Positions 1 to 64,000 of a stretch of DNA of 64,000 bases are shown one piece after another. The notes beneath the pieces were generated by a model. That model was not told the origin of the DNA and ran no database searches. It saw only the letters and a program-made list of their open reading frames with translations. The DNA is from Mobula birostris. Lineage: Eukaryota. Within the stretch, counting starts at the first letter, position 1. Each line of letters starts with the position of its first letter. The translations under genes were made by a program, and so were the position numbers. The stretch lies in NCBI RefSeq assembly GCF_030028105.1, contig NC_092371.1:132314766-132378765 (forward strand), written 5' to 3'.

Positions 1-790
1 CTGTGAAGGCCCTACCATTCACTGTAAAAGTCCTATCTTGGTTTGTCTTCCCAATGCAGCATCTCACACTAATCTGATTGAATGCCATTTGCCAATCCTC
101 AGCCCACTTACCTCAGTGATTAAGATCTTCCTAAAATTTTTGATAACTTTCTTCTCTGTCTACAGTACCACCTATTTTAGTACCATCTAGCTACACTTAC
201 TAGTTACACCTTGTCTGTTCATGTCCAGTGTATGAAAGTCTCCTGTGGCACACCAATAGTCACTGGCCTCCAGTCTGAGAAACAGCCTTCCTGCGCCACC
301 CTGTGCTTCCCAGCCTGGAGCCAATGATGAATGTGTTGAGCTGACTCTCCCTGTATCCCATGCATTCTACCTTCCAGACCAGCCTCTGTCCACTGCCCTG
401 CCCTCATCTATCCTGTTGGTTTCTTCAAATAAGTTCTAACAGATTTGTCAGACAAGATTTCCCACTCTCAAAGCTGTGTTCACTAATCCTAATCAGATCT
501 TGTCCATTCAAATGCTGGTTGGTTCTGTTTCTCATCACAAACAGTAACTTAACCGTCAGTGATGTCAGAGTTACTGGTTCCCTGACATATTTTTGCTGTC
601 CTCCTTAAATAACAGCTTAACAGTAGCCATCTTCCAGAATTTCACCTGTGCCCAAAGGCAAAACAAACATCTCTGCAAGGGTCTCCGCAATTTCTTAACT
701 AACTTCACACAACTCCAAGGATGCCCTTGTTCAGACAAGATTTATCCACCTGAATGTGCTTTAAGACCACCTGTACCTCCTTGGTAATTT
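1..790 (-). mobile_element. Degenerate CR1-clade LINE, RT region fragment
   Basis: Minus-strand ORF 219-407 contains SDWRPVTIGVPQE, the CR1 RT 'W..VTSGVPQG' motif; many stops and frameshifts. Boundaries approximate. Confidence 0.75.
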
Positions 791-844
791 ATTTGTGGAC
801 CAAGACTTCACTACTCATTTGTACCAATTCCTTTTCATATTATA

Positions 845-1020
845 AGGGATAAGCTGCCAGAGGAAGTGGTTAAGACAGGTACAATAACAACATTTAAAAG
901 ACACTGGACAGATGCATTGATAGTCAAGGTTTAGAGGGATATGGGTCAAACAGAAGGAAATGGGTCTGGTATGGTTTCACTTCTCGGTTGGCATGCTTCT
1001 GTGAGGTATTATTTTATGAC
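845..1020 (+). mobile_element. CR1/HER1-like LINE 3' end fragment
   Basis: agctgccagaggaagtggt...catttaaaagacactggacag...gagggatatggg matches the 3' ends of other CR1 copies in the window (e.g. 47900-48120). Confidence 0.65.
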
Positions 1021-1147
1021 TCCAAATTAACAGATGTAGACTGATAAACATGATCCAAATGGATTCACTGATTGATCACAAGTGAAATGGGAGATGTCCT
1101 GCAGAGACGGAGTTCAACAAATCCAAAAAGGGACATCTGAAATAAGG

Positions 1148-1420
1148 GCCGTGCATCAGTGCAGCTGGTAGACCCACTGCCTCTCACAACCAGGGACCCG
1201 AGTTCACCCCTCACCCTGGGTGCTGTCTGTGTGGAGTTTCTTGTTTCTCCCTGTGACCATGTGAGCTTCTCCTAGGTGCTCTGTCTCCTCCCATGTCCTA
1301 AAGACGTACAGGTTCTTTGGTTAATTGGTCCTACTGTGTCGATGAGTGGTAGAATCTTGGGGGAACTGATGAGAATATGTGGAGAATAAGTGCAGGGCTG
1401 GTGTAAATTGGTAGTTGGTA
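1148..1420 (+). mobile_element. tRNA-derived V-SINE (HE1-like)
   Basis: Decayed tRNA-like head followed by the V-domain core tgtgtggagttt...ttctccctgtgacc...ggtgctc...ctcccatgtcctaaagac; related copies at 19035-19270 and 59630-59770. Confidence 0.7.
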
Positions 1421-1555
1421 GTTTGCACCGACTGAATAGTTCTACTCTAAAACAGAAATAGCCAACAGGTCCTGTAGAATAAGAAACGGCACCAATGTTT
1501 CAGTCCTGTGAAATCAAGGAAAATTGGAAACATTGAAAATTACAATGCTGTGTAG

Positions 1556-2015
1556 AGTTTTGTTTACCCTGTTATAGGAATCAATGGGTTAAACTCAAAA
1601 GAATACAGAAAAGATTTATGGGGCTGTTGCTAGGATTAGAGGGCCTTAGTTATGGGGAGAGGTTGGCCAGGCTCATTCTTTATAGGAAAATGAAGGGGAC
1701 CTTACTGAAGTGTTAGAAATCGAGAGGCACGTATAAGGTGGATGGTAACAACCGTTTCCCCAGGGTAGGATAGTCTAAATCTAGCAAGCATAGGTTTAGG
1801 CTGAAAGGGAGAAGATTTAAAAGGGGACCTGGAGGGCAACATTTTTTAAGCAGAGGGTGATGAATATCTGGGACGAGCTGCCAAAGGAAGTAGTTGAGGC
1901 AGGTACAGTAGTATCATTTATGAAGCCCTTGGATAGGTACAGGGATGGGCAGGGTTGGCATGGAGTAGTTGGGCTGAAGGACCTGTATCCATGCTGTGTT
2001 TCTCTGAGTCTAAGA
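1556..2015 (+). mobile_element. CR1/HER1-like LINE 3' fragment
   Basis: Degenerate ORF2 C-terminus and the 3' tail gggctgaaggacctgtatccatgctgt shared with other CR1 copies. Confidence 0.65.
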
Positions 2016-2702
2016 GACAATCCAGATTGAAACTAGGATGAAATGGTATCCCATCTTCCTGTGTCTAGTTTACTCAGGCCTTTAAATATATTTTGGCCCA
2101 TCGTTTAATAAGCATTTCAAAATAAACCTGTGGCGAGTTTAGAATTGGTTGTTGCTGCAGTTCTGATTGATTGAAACATTAAATGTCTGGGATCCAGTAC
2201 ATTAGAAGAGGGTAAACTGGAAAATAGCATTGACTTTGATAAATCTGATATTATTTTCTGAGTAAGAATGCAAATCAGTAGTAATGGTCAATACAGTTAA
2301 ACCTGAATACGTGCCAGCTGTTCTGCCTGTGAGGTGGTAGTTCATCATCCCCACTATTCATTGAAGAACAAGAGAGTCCTCCCAATATTCCTTTTTCTCT
2401 ACTACCATTATAAAATTTGGTCAGGCACCTGTCTGATTTATGGGTTAATGCGTCATTATATGTACAAAGTGCCTGTCATTGTTTTCATAAGTCTTAGCAC
2501 TACAATGTAATTTTCTGTAAAATATGAGACGCTTGTAATGAGGATTTAACCTAACAAAGTGCTTTATTGTATTGGTGGCTGGGATGTATTTCAGTGGGAA
2601 CAGTTTTACACCTTCAGTAATGTACCCCAGCTGCTACTTAAGACAGCTGGTGAATGGGGAGGAGGCATCTTCTGTTTACTGATGAGCTAGCAGAGTTGTT
2701 AA

Positions 2703-2903
<201 letters not shown>

Positions 2904-3459
2904 TAGTAAGTGGAAGAACACAACATCCACTTTGTTTTGGTGTGTGTGTGTCGGGGGGTGGGGGTGGAACACATTTGCCAATCATTATCTTTGTGAAGTC
3001 GGCAGCATTTTGTGAAGATTAAGCTGATCAGGAAGATTCTTCCTTGTGGTTTCCCATTCAGTAATCATTCTCCATTCCTGAGCACTGACACCATAGTCAT
3101 ATTTTTACCCATGTGTTGTACTTCCTAGCAAAAAAAAAAACATTAAGCAAGTTTAAAATTCTCCCCCTCTAAGGGTCATCTGGGTTGTACAGTTTCCCTG
3201 CTGAGCTCACCCAACAGTCAAAAGCTGTGAGTTAAACTTGGAGCTTACCCAGTCACTATGCTGACGTATAATGCTAAGGCACCATCTTTACCCACTTGGA
3301 TGTAAATAGACATTTGTGCACTTTATTTAACCCAGTAGTGGGGATTTCAGTTTCTGAGTAATGGATACTGAGATCAGGTTGATCTTGAAAGTATCCAATC
3401 TATGAAAAATTAGCTTCATACAGTTCAATACAAAATAAATTAAACTTTAAAACTTCATA

Positions 3460-3952
3460 TAGGGTACCTCCTGTACCTAATAAGGTGGTCATTGAGTATA
3501 TGTTTGTGGTTTTCTACTGCTGTAGCTCATCCACTCCGTGGTTCAACATGTTGTGCATACAGAGATGCTCTTCTCCACACCACTGTTGTAATGTGTGGTT
3601 ATTTGAGTTACTGTCACCTTCCTGAGCTTGAATGTGTTTGGCTATTCTCCTCTGACCTCTCTAATTAACAAGGTGTTTTCGCCCACAGAACTGCTGATCA
3701 CTGGATTTTTTTCCACACTATTTTCTGTAAACTGTGGATGAAAATCCCAGGAGATCAGCAGTTTCTGAGATACTCAAACCTCACCAACAAATATTCCACA
3801 GTTAAAGTCATTTAGATCACATTTCTTCCCCATTCTGAACCTCTTGACTATGACTGTATGCTTTTATGCATTGAGCTGCTGCCACATGATTGGTTAATGA
3901 GATATTTGCATTAATGAGCAGGTGTACCTAATTAAAATGGTCACTGAGTGTA
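3460..3952. mobile_element. Non-autonomous Tc1/mariner-derived element
   Basis: Ends in aggtgtacctaattaaaatggtcactgagtg-TA, a Tc1-type terminal sequence, with a direct copy gtacctaataaggtggtcattgagt near 3474; no ORF. Confidence 0.6.
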
Positions 3953-4151
3953 CTTTATATAATAGTAAATAACTGCAAATTAAATGCAATTAGCAGTAGT
4001 GCAGTAATTGATTTAGAGCAAGGACTGCGGGGCACTCCTTGGTGTGGTGAGTTTAATATATTGGTGTGCTGGTAATAAAGTATCTGGATGGTCAGCACTA
4101 GACTGTATTTCTCACTGTCAGTGATGAAGGATGTGCCAGTTGGCTTAATAA

Positions 4152-4355
<204 letters not shown>

Positions 4356-4935
4356 TAACAGTACCAGCTTCTCGATGCCGATTGCCGCGTTACAAAAAAG
4401 TGTGTCATGGCTTTAGAGCATAAGAGACATGTTGAAGACTGTTCCCATAGCTGAGAGGTAATACCTGTCTGGATAAACAGCCTTTGAGCTCTTTCCTCTG
4501 CTAGTTATGAATAGTTTGAAAGCGCAGGTTTACAAAACGTATTCCACTCCATCTCATGAGGGAGAAAGAAGATTTAGAGTTTCTAAATGCAGTTTAATCA
4601 CAAATAATTCAGGAAGACACTCTGTAATCAGAGAATAGATAGAAATCCAAACCTACTATATCAAGAGGTAGTATTTCTGGGGAAATTGGAAGAGCACAAA
4701 AAGAATGGGGCAGTGTTAAGGGAGAGTTAGGTGAAGAACGTTGAGTGTTGTATATAAAATCTGGTGCGGATCGGTGAGTCAGAAGACCTCTTTTTGTATA
4801 ATCTGTGTTACTTGAGGGTGAGGGAGAGATGATGAATCATTTGCTGAAAGTTTGAGGAGGCTTGTTCAGATTGGGAATGAAACCTGAAAGCTGTGGTGCC
4901 ATTTATCCTCTGAGCAACAGGGAGCTATAGTTTAA

Positions 4936-5220
<285 letters not shown>

Positions 5221-5449
5221 TGATCTCAACTTGGCTGATAGGATAACATTCTTCAGGGTGTTGCTCAGTTATTCCCAGCTGCACAGGCAGACTCGGAATT
5301 CTCAGAAGAAGGCAGCTTAAGGATGAGGTTTATGGTGTCAGGCTCACTGTAGGTGAATAAATTGGAATCTGTCAGAATCCATTAAGTTTTAATCACAATT
5401 CCTTAAAGACTTCAGGAATAAACACTGAGAAAAATATCTGCAGCTGGAG

Positions 5450-5690
5450 TCCCTAAGGCAGTCCTGCGTTGATTTCAACGCTAACCGGCAACTCCTGCAA
5501 TGTCGCTGGTGCCAACCTGTATCGGTCTCTGCCACTCCTTTGGATTCATCAGCTGCGTGGAAGGATGGATCCTGCTACATGGGCAATGGCTTGCTCTCTA
5601 TTACATATTGTCCTGGCTTGTGTACTGGTTTGCATGTGATAGCTAGGATGCAATGTCCATAGTCAACCCCGACCAAAAGAGGGCCATCAT
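5450..5690 (+). mobile_element. SINE-like repeat related to the element at 18505-18800
   Basis: Shares ctggtgccaa.ctgtatc...c.cttgga..catc.g...tg...tgc..catggg/acaa with 18630-18720; its 3' end matches the reverse complement of 38725-38775. Confidence 0.55.
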
Positions 5691-6041
5691 TGTCATCTGA
5701 AGGCCACTTAGCTGCGAGACTGGAAGGTAATTGTTTCTCATTGCATAGTACAGCTAAAATAACGTGGCCTTGATTAGATAAGCTGGTCCCCTGCAGTCTG
5801 GTCTGGTGATCAAAGCTGGCTTACAGCCACATTGTGGCTCGTTGCTACAAGATGCATTTACCACAGATCCACCAGTAGATTGCTTTTCTTCCTAATTTTG
5901 GTGCTGTGCCTTGTTCTATATAAACTTTAACAAATTCTTTAACTGGGTTGAATTGAGGAGGTGACACCAGCTTTCAGTTTTGGAAGGCAGCTGAAGGTCT
6001 GAAATAATGGGCAGTTGTGAAACACTTTTTTTTTCCAACAG

Positions 6042-6169
6042 GTATCCTGGATACTTTGGAAGGAGTGAATGCTGGCCCAGTGAGATTCCCCCGAGACGTC
6101 TCAGCACTTTCTGTGACTGTACCAAACAGCACAGTGAGATTGATTGGTGCCAGCCTGCAGATGCATTGA
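6042..6169 (+). CDS. YIPF3: YIPF3 terminal coding exon
   Basis: Poly-pyrimidine ttttttttttccaacag| acceptor; completes the phase-1 Gly codon and encodes GILDTLEGVNAGPVRFPRDVSALSVTVPNSTVRLIGASLQMH, TGA at 6167-6169. Confidence 0.93.
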
Positions 6170-6306
6170 CCCTGCGTAATCTTGGGATTTCTGTTTCCTT
6201 CTTGCTCTCAGAGATCCGAGGGTACTGCGTACAGACCGTGCAAGGTGGAGGGTACTGAGGGGAAGTGTTTATACTCTCCTGTAGACAGCCGTACCTGTAC
6301 CTGCAG

Positions 6307-6476
6307 AATAAACTGCTTCATCATACTAGTAGGGACGGGGCTGTGGTTCAACACTTCCCCACGTCAACAGATCAAGACAAGTGTATATAATTGAGCATTA
6401 CTTTTAAAAAATACATATGTGACTTTTGTTGTTTGATTTCTCATTGCTTGGAAGAGTTATTGGATTGTTAAATAAA
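6307..6476 (+). terminator. Candidate YIPF3 polyadenylation signals
   Basis: AATAAA at 6307-6312 and 6471-6476 downstream of the stop, in AT-rich UTR. Confidence 0.55.
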
Positions 6477-6559
6477 TGCATGTCACTTGTACAACTTTTA
6501 TTTAGTTAAACAAAACTACAACAATTCTGGCCCAGGAGTGTGAAAATCCTTCCCCCAGA

Positions 6560-7910
6560 GTGGAGCAGAGCTGTAGAAATTGGCATTGATTCCCAGAAGT
6601 AGCTTCAGGTTGGAGCTGTTGACTTCTGTAACTAGGGTAGGAGAGATGGCCTCAGTAGATGGAGGAAAGGGTGAATTCTCATTCCCTGTGACTCAGCAAC
6701 TAAAGAAACAGCAGAATTAAGTCACTGACCTCGCATTGAATAAAATACTGGATGAACTTCCTGCTCAGTTCTATGCTGCGATGTGAACCCTCCTCCCCAG
6801 TGTTGGTCTCAGACTGTGCCTCTTCCCTGCTCCTCCCCATTTCCTGCTCACCAGCACCCCTTCTTGTATCACTGCTCATTGTCATCCTCGCTCTCCTTTA
6901 CCCTCAATCCCCTTTGCATGATGCTGCTCTCTCTTGCCCCACCTCCACTATCCCCTTGCTCCTGCCTTGTACTCCGTGCAGTGTGAGTTACTGAGAGTGG
7001 TGGGAAGGAGGAGTTTTGTGCAAAAACAGTATTCAGGAGGTTCATTTTCCTGAATATTCCATTGGGATTGAGGATGGCCTTCCATGTGAGATTTTGTGGT
7101 GACTGATGAAACACTGGGGAAATGGCACACTCTTCTACACATGGAGTAGAGGGTGCCAGAATGGGTGGATGGCTGATTTGGGAAGTGATCTGATCCTCAT
7201 GACCTTTACGCTGGACTCCTTCCTGATTTACCTAACTCTAGATTTCCTTTGCCATCCTGGCTGCCACTGACTTTAGCATGTTGTGGGCCAAGGATTCTCA
7301 CAAGTTGATGGGGAGATGATTTTTTTTTTCAAGAAGATTTTGAGCACGTTGTTTAATCTTTTCCTCTCTCAGCCTGGTATTCTCTTCCTGAGACAAAGTA
7401 TTTGTTTCAGGAATCTGGGGTCAGGTATATGAAAGACATGGCCTGTCCATCATTACCAAGATCTGGATGCTTGGGAGAAAAGACTGATTTTGGCTTGTTT
7501 GTCCATCTGTTCAACTTGGAGAAGATGGCATTGTAAGTGTTTTTCCAATGCCTTCAGATGCCTGCTGTAGGTGGTCCAGAGTCTCAAACACAAGACGGAC
7601 CACCAACAGCAGGCATATGAAGGCATCACTGCTGCTTGATAGACCATGCGTTCTATGTCTGATCTGAAGTCTTGATCTTCAAACCCATTTCCTCAATCAT
7701 TGGTGTAGTGAAGATGAGAATGAATTTCATCATTGATATCTGCTTCACTGAGAAATGGCTCCTGAGGCAGAGGTTAAGTGGAGCCTCCTGTGGAAGGTAT
7801 GGCTGTTGAATTGTTAATGTTGTACAGAACAGAACAGAACAATCCAGGGCGCGTTGAGAGTTCCTCACTGCATCTTGTTTGGCACTTTGGGCAGCAACCA
7901 TACCATTTCT
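6560..7910 (-). mobile_element. Degenerate RTE-clade LINE
   Basis: Minus ORF 7453-7647 VYQAAVMPS...WTTYSRHLKALEKHLQCHL resembles the RTE/BovB 'VY.AVV...WT.Y.RH.K.LE.FHQ.CL' region; upstream KADINDEI-like motif near 7720-7750. Confidence 0.7.
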
Positions 7911-8704
7911 CTTGCATTTGTGTGTTTTATGAGGCCAAGTTGCTAGCTCGATGCCTCAACCCAGCACGGATGGAAAACATGCAAGAAGCTGGCCGGATTT
8001 GAATCTGGGATCTCTTGTTCTGAAGTACATTGAGGTCAGAGTAAAGCAAAAAGGCTTGTGTCAAATACTGGAATATTAATACACCAGAATCCTTGAAAAA
8101 TATAGAATGTATAGGAATGAAATTGGAAGAGAATAAAGGGAAATAAAGAGAGGAAATTAAAAATACTGGCAAGTGAACTCAATGAAAATTCAAAGGTGTT
8201 TGGAACTAGCAAGAGAAAAAAGAGAAGAATGATGGTGGCTTATCAAAAGTCAAAGTTTCATTTATTACCAAAGTATACAACTCTGAAATTCTTCTCCAGG
8301 TAGCCACGAAACCAAGAAAGAAAAGAGTGGCAACACTATTATCAACCCCCAAATCCACTCCCCCGAACAAAAAAAGGAGAAAGATTGGGCAAAAACACAG
8401 AATATAAAATACTGTAAGACTGAATAAAAAAAGTGCTTGCAGTTTAATGTCATTGTCGGGCAAATAACTAGAATCAGTTCTGATGTTTGATCTAAACCTC
8501 TTTAACAAGGCACAGATTAATAAAGTACAGTCAACTTCAATTTAAGGGATGGTTGTGTCTGACTAATTTGATTGAATTCTTTGAAGAGGTAACAAAAAAG
8601 ATCAATGATAGCAGTGTATTTGATGTGGTCTACATGAATTTTAGCAAGGCTTTTGATAAGGTCCCCTGTATTAAAGCGAGTGGAAGTAGTAAAACCCATG
8701 GGAA

Positions 8705-9875
8705 CAATAAGACATAGGAGCAGAATTAGGCCATTTGGCTCATCAAGTCTGCTCCACCATTCAGTCATGGCTGATCCTCTTTTCCCGTCCTCAGCCCACT
8801 CCCCGGAACTTTTGATGTGTTGTTCAATTGAGAACCTATCAAGCTCTGCCTTAAATACCCCCATCAGCCTGGCCTCCACAACTGCCCGTGGTAATAAATT
8901 CCACACATTCACCACCCTCTGGCTAAAGAAGTTCCTCCTCTTCTCTGTTTTAAATGGATGCCCCTCTATACTGTGGCTGTGCCCTCCGATCCTAGACTCC
9001 CCCACCATGGGAAACATCCTTTCCACATCGACTCTATCTAGGCCTCTCAACATACGAAAGATTTCAGTGAGATACCCCCCCAATCCTTCTAAACTCCAGT
9101 AAGTACAGACCCAGAGCTATTAAATGTTCCTCATATGATAACCCTTTCATTCCCAGAATCATCCTTGTGAACCTCCTTTGAACCCTCTCCAATATCACCA
9201 CATCTTTTCTTAGATGAGGAGCTCAAAACTGTTCACAATACTCGAGGTGAGGCCTCACAAGTGCCTTATAAAGCCTGAGTATTACATCCCTGCTGTTGTA
9301 TTCTAGACCTCTTGAAATGAATGCTAACATTACATTTGCCTTCCTCACCACCAACTCTTACCTGCAAGTTAACCTTTAGGGTGTTCTGCACAAGGACTCC
9401 CAAGACCCTTTGTATCTCAGATTTTGGGATTTTCTCCCTGCTTAGAAAATAGTCTGCTCATTTATTTCTTCTACCAAAGTGCATGACCATGAGCATTGTA
9501 TTTCATTTACCATTCTCTTGTCCATTCCCCAAAACACAAAATACTCTGCAGATGTTGGGGTTGCTGTTTGTTTCCACGAATGCTGCCCAACCTGCTGAGT
9601 TCCTTCAGCGTGTTGCGCGTGTTGCCTTGTCTGTTCTCCTGATCTGTCTAAGTCCTTCTGCAGCCTTCCTGTTTGCTCAGCATGAACTGTCCGTGGCACC
9701 AATCTTTGTATCTTCCACATACTTGGCACCAAAGCCATCTATTCCAACATCTAAATCATTGATATACAGCATAAAAAGAAATGGTCCCAACACCAACCCC
9801 TCCAAAATACCACTAGTGATTGGCAGCCAACCAGAAAAGAATTCTTTTATTCCCACTTTCTACCTCCTATCCAGG
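8705..9875 (-). mobile_element. CR1/HER1-like LINE 3' half
   Basis: Minus ORF 8517-9083 GLDRVDVERMFPMVGESR...RRNFFSQRVVNVWN is the CR1 ORF2 C-terminus; interrupted near 9533-9625 by a Penelope-tail fragment. Confidence 0.85.
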
Positions 9876-10645
9876 AAGGAATGGCAAACTGCATCCAAAA
9901 TAGTGACAGAATTGATGTTTTTTTTTAAACAGACTGTTGACCAGTGAAATCTCTGTTTTGCACCTGGTCACTTACATTTTGTTCTATTCATTAATTACGG
10001 AGAAAATGTAAAGGGGAAATATAAATAAGTCTGCAGGTAATACAAAAATTAGCTGTATAGTTAACAGGAAAAAATTCTTAGATTCCAGTGTGGCAAAAAT
10101 AATTGACAAATTTAATGCCGAAAAGTCTCAATTGTAGAAGGTGAGAGACTATATATTAAGTGGCAGGATATCAAGTGGTATGAAAAAGCACATCCACAGA
10201 GCCTTAAAGGTAAATGACGGGTAGATATGCTAGTCTAAAAAGTCATACAAGATACTTTATTAATAAAAGCCAGAGAGTGAAAGAGAAGGGGAAACCATGG
10301 CAGTTGCTGAAAGCCTGAAACCAAATGGAAAATGAATTAGAACTTGAATTAGTTTATATTTGTCACAGGTACCTAGATACAATGAGTTAAGGTAGCGCAA
10401 GGTAAAAAGTTCAAAGTATATTTATTATCAAAGTACATGTTACTTTGCAAAGTACATGATTCATTTTCTTGCAGGCATACTTAATAGATGCAATAACCAT
10501 AATAGAACCAATGAAGGAGTGCATCCAATAGGGTGGACAACCAGTGTTCAAAAGACAACAAACTACATATATAAAATTTAAAAAACAATAATAATTAATT
10601 AATAGATAGATAAATAGACAAACAAATGAGCTGGCAAGCAATAAA

Positions 10646-11044
10646 GCTACACACATCAAAGTTGCTGGTGAACGCAGCAGGCCAGGCAGCATCTCTAGGA
10701 AGAGGTACAGTCGACGTTTTGGGCTGAGACCCTTCCCCCCTCCCCCTTTTCCTTCTCCCCGGACCTCCTGTCCCATGATCCTCTCATATCCCCTTTGCCA
10801 ATCACCTGTCCAGCTCTTGGCTCCATCCCTCCCCCTCCTGTCTTCTCCTATCATTTTGGATCTCCCACTTTCAAATCTCTTACTAGCTCTTCCTTCAGTT
10901 AGTCCTGACGAAGGGTCTTGGCCCGAAACGTCGACTGTCCCTCTTCCTAGAGATGCTGCCTGGCCTGCTGCGTTCACCAGCAACTTGATGTGTGTAACTT
11001 GAATTTCCAGCATCTGCAGAATTCCTCGTGTTTGCGTTTTTAAA
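10646..11044 (+). mobile_element. Penelope-like element pLTR insertion with inverted 5' arm and 13-bp TSD
   Basis: 10649-10735 is the reverse complement of about 10910-10995; flanked by the direct repeat ggcaagcaataaa at 10633-10645 and 11045-11057. Confidence 0.8.
10901..10936 (+). ncRNA. Minimal type I hammerhead ribozyme motif (Penelope pLTR)
   Basis: AGTC-CTGACGA-A-GGGTCTTGGCCC-GAAA-CG-TC-GACT: intact catalytic core, stem I agtc/gact, stem II GGG/CCC, palindromic ACGT in place of stem III. Confidence 0.7.
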
Positions 11045-13739
11045 GGCAAGCAATAAATATCAAGTACATGAGATGAAGAGTCTTTGACAGTCCACAGGTT
11101 GTGGGAACAGTTCAGTAACCCTCTGGTTCTAGAGCCAGATGGCTGAGGGGTAGTAACTGTTGCTGAACCTGGTAGTTTGGGTCTTGAGGTACCTGTACCA
11201 CCTCCCTGATGGCAGCAGCGAGAAGAGACCATGACCTGGGTGGTGGGGGCCCCTGATATTAGACATTGCCTTCCTACAATGCTCAATGGTGGGAAGGGCT
11301 TTACTCGTGGTGAACTGGTCATATCCACTACTTTTTGTAGGATTTTCCATTCTAGGCTGTGATGCAGCCAACCAACTTACACTCCATCTATAGAATGTTG
11401 TCAAAGTTTTTGATGCCATGCCGCATCTTCACAAACTTCTAAGGAGGTAGAGGTGCTGCCGTGCTTTCTTCGTAATGGCACTTGTGTGCTGGGCCCAGGA
11501 CGGGTCCTCTGAAATGAAAACACAGAGGAATTTAAAGTTGCTGACCCTCACCAAACAATAACAAAACACAGAATACAGCATAACAGCTCCAGAGAAAGTG
11601 CAGTGCAAATAAGCAATACGGCGCAAGATCAACATGAAGTAGATTGGGAGGACAAAAGTCCATTTTATTGTACTAGGGAACCATTCAATGGTCTTATAAC
11701 AGTGGTGTTAGAAGTTGTCCCTGAGCCTGGTGGTATGTCCATTCAGGCTTTTGTACCTTCTGCCCGATGGGAGGGGAGAGGAGAGAAGAGAATGTCTGGG
11801 GTGGGTGGGGCCTTTGACTATGTTGGCTGCTTAATGAGAATCAGAATCAGGTTTATTATCACTGGCATGTGACGTAAAATTTGTTAACTTAGCTGCAGTA
11901 GTTTAATGCAATACATAATCTAGCAGACAGAAAAAAATAATAAATATAATAAATAAACAAGTAAATCAAATACATATATTGAATAGATTAAAAAATAACA
12001 TGCAAAAACAGAAATACTGTATATTAAAAAAGTGAGGTAGTGTCCAAAGATTCAATGTCCATTTAGGAATCAGATAGCAGAGGGGAAGAAGCTGTTCCTG
12101 AATCACTGAATGTGTGTCTTCAGGCTTCTGTATCTCCTACCTGATGGTAACAGTGAGAAAAGGGCATGTCCTGGGTGCTGGAGGTCTTTAATAATGGAGG
12201 TTGCCTTTCTGAGACACCGCTCCCTAAAGATGTCCTGGGTACTTTGTAAGCTAGTATCCAAGATGGAGCTGACTAGATTTACAACCTTCTGCAGCTTCTT
12301 TCAGTCCTGTGCAGTAGGCCCTCCATACCAGACAGTGATGCAGCCTGTCAGAATGCTCTCCATGGTACAACTATAGATATTTTCGAGTGTATTTGACATG
12401 CCAAATCTCTTCAAACGCCGAATAAAGTACAGCCGCTGTCTTGCCTTCTTTATGACTACATCGATATGTTGGAACCAAGTTAGATCTTCAGCGATCTTGA
12501 CACCCAGGAACATGAACTTGCTCACTCTCTCTACTTCTGATCTCTCTATGAGGATTGGTATGTGTTCCTTCATCTTAGTTTTCCTGAAGTCCACAATCAG
12601 CCCTATGGACAAAGTCCATGGAGGAGAGACTGGTTCAGTGATGTGCTGACCTGTATCCACAACTCTTTGCAGTTTCTTGTGGTTGCCATACCAAGCCATG
12701 ATACATCCAGATCAGATGCTTTCTGTAGTGCATGATAACAATTGGTAAGGGCTGATAGGGACATGTCAAATTTCTTAAGCCTCCTTGGTAAATGGAGGCA
12801 TTGGTGAGCTTTTTTAGGCTGTGGTGTCTACATCATCGGTGATGTTCGCTCTGAGGAACTCCGTTGATGTAAGGCGGGAGCATGCGCCCCTTCCTGAAGT
12901 CATCGAATGACCAGCTCTTTTGTTTTGTCGATATTGAAAGGTTGTTGACATAATACAACGTTACTAACCTCTCAACCTCCTGTCTTTAACAATGGTTGTG
13001 GCACAGCCCAATGCAGTAACATCATCTGCAAACTTAGAAATGAAGTTAGAGCAGAATCGCAGAAGCATGCGTGGGCAAACAGTAGAGGGCAGAAGATGCT
13101 ACCTTGCGAGACACCAGCGTTTAGAATAATCATGATGGAGGTGTTGCTGTCTTTCCTTAATGATTGCAGTCTCAATCAGGAAGTCGAGGATCGAGTTGCA
13201 GAGGGAGGCTCTAACTCCCAGGGTCCAGAGTTTGGTGATAAACTTGCTTGGACTTGTAGTTTTTTTTTGCTGCAGCAGCAGTACAGTACAATATGTAATG
13301 TGTACGATAAATTACGATAAGAAATATATACAATAAGTAGTTCAGAAAGAGAGCAATGATAGTGAGGTCGTGTTCGTGGGTTCATTGTCCGTTCAGAATT
13401 CCGATGGCGGAGGGAAAACTGGTGCGTGTGTCTTCTGATCCTGTGTAGTGGCCCCTCCATACCAGACGGTGGCGCAACCAGCATGTACACCTGCAGAAAT
13501 TTGTCCAGTCGTCGGTGACCGTACCAAATCCTTCACACTCCTAATGAAATGTCGCCTCCGCTGGCGTGACCTCTTCGTACTTCCATCGATATGTTGAGCC
13601 CAGGAATCTTAAGAAGCCTAAAAATATATAAAATCGATAAACCTTTCTGCTAAATGCTCAACCCTGGGAATAAAACTGCATATTTGGGCGCATTTAAAAT
13701 AAATATTACAAATGCTTACTGGTTTCGAACTTAGTGTGT

Positions 13740-14070
13740 ATAAAGACAGTTTCATCTGCAACTTGCCATTAGAGTGGGGGTGGAGAGCAAGCTGTTCAGC
13801 TCAATAGTAGACCGGCCCGAAATGCCGCTTCTCCCCTCCCCCAGCCTCCTTTGTTCCAGCCTGTTTAAAAGCTCCACATTCTCCGGGAAGTATGTGGCCG
13901 CTGGAAAACACTGGTGCTTTGCGGTGTTGGGGGACGGGAGCAATAAAATGTGCTGATAAAGGCCCGTGTCCTGAAATTGGCTCTGCTAAATGTTTCCGGC
14001 CACCTCTCTGCTACAAAGTTCAAAGTAAATTGATTATCAAAGCACGTTTTGAAAAAGTATTCTGGCCGTG
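13740..14070. promoter_or_regulatory. Candidate orphan enhancer/regulatory element
   Basis: Non-repetitive, CpG-retaining segment with clustered TF-like motifs: CCTTTGTT (SOX/TCF), ACATTC (TEAD-like), CCGGGAAGT (ETS-like), CAATAAAA (HOX13/CDX), TGATAA (GATA), CAAAGTTCAAAGT (HNF4-like), ATTGATT (ONECUT). Confidence 0.35.
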
Positions 14071-15261
14071 CCCCCCACAACTATTTTCACATTTTATTGT
14101 CTCATTTTCGAAATTTAAAATATATTTTAGTAGGATTTTTGAGCTAATCTACAAAACATTGTGCATCATGTCAAATCAAAAGATAAAATTCCAAAACCTG
14201 TTAAAAAGTATTCATCCCCTTTGTGATTCGATGCTGATTTTTCCCAGGTTCTCCTTACAAACTCACACCATTTGTTGATGTAGAAAATTGGAGGATCGGC
14301 TGTTTTCAATGAATTCATAAGAATAAATACTTTCTCTCTCTGTAGGGTCCAACAGTATGGTAGATTTCCAACAGACCAAACCAAAATGAAGACAAAAGAG
14401 CATTCAAGATAAATCAGGGAAATGATAGTGGAGAAGCACAAATCTGAGGAAGGGTACAAGACCATCTCCAAGGCACTGAACAGACCCTAGAGCTCAGTGC
14501 AGTCCATTGTGAAAACTGGAAAAAATATGAAACCACAGATACACTGCCTCAGTCAGGCTGCACCTCTGAACTGTGTCGCTGCTACTGAGAGGCCAACAGT
14601 CACTCTGAGTGAGCTGCAGGATGCAGTGGCTGCATCTGGAGGTGAAGTTCATGACTCCAACATCTTTAAGGCCTAGTACAAAAGGGTATTTATAACAGTG
14701 ACAAGGAAGAAGCACTGGCTAAAAAAAAAAGTGTAATTTATAAGATACTATAAAGATGAGGAAGAAGGTTTCGTGGTTAGATGAAACTAAAGTGAAACTT
14801 TTTGGCCTCAACTCTAAGCAGTATGTGTGGCATAAATCTAATACTGCACATAAGCCAGGTAACACCACTCCTACAGTAAAGTATGGTGGAGGTAACATCA
14901 TACTATGGGGATGCTTTTTAGCACCAGGGGCTGGAAATATGGTCAAGATTGATGGGAAGATGAACACTGCTGAATATAGAGAGATCCTGGATAAAAACCT
15001 GTTAATCTCTTAACAGCTTTAAACAGAAAGCTTAAACTGGGGAGGAAGTCGGTCTTTCAGAAGGACAACGACCCAAAGCACACTGCCAGAGCAACCATGG
15101 AGTGGTGTCAAATGAAGAAAATTCATGTCCTTGAGTGGCCCAAAGTCCTGATCTTAATCTGATCGAACATCTCTAGTAAGACCTCAAGATTGCTGTTCAC
15201 CGCCGCTCCCCAACTAACCTGGCACAGCCTGAACAATTTTGCAAGGAGGAATGGGCAAATG

Positions 15262-15656
15262 TAATGAATGAATGACACTTGTTAAACTCACCTCAACATG
15301 TCTTTTACATTTTAACCCACCAGGGGCAATAGAAAAGTCACTGTTGCAAACAGCGCAGCAAGCAACACTGTCATTATTTTTGACCCCTATTAGGCAGGGG
15401 TATACTTTAGTGTAGTCTGGGGTGAAGTACATTTGATATGTTGGAACACTCTGGAACCTACCTACCTACCTACCTACCTACCTACCTTCCTCTCCCCCTC
15501 TCTCTCTCTCTCTCTCTCCCCACCCCCCTCCCTCCCTCCCTCACTCACTCTCAAAAAATCAATTTCTGGGATATTGTATATAATTTGCGGGCGTCAGGGA
15601 GCCGCTATCAATATGTGGGAGACTCCTGGAACTTCCGGGAGAGGTGGGATGTCTGA
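15262..15656 (-). mobile_element. hAT-like transposon fragment nested in the Tc1 element
   Basis: Minus ORF 15214-15432 ACCAVCNSDFSIAPGG...CKRHVE resembles the BED-type Zn finger at the N-terminus of hAT transposases; CAG-starting terminus at 15656; Tc1 sequence resumes at 15657. Confidence 0.6.
15457..15552. repeat. Compound microsatellite (CCTA)n/(CT)n/(CCCT)n
   Basis: Directly visible tandem repeats. Confidence 0.9.
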
Positions 15657-15944
15657 CATTGTGCTAAACTAATAGAGATTTATCCAAAAAGACTACTGGC
15701 TGGAGTAGAAGCAAGAGATGGTTCAACTAAGCACTGAGCAAAGGGTGGTGAATACTTTTGAACATTTTTTGAATTTTTAGTTTTTCATGCTTAACAATTT
15801 TCCCTGTTTTTTGAGCTCTTTGTGAAAAAAGGAGCATGAGATTCACAAATAGAAATTCTCAGTTAAATTGATCAAAATCCTTGGTTGTTGTACTTCATGA
15901 TGTGAACAAATGATTGGGGCTGAATCCTTTACAAGACACTGTAT

Positions 15945-17030
15945 ATCACCATACTACCCTGAGAGTCACTTTCTTGCAATAGAATAAAGAAACATAATAG
16001 AATCAATGAGAAACTACACTCAAATAAAGGAGGTCAAACAAGCAATGTCACAATAAACAAACTGTGAAAATACAGAAAATAAATAAGTAAATAAATAATA
16101 CTGAGAACATGAGTGTAGAGTCCTTAAAGAGAGTCCATGGGTTGTGGAATCAGTTCAGAGTTGAGGTGAGTGAAGTTATCCATGTTGGCTCAGGAGCCTG
16201 ATGGTTGAAGAATCGTAACTTCCTGAACCTGGTGGTGAGGCACCCAAGGCTCCTGTAGCTCCTACTCTACCCAATGGTAGTAGGGAGAAGAGAGTATGGC
16301 CTTGATGGTGGGGTCCGAGATGATGGATGCTGCTTCCTCATGGCAGTGCTACTTGTAGATGTGCTCAATGGTGGGGAGGGCTTTGACTGTGATGGACTGG
16401 GCTGTATCCACCTTGGGCATTGGTGTTTCCATGCCAGGCTGAGATGCAACCAGTCAGGATACTCTCCACTCTATATAAGTTCGTCAAAGTTTTAGATGAC
16501 ATTCTGAATCTTTGTAAGAAGGGAAGGTCCCAGGACAGATTTTCTGATATGATAATTATGATAACAACCAACATTTTTAAAGTTGCTATCCCTCTCCACC
16601 TTTGATCACCTAATGAGGACAGGCTCATGGACCTCTGATTTCTTTCTTCTATGGTCGATAATCAACTCTTCAGTTTTGCTGATGTTGAGTGTGAGATTGT
16701 TGCGACACCATTCAACCAGATTTTTACTCTCCCTGCTAGATGTCTATTCATCACCACCTTTGACTCGGCCAGCAACACTGGTGTCATTAGCAAGCTTAAA
16801 TATGGCATTGGGGCTGCACTTAGCCTCACAGTCATAGGTGTAAAGCAAGTGGAGCAGGGGGCTCAAGCATATAACTTTGTGGTGCGTCTGTGCTAATGGT
16901 GATTGTGGAAAAGATACTGTTGCCAATCTGTTCTGACTGGGGTCTGCAACTGAGAAAATGGTGGACAGGAGGTATAGAGGCCTAGGTCTCAGAATTTCTG
17001 GTAAGTTTTGAGGGGGTGTTAGTATTGGTG
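15945..17030 (-). mobile_element. Rex/Babar LINE fragment
   Basis: LSPLLHLLYTYDCEAK...IFKLANDTSVAG (RT FADD region) and ESILTGCISAWHG on the minus strand. Confidence 0.75.
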
Positions 17031-17389
17031 GCTGTAAACCACAATTACTTTAGAACTAACATCAGAAAAATATTAGTTCATGTTCTTTGGCTATCTTGCC
17101 AGACACTGGATTTTGCAAACACAATCGAATGTGAGAGTCCACGTGTTCAATAACTTACATTAAATTCGACTCACAAACATGTTATGCACACTTCCTCGAG
17201 AGCACAGAATCTATAGTGCCAAGACATAAATTAATGTACTTCAATAAGTTAATGTACGTGCTGACATTTCTTAGCCCCTGATTGCAAGCTCTGTATCTCC
17301 AGTAACCAAAAATCTAAAAAAACTGTAGATGCTGGAAATCTGAAATAAAACCAGAAATGTTGAAAATGCTCAACAGGTCACAGGATTTT

Positions 17390-18900
17390 ATGCACGCCTT
17401 TTATGCAATCTTTGAAAGGGAGAATGAAACGATACCTATGTACACTCCTGCAGCATCTGGTGATCTTGTGATCTCTGTCTCGGAATCTGACCTCAGAACA
17501 TCTTTCAAGAGGGTGAGTTCTTGGAAGGCATTAGGGTCTGATGGTCTACCTTGTAGGTCTCTGAAAACCTGCGCCAACCAACTGGCAAGAGTGTTCAAGG
17601 GCACCTGCAATCTCTGACTGCTACAGCTGGAGGCTCCCACCTGCTTCTTCAGAACGACAACGATCTTACCAGTGCCCAAGGTGAGCTGCGCCAATGATTA
17701 TCGCCCAGTGGCACTCACATCTGCTGCGATAAAGTGCTTTGAGAGGTTGGTCATAGATAGAATCAACTTGCTGATGACACAACTATTGTTAGTAGAATTT
17801 CAGGTGGTGACAAGGAAATGTAGAGGAGCAAGATAGATCAGCTGGTTGAGTGGTTTCACAACAACAACCTTGCACTCAATGTCAGTAAGACCAGGGAATT
17901 GACTCTGGACTTTAGGAAGGGAAAGTCGAGGGAATACACCAGTCCTCATCAAGGGATCAGTACTGGAAAGGGTGAGCAGTGTCAAGTTCCTGGGTGTCAA
18001 CATCTCTGAAGATCTCTCCTGAGCCCAACATGTTGATGCAGTTACAAAGATGGCACAACAGCAGCTATATTTCATTATGAATTTGAGAAGAATTGTTATA
18101 TCACCAATTATATTTGCAATATTTCTACAGGTGTACTGTGGAGAGTATGCTAATGGGTTATACCACTGTCTGGTATGGAGGGGCCACTGCACAAGATCAG
18201 AAAGTTGTAAACTCAGCCAGCTCCACCATGGGCATTAGACCTCCCAGCATCGAGAACACCTTCATAAAGGCATATCCATCATTAAGGACCCACACCACCC
18301 AGAATATGCCCCTTTCTCATTGCTACCATCAAGGAGGAAGTACAGGAGCCTGAAGACACACACTCAATGTTTCAGGAGCAACTTCTTCCCTCCACCATCA
18401 GACTTTCTCATTATTTTTTCTCCCTTTTTACACTATTTATTTAATCTGATTTTTATATACAGGTATACGATATACTTATTGTAATTTATAGGATTTTTAT
18501 AAATGTGTGGCCAAGTGGTTAAGGTATCAGTCTAATGATCTGAAGGTCATGAGTTCCAGCCTCAGCTGAGGCAACGTGTTGTGTCCTGGAGCAAGGCACT
18601 TAACCACACATTGCTCTGCGACGACACTGGTGCCAAGCTGTATCAGCCCTAGTGCCCTTCCCTTGGACAACATCGGTGGTGTGAAGAGGGGAGACTTGCA
18701 GCATGGACAACTACCGGTCTTCCATACAACCTTGCCCAGGCCTGGACCCTGGAAACCTTCCAAGGCTCAAATCCATGGTCTCATGAGACTGACGGATACC
18801 TATAGGATTTTTAGTACTATATATTGCTATGTACTGCTGCCACAAGACAATACATTTTACAAAATATTCCAGCGATATTAATCCTGATTCTGATTCATTT
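17390..18900 (+). mobile_element. Rex/Babar LINE fragment, interrupted by a SINE
   Basis: KALGSDGLPCRSLKTCANQLA, QQQLYFIMNLRR; 3' tail cctgattctgattc near 18883-18896. Confidence 0.75.
18505..18800 (+). mobile_element. tRNA-headed CORE-type SINE
   Basis: A-box TGGCCAAGTGG, B-box-like GAGTTCCAGCC, CORE-like gtgtcctggagcaaggcacttaacc; second copy on the minus strand at 52679-52986. Confidence 0.7.
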
Positions 18901-19034
18901 GTGGAGTGAGAAGTAAGAGCTAACATTTCAAATTTATGATCCTTCTTCAGATCTGACAAAAAATGATACATAAAATGTCTCTCTCTTTGCAGATGCAGCC
19001 TGACCTGCTGAGTATTTCTAATTTTTAGCTTAAA

Positions 19035-19270
19035 TGCAGCAGTGTAGCGGTTAGTGCAACACTATTACAACATCAGCAACCTGGGTTCAACTCCTTTGCT
19101 GTCTGTCAGGAGTTTGTATATTCTCCCCATGACCTCATGGGTTTCCTCCGGGTGCTCTGGTTTCCTCCCACAGTCCAAAGATGTAGTTTAATTGGTCACA
19201 TGAGTGTAATTGGGCAGCAACGACACGTTGGGCCGGAAATATATGTTAATGTGCTGAATGTCTAAATAAA
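19035..19270 (+). mobile_element. V-SINE (HE1-like)
   Basis: tRNA-like head (gtagcggttag...ctgggttcaactcc) plus V-core gggtttcctccgggtgctctggtttcctcccacagtccaaaga. Confidence 0.8.
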
Positions 19271-19449
19271 TAAATAGAAATTGGTTAGAAAGGACCAGCA
19301 GATACTGTCTATACAGACCATGATTTCCAAATGACACTTACAAATATCCCTGGACCCAAAATTAGAGTAACCACACCATGGTTTGTCTCCTTCTTTAAAC
19401 AGGGGGTAAGGAAATTGAGACAGGATACATTTGAGATTTGGTATACAAT

Positions 19450-20615
19450 GTTGTAAGCCAGTGTTCTAGGAGCCAAGCCAGAAAGTGGGAAGCCTCTGCC
19501 ACATCCGTTCCATTTCAGAACATCTGCGATGTCCTTTTTCTTCAAAGGACAAGTTTCCTGCCTTCTACCATTGATGCTACTCTCACTGCATCTCTTCCAC
19601 CTCCCGGACATCCGCCCTCACCCAACCTTCCTGCCACCATAACAGGGATAGTTTCCCCTGTCCTTACCGACCACCCCAGGACATCCACATCCAGCACATC
19701 ATCCTCTGTAAATTCTAGTACTAAACACATTTTGTCTTCTACTCTCCACTTCCCGCAGGAATCACTGTCTCCGTAATTCCTTTGTTCATTTGTCCCTCCC
19801 CATTGATCTCCCTGTTGGCAATTAACCCTGTAAGCAGAACGTGTGCTACACTTTCATCCTCACCACTATTCAGGGTCCCAGATAGTCAACACTTTTCACC
19901 TGCAAGTCTATCAGGGATCATCTGCTGTATCCCATGCTCCCCGTGCAGCCTCCTTTACATCAGTGAGACAGAATATAGATTGGGGGACCCCTCCGTGAGC
20001 ACCTTCTCTCTGTCTGCCACAACAGGTGGGATTTCCCAGTGACCACCTATTTTGATTCTTCTTCCCACTCCCAATCCAACATCTCAGTCCATGGCCTCCT
20101 CTACCACCACGATGAGGCCACCTCAGGTTGGAGGAGCAACACCTCATATTCCATTGAGTAGCCTCCAACTTGATGGCATTGAGTTCTCCATCTTCCAGCA
20201 ATTTTTCATCCTCCCTTTCTTTCTTCTCCCATTCCCCAGTCTGGTTGCCCTTTCATCCCTTCTCTTCTCACCTGCCTATTGCCTACTTCTGGTGCCCCTC
20301 CTCCTTCCCTTTCTCCCAGAGTCTACTGTCCTTTCCTATCAGATTCCTCCTTCTACAGCACTTTACCTTCTCCATCTATCACCTTCCAGCTTCTCATTTT
20401 ATTCCCCCTCCCTCACTACCCCTCTTCCCTGTCCTCTATCACCCACCGGCTTCATTTCCCCCCACATTCTTATTCTGCCTTCTTCCCCCTTCTTTTCTAG
20501 TACTGATGAAGGTCTCAGCCCAAAATGACAACTGTTTCTCCTCCACAGATGCTGCCTGACCTGCTGAGTTCCTCCACCATTTTGTGTATCTTGCTCAAGA
20601 TTTCCAGCATCTGCA
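19450..20615 (+). mobile_element. Penelope-like element, decayed RT C-terminus, GIY-YIG endonuclease and pLTR
   Basis: SGIICCIPCSPCSLLYISETEYRLGD is a decayed 'IYCI.CS.C.LLYIGET.R.L..R' GIY-YIG motif; tail with a degenerate hammerhead ctgatgaaggtctcagcccaaaa at about 20503. Confidence 0.8.
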
Positions 20616-20869
20616 AATAAAAATAATACCAAGAACATGAGTTGTAGAGTCCTTGAAAGTGAGCCTGTGGATTGTTCAAGAACCAGTTCAGGCTGTAGGC
20701 GAGTAACTGTTCCTGAACCAGGTGGTGCGGGACTTAAGGGTTCAGTACGTTCTTCCGAATGGTAGTGGTGAGAAGAGGGCATGGCCTGGATGGTGGGGGT
20801 CATTGATGATGACTGCTGCTTTCCTGTGGCATGTGTATCGGTAAAGGTTTGTTAGTGTTTGGTGTCATC

Positions 20870-22578
20870 CCATAAGACCATACGATATAGGAGTACATCC
20901 AGGCTGTTCAGCACATTGAGTCTACTTTGCCATTGCACCTGCCTTCTCCCTGTAACCTTGGATGCTCTGACTAATCCAAAACCTCTCAACCTTCACTTAA
21001 TACATACCCAATCATTTGGCCTCCACAGCCATCTGTGGCAATAAATTCCACAGATTCACCACCCTCTGGCTAAAGAAATTCTTCCTCCTCTCTGTTCTAA
21101 AGGAATATCCTTGTATTCTGAGATTAAACCCTCTGGTCCTAGACTCCACACTAAAGGAAACATCCTCTTCAATAATTCTATTTAGACCTTTCAATATTTG
21201 ATAGATTTCAATGAGATCCTCCTTTATTTTTGTAAACTCCAGTGAGTACAGGCCCAGAGCCATCAAATGCTCCTCATGAGTTAACCCTTTCATGCCTGGG
21301 ATTGTTCTTGAGAGCATCCTCTGAACCCTCCCCAATGCCAGCACATGCTTTCTTAAATAAGGTGTTCAAAACTGCTCACAATACTCCAAGTGAGGGCCCA
21401 CCAATGCTTTATAAAGCCTCAGCATTACATCCTTGCATATATATTCTAGTCCTCTTGAAATGAATGCTAACATTGCAATTGCCTTCCTTACCACTAGTTC
21501 AACCTACAAGTTAACCTTTAGGGAATCTTGCACGAGAACTCCCAAGTCTCTTTGCACCTGTGATTTCTGAATTTGATCCCCATTGAGAAAATAGTCTATG
21601 CCTTTATTCCTTCTGCCAAACTGCATGACCATACACTTCCCGACACTGTATTCCATCTGCCACTTCTTTGCCCATTCTCCCAATCTGTCCAAGTCTTTCT
21701 GCAGACTCCTTGCATCCTCAAACCTACCTGCCCCTCCATTTATCTTTGTATCATCCACAAACCCATCAATTCCATCATCCAAATTACTGACATAAAATGT
21801 GAAAAGAAGCAGTCCTGCAGAACACCACTGACAGCCAGCCAAAATAGGCCCCTTTATTGCCACTCCTTGCCTCCTGCCAGTCGACCAATCTTTTATCCAT
21901 CCTAGTATCTTTACTGTAATAACATGGGCACTTATCTTGTTTAGCAGCTTCATGTATGGCACCTTATTAAGGGCCTTCTGAAAATCCAAGTAACTAGCCC
22001 TCCTTTATCTATCCTGCCTGTTATTTCCTCAAAGAATTCCAAGTGATTTGTCAGGCAAGATTTCCCCTGAAGAAAACAATGCTGAATTCCCCCTATTTTA
22101 TCAAGTGCCTCCAAGTACCTTGAAACCTCATTCTTAATAATAAACTCCAACATCTTACCAACCACTGGTTTGTCCTATAATTTCATCTCTTTTGCCTCCC
22201 CCCCTTCTTAAAGAGTGGAGTGACATTTGCAATTTTCCAGTTCCCTGGAACCACTACAGAATCTAGTGCTTCTTGAAAGATCATTACTAATGCCGCCACA
22301 ATCTCTTCAGCTACCTCTTTCAGAACCCTGGGGTTTGGACCATCTAGTCCAGGTGACTTATCTACCTTCAGACCTTTCAGCTTCCCAAGCACCTTCTCCT
22401 TAGTAATAGCAATTACACTCACTTCTGCCCCGACCTCTCGAATTTCTGGCATACTGCTAGTGTTTTCCATAGTTAAGACTGCTGCAAAATACTTATTAAG
22501 TTCATCTATCATTTCTTTAACCCCCATTACTACCTCTCCAACATCACTTTCTAGCAGCCTGATTTCCATTTTCACCTC
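20870..22578 (-). mobile_element. CR1/HER1-like LINE ORF2 3' part
   Basis: [35 protein letters not shown] and RKNFFSQRVVNLWN on the minus strand; continues after the nested insertion at about 23738. Confidence 0.9.
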
Positions 22579-23738
22579 GATGTAGTTATAAAGAAGGCAA
22601 GGCAGCAACTATACTTCATTAGGAGTTTGAAGAGATTTGGCATGTCAACAAATACACTCAGAAACTTCTATAGATGTACTGTGGAGAGCATTTTGACATG
22701 CTGCATCACTCCCTGGTATGGGGGAGCTACTACACAGGACTGAAAGAAGCTGCAGAGAGAGGTAAATCTCATCAGCTGCATCTTGGGGACTAGCCTACAA
22801 AGTACCCAGGACACCTTGAGGAAGCGGTGTCTCAGAAAGGTAGCATCCATGTCTTGCCTTCTTTATAACTACATCCATATGTTGGGACCAGGTCAGATCC
22901 TCAGAGATCTTGACACCCAGGAACTTGAAACTGCTCACTCTCTCCACTTCTGATCCCTCTATGAGGATTGGTATGTGTTCCTTCATCTTATCCTTCCTGA
23001 AGTCCACAGTCAGCTTTTTCGTCTTTCTGACATTGAGTGCTAGGTTTTTGCTGTGGCACCACTCCACTAGTTGGAGTATCTCACTCCTGTACGCCCTCTT
23101 GTCACCACCTGAGATACTACCAACAATGGTTGTATTGTCTGCAAATTTATAGATGGTACTTGAGCTCTGCCTATCCACACAGTCATGTGTATATAGAGAG
23201 TAGCAGTGGGTGAAGCACACACCCCTGAGGTGCACCAGTGTTGATCATCAGTGAGGAGGAGATGTTATCACCAATCTGCACGGACTGTGATCTTCAGGTT
23301 AGGAAGTCAAGGATCCAATTACAGAGGGAGGTACAGAGGCCCAGGTTCTGTAACTTCTCAGTCAGGATTGTGGGAATGATGGTATTAAATGCTGTTGAAC
23401 AGCCTCCAGCACCCAGGGCATGCCCTTCTCTCACTGTTACCATCAGGTAGGAGGTACAGAAGTATGAAGACACACATTCAGTGATTCAGGAACAGCTTCT
23501 TCCCCTCTGCCATCCGATTCCTAAATGGACATTGAACCTTTGGACACTACTTTCTGTTTTTTTACACGTTTTAAAAATCTTTTCAATGTATGTATATTGT
23601 AATTGATTTACTTATTTATTATTATTATTTTATTTATTTTTCTCTTCTATATTATGTACTGTATTGTATTGAACTATTACTGTTAAGTTAACAAATTTCA
23701 CGTCACATGCTGGTGATAATAAACCTGATTCTGATTCT
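22579..23738. mobile_element. Rex/Babar LINE with internal inversion (+/-/+)
   Basis: 22579-22850 plus, 22851-23399 minus (KFADNTTIVG...KKAR), 23403-23738 plus ending in aaacctgattctgattct. Confidence 0.8.
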
Positions 23739-23789
23739 TTTACTCTTTATATATCTGAAAAAATTGTAATTTTGATGCAATTCCAAACA

Positions 23790-25400
23790 AGGCTCGCCAG
23801 TCATTCCTACTGTATTTCATTAGGAGTTTAAAGAGACTTGTTGTGACAACAAAGACTCTTGTAAATTGCCACAGGAGTACTTAGGAGAGCATCCTAGCTG
23901 GTCACATCACCATCTGGTAAGGAGGGGCCACTGCACAGAATCAAAAAAAAGAAGCTGCGGAAAATTGTAAACTCAGCCAGTTCCACCACGGGCGCTAGCC
24001 TCCCCAGCATCGAGGACAGCTCAAGGAGGCCTCGTTACGGACCCCCCCCCCACCCCCCCCCCGCATCATGCAGGGCATGCCCTCTCCCCATTGCTTCAGG
24101 GAGGAGGTACAGAAGCCTGAAGACACACACTCAATGTTTCAGGAACAGCTTCTTGCCCTCTGCCATCACGTTTCTGAATGAACACTGAACCCATTAATAC
24201 TACCTCTCTATATTTTTGTACTACTTAATTTATTTTTTTATATATTTCTTACTGTAAATTTAGTTTTTTTATTATTACTATGTACTGCTACCGCAAAACA
24301 ACAAATTTCGCAACGTATGCCTGTGATATTAAATCTGATTCTGTTCGTATCCTCTTCTATATTATCGGCCTGCTTACCTTCATTCAGTATTTCATCTTTT
24401 CTCTCCTTATTGATTTTTTAATTGCCTTCTGTTGTTTTTTTTTAAAATCTCATTCCTACAGTCTATCGGCATTTAGAAGGAAGATTGAAAATCTGGCGAA
24501 GTGGTGCCACTACAACAACCTCTCACTCAATGTCAGCAAAACCAATGAGCTGATTATTTACTAGAGGTGGAAAACAGAGGTCCGTGAGACAGTACCCACT
24601 AGAGGGTGAGTAACTTTTAAATTCCTTGGCATTATCATTTCAGAGAATCTGTCCTGGGACCAGCGTGGAAGTGCCACTACAAAGAAGGCACAGCACCTCT
24701 ACTTTCTTGAAAGTGTGCAGAGATTCGGCATAACAGAGCGCCCTGCTGAGTTCCTCCAGCATTTTGTGTGCATTGTGCAGAGGGTTCTGATTGGTTGCAT
24801 CACGGCCTGTCATGGAAACACGCAAAAGTCTTGGATATAGGCTAATCCATCCCCAGCACCGAGCACATTTGCAAGGAGTGCTGCCACAAAAATTGCAGCA
24901 TCTTACACCAAGGACGCCCATCATCCAGACCATGTTCTCTTCCCGCTTCTGTCATCGGCAAGGAGGTACAGGAATTCTTACCACACAGTCATCAGGCTCC
25001 TGAACCAGCAAGAACTCACCTCAACACTCAATTTCTTCCACAACCTACGGACTCACTTTCAAGGATACCACAACTCATGCTCGCAGTATTAGTTCTTTAC
25101 TATTTTTTATTATTCTCATTTTGGATTTGCTCAGTGTTTTCTTTTGCACATTGGTTGTTTTTCAGCCACTGTGCGTAGTAGTTCATTCCTTGACCTTGAA
25201 AATGAATCTCAGGGTAGTATAATTTTGGCTATGTTTTATGGCCTCTCTTTTGCTCTTATGCTGTCTTCGACTGTTTTCGAAGGATCTCGGCCCGAAACGT
25301 CACCTGTATTTTTTTTACATAGTTGCTGTCAGGCCTGCTGAGTTCCCCCAGCATTTTGAGCGTGTTGCTTGGATTTCCAGCATTTGCAGATTTTCTCTTG
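23790..25400 (+). mobile_element. Further Rex/Babar 3' fragments and Penelope tail pieces
   Basis: KWCHYNNLSLNVSKTNELI motif; tail ggatctcggcccgaaacgtc...cctgctgagttcccccagcattttg. Confidence 0.65.
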
Positions 25401-25639
25401 TTTGGGGTTGGACCTCTCTCATGCCTCTTTTTCCCCTTTACTCCACTCTAATACTGAGATCTGATTTTAGCTTCTCCCTATCGAACTGCAGGTTCCAAAA
25501 TCCCTAAAAGGCAGAGCCTTCGTTCAGATTGCATCTATGGTCAGCAATACCCCTAAAAAGGCACAACATGCATTGAAACACCTCCAGATCCTCTGCTTGA
25601 GCCTAAACAACAGCTGGCTCGAAGGTAATGCTGGAAAGA

Positions 25640-25871
25640 TGAGCGGATGGCAGTCGGCGGTGACCAATCAGGTCGAGTTTCGGGGACCAGTCTCTTCTCT
25701 ATGATTGGGTAATTTAGAGTCGGCACCGCCCGACGTATTGTCATTGGATTACCCCGACAGACACCGTGTTAGGATTGGTGGATCCGCGGGGAGGGTGGGC
25801 CATGTTACCAGGGATCTGATTGATAGGCAGTCAGGGTCGCCGGCTGGGCCTGGGCTGGCGAAGCTGTGGTC
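25640..25871 (+). promoter_or_regulatory. GLO1: GLO1 CpG-island promoter with multiple CCAAT boxes
   Basis: CCAAT at 25664 and ATTGG at 25704, 25743 and 25774; CpG-rich; no TATA box seen upstream of the ATG. Confidence 0.7.
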
Positions 25872-25946
25872 ATGGCGGAGGAGCTGACCGGCCTCACGGA
25901 TGAGCAGGCGTATGCCGCTTGTTCGGAACCGGACCCGAGTACCAAG
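25872..25946 (+). CDS. GLO1: Glyoxalase I (lactoylglutathione lyase) exon 1
   Basis: gtcATGG start; encodes MAEELTGLTDEQAYAACSEPDPSTK; donor AAG|gtgcgg. Confidence 0.93.
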
Positions 25947-27235
25947 GTGCGGGCTGGGGGCTGTAGCACGGGGCGTCGATGCTCGGCGCCTTGGACTTGG
26001 AGCAGACTCGATGAGCCGAATGGCCCAATTCTGCTCCTGAGTCTAACGTGGTGTTCGGGAGGGGCTTGGGCAGCACGGTGTCTCGGCCGGGACCGAATGG
26101 CTGGGGACGCCTCGAGGGCTTGTGCCGCCGAACTGGGGAAACACAGGCAGGCTGTGCGGTGGTCGTCTGCCGGTCAATGCATCCGGGGGCAGGGTCTGAG
26201 CCGTCAGGAAGCCCTGTCAAACACTGCCAGCAGGAGGCCATGCGGCCCATCATTCCTGTACTGGTTGGAGAGTTACCCAGCCTCTCCCCCTTCCAGTCGT
26301 AGCTTCTCCAAACTTCAAATGTTTGCATCTGATGAGGGGTTTCTGCTTCAACCATCTTTTGAGACAAGTTTTTTCCCTCTTACTAAATTGTTTTTAATTG
26401 CTGCTTCCACTTCTGTTGATCTCTCCCTATTGCTAAAGAAAATGAGTGCTTTCTTTGTGATGTTTGCATGTTTTATGTAACTATGTGCGTTTGATAATAG
26501 GTTTTTTATTGTTTCGTGTACTGTGGTACAGTGAAAGCGTTTTATTTGTATGCCATCCAAACATCAATTCATATACATCACGAGTGTACTAGAGGAAAAC
26601 AATAAAGTAATGCAGAATTCCATCACCGTTACCGAGAAAGTACAAAGTAGACAAATAAGGTGCAAAGGCCATTTCTCCAGTTCCTCTGTTCTCCCCACCA
26701 CCAATCTCAAAAACCTGTGGGTTGGTTGATTAATTAACTGCTGTAAACAGTGTGGGTGAGTGACAGAATCTGGGTGAGATACTGGGAGTATTGGGAGAAA
26801 GGTTATAGGGAAAATTGGCTGGTAGAGACTTGGAACCTGAAACTACATGTCCAAGGGAGTGGGGGAGGCAGTCTTACTTTGAACATTCGGAAGCACTTGA
26901 ATCAGAAGGGGGTAGATTATGGACCAAGAGGTTTAGCACAGAGTGTACCTGATGGTCAGTATGGATGTCATAGGCTCCTCAGACCATCTAGTCTACAACA
27001 AAATGGCCTGTTTCTATTCTCTGTGATTCTATTAAATAAGATGGTGGGGGGGGGAAGGTGTTGAACTGACCCATTGCTATTCAAATTAATCCCTAGCTTA
27101 CCCTCCTTCCATAGACAGACAGGAAATGAGGAAAAAGTAAATGCCTTACCAGTAACTTGATTTCTCCTCCAGTATTATTGCATGTTAACTAGAGTGCATT
27201 GATTTCCCAGTGTTCTCATAGTCTCTCTCTTTCAG

Positions 27236-27318
27236 GATTTTATAATGCAACAGACAATGCTGAGAGTGAAGGATCCGAAAAAATCTCTTGATTTTTACAC
27301 CAGAATCATTGGAATGAC
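27236..27318 (+). CDS. GLO1: Glyoxalase I exon 2 (83 nt)
   Basis: ctctttcag| [27 protein letters not shown](T) |gtaagg. Confidence 0.97.
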
Positions 27319-30300
27319 GTAAGGAACATTAAAAATTGAGTAAATAATAAAAAAAAAGAAAGTGAGCAAGTGATTTAGAGTTGAGAGTGAGAGTAAAAAG
27401 CACTCAAGGAGCCCACAGGTTAAACAAAATGAAACACACCATTGAGTTTGTCTGATCTGTAGTTACTTTCTGGGGTGTTGGCGTGTGTTACCTAAAAAGT
27501 GAAATGATCCAATTTGCTTTCTGATGTTGACTAATCTGAGGTATATTTCCCACATTTTTCTGCTGATGGTATCTCTCTCTACGTCAGTTGCTTTCATTTT
27601 TGTGCTAAAATAATTGCCTTTCTAAATAGTTTTCCTAAAAGAATGTCCCATTTTATTTGTTCAGTGCATGTTCTGATTCAGGTACTTGCAAGTAAACACA
27701 TGTCAGAAATGTCTACATTATGTTAATATTACTCATTAATATTTCCCAACGTACCTCCTTGTTAGAGCATGGGTTACTGTCACACCTCAGACAGAGTGCT
27801 GTGTGATCTGGGTCTTGTGTGACATTTTGTTCCAGTGATAGTTTTGCTCCCGAATCGTTGTATATCAACACTTCACCACACTGTTTCATTTGATCTCCCA
27901 GCATTTGTAGAACCACAGAAACGTTACAGAAATGAAGGAGACCATTTGGCCCATCATGTCTAGGCCAGATCGATGCAAGAGCAATCCAACTCATCCCATT
28001 CCCCACAGTCCTGTACATTTACCTTGCTTGCCGTGTTTGTCATTCTCCACTGAACAGCAACTCATGTTCTGCCTAGGTAGTCTAAAACCTGATGGCATGA
28101 ACAGGGAGACAGAGGTAACCTGCTCTCCCTCTGTCCTCACCTACCCAAGTCCTCCGACACACATTCACTTCCTTCCAATTCCCCTCTCTCCACAGCCCGC
28201 CCCCCGTAACCCAGTTTCTTTCCCCTCACCCATTCACTCCATTACCCATTTATCACCCACACTCTCCTCCTACTGTTCCCATCTGTCCATCTCACCTCCC
28301 TTATTTGGTTCCATGATCCATCGATCAGATTCCATCATTTTCAGTCTTTTATGCCTCCACCTATCACTATCTCCACTCCTCCCTCCTCCATCTGCTATCA
28401 CCCCTCCTCACCTGGACCCACCTACTGTATTTGTCTCTCTTCCTGGCCTCTCTATTTTGGCTATTTGACATGCTGAGTTCCTCCAGCAATTTGTTTTCAG
28501 CCACCCCCCCCCCCCACCACCGCTAATCTTGGCAGTGCATTCCAAATTTTAACAACTTCCTACATTTATTTAAAACAAGTTGTACTTAAATAACTTCTGG
28601 TTCCTTTGGCCAGTTCGGGACCTCTTTGCCAGTGGTTTCGCCCCAGCCACATCCTTCACGATGATAAATATCTTCATCAGACCTACCTTCACACTTCTCT
28701 GTTCCAAGATAAACAAACCCAGTCTCCCCAGTAACTACAATCCCTTTTCCTTGCAACTAATTTGATACATCTCTTCACCCTGTCCAAAGTCATCACGTCT
28801 TTCCTAATGAGTGGCTCCCAGGACTGAACACCTGTGTGACTATTGTTTCAGTAAAGATTCCTCGTGGAGGGAGTTCAGACACCTTTGCTCTGTGAACTTA
28901 CCCCTTTATAAATTAATCCAACTGTTCCAGTTTATTGTTATCAAAGGCATAAATGCCTTTAAAGATGAGATTTCTGGAGCAGCAGCACAGTACAGTAGAT
29001 TACCAGATGAAGATAAATATCAGTTAGCATTAGTGTGAATGAAGATAAATTACAGAAATATGTACCCAGTGAGTGCCCTGGGCCCTCCTCTTCCTGCTGT
29101 GGTATATTTAGCTACACAGGCAGAAATTACTTGGGAACTATTGCATTTTGCTAGCTATCACTTTTTAAAATGCACTTTTACCTATCAGTGATTTGGGATT
29201 TAGCCCAAGTCCAGGATTGAATTTTATTTGGTGTCTGTCCTCTCTGAACTTCATTGTGTAGAAAAGGTTTAAGTACACCCTGCCTTTTGGAAGGGTATAT
29301 CCAGCTGAGGCAGGGCCTGGGCTTCTCCTTTGATCTTGCTGGGTTAAACGTTACTTAGTTGGCATTAAAAAAAAATCCAATCCAATAAATTCAACACAAC
29401 AAGTCAATTGCCTGGAGGATGTGACAGCTGGTTCTGTTATAAAGTGCCTTTAACAATGAAAGGGTGCCCCAAGATACTTCATAGGAACAGAAAAACAAGA
29501 GCAAAGATTGGCCATTTGGCCCTTTGAGCCTGATCTGGCATTAACTGTGATCACGGCTGATCCTTTGTCTCAGTACCACATTCCTGTTTCCTCCCCACCA
29601 TCCTTAGAGCCCTGTGAACATAGAACACTGCAGCACGATACAGGCATGATGTTGTGCCAACCTTTTAACCCGCTGAAAATCAGACCAACCCTTCCCTGCT
29701 ACATAACCCTCCACTTTTCTCTGGGTTTATAAATCTGTCCATTTCCTTGAGTACTTTCGCAGAGAATTCTACAGGTTACCCACCCTTTGAGTGAAGAAAT
29801 TTCTCCTCATTTTACTTTTAAATTTCTCGCCCAGTGGCCTGAGATTGTGAGCATTCATTCTGGGTGAGACTTCCTCCTGCGTTTATGGTTGTTCTCAGTG
29901 TGAATAGTACAAACATCTCTGGACTTACGGATAGGGAGTGGGGCTGTGGCTCAGTGCCTGTCGGGAAGATGAATTCTGAAAGTATTCCTTGCTTGTGCCT
30001 GAACCGATGTCCTTTGTTTGGCGTCTGCATGGTTGCCCGTAGCTAGGCCTCTGAGTATGATCAAGGGTGTGTGTCTTTTAACTGAGCCCAGCAGGAGTCA
30101 AAATGAGTGGATGGGAAATGGAATCCTGTGCAGTTCACTGGTGTGTGAAGCCACGGTCTCCCTCTACCTCCTCCCTCGTGCTGAGTGAGTCATACAACAT
30201 AAAGAGGCCCTTCAGCCATGCTGTTCAAATTACCCATTTTACCCATATCCCAATGAACCTTTCCTGTCCACGTTTTTCTCTGCCTCAATCACTTTCTCAT

Positions 30301-30690
30301 TTCATATAGCCACCATCCTCTGTAGAAAAAGTTGCCCCTCATGTTCCTGTTAAATCTTTCCCCCCTCACCCTCAACGTATGCTCTCTGGTCCTTGATCCC
30401 CCAATCCTGTGGGAAAACAATGTCTTCATACTATCTGTACCATTCAGTATTTTACACGCCTCTGTGAGGTTGCCCTCGGCCTGTCGTGCTCCAAGGAATA
30501 AAGTCCCAGCCTGTTCACCCACTTGCTGTAACCCAGTCCCCTGAGATCAGTAAATCTTTCCTGCGCTCATTGCAGTTTATCGACTCATCAGGACCTACTC
30601 CTCCTTTTCCTGGGACCTTACACCACTGCTACTCCGTTCTGTGCTGTCCATGCTCTTTCTCTAATGGTTATTTTTCCAACTTGCTCCTAG

Positions 30691-30831
30691 ACTGCTGCAG
30701 AAAGTTGATGTTCCCTCGATGAAATTCACACTCTTCTTTCTGGGTTTTGAGGACAAAAAGGAAATCCCAACAGAAAAGAACGAGCATACGGCCTGGACCT
30801 TCTCTCGGAGGGCTACCATTGAGCTGACGCA
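30691..30831 (+). CDS. GLO1: Glyoxalase I exon 3 (141 nt)
   Basis: ctcctag| LLQKVDVPSMKFTLFFLGFEDKKEIPTEKNEHTAWTFSRRATIELT(H) |gtgagt. Confidence 0.97.
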
Positions 30832-33337
30832 GTGAGTGCAGCAGGGTGCTGAACGGGGGCGGGGGGGGGGTGCTGCAGTACTGAGAGCATGCAGGCGTTT
30901 TGTCCACGTCAGATTCTCCTGCCTGCTGGATATTCCACTGGTTACCAGAAGCATCCAGTGTTTTCCTTTGTAAAGTCCGATGGCACTGTGAATTGTAGCC
31001 CATCGCCAGGCATGTTCTGTATACACAGCTGGTTCTCCACATGCAGCTTGGCTTTCTTATGAAGTTATATTCGCTAATGTGCACTGGTGCGGAAATGTGC
31101 AAAACTCACTAATACAGTCTGGTAGAGAAGGCACAGGGCGCAGTGCTGGAAAATTCGCTGAGTACAGGTGGATAGCAGAGGCACAATGGGGTGAAGGGCC
31201 TGGTTCCATAACCTATGACTCTATTTTCACTGGTACCTTTAGTGCTGTAAACTGTCCTAAGTCGTAATATTCTCAACAAGTCACGTGTGCCAGGTCTGGC
31301 CAAGGAGGGAGATTCTGAAAAGAATCTGAGAGTGATAGAGATTACTGGGAAATTAATTCCCAGCTTGGGGCCAAGACACGATCACCAATATGTGAGGTAA
31401 AATTGAAGATGGACAAGATGCAGGAGTGAGAGCGAATGTGAGGGGTTCTGGACTGGCAAGGTAGAAGGCCTCAAGACTGGGGGTTTGGAAAGTGGGGTTA
31501 GGCTTTCAAACTGAGGTGCAGAAGCTGATGTGGGTCATTGAGCCCAGGGTGGTCTTGACAGTACATGTGAGGTGGGAACCAGCTGGGAAGGGCAAGGCCC
31601 AAATGGCTGCCCTACGCAAGAATCCTGGTGACCTTCAACTGAACCTGGAATTGGTCTTTTCCCCCCTCACTGGAGATTTTTATCCATTCACTGTAGACTC
31701 CTAATTCCCCTACTTCATCCTTCCTCCCCTCCTGGTTCCGTCCACCTACCCATCACACAGTTCACCCTCCACCCTGGCTTCCCATCTCCCTCATCTGGTT
31801 CATGGTTCCATTTGTCTTGCCTCTTCCTGATAATGGTTCCCAATATTCACATCTATTTGTCAGATTCCAACACTGGTAGACCTTGTGTTCCTCCAGCTGT
31901 TGTCTCCACCTTCATCTTCCCCTGCCCTCAGCTGGTTCCCGGTTCTACCTACCCCTTTTTGCCTGCCTCAATCTATCGTGCTCCTGCTTCAGATTTCCAA
32001 CTCTATCACCACCCCACTCCTAATCTAACTCCATCTGCCCATCATCCTTCACCCCACCCCACTTCATCTACCAATCACTTCCAGCTCCTGTCTTACCCTT
32101 GCTCCTTTCCTCTCTATACTGGCCATCATCCCTGTTCACTCAGTCAGGGTTTCAACCTGAAATATCAGCTATTCCTCTCTCCCCACCCACAAGTGCTGCT
32201 TGGGTCACTGAGTTCCTCCAGCAGATTGTCGGTCCACATTCCAGTTCTTGTCTCCCTTGCACTGACCTGACAATCCTCTGGATAGGGACCTTTTCTCATA
32301 CCCCATTATCAGGATTGCATGGAGTTGCTGCCAGAACTCTGTAAGGGAGCCCACAGAATAAGGGTTGTGCTCATTGTCCAGCACTCATGGGTCCAAAAAG
32401 GACTGTCCTTCTCTCATTGTGATAAACATAGAATGTGACAATGAACTGTTCTCTGACTGCAGAGACCTCCTGACAGGTAACAGATGACTGGGCAGATTGG
32501 CTTCTGGTCTTGTCTTTGATTGCATATGTCTGTGTAGAGAAAGCTGTGTATAAACTGAAGATGTTGAAAAAGATTTTAATAGGGAGGACTGGAGGGGCAA
32601 GGAGAAGAAGTTTACAGTAGTTGTGGAGAATAAGGAATGGAAACTTGGCAACCAGCACAGAAGGAGGAGTGAAGGCATGGGCCAGGGGCTGATGGACAGG
32701 GTGAGGGTGCTGGCTGAGGTAGTAAAGAGTTAACTGGTGTGGCATGAATGGAGGAGACTTGAAGTTCAGATATCCTGGTATAAAGTTCCTGCTGGAAGAC
32801 CATTAAGCTACTATCTATATTTCTGGTCATGCTTATGAGATCAACAGAGGAGATCGAAGGATGGCAGCAGTACTGGAGCATGTTAACTAGAGGCATTTGT
32901 CCAGTAGAGATGGACATCTTGGCTTTGTGCTAAATAACACTAACACTGTGGTACTGTGTAAAGTTACTGAAAGTGGCCACTTCCCCAACAGAGCAGTAAC
33001 TGGGCACGGGGAAGATTGAAAGATTGGGGTAGGATCTGAGGAATTTCTTCTCATCCAGGCAGTGTTGGGTGTTAAAACTTGCTGTCTGGATTGTTGGTGA
33101 AGGCAAAAGCTCCCACCACGCATACAGGTCAGTCTGCCAAGAACACGACTGAAAGCTGGGGAGATCCACTCCATTGCTGTTGATCAGATGGTGAGGCTCA
33201 AATGGGCTCTTTCTCTTTGATGAACTGAATGATGGTACGAAGCTAGTGAAGCTGCCATCCTTGGGTGGGCCAGTTGATGAGGGAATGTGCCAGGGGGAGC
33301 GGCTTCCTGATCATTCACTATTTTTTGTACTTTGTAG

Positions 33338-33405
33338 CAACTGGGGCACAGAGGTGGATGAAAACCAGGCCTACCACAATGGCAATTCTGACCCCAGAGG
33401 ATTTG
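33338..33405 (+). CDS. GLO1: Glyoxalase I exon 4 (68 nt)
   Basis: tttgtag| [22 protein letters not shown](G) |gtaagc. Confidence 0.97.
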
Positions 33406-33951
33406 GTAAGCCTAGTCCCCTTGATTCTCCTAAAAGCTTTGCAGGTCATTTGGCCAAATGGGAACAAAATTCCTATATCAGGAGGTCTGTCCTCTGCTTT
33501 CTATGTAGCTCTGAGTAGGGGGTGTGGTGGGGAGGGGTTGGCAAGAGGTCATGGTGGTGGTCTACAGTCAGATTTCTCGACTGGGCTTGTTAACAGTCTT
33601 GGTGTGTTCTCGGGGTGAGAGGAAATCACAGGTTCCTACTCTAGATCCATCTGCTTGGGAATGTGTTCCTTGCCTTTCCTATTGCCAGTCTGTGCCTGAT
33701 AGAATCATACAATTCAACAGTGGAGGCAATTTGGCCCATGGTAAGTGATTGGTGCTGGACCGAGCTCTGATTCCTATTTATAGGCTTACTTTGAAGGAGG
33801 TGGCTTCTGCAGCACCAAGTTTGGACGCTACAATTTGGGGAGTTGGTGATTGTCCCTCCTTGTACTGCGACAATGACAAGTGGCTGCATATTCAATCGTC
33901 TCAGGTAGTCAGTGCTTTGAATTTTCATCTGGAGATGCTCCTTACCTGCAG

Positions 33952-34041
33952 GTCACTTGGGCATTGCTGTCCCTGACGTTTATGCAGCATGTAAGCGGCT
34001 TGAGGAACTCGGAGTAAAGTTTGTGAAGAAGGTGGATGATG
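33952..34041 (+). CDS. GLO1: Glyoxalase I exon 5 (90 nt)
   Basis: cctgcag| [30 protein letters not shown](G) |gtgagt. Confidence 0.97.
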
Positions 34042-34645
34042 GTGAGTCCTTTTGTCTCTGTGCTTTCCGGTATGACAACAGTTGAATGTACTGACAGAAT
34101 AAATTCCAGATCCTTATTATACTCAGCAGGTCAGGCAGTATCTGTGGAGAAAGAAAAAGAGTCAATATTTTGGGTTGATGACCTTTTGTCGTAACTGAAA
34201 ATGTGAGAAAGTGAGACAGAGGGCAAAGAAAACAGAAAATGATTGGACTGGGGTGGTGAAGTAAGCTTGTCCAGGCGGCACAATGCTTTTAGTGCTGAGC
34301 AAATGGATCTGTCATAAACATGGGCAGATGAATCAAGGCAAGTGGATACCGTGCTGGAACTGGACATCTATGTCTCTGTCCTAATACAGACTGTTCCTCT
34401 TGTTTTCCAATTCCCTCCCATCTCTACAACTTAAAAGCTCACTTGCTTATTGTTCCAGTTCTGAAAAATTAACTGATTCTCATTCCACAGACACTGCCTA
34501 CCCTGCTGATTGTTTCCAACATCTTTTGTTCATACTTCCAACATGTTTTTTATTTCTGCGTTCCTTTTGTTCCAGGGCAAGTAAGGTGAGGGGAGGTGGT
34601 GAGAAAATATGCAAACCAGTGCAATCCGTTTTGTTTTTGCTTCAG

Positions 34646-34734
34646 GTAAAATGAAGGGGCTCGCTTTCATCCAGGATCCAGATGGTTATTGGATAGAGAT
34701 TCTCAGCCCAAACCAAATGCTTAAGATAGTATGA
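34646..34734 (+). CDS. GLO1: Glyoxalase I exon 6 (terminal)
   Basis: gcttcag| [32 protein letters not shown]. The six exons total 546 nt (181 aa + stop), and all four metal ligands (Q, E, H, E) are present. Confidence 0.97.
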
Positions 34735-35346
34735 ATTGTGGAGCACGAACTCGACAACAATTTGGATTCTTCAATACAGAGCAGTTGTCATTGAACCTAT
34801 GCAGCGTGAGATTTAATAGAGTTTTTGTGACCTGGCATTTTTAATGCTCATCTTTAGGTGGTCACTACCAGCTTCCTGGGAAATTATGAGCTCATTAATT
34901 AACAAGGATGATTGAAGCTTAAATTTTCTGTAGGCATGAAGTCTCCAAAAAACATTTGTGTGAAACCTTTGACTAATCCTAGTGTACAGAAGTACAAATT
35001 CCTCAGTGATTTCTAATATTTGCTTGGATTACCTCTTAATTTCAGCAAAGGGGGCAGAAGATAGAAGGTTGAATTCTTTTGCGGCACATAAAATGTTTAA
35101 GGTTCTAAATCCACATTTCCACTTCTATTGAAGTGGTTTCAAACTGCAGTGTAATTGTAAATTCAGTGCAAAATGGTTGGATTAAATCACTCTCTGTAAT
35201 CATAATTAGCGATTTTGATTCAAACTTGTTAGAAAACCATGAAGTGTCTTGTCAATTAGTGGAGATAATCTGAGAGCCATTGCTATTTAAAATTGCAATC
35301 AAGAATTGTTGTTGAAATTTGGTTCCCTTCTTCCATCTAGCCTTAA

Positions 35347-35633
35347 AATAAATTCTAATTAGGGTGGGAAAATCTAGTCCCAAAACTGTAGATTATAATC
35401 TGTCATCACAGCCCAGGGATTTCATTTGTGTAAAGCATACCCAGGCTGCTCGCTCATTAAAATCTTGTTGGTATTTAAACTGTCTTAATCAGGAAGATAT
35501 GCTTTTGTGTTTTGATAACATCAGTGTGCCAGGCACACTCTTGGCACAGTCTTGATGAGAATTTGTAGATTAACTGAGTAGTGATTTATGTTAAATAACA
35601 ATTATTATCACGTAGATCCTAATCTATAATAAA
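35347..35633 (+). terminator. Candidate GLO1 polyadenylation signals
   Basis: AATAAA at 35347-35352 and 35628-35633. Confidence 0.5.
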
Positions 35634-36669
35634 TGTTTACTTCGCTGTTGATTTCCAGAATTAGACTTTTTAAAAATCAAATGTAAGCTGGACTTGAGAT
35701 CCTTTTGAATTAATAGACCCAAAATTGTTTCCCTGTACTTCGGCACACCAACAAATCCACTTCCTGTTTGTACAGCACCACTCTCCTGAAGAATGGAAAC
35801 ACTCTGACCGTGCAGCCCAATTGAAATTGGTTTATTGTTGCATGTACCAAGGTACATTGAAAACTTGTTTTGCATGCCATCCATACAGATCATTTAACTG
35901 CAATATTGCATTGGGGTAATAATATAAAACAATAACAACACAAGATAAGTGTTACAGAGGAAGTCCACAGAGGGTGCAAGGCTATAATCAGGCAGATTTT
36001 GAGGTCCAGGGTCCATCTTATCAGGAGACCAAAGGGGAATGTTCAATAGACTTATTACAGTGAGATAGAAAATCATTGAACCTGGCTTTATATCTGCTTG
36101 ATTGGAGGGGAGGGAGAGTGAGCATCTGGAATGGGTGGGTGTTTAATCATGTTGGCTGCTTTGCAGAGTCCATGGTGGGGAGGCTAGTTTCTGTGATGTG
36201 TTGGAACTATATCCACAACTCTTATCATTCCTTCCCTTCACAGGCTGTCTAGTTGCCATATCAAGCTGTGGATGCTTTCTGTGGTACATTGATTAAAAAT
36301 TAATGGGGGTTAAAAGAGATATTGCCAAAAAAAAATTAAATCATTTTCATCAAATGGCTTTTCCCGATTGAACCAAGTGTCTGCAATCCCTACAGAGGCC
36401 ACTGGCCAACATGTCTGTTACTAAAAGTCATAACCAATCCCACTGTAATGTTCTTCCCCACAGTTTTGTGCCTCCTCTGTATCAAGTATTGCTCTGATTT
36501 TCCATCTTTTAAAGAAGCAGGACAGTCTCTAACTTTTAAGTAAGTTTAATGCATATTTTTAGAAATATGTTTCATTCTCAAATGTTATCATTATTCTCAG
36601 TAAATCAATATATCATTTCTAATCTTCCTACACAATTTACATTGAGTTATCAGTATTTTCCCTGTATAC

Positions 36670-39250
36670 ACAAACCATTTGATGTGAGTTCCAGCTGCTT
36701 TTGTACAACAGTGAGAGGACCTGAAACCGGACTCTAACTATGGAACCTCTGGCAACAGCACTGAACTTAGTGTCCCCCAACACGTAGTCCTGAACCTTGG
36801 AACACATTGCTATGATTGTGGACAGTTCCTTATAATTCTGCTGCAATTGGCTTATCTTGACATGTGCCCCTGAGAACAGACCATACGTCATAGACCTCCT
36901 CTTCACAGATGTATAGTCAGATATTCCATCTCGCCTCTCACTTACTCTTTATATATCTGAAAAAATTCTTGCATCGTCTTTTATATGATTGGCTAGCTTA
37001 CCTTCATAGTTATCATGTTTTTTTAGTTGCCTTCTGTTAGCTTTTAAAAGCTGCCCAATCTGCTAGTTTACCACTAATTTTTGCTTAATTGTATGCTCTG
37101 TCTTATTCTCTTATGGTGTCGATCACAGTTGCCTCATCCTTCCTTTAGAATACATCTTTGGGACGTATCTATCCTTCACTTTCCAGACTGCCCCAAGAAA
37201 CTCTAGCCATTGCTGTTCTGCCACCATCCCTGCGAGTTTCCCCTTCCAATCAATTTTGACCATCTCCTCTATCATGCCTCTGTAATTCTCTTTACTGTAA
37301 TACCGATACATCTGACTTTCTCTTCTCCCTGTCAAACTGTAGGGTGAATTCTATCATTATTATCGCTGCCTCCTCAGAGTTCCTTTACCTTAAGATCCCT
37401 AATCGTTAAACAACACCCAATCCAGAATTGCCTTTTCCCTAGTGGGCTTAACTACAGGCTGTAAAAAGCCATCTTGTAGGCATTCTAAAAAGTTATTCTC
37501 TTTGGTTCCAGCACCAACCTGATTTTCCCAATTTATCTGCATATTAAAATTCCCATGACTATTGTAATATTGCCCTTTTTACATGCCTTTTCTATCTCTT
37601 TTTGTAGTTTGTACTCCACATCCTGGCTACTGTTCAGAGGGCTGTATGTAACTTAAATCAGGGTTTTCATACCCTCACAGTTTATTAACTCTATCCACAA
37701 AGGTTCTACATCTACCAATCCTATGTCACCTCTTTCTAAGGATTTAATTTCACTTTTTACCAATAGAGCTACCTCACTCCCTCTGCCTACCTGTGTGCCC
37801 TCTCCTGTCCATATAACGTCTATCCTTGCATGATGAACTCCCAACTATCATCTTCTTTCAACAATGACTCCGTGATGCCCACAATGTCATACCTGCCAAT
37901 TTCTAACTGCAGTACAAGATCTACTTCTGTCTGCATACTGCACGCATTCAAATATAACATCTTCAGTCCTGTATTCATAAACCTTTTCAATTTTGCCCTT
38001 GTTACCGGAAGTTAAATTCTAATTTTTTTCTTGTTATTTATTCTGAAGACTTTCATTATCTCCCCTGCACTCTCCATCCCTTTTACATTATCCTCATTTC
38101 TTGAAACTGTTGAACTTACTGTTTAGCTTAAAGACACTTCAACCTATTCCCACTAACTGCAATTTTGCCCCATCAAGTGCTTATCCTTCTTCACAATCTC
38201 ACTACACACATCTATTTGTATACCAACTGCCCATTCTCTGTCCTATCACACCATTTCCCGTTCTGCCAAATTAGTTTAACTCCTCCCCAACAGCTGGAGG
38301 AAACCTGCCACAAGGATATTAGTTCCCGAGTTCAGGTGTAATCTGTCCTTTTTGTATTGGTCATACCTTCCCCAGAAGAGGTCCCAATGATCTAAAAATC
38401 TGAAACCCTACGTCCTGCATCAACTCCTCAGTCACACATTCATCTACCAAATCATCCTATTCTTAACTTCACTGGTCCATGACACAGGCAGCAATCCAGA
38501 GATTATTACCCTGCTTTTTCACAATTCCATTTAGCTGCCTATATTTTCCTTTTTCCTGCTATGTAGTTGGTACAAATATGTACCATGCATTCTGGCTGCT
38601 CAGCTTCCCCATTTAGAATGGGGTGGACCCAACCCAAGATGTCCCTGACCCTGTCACCTGGAAGGCAACACACCATCCAGGCATCTGTTTCACATCCACA
38701 GAATCTCCTGTCTGCTTTGACTTACTGAGGCCCTCCGTTGGTCAGGGTGAACCATGGATATTGTGCCCTAGACATCTACGTATCCCTCTGACTATTGAAT
38801 CCCTTATCACTACTGCACTCCTCCCTCACTTCCCTTCTGAGCCTCAGAGAGCAGGACTCAGTGTCAGAGATCTGGTGGCTGTGGCTTTCCCCTGATAGAT
38901 TGTTCTCCCTCCCCAACAGTAACCAAAGTGGTATATTTATTATTGAGGAGATTTGCTACAGGGTACTCTACAATATCTGCCTATTCCCTTTCCCTCCCTT
39001 GACAGTCACCCAGCTACCTGCATCCTGCGACTTACTGGTGACTGCCTCCCTGTAGCTCTTATCTATCACCTTCTCCCTCTCCTCCCAGGTGAGCCAGTCA
39101 TCCACCTGCAGCTCTAGTTCCCCAATATGATTTGAAAGGAGCTGCTACAGCTGGATGCACCTTGTGCAAATGTAGTTACCAGGGCAGTGGAGGTGTCTCA
39201 GAGCTCTCACGCTGACCCTGGACCCATTTCCACTAGAAAGAAATAAACTT
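36670..39250 (-). mobile_element. Decayed CR1 LINE 5' half (ORF1 and APE endonuclease region)
   Basis: EVALLVKSEIKSLERGDIG..VEPLWIEL (endonuclease region) and NYRGMIEEMVKIDW; ORF1-like remnants at about 38200-39200. Confidence 0.7.
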
Positions 39251-39849
39251 ACCTAGCACCTTCACCTCTTCTCACCTAAACATTTTGAGCCTAAGCCTGA
39301 AACTAACCACTCTAACACTGTCCCATTCCCACAGTGTCCGATCAGTTTAAACCTAATTTATTTTTATTGACCTTTGCCAAGTACCTAATAAATTGCAATT
39401 GAAGCCCATCAGAAAGTCCCAAAAGCCCCACTTTCTTTTTTTAATATATACTGCCAAGACAGTATTTGTAGTGAAGACTGTACTATCCACTGATGACAGG
39501 TACGAAGGGCCATTACTGAGCTGTGCTGTGTGTTTTAAATTGCCTTCACTGGCTGCATATTCACTCAGTGTATGATGGTCACTGCCAGGCCATCCCTGAA
39601 TGGGGTGAAGGAGCCAGTTAGCTGTGCAATTACGTAAAAATCTAGCTTGCATTATTTGGCACTTCAAAAGGCCTGACAAACTGGTAGTGTGAAAGGATCT
39701 TCAAGGGCTAAAGTACCAGAGTACCTATTTATCATTAAGCTATCTTGGTCCATCCTACTATGTACATGCACCAGACTTGTACATTTCCACGTTTCATTGC
39801 TGAGGCAAAGGGATACAAGAACAACCCAAAGCTTCAACCATCCCTTTGA

Positions 39850-40775
39850 GCAGCACACATCAAAGTTGCTGGTGAACGCAGCAGGCCGGGAAGCATCTCT
39901 AGGAAGAGGTACAGTCGATGTTTCAGGCCGAGACCCTTCGTCAGGACTAACTGAAAGAAGAGTTAGTAAGAGATTTGAGAGGGGGAGGGGGAGATCCAAA
40001 ATGAGAGGAGAAGACAGGAGAGGGAGGGATGGAGCCAAGAGCTGGACAGGTGATTGGCAAAAGGGATATGAGAGGATCATGGGACAGGAGGTCTGGGAAG
40101 AAAGACGGGGGGGCGGGGAGGTAACCAGAGGATGGGCAAGGAGTATAGTCAGAGGGAGAAAAAGGAGAGAGAGAAAGAATGTGTGTGTAAAAATAAATAA
40201 CAGATGGGGTATGAGGGGGAGGTGGGGCATTAGCAGAAGTTTGAGAAATCAATGTTCATGCCATCAGGTTGGAGGCTACCCAGACGGAAGAGAAGGCACG
40301 ATGGCATAAACATTAATTTCTCTAACTTCTGCTGATGCCCCACCTCCCCCTCACACCCCAACCGTTATTTATTTTTATACACGCATTCTTTCTCTCACTC
40401 TCCTTTTTCTCCCTCTGACTATACCCCTTGCCCATTCTCTGGTTTCCCCCCCCCACTTGTCTTTCTCCCTGGGCCTCCTGTCCCATGATCCTCTCGTATC
40501 CCTTTTGCCAATCACCTGTCCAGCTCTTGGCTCCATCCCTCCCCCTCCTGTTTTCTCCTATCATTTTAGATCTCCCCCCTCCCCCTCCCCCTCCCCCTCC
40601 CACTCCCACTTTCAAATCTCTTACTAACTCTTCTTTCAGTTAGTCCTGACGAAGGGTCTCGGCCTGAAATATTGACTGTACCTCTTCCTAGAGATGCTGC
40701 CCGGCCTGCTGTGTTCACCAGCAACTTTGATGTGTGTTGCTTGAATTTTCAGCATCTGCAGAATTCCTGTTGTTT
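39850..40775. mobile_element. Penelope-like insertion forming a long inverted repeat, 13-bp TSD
   Basis: Arm 39850-40265 is the approximate reverse complement of arm 40300-40740 with a 34-nt spacer; TSD accatccctttga at 39837-39849 and 40776-40788; hammerhead-like cores at about 39913-39948 (-) and 40642-40677 (+). Confidence 0.85.
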
Positions 40776-41379
40776 ACCATCCCTTTGACTTCAGACAGTG
40801 CTGCTGACTTCCTCCCAGCAGTTTGTTTCTTTTTTGAACGAGGTTCCAGCATCTGCAATCTCTTGGAGATTTCATTGCCCTATCTATTCCCTATATAAAT
40901 TGAGCAGTTGACATTTTACCATTTTCCAATATATTTGCATTTATAGATGCTCCAAATGTGTTTAAGAAATTGTTTGGCTCCTTCCCTTGACATTTCATCA
41001 TCGTGCCAAACTGCCAGAAACCATATGAGTGCATGAATGACCTTTGTTGTTGCTGCACTGTGTATAGCAACTGAGTTGTTCACCTGCAGCAGTTCATTCA
41101 TCCGATCCTACAGGCTAAGGTACTGGTACTGTGTTTTAAAATGTTCATTCCCAAACTTGAATATGGATGAAGTGGTGCCCTCTGGAGACAAGAATTATTT
41201 GCAAGAATGGGAAGAAGTGATGAGGTAGAAATGAGTAGCGCTATTCACACAATGAAGGGCTGAAGCCCTGGTCTTTAGATTTCGCTTCATGCTATGGGCC
41301 AAGGTTTGGACAATTTGCACTTTCACACTATGGAGGGCTCTGGTGGTTCAGTTGTGTTCATTCAAAGTAGTTATTATCC

Positions 41380-42116
<737 letters not shown>

Positions 42117-43303
42117 AAGCCCACCGCCGGCTGTGCTTTCCAGGTCACCGTGATCCTCGACCACTTGCTGTTTCTGAAGGGACTTTTTTTTGGGGCGAAC
42201 GCCGTCTAATCTCTTGAATTCAATCTCGCTTCTTCGGGACGCTGTCTAACTCTCCGTCCGCTCACATTCCCATCCTTTGTTGCAGTAAAGGTTTCTCACA
42301 GCAACGGCGGGGCAGGGGGGAGGGTTTGCCGGACCTTTTCCGAAATTCCGAACTTAATTAGTCCCTTAGCAGTGTTTCTCTCCCACAATAATTTCCCAAT
42401 AGCTTTTGTTCTTTTTGTTTATTTTTGACTGTTAAGGATGTAGCTCCATTGACCTCCGCATTCTAGCCCGTCAGCTCAGTGCTGCCTCTCCCAGTGCCCG
42501 GGCGTTGCGTTAGCTGCTGATTTTTGTTTGCTCCGTTCTGGTTTTAAAATGGCGTACTCGCCTTGTGCAGAGACATTCAATGCTCAAGTGTGTCGGCAAT
42601 GTGCTCCAACAACTCCTCCTCCCCTGCCCGCCCGCCCGCAGTAATCTTTAGGACCGCCAGGGTATCTGGCTGACTAACTGCATTGTAACGTAACATTTTC
42701 GTCTTTAGTCTCAGACCAGTTTTGGAAGTGGGAGCATTTTCTATTTTATTCTCGAGGTTTTATGGGGCCACATTACTGATTTAAATAGGGAACAACGATC
42801 CAATTGATTTTTAAGTAGGCTGGGGGATCCGCTGTAGTTTCAGCTGGTTGGGGAAAACGCCACATTTCTGGAGATTGCATTCGTGAGCAACAGTTTGACT
42901 TTGTATCTTCTGTTACAGATATGACTGTTTTAATGAGTGCAAAACATTAAAGAACATTGATTCGGGGGAGTGGTGCAGTCCATCCCCGGCAATTGTACAC
43001 TTATCTAGTTATATTGTGGGTGATACTGATATCTGACAAACTGTTTTCAATGTAAATCTTGTGCCATCCCAACCAGTAAACACTGTATGCTGGTTTGGAG
43101 TATGGCCTCTGCATTAAGTGAGAAGTCTGCAGTTGAAACTTTAGTACTGTCCTACTACTCTAAGTAGTACAACATTAAGCTAACAGTTTTTTTAATGGCA
43201 AATTGTTAGGAAGTTGATAGCTGTTTCTTATTGAATTTTCATGAGTTAGCATGGAACGTTTTTGTACAAAAACTTGCCACTTTGGAGACATGTCAATGGG
43301 AAA

Positions 43304-43309
43304 AATAAA
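43304..43309 (+). terminator. Candidate polyadenylation signal of CIRBP-like gene 1
   Basis: AATAAA ending a TE-free 3' region of about 1.2 kb, followed by GT/T-rich sequence. Confidence 0.6.
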
Positions 43310-45639
43310 AGTTAAAGATATTCAGCTGCTGTCTTGATCAAGCTTTTTGGAAACTGGTAAAGATACTTGCGTGCCAACAGTCCTTAGAAGAGGATTTCCA
43401 GTAGGAAAGTTAACTTTTGTTCTGTCCACAGATTCCACACTTGAGTTTCTGGTGCCTGGGGGATTTTGCTTGGTTGAAATTAAAATGCCTGTCTCACATG
43501 GACAATTTGAGGATCAAGCAATCTACTCAACAAGCCACTTCAATACTGGTCTGTGGAGATGACATTTTACAGCTGATGTCTGAGGTGGAATTCATCAATG
43601 CAACACATTAAAACAATAGTTATCAGCACCTTGATATTCAGCAAATATTCTTGCTATGAGTATCTAATACAAGTAACATGTAGGTCTCACATCAGAAATT
43701 CACACAGGGTGGTGCCAAGGTTTTAGAATAAGCAACTGGTTATTGCTGAAAGCCATCAAAAATCACTGAAGATGGATGGAAAGAATTATCTGTATTCTTG
43801 TCACTGGTGTCACATCAGTACTACTATTTAAGACAATGCATTTGACTGGCAAATTTCTCTTAAACCTCCTTTGTCATGATATATTCTTCCAAGTATTTGG
43901 AGAACTTTTGGCCTAATGTCTTCATCCCTGGGCTAGGTGAATTTAGGTTTTAAATTTGAGCTCAACTGAGTGGTGGCAACACATCAGCTACAAAGACCAC
44001 ATTAATGTTGATGTTATTTATTTATTTAATAATAAATGATATGGATTTCTGTCTTTTCCCAGGGTAGGGGAGTCTAAACTAGAAGGCATATATTTAAGGT
44101 GAAAGGGCAAGTTTTAAAGGCTTTCATAAACTTCTACATTGTCTACAACATCACCTATTTTAGTGACATTAGTCATGTTCCTAATGATGTCTTACACATT
44201 CACATCCAAATGGTTTATGTAAATAATTTACAACAAAAGTTCCAACACCGACTCCTATGGTACACCACTGCTCGCAAGTCTCCAACCCAGGAAGCAAATC
44301 TTGACCACTTTAAAGGTTTTTTCCTCACACAGAAGGTGGTGAGTATGTTGAATGAGCTGCCAGAGGAAGGGGATATAAAGACACTTGGATAGTGAAGGTT
44401 TGGAGGGATATGGGTGAAATGCCTACAAATGAGACTAGCTCAGGGAAGCTTTCCCATGCACATGTACAAATGGTCTACGCTGTATGCGTCCAAAAAGGGT
44501 AGGAGTCCACCTAAGGAAGGTAAAAATTGGGTATGAGAGGTATCTGATGGGTACGGTTGGGCAAAAATCACAAGATTCTCAAGGTATGTTAAGAATAAAA
44601 GGATGGTTGGGAGAGAAAAGGTCCCCTTAAAGATCAGCATATGTGGAACTGAAGGAAATGGGAGAGAGATTTCTCTACAGCAAAAAATTGAAACCCAGGT
44701 AATGGGGAAAGTGATCACATAGAAGTTAGCAGAGGTTCTGGGATCTTTAAAATGCATTAAGGTGGATCAATCCTCAGGGTCTGGCATACTGTATTTTTGG
44801 ACTTTCTGGCAAGAGAAGAAGTAACTTAATTTCTGGCCATGAGAGGTTCCAGGGGACTGGAGGATGCCTAATGTAGCGCCTTTGTTTAAAAGGGTATGGA
44901 AAGCAAGTCAGGAAACTGCAGGCGAGTGAGTCTGACCATCAGTGGTAGGCAAATTGCTGGAGGGACAGGATCTACCAATATGGCTTTCTGTGGTGGAGGT
45001 CCAGTCTCTCAAAACTAATTAAAGTTCTTTTCGAAGAAGTGACAAAAGGTGATTGATGAGGGTAGGGTCGTGATCTTTGATAAGGTCCCCTGTGGCAGGC
45101 CAGTATGGAAGGTTAGATTGCATGGGATTCGGGGAAATAGTAAGTCTCTGGTAGAAAGCAGAGTGTTGGTCAAGATTTGCTTCTTTGTTTGGATGCCTGT
45201 AAGTAATAATGTAACTTCGTAATTTACATAAAACAAATTGGATGTGAATATGCAAAGTATTGGGAAGTTGGCATTTGGTGATGAAAACTAGAAGGCTATG
45301 AAAAACTACAGGTGACATCTTGATCACTTGGGTATGTTGGCTGAGAACTGGCAAATGGTTTTCAATCTAGGTAAATGAGAGATGCCATTTTGGGAGATCA
45401 AGCCAATTTAGGACTTGTATAGTGAATGGTGGGTCTATAGGGAGTGTTATGTACTAGAGGGACCGAGGAGCACATGCATAATTTGTATGCAATGAATGTG
45501 TTGGGTATTCCTTCATCAATTGGGGCATTGAGAATAAGAGGTTTTAATTCATGTTGCAATTACATAAGATATTGGTGTGGCTGCATTTTGAAGTATTGTG
45601 TTCAGTTTTGGTCACCATCAGCGAGGGTTAGAATAGGAT

Positions 45640-48600
45640 GATTTTGCAGATGAATGTGGCTTTTTAGAGCAGATTGTGGTTGAGCTAGGGGATCAGCTAT
45701 TTTGGATTGGGTGGTTTGTAATGAACTGGATCTGATTAGGGAGTTTAAGGCAAAGGAACCCTCAGGAGAGAGTGATCATACTATTCTGAACTGGGTTTTG
45801 AGCAATGAGGAAGGGTTAATTAGCAATCTTGTCGTGAGAGGCCCCTTGGGTAAGAGTGACCATAATATGGTGGAATTCTTCATTAAGATGGAGAGTGACA
45901 TAGTTAATTCAGAAACAAAGGTTCTGAACTTAAAGAGGGGTAACTTTGAAGGTATGAGACGTGAATTAGCTAAGATAGACTGGCAAATGACACTTAAAGG
46001 ATTGACGGTGGATATGCAATGGCAAGCATTTAAAGGTTGCATGGATGAACTACAACAATTGTTCATCCCAGTTTGGCAAAAGAATAAATCAAGGAAGGTA
46101 GTGCACCCGTGGCTGACAAGAGAAATTAGGGATAGTATCAATTCCAAAGAAGAAGCATACAAATTAGCCAGAGAAAGTGGCTCACCTGAGGACTGGGAGA
46201 AATTCAGAGTTCAGCAGAGGAGGACAAAGGGCTTAATTGGGAAGGGCTAAAAAGATTGAGAGAAAACTGGCAGGGAACATAAAAACGGACTGTAAAAGCT
46301 TTTATAGATATGCAAAAAGGAAAAGACTGGTAAAGACAAATGTAGGTCCCCTACAGACAGAAACAGGTGAATTGATTATGGGGAGCAAGGACATGGCAGA
46401 CCAATTGAATAATTACTTTGGTTCTGTCTTCACTAAGGAGGACATAAATAATCTTCCAGAAATAGTAGGGGACAGAGGGTCCAGTGAGATGGAGGAACTG
46501 AGCGAAATACATGTTAGTAGGGAAGTGGTGTTAGGTAAATTGAAGGGATTGAAGGCAGATAAATCCCCAGGGCCAGATGGTCTGCATCCTAGAGTGCTTA
46601 AGGAAGTAGCCCTAGAAATAATGGATGCATTAGTGATAATTTTTCAAAACTCGTTAGATTTTGGACTAGTTCCTGAGGATTGGAGGGTGGCTAATGTAAC
46701 CACACTTTTTAAAAATGGAGGGAGAGAGAAACCGGGGAATTATAGACCGGTTAGCCTAATGTTGGTGGTGGGGAAACTGCTGGAGTCAGTTATCAAAGAT
46801 GTGATAACAGCACATTTGGAAAGCGGTGAAATCATCGGACAAAGCCAGCATGGATTTGTGAAAGGAAAATCATGTCTGACGAATCTCATAGAATTTTTTG
46901 AGGATGTAACTAGTAGAGTGGATAGGGGAGAACCAGTGGATGTGGTATATTTGGATTTTCAAAAGGCTTTTGACAAGGTCCCACACAGGAGATTAGTGTG
47001 CAAACTTAAAGCACATGGTATTGGGGGTAAGGTATTGATGTGGATGGAGAATTGGTTAGCAGACAGGAAGCAAAGAGTGGGAATAAACAGGACCTTTTCA
47101 GAATGGCAGGCGGTGACTAGTGGGGTACTGCAAGGCTCAGTGCTGGGACCCCAGTTGTTTACAATATATATTAATGACTTGGATGAGGGAATTAAATGCA
47201 GCATCTCCAAGTTTGCGGATGACACGAAGCTGGGTGGCAGTGTTAGCTGTGAGGAGGATGCAGGGTGACTTGGATAGGTTGGGTGAGTGGGCAAATTCAT
47301 GGCAGATGCAATTTAATGTGGATAAATGTGAAGTTATCCACTTTGGTGGCAAAAATAGGAAAACATTATTATCTGAATGGTGGCCGATTAGGAAAAGGGG
47401 AGGTGCAACGAGACCTGGGTGTCATTATACACCAGTCATTGAAAGTGGGCATGCAGGTACAGCAGGTGGTGAAAAAAGCAAATTGTATGCTGGCATTTAT
47501 AACGAGAGGATTTGAGTACAGGAGCAGGGAGGTACTACTGCAGTTGTACAAAGCCTTGGTGAGACCACACCTGGAGTATTGTGTGCAGTTTGGTCCCCTA
47601 ATCTGAGGAAAGACATCCTTGCCATAGAGGGAGTACAAAGAAGCTTCACCAGATAGATTCCTGGGATGGCAGGACTTTCATATGAAGAAAGACTCGATGA
47701 ACTGGGCTTGTACTCGTTGGAATTTAGAAGATTGAGGGGGGGATCTGATTGAAACGTATAAAATCCTAAAGGGATTGGACAGGCTAGATGCAGGAAGATT
47801 GTTCCTGATTTTGGGGAAGTCCAGAACAAGGGGCCACAGTTTGAGGATAAAGGGGAAGCCTTTTAGGACCGAGATTAGGAAAAACTTCTTCACACAGAGA
47901 GTGGTGAATCTGTGGAATTCTCTGCCACAGGAAACAGTTGAGGCCAGTTCATTGGCTATATTTAAGAGGGAGTTAGATATGGCCCTTGTGGCTACAGGGA
48001 TCAGGGGGTATGGAGGGAAGGCTGGAGTGGGGTTCTGAGTTGGATGATCAACCATGATCATAATAGATGGCGGTGCAGGCTCGAAGGGCCAAATGGCCTA
48101 CTCCTGCACCTATTTTCTATGTTTCTATATAATATGATAACATTCGCCCTGCAGTCTGAAAGGGAGCAGGTAAAGTCAGACATATTAGTATTACAGTGGA
48201 GTAAAGTGAATTGCAGAGGCATAAGAGGACACTAGCAGAGATGACGGCGTAACAGCAATGGCAGGAGTTTCCAGAGGTGCAAGATAGATGCATTTCAAAG
48301 AAGTATTCTGAAGGCAAGATACAACTGGCTGACAAGGGAAGTCAGCTAACATAAAAGCAAAAGAGAGAGCATATAATAGCGCAAAAATTAGAGGAAGTTA
48401 GAGAATTGAGAAGCTCTTATAAACCTACAGAAGACAACTAAAAAAGCAAAAAGATGAAATATGAAGGTAAGCTAGCTAATAATATCAAATATTATCCAAG
48501 TTTTTTCAGAAATATAAAGAGTAAAGTGAGGGTAGATATTGGACTGCTGGAAAATGACTCGGAGAGGTAATAATGGGGGACAAGGAAATGTCTGTCAAAC

Positions 48601-49840
48601 TGAGTGTGCATTTTACATCAATCTTCACTGGAAGGCACTAGCACTATGCTGGATGCTCAAGAGTATTAGGTGGCAGAAGTGGATGTGGTTGGTATTACTA
48701 AGAAGGTGGTGCTGAAAAGGTCTGAAGGTAGATAAATCATCTGGACTGGATGGACTATTTGATGGTTCTGAAAGAGATTGTGGAGGCATTAGTAATGGGC
48801 TTTTAAGAATCACTAGATTCCATGATGGTTCTGGAGGAATGGAAAATTGCAAATGTCACTTCATTCTTCAAGAATGGAGGTAAGCAGAAGGAAGGAAATT
48901 TAAGGCCAGTTAGCCTGACCTCAGTGGTTGGGAAGGTGTTGGAATTGATTGTTAAGGATGAGGTTTTAGTGTATTGGAGGCACAGGATAAAATGGGCCAA
49001 AATCAGCATGATTTCCTTAAGGGAAAATTTTGCTTAACAAATTTGGAATTCTTCAAGGAAATAACAAGCAGGAGAGTGAGTGGATCTTGTGTACTTGGAT
49101 TATCAAAAGTGACTAGGTGCCACAGAGCAGGCTACTTAATGGGATAAGAGCCTATGGTAATACAGGAAAGATACTAGTATGGATAGAGCATTAGCTGTTT
49201 GGCAGGTGGCAAAGAGTGGGAATAAAGAGAGCCTTTTCTAATTGGCTGCTGGTGACTAGTAGTGGCAAGGAAGGCAAACACAGCATACTTTTTGTGAGGA
49301 CCAGAATTCAAAACAAGGATATAATGCTGAGGCTTTATGAAGCAGTGGTGAGGCTCACTTGGAGTACTGTGAGCAGTTTTGGGCCCCTTATCTTCGAAGG
49401 GATATGCTGACATTAGAGAGGGTTCAAAGAAGGTTCATGAAAATGATTCCAGAATGGAAAGGCTTATCACATGAGGAGCATTTGATAGCTCTGGCCCTGT
49501 GCTCACTGGAATTTAGAATGTTGCAAGACCTATATAGACTGGATGTTTTCTGTAGTGGGGGAGTCTAGCATCAGAGAGCACAACCTCAGAATGGATATAG
49601 AAGGAATTTCTTTAGTCAGACAGTGGTGAATCTGTGGAATTTGTTGCCACAGGTGATTGTGGAGGCTAGGTCATTGAGTGTATTTAAGGTACAGGTTGAG
49701 TGTTAGATTCTTGACCAGTCAGGGTCTGAATGGAGAGAAACAGGAGAATGGAGTTGGGAGGGAAATGGATCAGCCATGATCAAGTTGCGGAGCCAGCTGA
49801 ATGGGCCGAATGGCCGAATTCTGCTCCAATGTCTTATTAT
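45640..49840 (+). mobile_element. Older CR1 LINE hosting a younger CR1 insertion
   Basis: Host sequence agtgatcata|...|ataatatgata is split by the 45781-48128 insertion; WKIANVTSFFKNGG...PVSLTSVVGK and LERVQRRF motifs lie downstream. Confidence 0.8.
45781..48128 (+). mobile_element. Young 5'-truncated CR1/HER1-like LINE ORF2 (RT) with a few frameshifts
   Basis: ORFs 45702-46250, 46237-47268 ([40 protein letters not shown]), 47265-47606 and 47775-48038; (ttctatgt)n tail. Confidence 0.95.
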
Positions 49841-50431
49841 AGGAATCATGCTGTTAAACAAGCAAAAGTGCAGGAAAGATTGACTGGGATGTTATGTAGA
49901 TTTAGGGTCCTGTGTTACAAGGGGAGGTTGCGTAAACTAGAGTTATGTTTTGTAACTTCAAAGTACCAAACTAATTCAAACTAAATCAGATTCTGAAATG
50001 TGAATACTTAAGGAAGGCATGCATATATCATGTGGTAGTGTAATGTATGTAATTCATGTATTTTTACATATAAATTATATAAACAACATATTTAATCAAA
50101 CAAAATATTAAATACACAGCACTCCTTCCTGCTTAACTATAAACTCGACCTCAATAGAAAATGCATGTCAGCTTTATACAAAGTGTACTATATAAAGTAT
50201 ACAACTGCTACATAGACATCTACAGAATAGTAAATTTTAAATTGTCCAATTCAAACCTGAAGATTTAATCACTGTGGAGGATTTGTTACTCTTCTGGGAT
50301 GATGTCTTTCCTGACAAGGAGCATCACTCTGCATGGTAGCTGAGACGGTTTCAGGTCTGGGGCCTCCTCTGTGGTGGTTGAAGGAGTTGATTCTGAGGCT
50401 GTAGGAAGTCGTTCTGACAGCTCTGGACATA

Positions 50432-51018
50432 TTTCTTCTCCCATGTTCTTTTAGATTGTGCATCTTGATCTTGGGACCGTGGATTTAGTTCACTAGGGAA
50501 TTCTCATTAATTTTTCAATTGCTTCCTTTACGATCTGATCCCCCCTCTTGATTTCCACATCCACATCATCTGATGAATCCTGTTTTCGTATGTCCATTGA
50601 ACCTTTCTCTTTGACCTTCCATTCATCCAGCTGGGCTTTGGTGTTTGCATCCACTTTTACATGTAGCTGTTTGTCTCCCACTTGAAGTTCATGCAATCAT
50701 CTTAGTGCACACAGAATAGATTTTGATTCTTTACACTCACAAAAGCCGAATGCTTGCAACTTTCCTGAAGCTCTTCGAACTCTTCTAGCTTAAAACCAAG
50801 TCACCTTTTTCAAGTAACTGCCTGATTAGTATATCAGGAGCTTTCTCAGATGTGTTACCAACAAAAACTATTGTAATTTGACCACTGCTTTCATCACTTC
50901 TATGATTTCTCTGAGCAGTATGGTCCTCCCTTGATTCAATATGCCTTCCAACCAGAGGCACAGACGTTGGCCCCAACACCTGTCTGCCCTCTGCTGACAA
51001 CGTTCATTGTGTACAGCA
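50432..51018 (-). pseudogene. RBM25: Processed RBM25 fragment (N-terminal RRM region) inside the Gypsy element
   Basis: Frameshifted translation gives VFVGNTSEKAPDILIRQLL..LVLS*K..ASGKLQAFGFCECKE..LR*LHELQVGDKQLHVKVDANTKAQLDEWK..DQIVKEAIEKLM..SELNP.SQ, matching RBM25; no introns; stops and frameshifts present. Confidence 0.9.
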
Positions 51019-51838
51019 TGAAGACAGTTGTGGCATCATCCTTTCCTAATTCATGTTCAGTTGAATGTTTTGCGGGGGATGTGGCATGCAAATGGTGAAT
51101 GGATCTCCAATCAAGTAGTGGTTGTCTCAGATAATCACACCCCCACAATGCTGGTCTTCCTCTTTTTACCACATGTGGTTTGTTGGTTGTTGTATCTCAC
51201 TATTATGAATGTCATTCCCACAGGCATTATCTTTTCTCCAGTATAAGTTCTTAGCTGGATATCTGCAGGCTTCAATTTAGTATCTTTGAAATGCTGTTCA
51301 AACTCATTTTGTGGAATGACTGAAACAGCCGAGCCAGTGTCCAATTCCATTTTAAGTGTGCACTTCTGTTTGTTGCTAGTTTTCACATTGTAAATCTTAA
51401 GGTGACACAGCCCTCTATCCCTTTCATCAATATCTGATTTTTCATCAACAGCATGCAGTGTAGCCCTTTTTTTTTGAAACTGCAACTTTTTATTTTTTCT
51501 CTTCCCTGTGCAGTCCATTTACTTTTGTCTGCCCAACATGCTCTTTGTATGTGCCCTACTTTGGTGCATTTTCTGAAAGCTTCACCTTTAAACCTGCATT
51601 GGTCTGGTGTATGTGAGCCTCTGCCACAAAGGTAACACTATTTGTTTGGCCAGTCTGATTTCTGTTTAGACAGTGTCATTTTGTTCACACTCACTTTTAT
51701 TCCTGACTGCAACTCAATTGCATCTCTGTCTGCTGCTTCCATTGATACAGCAATTTCAACTGTCCTTTTAAATGCAAATTGTGCTTCAGTTAGGAGCTGT
51801 TTTTTTGAATACTTTCTTTCATGTTTCCACAAACTAAA

Positions 51839-51884
51839 CAATCTCTGTACATCATTAAACCCAATCTCTGTACATCATTAAACC
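51839..51884. repeat. 23-bp tandem duplication in Gypsy gag
   Basis: caatctctgtacatcattaaacc repeated twice. Confidence 0.9.
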
Positions 51885-52678
51885 CATTTCCAATCTGACA
51901 ATGGTCAGACAATCCCTCTAATTTAGCTAAGTATGCTGAAATGGACTCTGATCTGCATTGCTTTCACAATATCAGCAAATTTTATTGCTGCTGGTTTGGC
52001 TGGAGCAGTCCAACTTCAAAGAAAACTGTATGCCTTTAAACTCAGCAAAACTGGTACACATTTCTCATTAATATTTCATTTGGTTCAAAATACTATTCAA
52101 TTTGCTGAATATACCCATTACCAGTTGAGCAATCTTCCTGATGTAGCAGCCATTTCTGCTTTCTTTTATGGTTATTATCACCTGGTACTCACTGTTTATG
52201 AACCTGTAAATTCTTACATATTCTGCCTTTTTAAAAAAACTCAATCATGTCTCCCTTCTGAAGTACACATGCTGCATTGTCTTTTTAAACTTGACTGTTC
52301 CTTATTGTGCTTCAACTGTTTGGTAGTTGTCTCGGGCTTGTTTTAAAAATGCCTTGTCACCACTTCAAAACATTGAAGTTTCAAAGTTTCGTAACTTCAA
52401 ACTAATTGTTAGGAAGGCACAGGAGTCTGAATTGTGAGTCTAACCATGTTTACTTTAAGTGAGGCACACTCGTATCACATAGTAGCATAATGCAATTCAT
52501 GTATTTTTACATATAATCATAATGAATTATGTAAACAACAAAGAATGCTTAATCAAGCAACATATGTACAATATTATTCAAATATTAAATGCACAACAAC
52601 TGGGACTTTATTCCCTGGAATGTAGAGGATTGAGGAGTGACTTTATAGGGGTATATAAAATTGTGAGATGCATTTTAA

Positions 52679-52986
52679 GGCATCCGTTAGTCTTGCGAGA
52701 CCATGAATCTGTGCCTGGAAAATCTTCACTCTCCAGGGCGCATGCTTGGGCAAGATTATTTGGGGGACTAGCAGTTGCCCATACTGCAAGTCTCCCCTCT
52801 CCACGAGACCAATGTTGTCCAAGAGAAGGGCATTAGGACCCATACAGCTTGGCACCAGTGTCGTTGCAGAGCAATGTGTGATTAAATGTCCTTGCTCAAG
52901 GACACAACATGTTGCCTCGGCTGGGGCTTAAACTCACAACCTTCAGGTCGCCAGTCCAATGCCTTAACCACTTGGCCACGTGCCCA
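52679..52986 (-). mobile_element. tRNA-headed CORE-type SINE (second copy)
   Basis: Reverse complement aligns along its length with 18505-18800; inserted in a CR1 3' fragment. Confidence 0.75.
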
Positions 52987-53589
52987 CAATGAGGTGCATA
53001 GACAGTGTGAAAACATATGCAGGGCTACTAAAACCAAGAGGGCATCAGATCAGAGGCAAGAGATTTAATAGGGACATCAGGTGCATCTTCCATGCACAGG
53101 GTGGTGTGTAGCTGCCAGAAATTGTGGTTAAGGTGGACACATTTATAATGTTTAAAGCTATCTGGAGAACTACATGGATAAGAGATGTTTAGAGGGCTAT
53201 GGGCCTATTACAGACACATGGGATTGGGTCACTTGGCAACACAGATTGGCCAAAAGGCCTGTTTTCATGCTGTAAGGCTCTGTGATTTCTGTTGCTCTAT
53301 TACCATTTGTAATTAACAGTGATCTTCCAGCTTCCTGATCAACAACCCTTCAGTATAGAAGACGTGTCTCCTCTCCACTTACTTCTGATCAACAACCCTA
53401 CAGTTAGCATCATTTCAACATTCAGGTTCCTATGTCTGATGTAGGAGAACCATATGTCCTTCATTAACAAAAAGGTTCATTAGAGATATACTTCTTGTGA
53501 CAGTTGGTAAAGTTCTATGTTCCCCAAACCATCCTTACACTACCGTCATAAACAGCATCCTCACGTCAACCACTTTTGCCTGGTTTTAC

Positions 53590-56485
53590 ATATAGACAAT
53601 AGGTACAGGAGTAGGTCATTCGGCCCTTTGAGCCAGCACCGCCATTCACTGTGATCATGGCTGATCATCGACTATCAGTACCCCGTTCCTGCCTTCTCTC
53701 CATATCCCTTGACTCCGCTATCTTTAAGAGCTCTATTTAACTCTTTCTTGAAAGAATCCAGAGAATTAGCCTCCACTACCTTCTGAGGCTGAGCATTCCA
53801 CAGATCCACAACCCTCTGTGTGAAAAAGTTTTTCCTCAACTCCATTCTAAATGGTCTACCCCTTATTCCTAAACTGTGGCCTCTGGTTCTGGACCCCCCC
53901 CAACATCGGGAACATATTTCCTGCCTCTAGCATATCCCATCCCTTAATAATCTTATATGTTTCAATCAGATCCCCTCTCATCCTTCTAAATTCTGGTGTA
54001 TACAAGCCCAGTCACTCCAATCTTTCGACATATGACATTCCTGCCATCCTGGGAATTAACCCAGTGAAGCTACGCTGCACTCCCTCAATAGCTAGACTGT
54101 CCTTCCTCAAATTTGGAGACCAAAACTGCACACAATACTCCAGGTGGGGTCTCACCAGGGCCCTGTACAACTGCAGCATCCTCTCACAACATAAGAGAAC
54201 TACAGTGGTCTACCATCAATGCAGGACTTCTCTGTGTCCAGGAGAAAGAAGAGAGCAAAAAAGAAAGCACTGCACTGTATACTCTTTAAACCACTTTTTA
54301 TTATGCTGTTTACATTGTAAATACATGCTGGTATTTGTGTATTTATGCACATTTTATTCCATATCTGACTTTAACCTCTAGCTTTATAACAACTCGAGTT
54401 CATGCCAACCATCAAATAAACATTTTCAGTAATCCCATTTTATTTTCTATGTTTTGTCTAATGCCTAAGTTTATTTAAACTATGTTCCTATTCTGCAATC
54501 AATTCCTCCCAGATCCCATCAGCTGCTACACATTTGTGGTGATTTACAGTGGCCAATTAATACCAACCCTCACAATTTTGAGAAAGTTGGACAAAAACAG
54601 ATTACTTAGAGGAAACCCATATGGACCCAGACGACTGGAACTGCGAGACAGTAGTTCTACTACTGTGCTGATAGTATGGAAGTATGATTAGTATGCTTGC
54701 AGATGACATGAAGATTGGTGGTAATGATAGCAAGGAAGGTAGTCTTAGGCTACAGAATGATAGTGATAGAATGGTAAGATGGGCCAGAGGCATGGCAGAT
54801 AGAATTAAATTCTGAAAAGTATGAGGTAAATTATTTAGGGAAGACTAATAAGGCAGGTGTAAACACAATACTGTAACAATTAGAAATACAAATATTCCTG
54901 AAGACAGCAGCACTAATAGTTAAGTAGGTTATGAAGGCATACGGAATATTTGCCTCCTTTAGCTGACACATAGAATATAAACATAGGGTGATTATGGTAT
55001 AATGTTATGAAACATTCATTAGAGTACTCTATGCAGTCCCCAATGCCATAGAAATGGTGGAGCAGACTCAATGGATCAAATGACCTAACTGGAACATAAG
55101 ACATAGGAGCAGAATTAGGCCATCTGGCCCATTGAGTCTGCTCCGCCATTCAATCATGGCTGATCATTTTTTTAAAATCTCCTCCTCAACCCCAGCTCCT
55201 GGCCTTCTCCCCATAACTTTTGATACCATGTCTAATCAAGAACTTATTGATCTCTGCCTTAAATACATCCTACAACCTGGCCTCCACAACTGCAATGCGG
55301 CATCAAATTCAACGAATTCACTACCTTTTGGCTAAAGAAATTTCTCCACATCTCAGTTTTGAAAGGGCGCCCCTCTATCCTGAGGCTGTGCTTCCTTCTC
55401 CTGGACTCTTCCACCATGGGAAATATCCTTTCCACATCTACTGTCTAGGCTTTTCAACATACAAAAGGTTTCAATGAGATCCCTACTCATCCTTCTGAAT
55501 TCCGGTGAGTAAAGACCCAAAGCCATCAAAAATTCCTCGGATGGAATCATCCTTGTGAACCTCCTCTGGACCCTCTCCAATGCCAACACATCTTTTTTTA
55601 AGAAGAGGGGCCTAAAACTGTTCACAATACTCGTGAGGCCTCACCAGTCTCAGCATCACATCCCTGCTCTTGTATTCTAGACCTCTTGAAATGAATGCTA
55701 ACATTGCATTTGCCTTCTTCACCACTGACTCAACCTGCGAGTTACGCACAAGGACTCCCAAGCATCTCAGCATCTGCATCTCAGATTCCTGGATTTTCTC
55801 CCCATTTAGAAAATAGTCCGCACATTTATTTCTACTACCAAAGTGCATGACCATGCATTTTCCAACATGGTATTTCATTTGCCACTATCTTGGTCGCAAG
55901 ATAATGATGCAGCTCTATAAAACTTTGGTTAGGCCACACTTGGAGTACTGTGTCCAGTTCTGGTCACCTCACTATAGGAAGGATGTGGAAGCATTGGAAA
56001 GGGTACAGAGGAGATTTACCAGGATGCTGCCTGGTTTAGAGAGTACGCATTATGATCAGAGATTAACTTAATAGAAACATAGAAGAGAACATTAAGGGAG
56101 CTAGGGCTTTACTCTTTGGAGAGAAGGAGGATGGGAGGAGACATGATAGAGTTATACAAGATAGTAAGAGAAATAGATAGAGTGGATAAGCTAGTGCCTC
56201 TTCCCCAGGGCACCACTGCTCAATACAAGAGGACATGGCTTTAAGGTAAGGGGTGGGAAGTTCAAGGGGATATTAGAGGAAGGTGTTTTACTCAGAGAGT
56301 GGTTGGTGCATGGAATGCAATGCCTGAGTCAGTGGTGGAGGCAGATACACTAATGAAGTTTAAGAGACTGCTAGACAGGTACATGGAGGAATTTAAGGTG
56401 GGGGTTATATGGGGGCAGGGTTTGAGGGTCGGCATAACATTGTGGGCTGAAGGGCCTGTACTGTCCTGTACTATTCTATGTTCTA
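53590..56485. mobile_element. Several CR1 3' fragments in both orientations
   Basis: 53590-54176 (-), 54680-55050 (+), 55093-55885 (-) and 55886-56485 (+; LYKTLVRPHLEYCVQFWSP...LERVQRRFTRMLPG). Confidence 0.85.
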
Positions 56486-56494
56486 AAATCCCAG

Positions 56495-56870
56495 ATCATC
56501 AGCAGTTTCTAATATACTCAATGTTCTATCATTGTCGATGTGAGTGCTACTGGGCAATAGTCATTAAGTCAGCCCACATTCTTCTTCTTAGGCACTGGTA
56601 CAATTGTTGCCTTTCTGAAGCAAGTGAGAACTTGCATCCAGAGTAGTGAGAGGTTGAAAATGTCCTTGAATATTCCTGCCAGTTGGTTGGCACAAGTTTT
56701 CAGAGCCTTATGAGGTATTCCATCAGGACTTTCCACCTTGCGAGGGTTCACCCTCTTTAAAGACAGTCTAACATCAGCCTCTGAAACAGAGATCACAGGG
56801 TCACCGGGTGCAGCAGGGATCTTCACAGCTGTAGTTATATTCTCCCTTTCAAAGTGAGCATAGAAGGATA
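56495..56870 (-). mobile_element. Rex/Babar LINE fragment
   Basis: RVNPRKVESPDGIPHKALKTCANQLAGIFKDIFNLSL...ATIVPVPKK. Confidence 0.8.
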
Positions 56871-57549
56871 TGGACTGATATGGAATTAATGCAGGCAAGT
56901 GGAATTGACACTGTACTCTGACAAGCTTAGCCAATTAACATATCCCAGACTTTTTATTCTGTGTCTCCCTCACATTCATCCTATTCCATCAATAAATTTA
57001 TGAATTTGAATGAATATAGTCTCTTCATCTAGGTAGTAACGTAGATTATAATGATATGTGGCCCAGTGTTGACACTCATAAATTACAGCAACCCAGCCAT
57101 TTATCCTGACTTATTCTTTGTTAGCCAAACCTTTATTCATGCTAATTATTTCCTTTGCTGTATAATCTTACTGAAAACAGTAAGATGGCATTTTCTTGAC
57201 TGGTTCCCCATTATTCATGTTGCTTATTGCATTCTCAAAGAAGATCTAATTTTTTTTAAACAATCCCCCTTTCATGAAACCATGCTGACTTTGCTTAATT
57301 ACAAACACCCTACTACTTCTGCCTTAATAATACATGCCAGCAATCTTTCAGCGACACTTGTTCAGCTAACTGGACCAGCTTCCTGATCTGTCTCCTTTTT
57401 ATGGACTGGAGCATAATAATTGTGGTTTTCTAATCCACTGAGACCTTCACAGAATCTGAAAGACCAAACTGATTTGAACCCACAATCTCTATAATCAATT
57501 CTTTTATGCCAGAGAATTTACCAGATATTAGCTTCAAGATTGGCCAAAT

Positions 57550-58650
57550 CTTCCATTCTTTCCAGTACACCATTCTCTTCCCAATGCATATCTCAGGGTT
57601 ATTCCAGAGCAAGGAGTATAACTGGTTTAAATGTGACATTCTACAGGCTTTATGAATTGTACTCCACACACTCGAGTGAAATAGTATAGGATTTAGATTA
57701 GTCTTGTTTTCCACATGTTGTGAGAGGATGTTAAGGGGAGAATGTGGTGCAGCCAGGCTCCATTCTATAATTACCCAATCTAAATCAACATCAGCCCTGT
57801 CCCAATGTTTAGCTAATTTGGTCATTTCAAAGGATAATTTATATGCCCTGACATTTGGTACACTGAGCTACCCATGTCCCTAGACATACACATCCTACTC
57901 ATTTTAATTCTGGTCTTCTTCTTATCCCATAGAAAATCACTAATCATTTTTTTGCATTGCTTGTAGATAAAATCTGAAATATTTAAAGGAAGCATCATAG
58001 AAAGATAGTTAAACTGAGGAGCTATGACCATTTTAACTACATTGACTTTACCGCAGAATGAGTCTCAGTGCCCCCCACTTATCCAGATTATTTCTTACCC
58101 TACTCAATAATGAGTGATTATTTCATCCAAATTCTGACTGAGTTTGACCCCTAGATACTTCATTCCAACTGACACCCATCTGAAGTTAAACTGAGATACT
58201 GAATTTGAATAACACAATTTTGACATTGGCATAGCCTCAGATTTATTGCAGGTGTAAATACAGTAGGTGATCTCTATGAGAACAGGATTTTTATGTCATA
58301 TGTGGATTTGCAGAGATAATATAACTTTGTATATAAAGGGAATTTTTGGAAGTATTTACAAATAAGACATTGCATTAGTAGCATATTAAAGAACGGTGGC
58401 CCACAAAGTAACTCTTTAACTGAACACTTTACATTACCACAGGAAGTTCATAAAGCATCAGTGTTTTATAAAATGTTCAAGCACTCTGTGGGTGAATCGT
58501 GTAACAATCTGAAAGCAGTATGGCAGAAGGATCTTGGAAGCGATATTGAAGATTAGCATTAAGAGCACAATATTGGGAATGTTGGTAAACACTGCCAAAA
58601 GGGAAATAAGCAGGTTATAAGAGTGTGCTGGTATCCTTACATTCTTTAAA
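57550..58650. mobile_element. L1-clade LINE ORF2 fragment with inverted 5' part
   Basis: Minus 57550-58245 encodes KMVIAPQFNYLSMMLP...ISDFLWDKKKTRIK...LWNNPEICIG..YWKEW; plus from about 58248 encodes AGVNTVGDLYE...FWKYLQIRHC...LKAVWQKDLG. Confidence 0.7.
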
Positions 58651-59629
58651 TGGTCATCCCTCTTAATTAGCTCAAGGTGAACTCTGTCACAATAGAAATA
58701 ATATAATAACTAATTACTCAAATAGTCAAACCATCTATGGTCAGTCTCAGAGGTTCAAGTGGCTGCATAAGCTATTTGCTGATTTTTTCCCCTTCAAATC
58801 CTGCAGAGCTCTGGGAGGATATCAGTGCAAAACTGCAGATGTGAAGCTTTTGTTCAAGAAGGGAGATCAAAAAGCAGAACTATTGCCAGATAGCTTAACA
58901 TCTTTTGTGGGGAAGATGCTGCGGTCTACAAATTTACTAGTTAACTCAGATAAACTGAATGCAATCAAAACAATTTATGAAAAGGAAATCAGTTTGGTTG
59001 AGTTCTTTGGGGAAGTATCAAGCAGGGTCAAAAGAAAGAATATTTCCACAAGGCATTTGTTAAGCAATTTTAAAAGGCCAGTTTACAAAGGGTCAGAGTT
59101 ATGGGGAATTTGTTGCTTTCCAGCAGCAGTACATTGCAAGAGTGAGGTAGTACATGGGTTCATTATCCATTCAGAAATCTGATGGGAGAAGGGAGGTAGC
59201 TCTTCAGGCTCCTGAACCTCATCCTTGATGGTAGCAATGAGAAGAGGGCATGCCTTGAGCTTACAAACTCACTGAAGCTTTTGCCAATCTTGTGCAGTGG
59301 CCCCTCTATACCAGGTGGTGATGGAACCAGTTATAATCCTCTGCACAATACATCTGAGGAGGTTCCTGTGGAAAGTATATTGACACTCACCACCCAGGCT
59401 ATGCTCTCTTCTGATGTCAACAAGAAAGTGGTATAGGAGCATTAAGACCCACATCACCAGGTTAAGGGACAGTTCTCTCAACCATCAAGCTCTCGAACCA
59501 GTGCTTCACTTGTCCCATCACTGAACTGTTTCCACAACCTATGGACCATCTCCTGTATTTATGTATTACTTATATTTATTGAAATACAACACAGAATATG
59601 CCCTTCGAGCCACATTGCCCACCTACCAG

Positions 59630-59770
59630 CCAGGTCTTTGGACTGTGGGAGTAAACTGGAGCACCCAGAGGAAACCCACAGAGTCACAGGGAGGACAAAA
59701 CTCCTCAGGCAGTGGTGGGAATTGAAGTTGTGTCACCTGTAGTGTAAAGCATCATGCAAGCAACTATGTT
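59630..59770 (-). mobile_element. V-SINE (HE1-like)
   Basis: gtctttggactgtgggag.aaactggagcacccagaggaaaccca is the reverse complement of the V-core. Confidence 0.7.
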
Positions 59771-60209
59771 ACCATGTCTTTTGTACATTAGATTTGTCCA
59801 GCCTGTTGGGTGGAGTCTTTAATTGATTCTGTTTCTTGGACCTACTGAGTATGCCCGCAAGAAAACAAATCTCAGGGCTGTCTCTGTGACACATATACTT
59901 TGATAAAATTTTGAACTCTTTTTGAATTATGTCTTTGCACACTACCGCTGCTACAAAAAGTTTTGTGCCATATATATCAGACAATAAACCTCAGTCATGA
60001 ATCTGATCTGACTTGTGGAAATCAAATTTCAGACATTCACCCACAGAACTTGTGAGCATGCAAGCTTTACCTGTCTAAATTACTTGATCCTGGATGTCTA
60101 TGGTGGGATCTTAAAAACCTAAAATTACTGCAACCAGCTGCAAATGAGTGAAATTGTTATTTCTGTCACCCATTAGATTTCCCTTGCTGAGAAGTTGTTA
60201 CATTTCTAT

Positions 60210-61545
60210 CCCACAAGACCAGATATGGGAGCAGAATCAGGCCATTCAGCTCAGATTCCAATTGAATTTTGCTCTGCCATTTCATCCTGGCTAATTTATT
60301 ACCCCCCTAATCCCATTGTCCTGCCTTCTCCATGTAATCTTCGATAACCTTACTAATCAATTTACCTATCAACCTCCACTTTAAATGTACCCTAATGACT
60401 TGGTAAACCACAGCCATCTGTGGCAATGAAATTGTGTAATTCAACAACTATTGAGGCTATGCCATCTGGCCCCACTACCCCCACCAAAGGAAAAATCCTC
60501 TCCACGTCCACTCAAGCTAAGCCTTTCAATATACAATAGGTTTCAATGAAATTCCCCCATTCTTCCAAACTCCAGCACAGAACTGGAGCCTCAAATTCTC
60601 TTCATACATTAAGCCTTTAATTCCTAGAATCGTTCATAAGACGACCAACGCCCTTTCAGGCATCATGCTTCCTTTAATATTACTTTTCTCTCAAAAATCT
60701 ATGTTACCATTCTATTTGCCTGTGCAGAGACTCCCAAGCCCCTTTGCATTTAGAAAACAGTCTAGGCCTTCAATCCTTCTACTAAAGTGCATGATTCCAC
60801 AGCTTCCTATAAATTCCATCTGCCAGTTTGCACCTTCTCCAAATCCATGTTCTGCACATCCTGCTCCCCAAAACCTACCTGCCCTCTGTATCAAGATCAA
60901 TTCCACCATCAAATCCTCCTACTGAAGATGGCTACTATCGAACCAATTTGACAGTATCTCTTCCCACCACTCAAAAAGTTCCCTCATCTGCTGCTGCATC
61001 TTGGGATGAGGCTTTCCATTCCTGAAGATTGATGTCATGACATTTTGAAAGAATGGTCTTCCCCTTCCAATGTTGTCCTTGCCCATATCTCCAGTACTTT
61101 CCACACATCTGCCCTCACTCATCCTGCCACAACAGGGATAAGGTTCACTTTAATCACAAATCCCTAAATCCTGCCATATGCAACAGGTTCCTACCATTAA
61201 GCACCTCACCCACCCCCCCCTTTCCCATTCATTCCTCCCTATGATCTGCCTCCAGGCACTTATCCCCTTCTTCATCACTACTCAGTGCCAGTCCTTCCAC
61301 GCAAGACAGCACTCCACTACTGAGACCTGATAAAAATTGTGTAAGATTCCAGTGGCTACCATTAACATTTTCTAAGTTCTGCTATATTCTTCAATCCCAT
61401 TTTGGACCCACCACTCACCTCATGCCCCAGTGCTGTCCTCCACAGTCAGCTATGTTCTATTATGAAGGGTCTCCACCCAGAATATGAACTATTCCTCTCC
61501 ATTGATGCTGCCTTACCTGTTGAGTTCCTCAGCATTTTTTGTGCT
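60210..61545. mobile_element. Decayed CR1 (-, about 60210-60880) followed by a decayed Penelope (+, about 60880-61545)
   Basis: WQMEF..CGIMHF (CR1 RT); Penelope-type segment similar to 19450-20615 ending in gatgctgcc..acctgttgagttcctcagcatttt. Confidence 0.6.
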
Positions 61546-63414
61546 ATTTCACCATTCTGCTTAATCCCATGGCAATTTTGAATCCACTTTGCTAGCTAGC
61601 TTGTCCTTTACCCCAATGGCCATATCAATTATCCCATTGTGGATAAAGGCTAACTGAAGTACATGTAGATACCATGCTGCACTTGTCTTGAGATTTGTAC
61701 CAAATATCACCAGTACACATTGCATTGGCTTTATGTCCCTTGAGGTCACCAATGCCAGAAAGGCAATGGGATTTAGGCAAAGTCAGCAGGCAATAACCAG
61801 TATGAGGATTTGGGCCTTGGATCAAGACCATGAATGCAAAAAAACCTTGATTTACGACGATTGGGCTTTCAATTTTATGTCAAAATGTGAATGTCTGAAA
61901 ATTGGTTGGAGGCATTAATTATTTGAGAGTAGGGAATATAAAAAGTTAGTCAAATTTATTAGTCCTCATCAAGGTTTGTTGGGGCTGCTTTAAGTGCACA
62001 AATTAGGTTTCTCTACAGGATACAAAAATCAAAATTCAATGGCTATTATTGGCTTTTCATTACCTTGCCTATTTATACGTAATTGCATTTTAAATCCAGC
62101 AAAAGTGCCTAACATTCCAAAAAAAGGCTATGAAAATTGTCACATTTGACAAAATAGCTATCACTCAGATGTGAATGGCAGAAATCTCTCCTGTCCGTTC
62201 CTCCGTGCAGTTGCCTCTTAGATTTTTATAATTTGGCAGTGAAAATGATAAAATATAGTAGCTCCCACCTCATGCAGAATTAACCCTAGGACCTACATTA
62301 GCAATATGTGAAAAAGAGCTTTAATTAAAATTAGGTGAACACCAAATACCTAGAATGCCGCAATGTTAAAAGTACAGTTTCCGCAAGCCATCATTTTAAT
62401 TAATTGCTCGAAAAGTAAACACCGAATGTAATAGGGCTTCTGGAAACATGGCGAGCGAACTCCAACGCAGCTGATAAACGAGCGCACTCGATTCCAGGTA
62501 CAACATGGCGAGGCGAGGCGGCCACGCAGGCCCGCTCTGGCTCCTCCCTCCCTCCACACCATGAGTCGGTGGAGCACGATGGGCGATGGCGACCCGCACG
62601 CTGGTGGGACTACCGCCGGGAGCCGGAGCGGGGGCGGGCCAGGGAACCATTTGCTCAACACGTGGGCATGCAGTGCTGCAGCCCCGCCGCAGTGCCACCC
62701 GTTCGGCAACCCGCCCCCCCCCCCCACCGGAATGACGGGCCCGCTAGGGTCAGGCCTCGACCTCGGCCCGCCACTACTCCACGTGTCGCACCACGAGATC
62801 CCGCAGGGCCGCTCCGGCCGACCGACCGAGCACTCACCTGATACACCGACCAACGCTCCGCTCCCCACGACCTGAACAAAAGCATTTTGCAGACAAAAAT
62901 TCATTTCCATTTTTAATATGTCACTTTTGCAAAGAATTTCGTACAGAACGCGTGTTCAGCTTTCCACGAAAATAATTTGTCTTAAGGAAATAAAGTACCC
63001 AGGCTTCGGAAAGCGGGATTTTGCTTCTCAAACGACACATTTTCACCATTAGGAGAGACCAGACTGCTTCAACGCTACAGAGGCGCTGGGTCACTACGCA
63101 CATCTACCGCCCGCCACAACTTCCTCCGCGTTAATTCAAAGTAAAAAAATGTCTTTTAAGTTACAAACTGGGTGAACTTTTAAGCTATAAAACTTCGCGA
63201 CGAACAAAGGAGGGGGTGGAGCAGGAAAGCGAGTGGAGCACAAGAGGGGAGAGGCGTTTGGCACCAACAGAGGCAGTCCTGTAATGGCGGGACGGGACTC
63301 ATGGACAGGAACCTGCCGCCTCCCCGCTCCTCCTCCCTCAGTAGGGTGTTAAGTATAGGGTGGGGGTGGGGAGAGAAGTGGGCCTCGGTTTCAGGCCGGG
63401 TACACACACGCAAG

Positions 63415-64000
<586 letters not shown>

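Follow-up and report, generated by a model that had tools for sequence, protein, structure and literature searches.

The 64-kb window, by which we mean the whole stretch of DNA that was analysed, carries on its minus strand a dead Gypsy element devoid of its pol core. The element probably gained a fragment of RBM25 when reverse transcriptase (RT) jumped to an RBM25 mRNA packaged alongside it and returned; spread in trans to hundreds of sites is likely to have followed. By its sequence features it classes as a non-autonomous derivative of a Ty3/Gypsy long terminal repeat (LTR) retrotransposon. The mechanism as such has already been described; what is new is the apparent scale and the capture of a minor isoform. 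The 5' join, which keeps the frame, is notable too.

RESULTS

A Gypsy Element without Its pol Core

A first-pass annotation made from the letters of the window had proposed the order LTR, primer binding site (PBS), gag, protease, and linker, followed by RBM25 and then by a pol tail, polypurine tract (PPT), and LTR. We found every part in its place on the minus strand (Table 1). The RBM25 fragment runs from the end of one exon through a non-canonical 16-codon segment into four exons that include the RRM, and it stops ∼2 codons short of a splice donor. The window has a GC content of 43% and is rich in LINE remnants; a second copy of the chimeric element is absent from its 64 kb.

Table 1. Parts of the chimeric element in window coordinates
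Feature	Position	Strand	Remarks
Target-site duplication, upstream copy	52599..52603	-	CCAGT on minus strand
5' LTR	52363..52598	-	TG start; similarity to 3' LTR stops at 52377
PBS-like site	52352..52362	-	TGG start, adjoins LTR; degenerate; assigned by position only
gag, zinc knuckle at 51637-51536	51488..52153	-	Stops and frame changes; tblastn P0168, P0169, P0173
Aspartic protease	51177..51470	-	DTG motif near 51341; Pfam only E 0.054
Protease-RT linker	51035..51175	-	Matched to P0168, up to residue 420
5' junction zone	51020..51034	-	A-T-T-V-F resembles RBM25 and Gypsy; protein level
Intron-free RBM25 fragment	50432..51034	-	2 stops, 3 frame changes
pol C-terminal tail, ∼57 codons	50260..50431	-	12-relative profile E 0.024; tblastn E 0.02
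PPT	50122..50134	-	Purines 12/13; abuts 3' LTR
3' LTR	49941..50121	-	TG start; end ACT, not ACA
Target-site duplication, downstream copy	49936..49940	-	CTAGT on minus strand

The Gypsy relatives used for comparison are fish and unnamed polyproteins retrieved with the protease frame, and their domain order is PR-RT-RH-IN. In tblastn searches they match the gag, zinc knuckle, protease, and linker over 52134-51020 (P0168, E 4e-38; P0169, E 4e-58). The match breaks off at residue 420 of P0168, a protein of 1,319 residues, and returns only in the final ∼57 codons. There, a C-terminal motif at 50346-50260 is the top match in six frames of the window to a profile of the C termini of 12 relatives, yet a weak one (E 0.024); the comparison of the pol tail with P0171 gave E 0.15. 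RT, RNase H, and integrase had no match anywhere in the window at E ≤ 0.5. The earlier proposal that pol was replaced rather than interrupted is borne out by the stop of the Gypsy match at the linker, its resumption at the C terminus, and the absence of the core from the window: ∼840 codons of RT/RNase H/integrase are gone, and ∼600 nt of RBM25 are found in their place.

Fish Ty3/Gypsy elements (P0168, P0171, and P0173) resemble the element in having a single gag-pro-pol frame, a zinc knuckle, a DTG protease, the linker, and the C-terminal motif. RT, RNase H, and integrase are missing here in contrast to these relatives, and an RT-based clade assignment is thus not possible. Pfam searches with the broken frames detected neither an RRM nor gag. 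The lone Pfam match over nine broken frames, Phage_Gp17, was set aside as a chance match. A search of cluster representatives returned no close parent spanning both junctions, and an Atlas look-up with the linker gave scores below 0.9.

The Insert Is a Spliced Fragment of RBM25

The insert is a spliced RBM25 fragment from the host lineage. Its best protein match is a Heptranchias RBM25-like protein (72% identity, E 2.5e-28), as expected from the RBM25 identity, RRM included, that had been read from the letters. The best 120 of 363 matches at E ≤ 0.001 either bear the name RBM25 or are RRM proteins without a name, and the RBM25 match is colinear across 50982-50432, in three frames. In a 25-row tree the insert forms a long branch that groups with two shark-type RBM25 proteins (support 100/99). 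With a shark protein as the nearest RBM25, the host is probably a cartilaginous fish. A PDB search yielded weak RRM matches only, the best with E 0.014. The length of ∼590 nt first assigned to the piece is near the ∼603 nt that we find, but its start lies further upstream than had been assumed (∼51034-50432): we moved it to ∼51034 because the stretch ATTV.MLYTMN..EGRQ is either RBM25-derived or common to both parents.

Exon boundaries were inferred from the starts, ends, and insertions of RBM25 protein fragments and isoforms. The signs are a VLVPT start (P0128), a KCGL start in 2 proteins, and SGKLQ|AFGF, which is an end in 13 proteins and the site of an insertion in 5; many isoform insertions sit after KKEE. 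One boundary was observed directly, at genomic locus L001: residue 163 of P0122 is preceded by an acceptor, and residue 223 is followed by the donor that lies ∼2 codons beyond the end of the insert. The insert crosses the inner boundaries gap-free, including the acceptor seen in L001, with no intervening DNA, which upholds the claim of a spliced mRNA source.

The region 51060-50400 contains no A-run longer than 5 and no AATAAA/ATTAAA signal, and the RBM25 piece ends mid-CDS. An inner target-site duplication (TSD) of at least 8 nt around the piece was not found; three 6-7-nt repeats are common to the junction zones, none of them flush with both. The piece thus has, as had been claimed, neither poly(A) nor a separate TSD. 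The piece does not show the marks of a LINE-mediated processed pseudogene, namely an mRNA 3' end with poly(A) and a TSD of its own.

Two other ORFs in the window encode RRM proteins. Both are intact, intron-free, and similar to cold-inducible RNA-binding protein (CIRBP), with lengths of 175 and 137 amino acids (41589-42116, plus strand, and 63828-63415, minus strand). They face each other and are 79% identical over the RRM, and their best single-domain PDB match is CIRBP. They are possibly a cluster of functional retrogenes.

A Minor RBM25 Splice Form in the Insert

The captured RNA appears to have been a minor splice form with an X2-type join, since the insert contains both the 16-codon segment and this join. 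The segment is present in only 3 shark-type isoforms among the 171 RBM25 proteins compared. In the shark RBM25 proteins, VLVPT is preceded by MLYTMN..EGKQ, with which these proteins start; the sequence in an unnamed transcript protein is APATT-VS-MLYTMN..EGKQ-CFTQ-VLLPT. The window reads DATTVF-MLYTMN and then AEGRQ-VLGPT, with 10/11 residues at 51034-51002 identical to P0122. The Q|VL join in the insert is of the isoform X2 type, not X1. We looked for a full-length RBM25 of a shark or ray that includes the extra segment; of the 9 proteins retrieved, none came from a named cartilaginous fish.

A teleost RBM25-like isoform X2 (P0091) has an insertion that begins with LYT, and it sits at the exon boundary where the shark proteins (P0001/P0121/P0122) have their MLYTMN segment. 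The MLYTMN/LYT segment is perhaps a conserved alternative exon of RBM25; a literature search found nothing specific to it among the papers listed.

Insertion Site and Decay of the Copy

The element inserted integrase-style into an older LINE and generated a 5-bp TSD, of which 4/5 letters are kept. The TSD proposed earlier was recovered as CCAGT/CTAGT on the minus strand. The two LTRs (52598-52377 and 50121-49941) align with a local score of 117, compared with a mean of 33.7 and a maximum of 54 in 300 shuffles. The 5' LTR finishes with ∼14 irregular letters (52377-52363), and the PBS-like site follows with its TGG start at 52362. The repeat that hosts the element has another copy at 30490-30590, which agrees with the upstream flank as far as the TSD (19/20) and continues past the insertion point into sequence resembling the downstream flank (score 37.5; shuffle mean 2.7, maximum 24.5, n = 500). 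Of the three repeat copies used to test whether the flanks are contiguous, the remaining two did not pass (47701, 11.5 versus a shuffle maximum of 32.5; 1722-1671, 10 versus 17.5).

This copy is dead, as had been concluded before: stops, frame changes, and diverged LTRs are all present. The LTR pair differs in 31 of 169 aligned columns (K2P 0.21). The RRM core of the insert is identical to shark RBM25 at 67/88 positions; among 120 RBM25 proteins, identity is at least 91%. By simulation, an identity of 67/88 corresponds to ∼12% neutral nucleotide change, close to half of the LTR divergence. The copy has probably decayed neutrally by about 10-12%.

The ratio of observed to expected CpG is 0.05 in gag-pro (51040-52150) and 0.28 in the RBM25 part (50432-51035), both from small counts, and the depletion is consistent with methylation-driven decay. 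The gag region holds a perfect 23-nt tandem duplication (51839-51884). Next to the element, ∼52650-53050 is a repeat of very high copy number, for which the summed depth in run X1 reaches 879,000. Its start is tRNA-like by eye, and it is probably a SINE.

The Junctions and the Origin of the Insert

The chimeric junctions are not an artefact. Contigs from organism A, which is likely the source's own sample and hence not independent, span the two junctions as well as the 3' flank, with 0 differences. The bridge from the 3' LTR into the flank is record 25 of X9 (0 differences), from the same sample as the best DNA source. In organism B, the 3' junction is bridged by record 18 of X5 with 7 differences in 276 letters, and the 5' junction by record 12 of X12 with 5 in 253; by appearance, the runs X9 and X12 are DNA at low coverage. 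As both junctions are bridged in contigs of organism B, this copy likely predates the split between organisms A and B.

At the 5' junction, A-T-T-V-F agrees at the protein level in 4/5 residues with A-T-T-V-S of RBM25 (P0122) and in 4/5 with A-T-P-V-F of Gypsy (P0177), a short match whose Gypsy side rests on fish relatives that are 42-55% identical. The motif A-[AT]-x-VF is found in the four closest of 22 Gypsy relatives. The linker, read earlier as ending in DDATTVF, is indeed present, but ATTV(F) fits both parents. Such an overlap with both parents is what microsimilarity-guided switching would predict and supports it at the protein level. The linker and MLYTMN share one open frame, so that the frame is kept across the 5' join. 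The last RBM25 residues before the 3' junction are E-K-K (50440-50432).

In one contig of X12, which has a depth of 14.9, three letters are all that separates 50428 from 51180, so that it represents an element without linker and RBM25. The break is no more than ∼4 nt away from the RBM25/pol junction. The contig is possibly a deletion derivative, or it may mark a switch hot spot.

Two other routes to the chimera have to be weighed against template switching. A LINE-made RBM25 retrocopy could have landed in a Gypsy element, with a later deletion taking its 3' part together with pol before the product was amplified. The window is full of LINE remnants, the X12 contig joining 50428 to 51180 shows that internal deletions ending near the 3' junction exist, and a preprint links vertebrate retrocopy numbers to non-LTR content, with CR1/Tx1 elements outside mammals. 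However, this route requires two events, and it is at odds with the lack of poly(A) and of an inner TSD of at least 8 nt and with a 5' junction that overlaps both parents; we consider it improbable. Alternatively, a break in a Gypsy copy could have been repaired at the DNA level by microhomology, from an RBM25 cDNA or processed pseudogene, and the repaired copy then amplified. The end product would be identical, with a spliced insert, replaced pol, and short overlaps. No older RBM25 pseudogene source was seen, however, and an RBM25 divergence of ∼12% leaves, next to an LTR age of ∼10% (both rough values), little room for a pseudogene phase, which makes repair quite improbable.

Copy Number of the RBM25 Insert

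The RBM25 insert is multicopy. Contigs belonging to this copy have a depth of 7.5-10.7 in X1. The summed depth of four insert bins is 4,124-14,739 in X1 and 3,383-11,933 in X5, or 450-1,610 times (X1) and 488-1,721 times (X5) the depth of the own contigs, a ratio whose floor would be 15-56 in the worst case that overlapping contigs counted each base 31 times. Summed depth in the gag-pro bins is 26,000-82,000 in X1. Summed contig depth does not equal copy number, and within the insert its values lie anywhere between about 220 and 19,800. Six RBM25 sites are covered in X1 by 103-118 contigs that carry another letter. The earlier guess that the chimera may be a multicopy family gains support from the depth and from these more than 100 variant contigs. 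At 13 insert sites (among 40 of 793 variant rows), the other letter leads to the shark residue at 8 sites and away from it at 1; it is silent at 2 and has another effect at 2. Because the letters move toward the shark residue in this way, we conclude that the deep pile is RBM25-derived and on average nearer to the parent than this copy is.

The chimera itself might still be a one-off or low-copy element, with the deep pile contributed by separate RBM25 retrocopies or by another repeat. In line with this, no diverged copy spanning a junction is among the 32 long pieces listed, and next to the 3' junction the depth is no higher than about 220, ∼25 times single copy. High depth is found in all four insert bins, however, and in both organisms variant contigs extend past sites adjoining the 3' junction. 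At 50443 and 50445, beside this junction, 16-18 X1 contigs have another letter, and the best of them reach 34-35 letters beyond the site. A low-copy chimera is very improbable; that multiple copies share both breakpoints has only indirect support.

DISCUSSION

The reading that we favor is template switching during reverse transcription. RT would start at the 3' end of the element RNA and jump from the pol tail to a co-packaged RBM25 mRNA, close to the end of an exon, as donor template. After ∼600 nt of the minor splice form had been copied, RT would return to the element at the linker via a short stretch of similarity. The resulting chimera would retain the LTRs, PBS, and PPT, and the product could be inserted by a helper's integrase. 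Autonomous relatives would then re-mobilise the chimera in trans, and this copy would later decay neutrally, by ∼10-12%. Co-packaging, the two template switches, trans-mobilisation, and neutral decay are steps that we infer.

Since the 5' join is in frame, the founder could have encoded a Gag-protease-RBM25(RRM) fusion, in which an RRM carried in the particle aided RNA export, packaging, or shielding. We regard this as a speculative and unlikely extension of the model. If true, it would explain how a pol-less chimera came to hundreds of copies, and the case would be one of a transposon domesticating a host domain to further its spread.

Should the copy number hold, one capture has spread a fragment of a splicing factor to hundreds of sites, far more than the 6-9 copies of the crocodilian endogenous retroviruses (ERVs) discussed below. 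Many datable copies would allow a direct test of selection on the captured domain while the element was mobile, and the insert preserves a minor, shark-type splice form of RBM25. Such families would also raise the numbers of retrocopies counted in cartilaginous fishes, for which LINEs are usually held responsible. A 2026 VGP preprint counts 14,081 retrocopies in these fishes and credits them to LINEs. RBM25 has 0 occurrences in the main text of that preprint. A literature search showed, among the titles and abstract openings listed, no description of an RBM25/Gypsy chimeric family.

The chimera combines the marks of an LTR-mediated retrocopy, namely a spliced host mRNA, a discontinuous element with part of its ORF replaced, and no poly(A) or inner TSD. 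For animals, such retrocopies are described by Tan et al. (2016; PMC5131818), who report microsimilarity at 25/29 Drosophila junctions and chimeras that were re-mobilised. The same source credits LTR elements with 5/7 young retrocopies in zebrafish and 4/10 in chicken. LTR-mediated retroposition is therefore known, as the first-pass annotation had it, but its remark that the process is reported less often in vertebrates needs care in view of these counts. Our element shares with the cases of Tan et al. an internal mRNA fragment that is cut at both ends and replaces part of the element ORFs, the retention of both LTRs, and the lack of poly(A) and an inner TSD. Further mobilisation as a non-autonomous element, which they describe, is likely for ours, and the proposed switch near an exon junction recalls the switch back in their BLASTOPIA cases. 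The microsimilarity at their switch points may have its counterpart in the 4/5 residues per parent at our 5' junction, seen at the protein level. Their re-mobilised cases amount to 18 sites for nine retrocopies, whereas depth suggests hundreds here. In addition, the host is a cartilaginous fish, outside the species that they treat, and the captured RNA appears to be a minor splice form. Host mRNA pieces inside LTR ends are also known from maize Bs1 and human HERV-K/FAM8A1 (via Tan et al., 2016; PMC5131818), which concern other hosts and other elements; Bs1 has three genes, and FAM8A1 is a single case.

Among vertebrates, the element resembles CrocERV31-nectin3 and CrocERV29-KIT ligand (Chong et al., 2014; PMC4299795), where an LTR element likewise captured a host mRNA and multiplied. 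As described there, nectin3 stands in for a viral gene and the element is shared between species, again as in our case. These ERVs are present in 6 (nectin3) and 9 (KIT ligand) copies, with env replaced or nothing lost, and their ORFs are intact and under purifying selection, whereas the copy described here is broken. It also differs from them in being a Gypsy element, in having lost the whole pol core, and in carrying only a partial host fragment.
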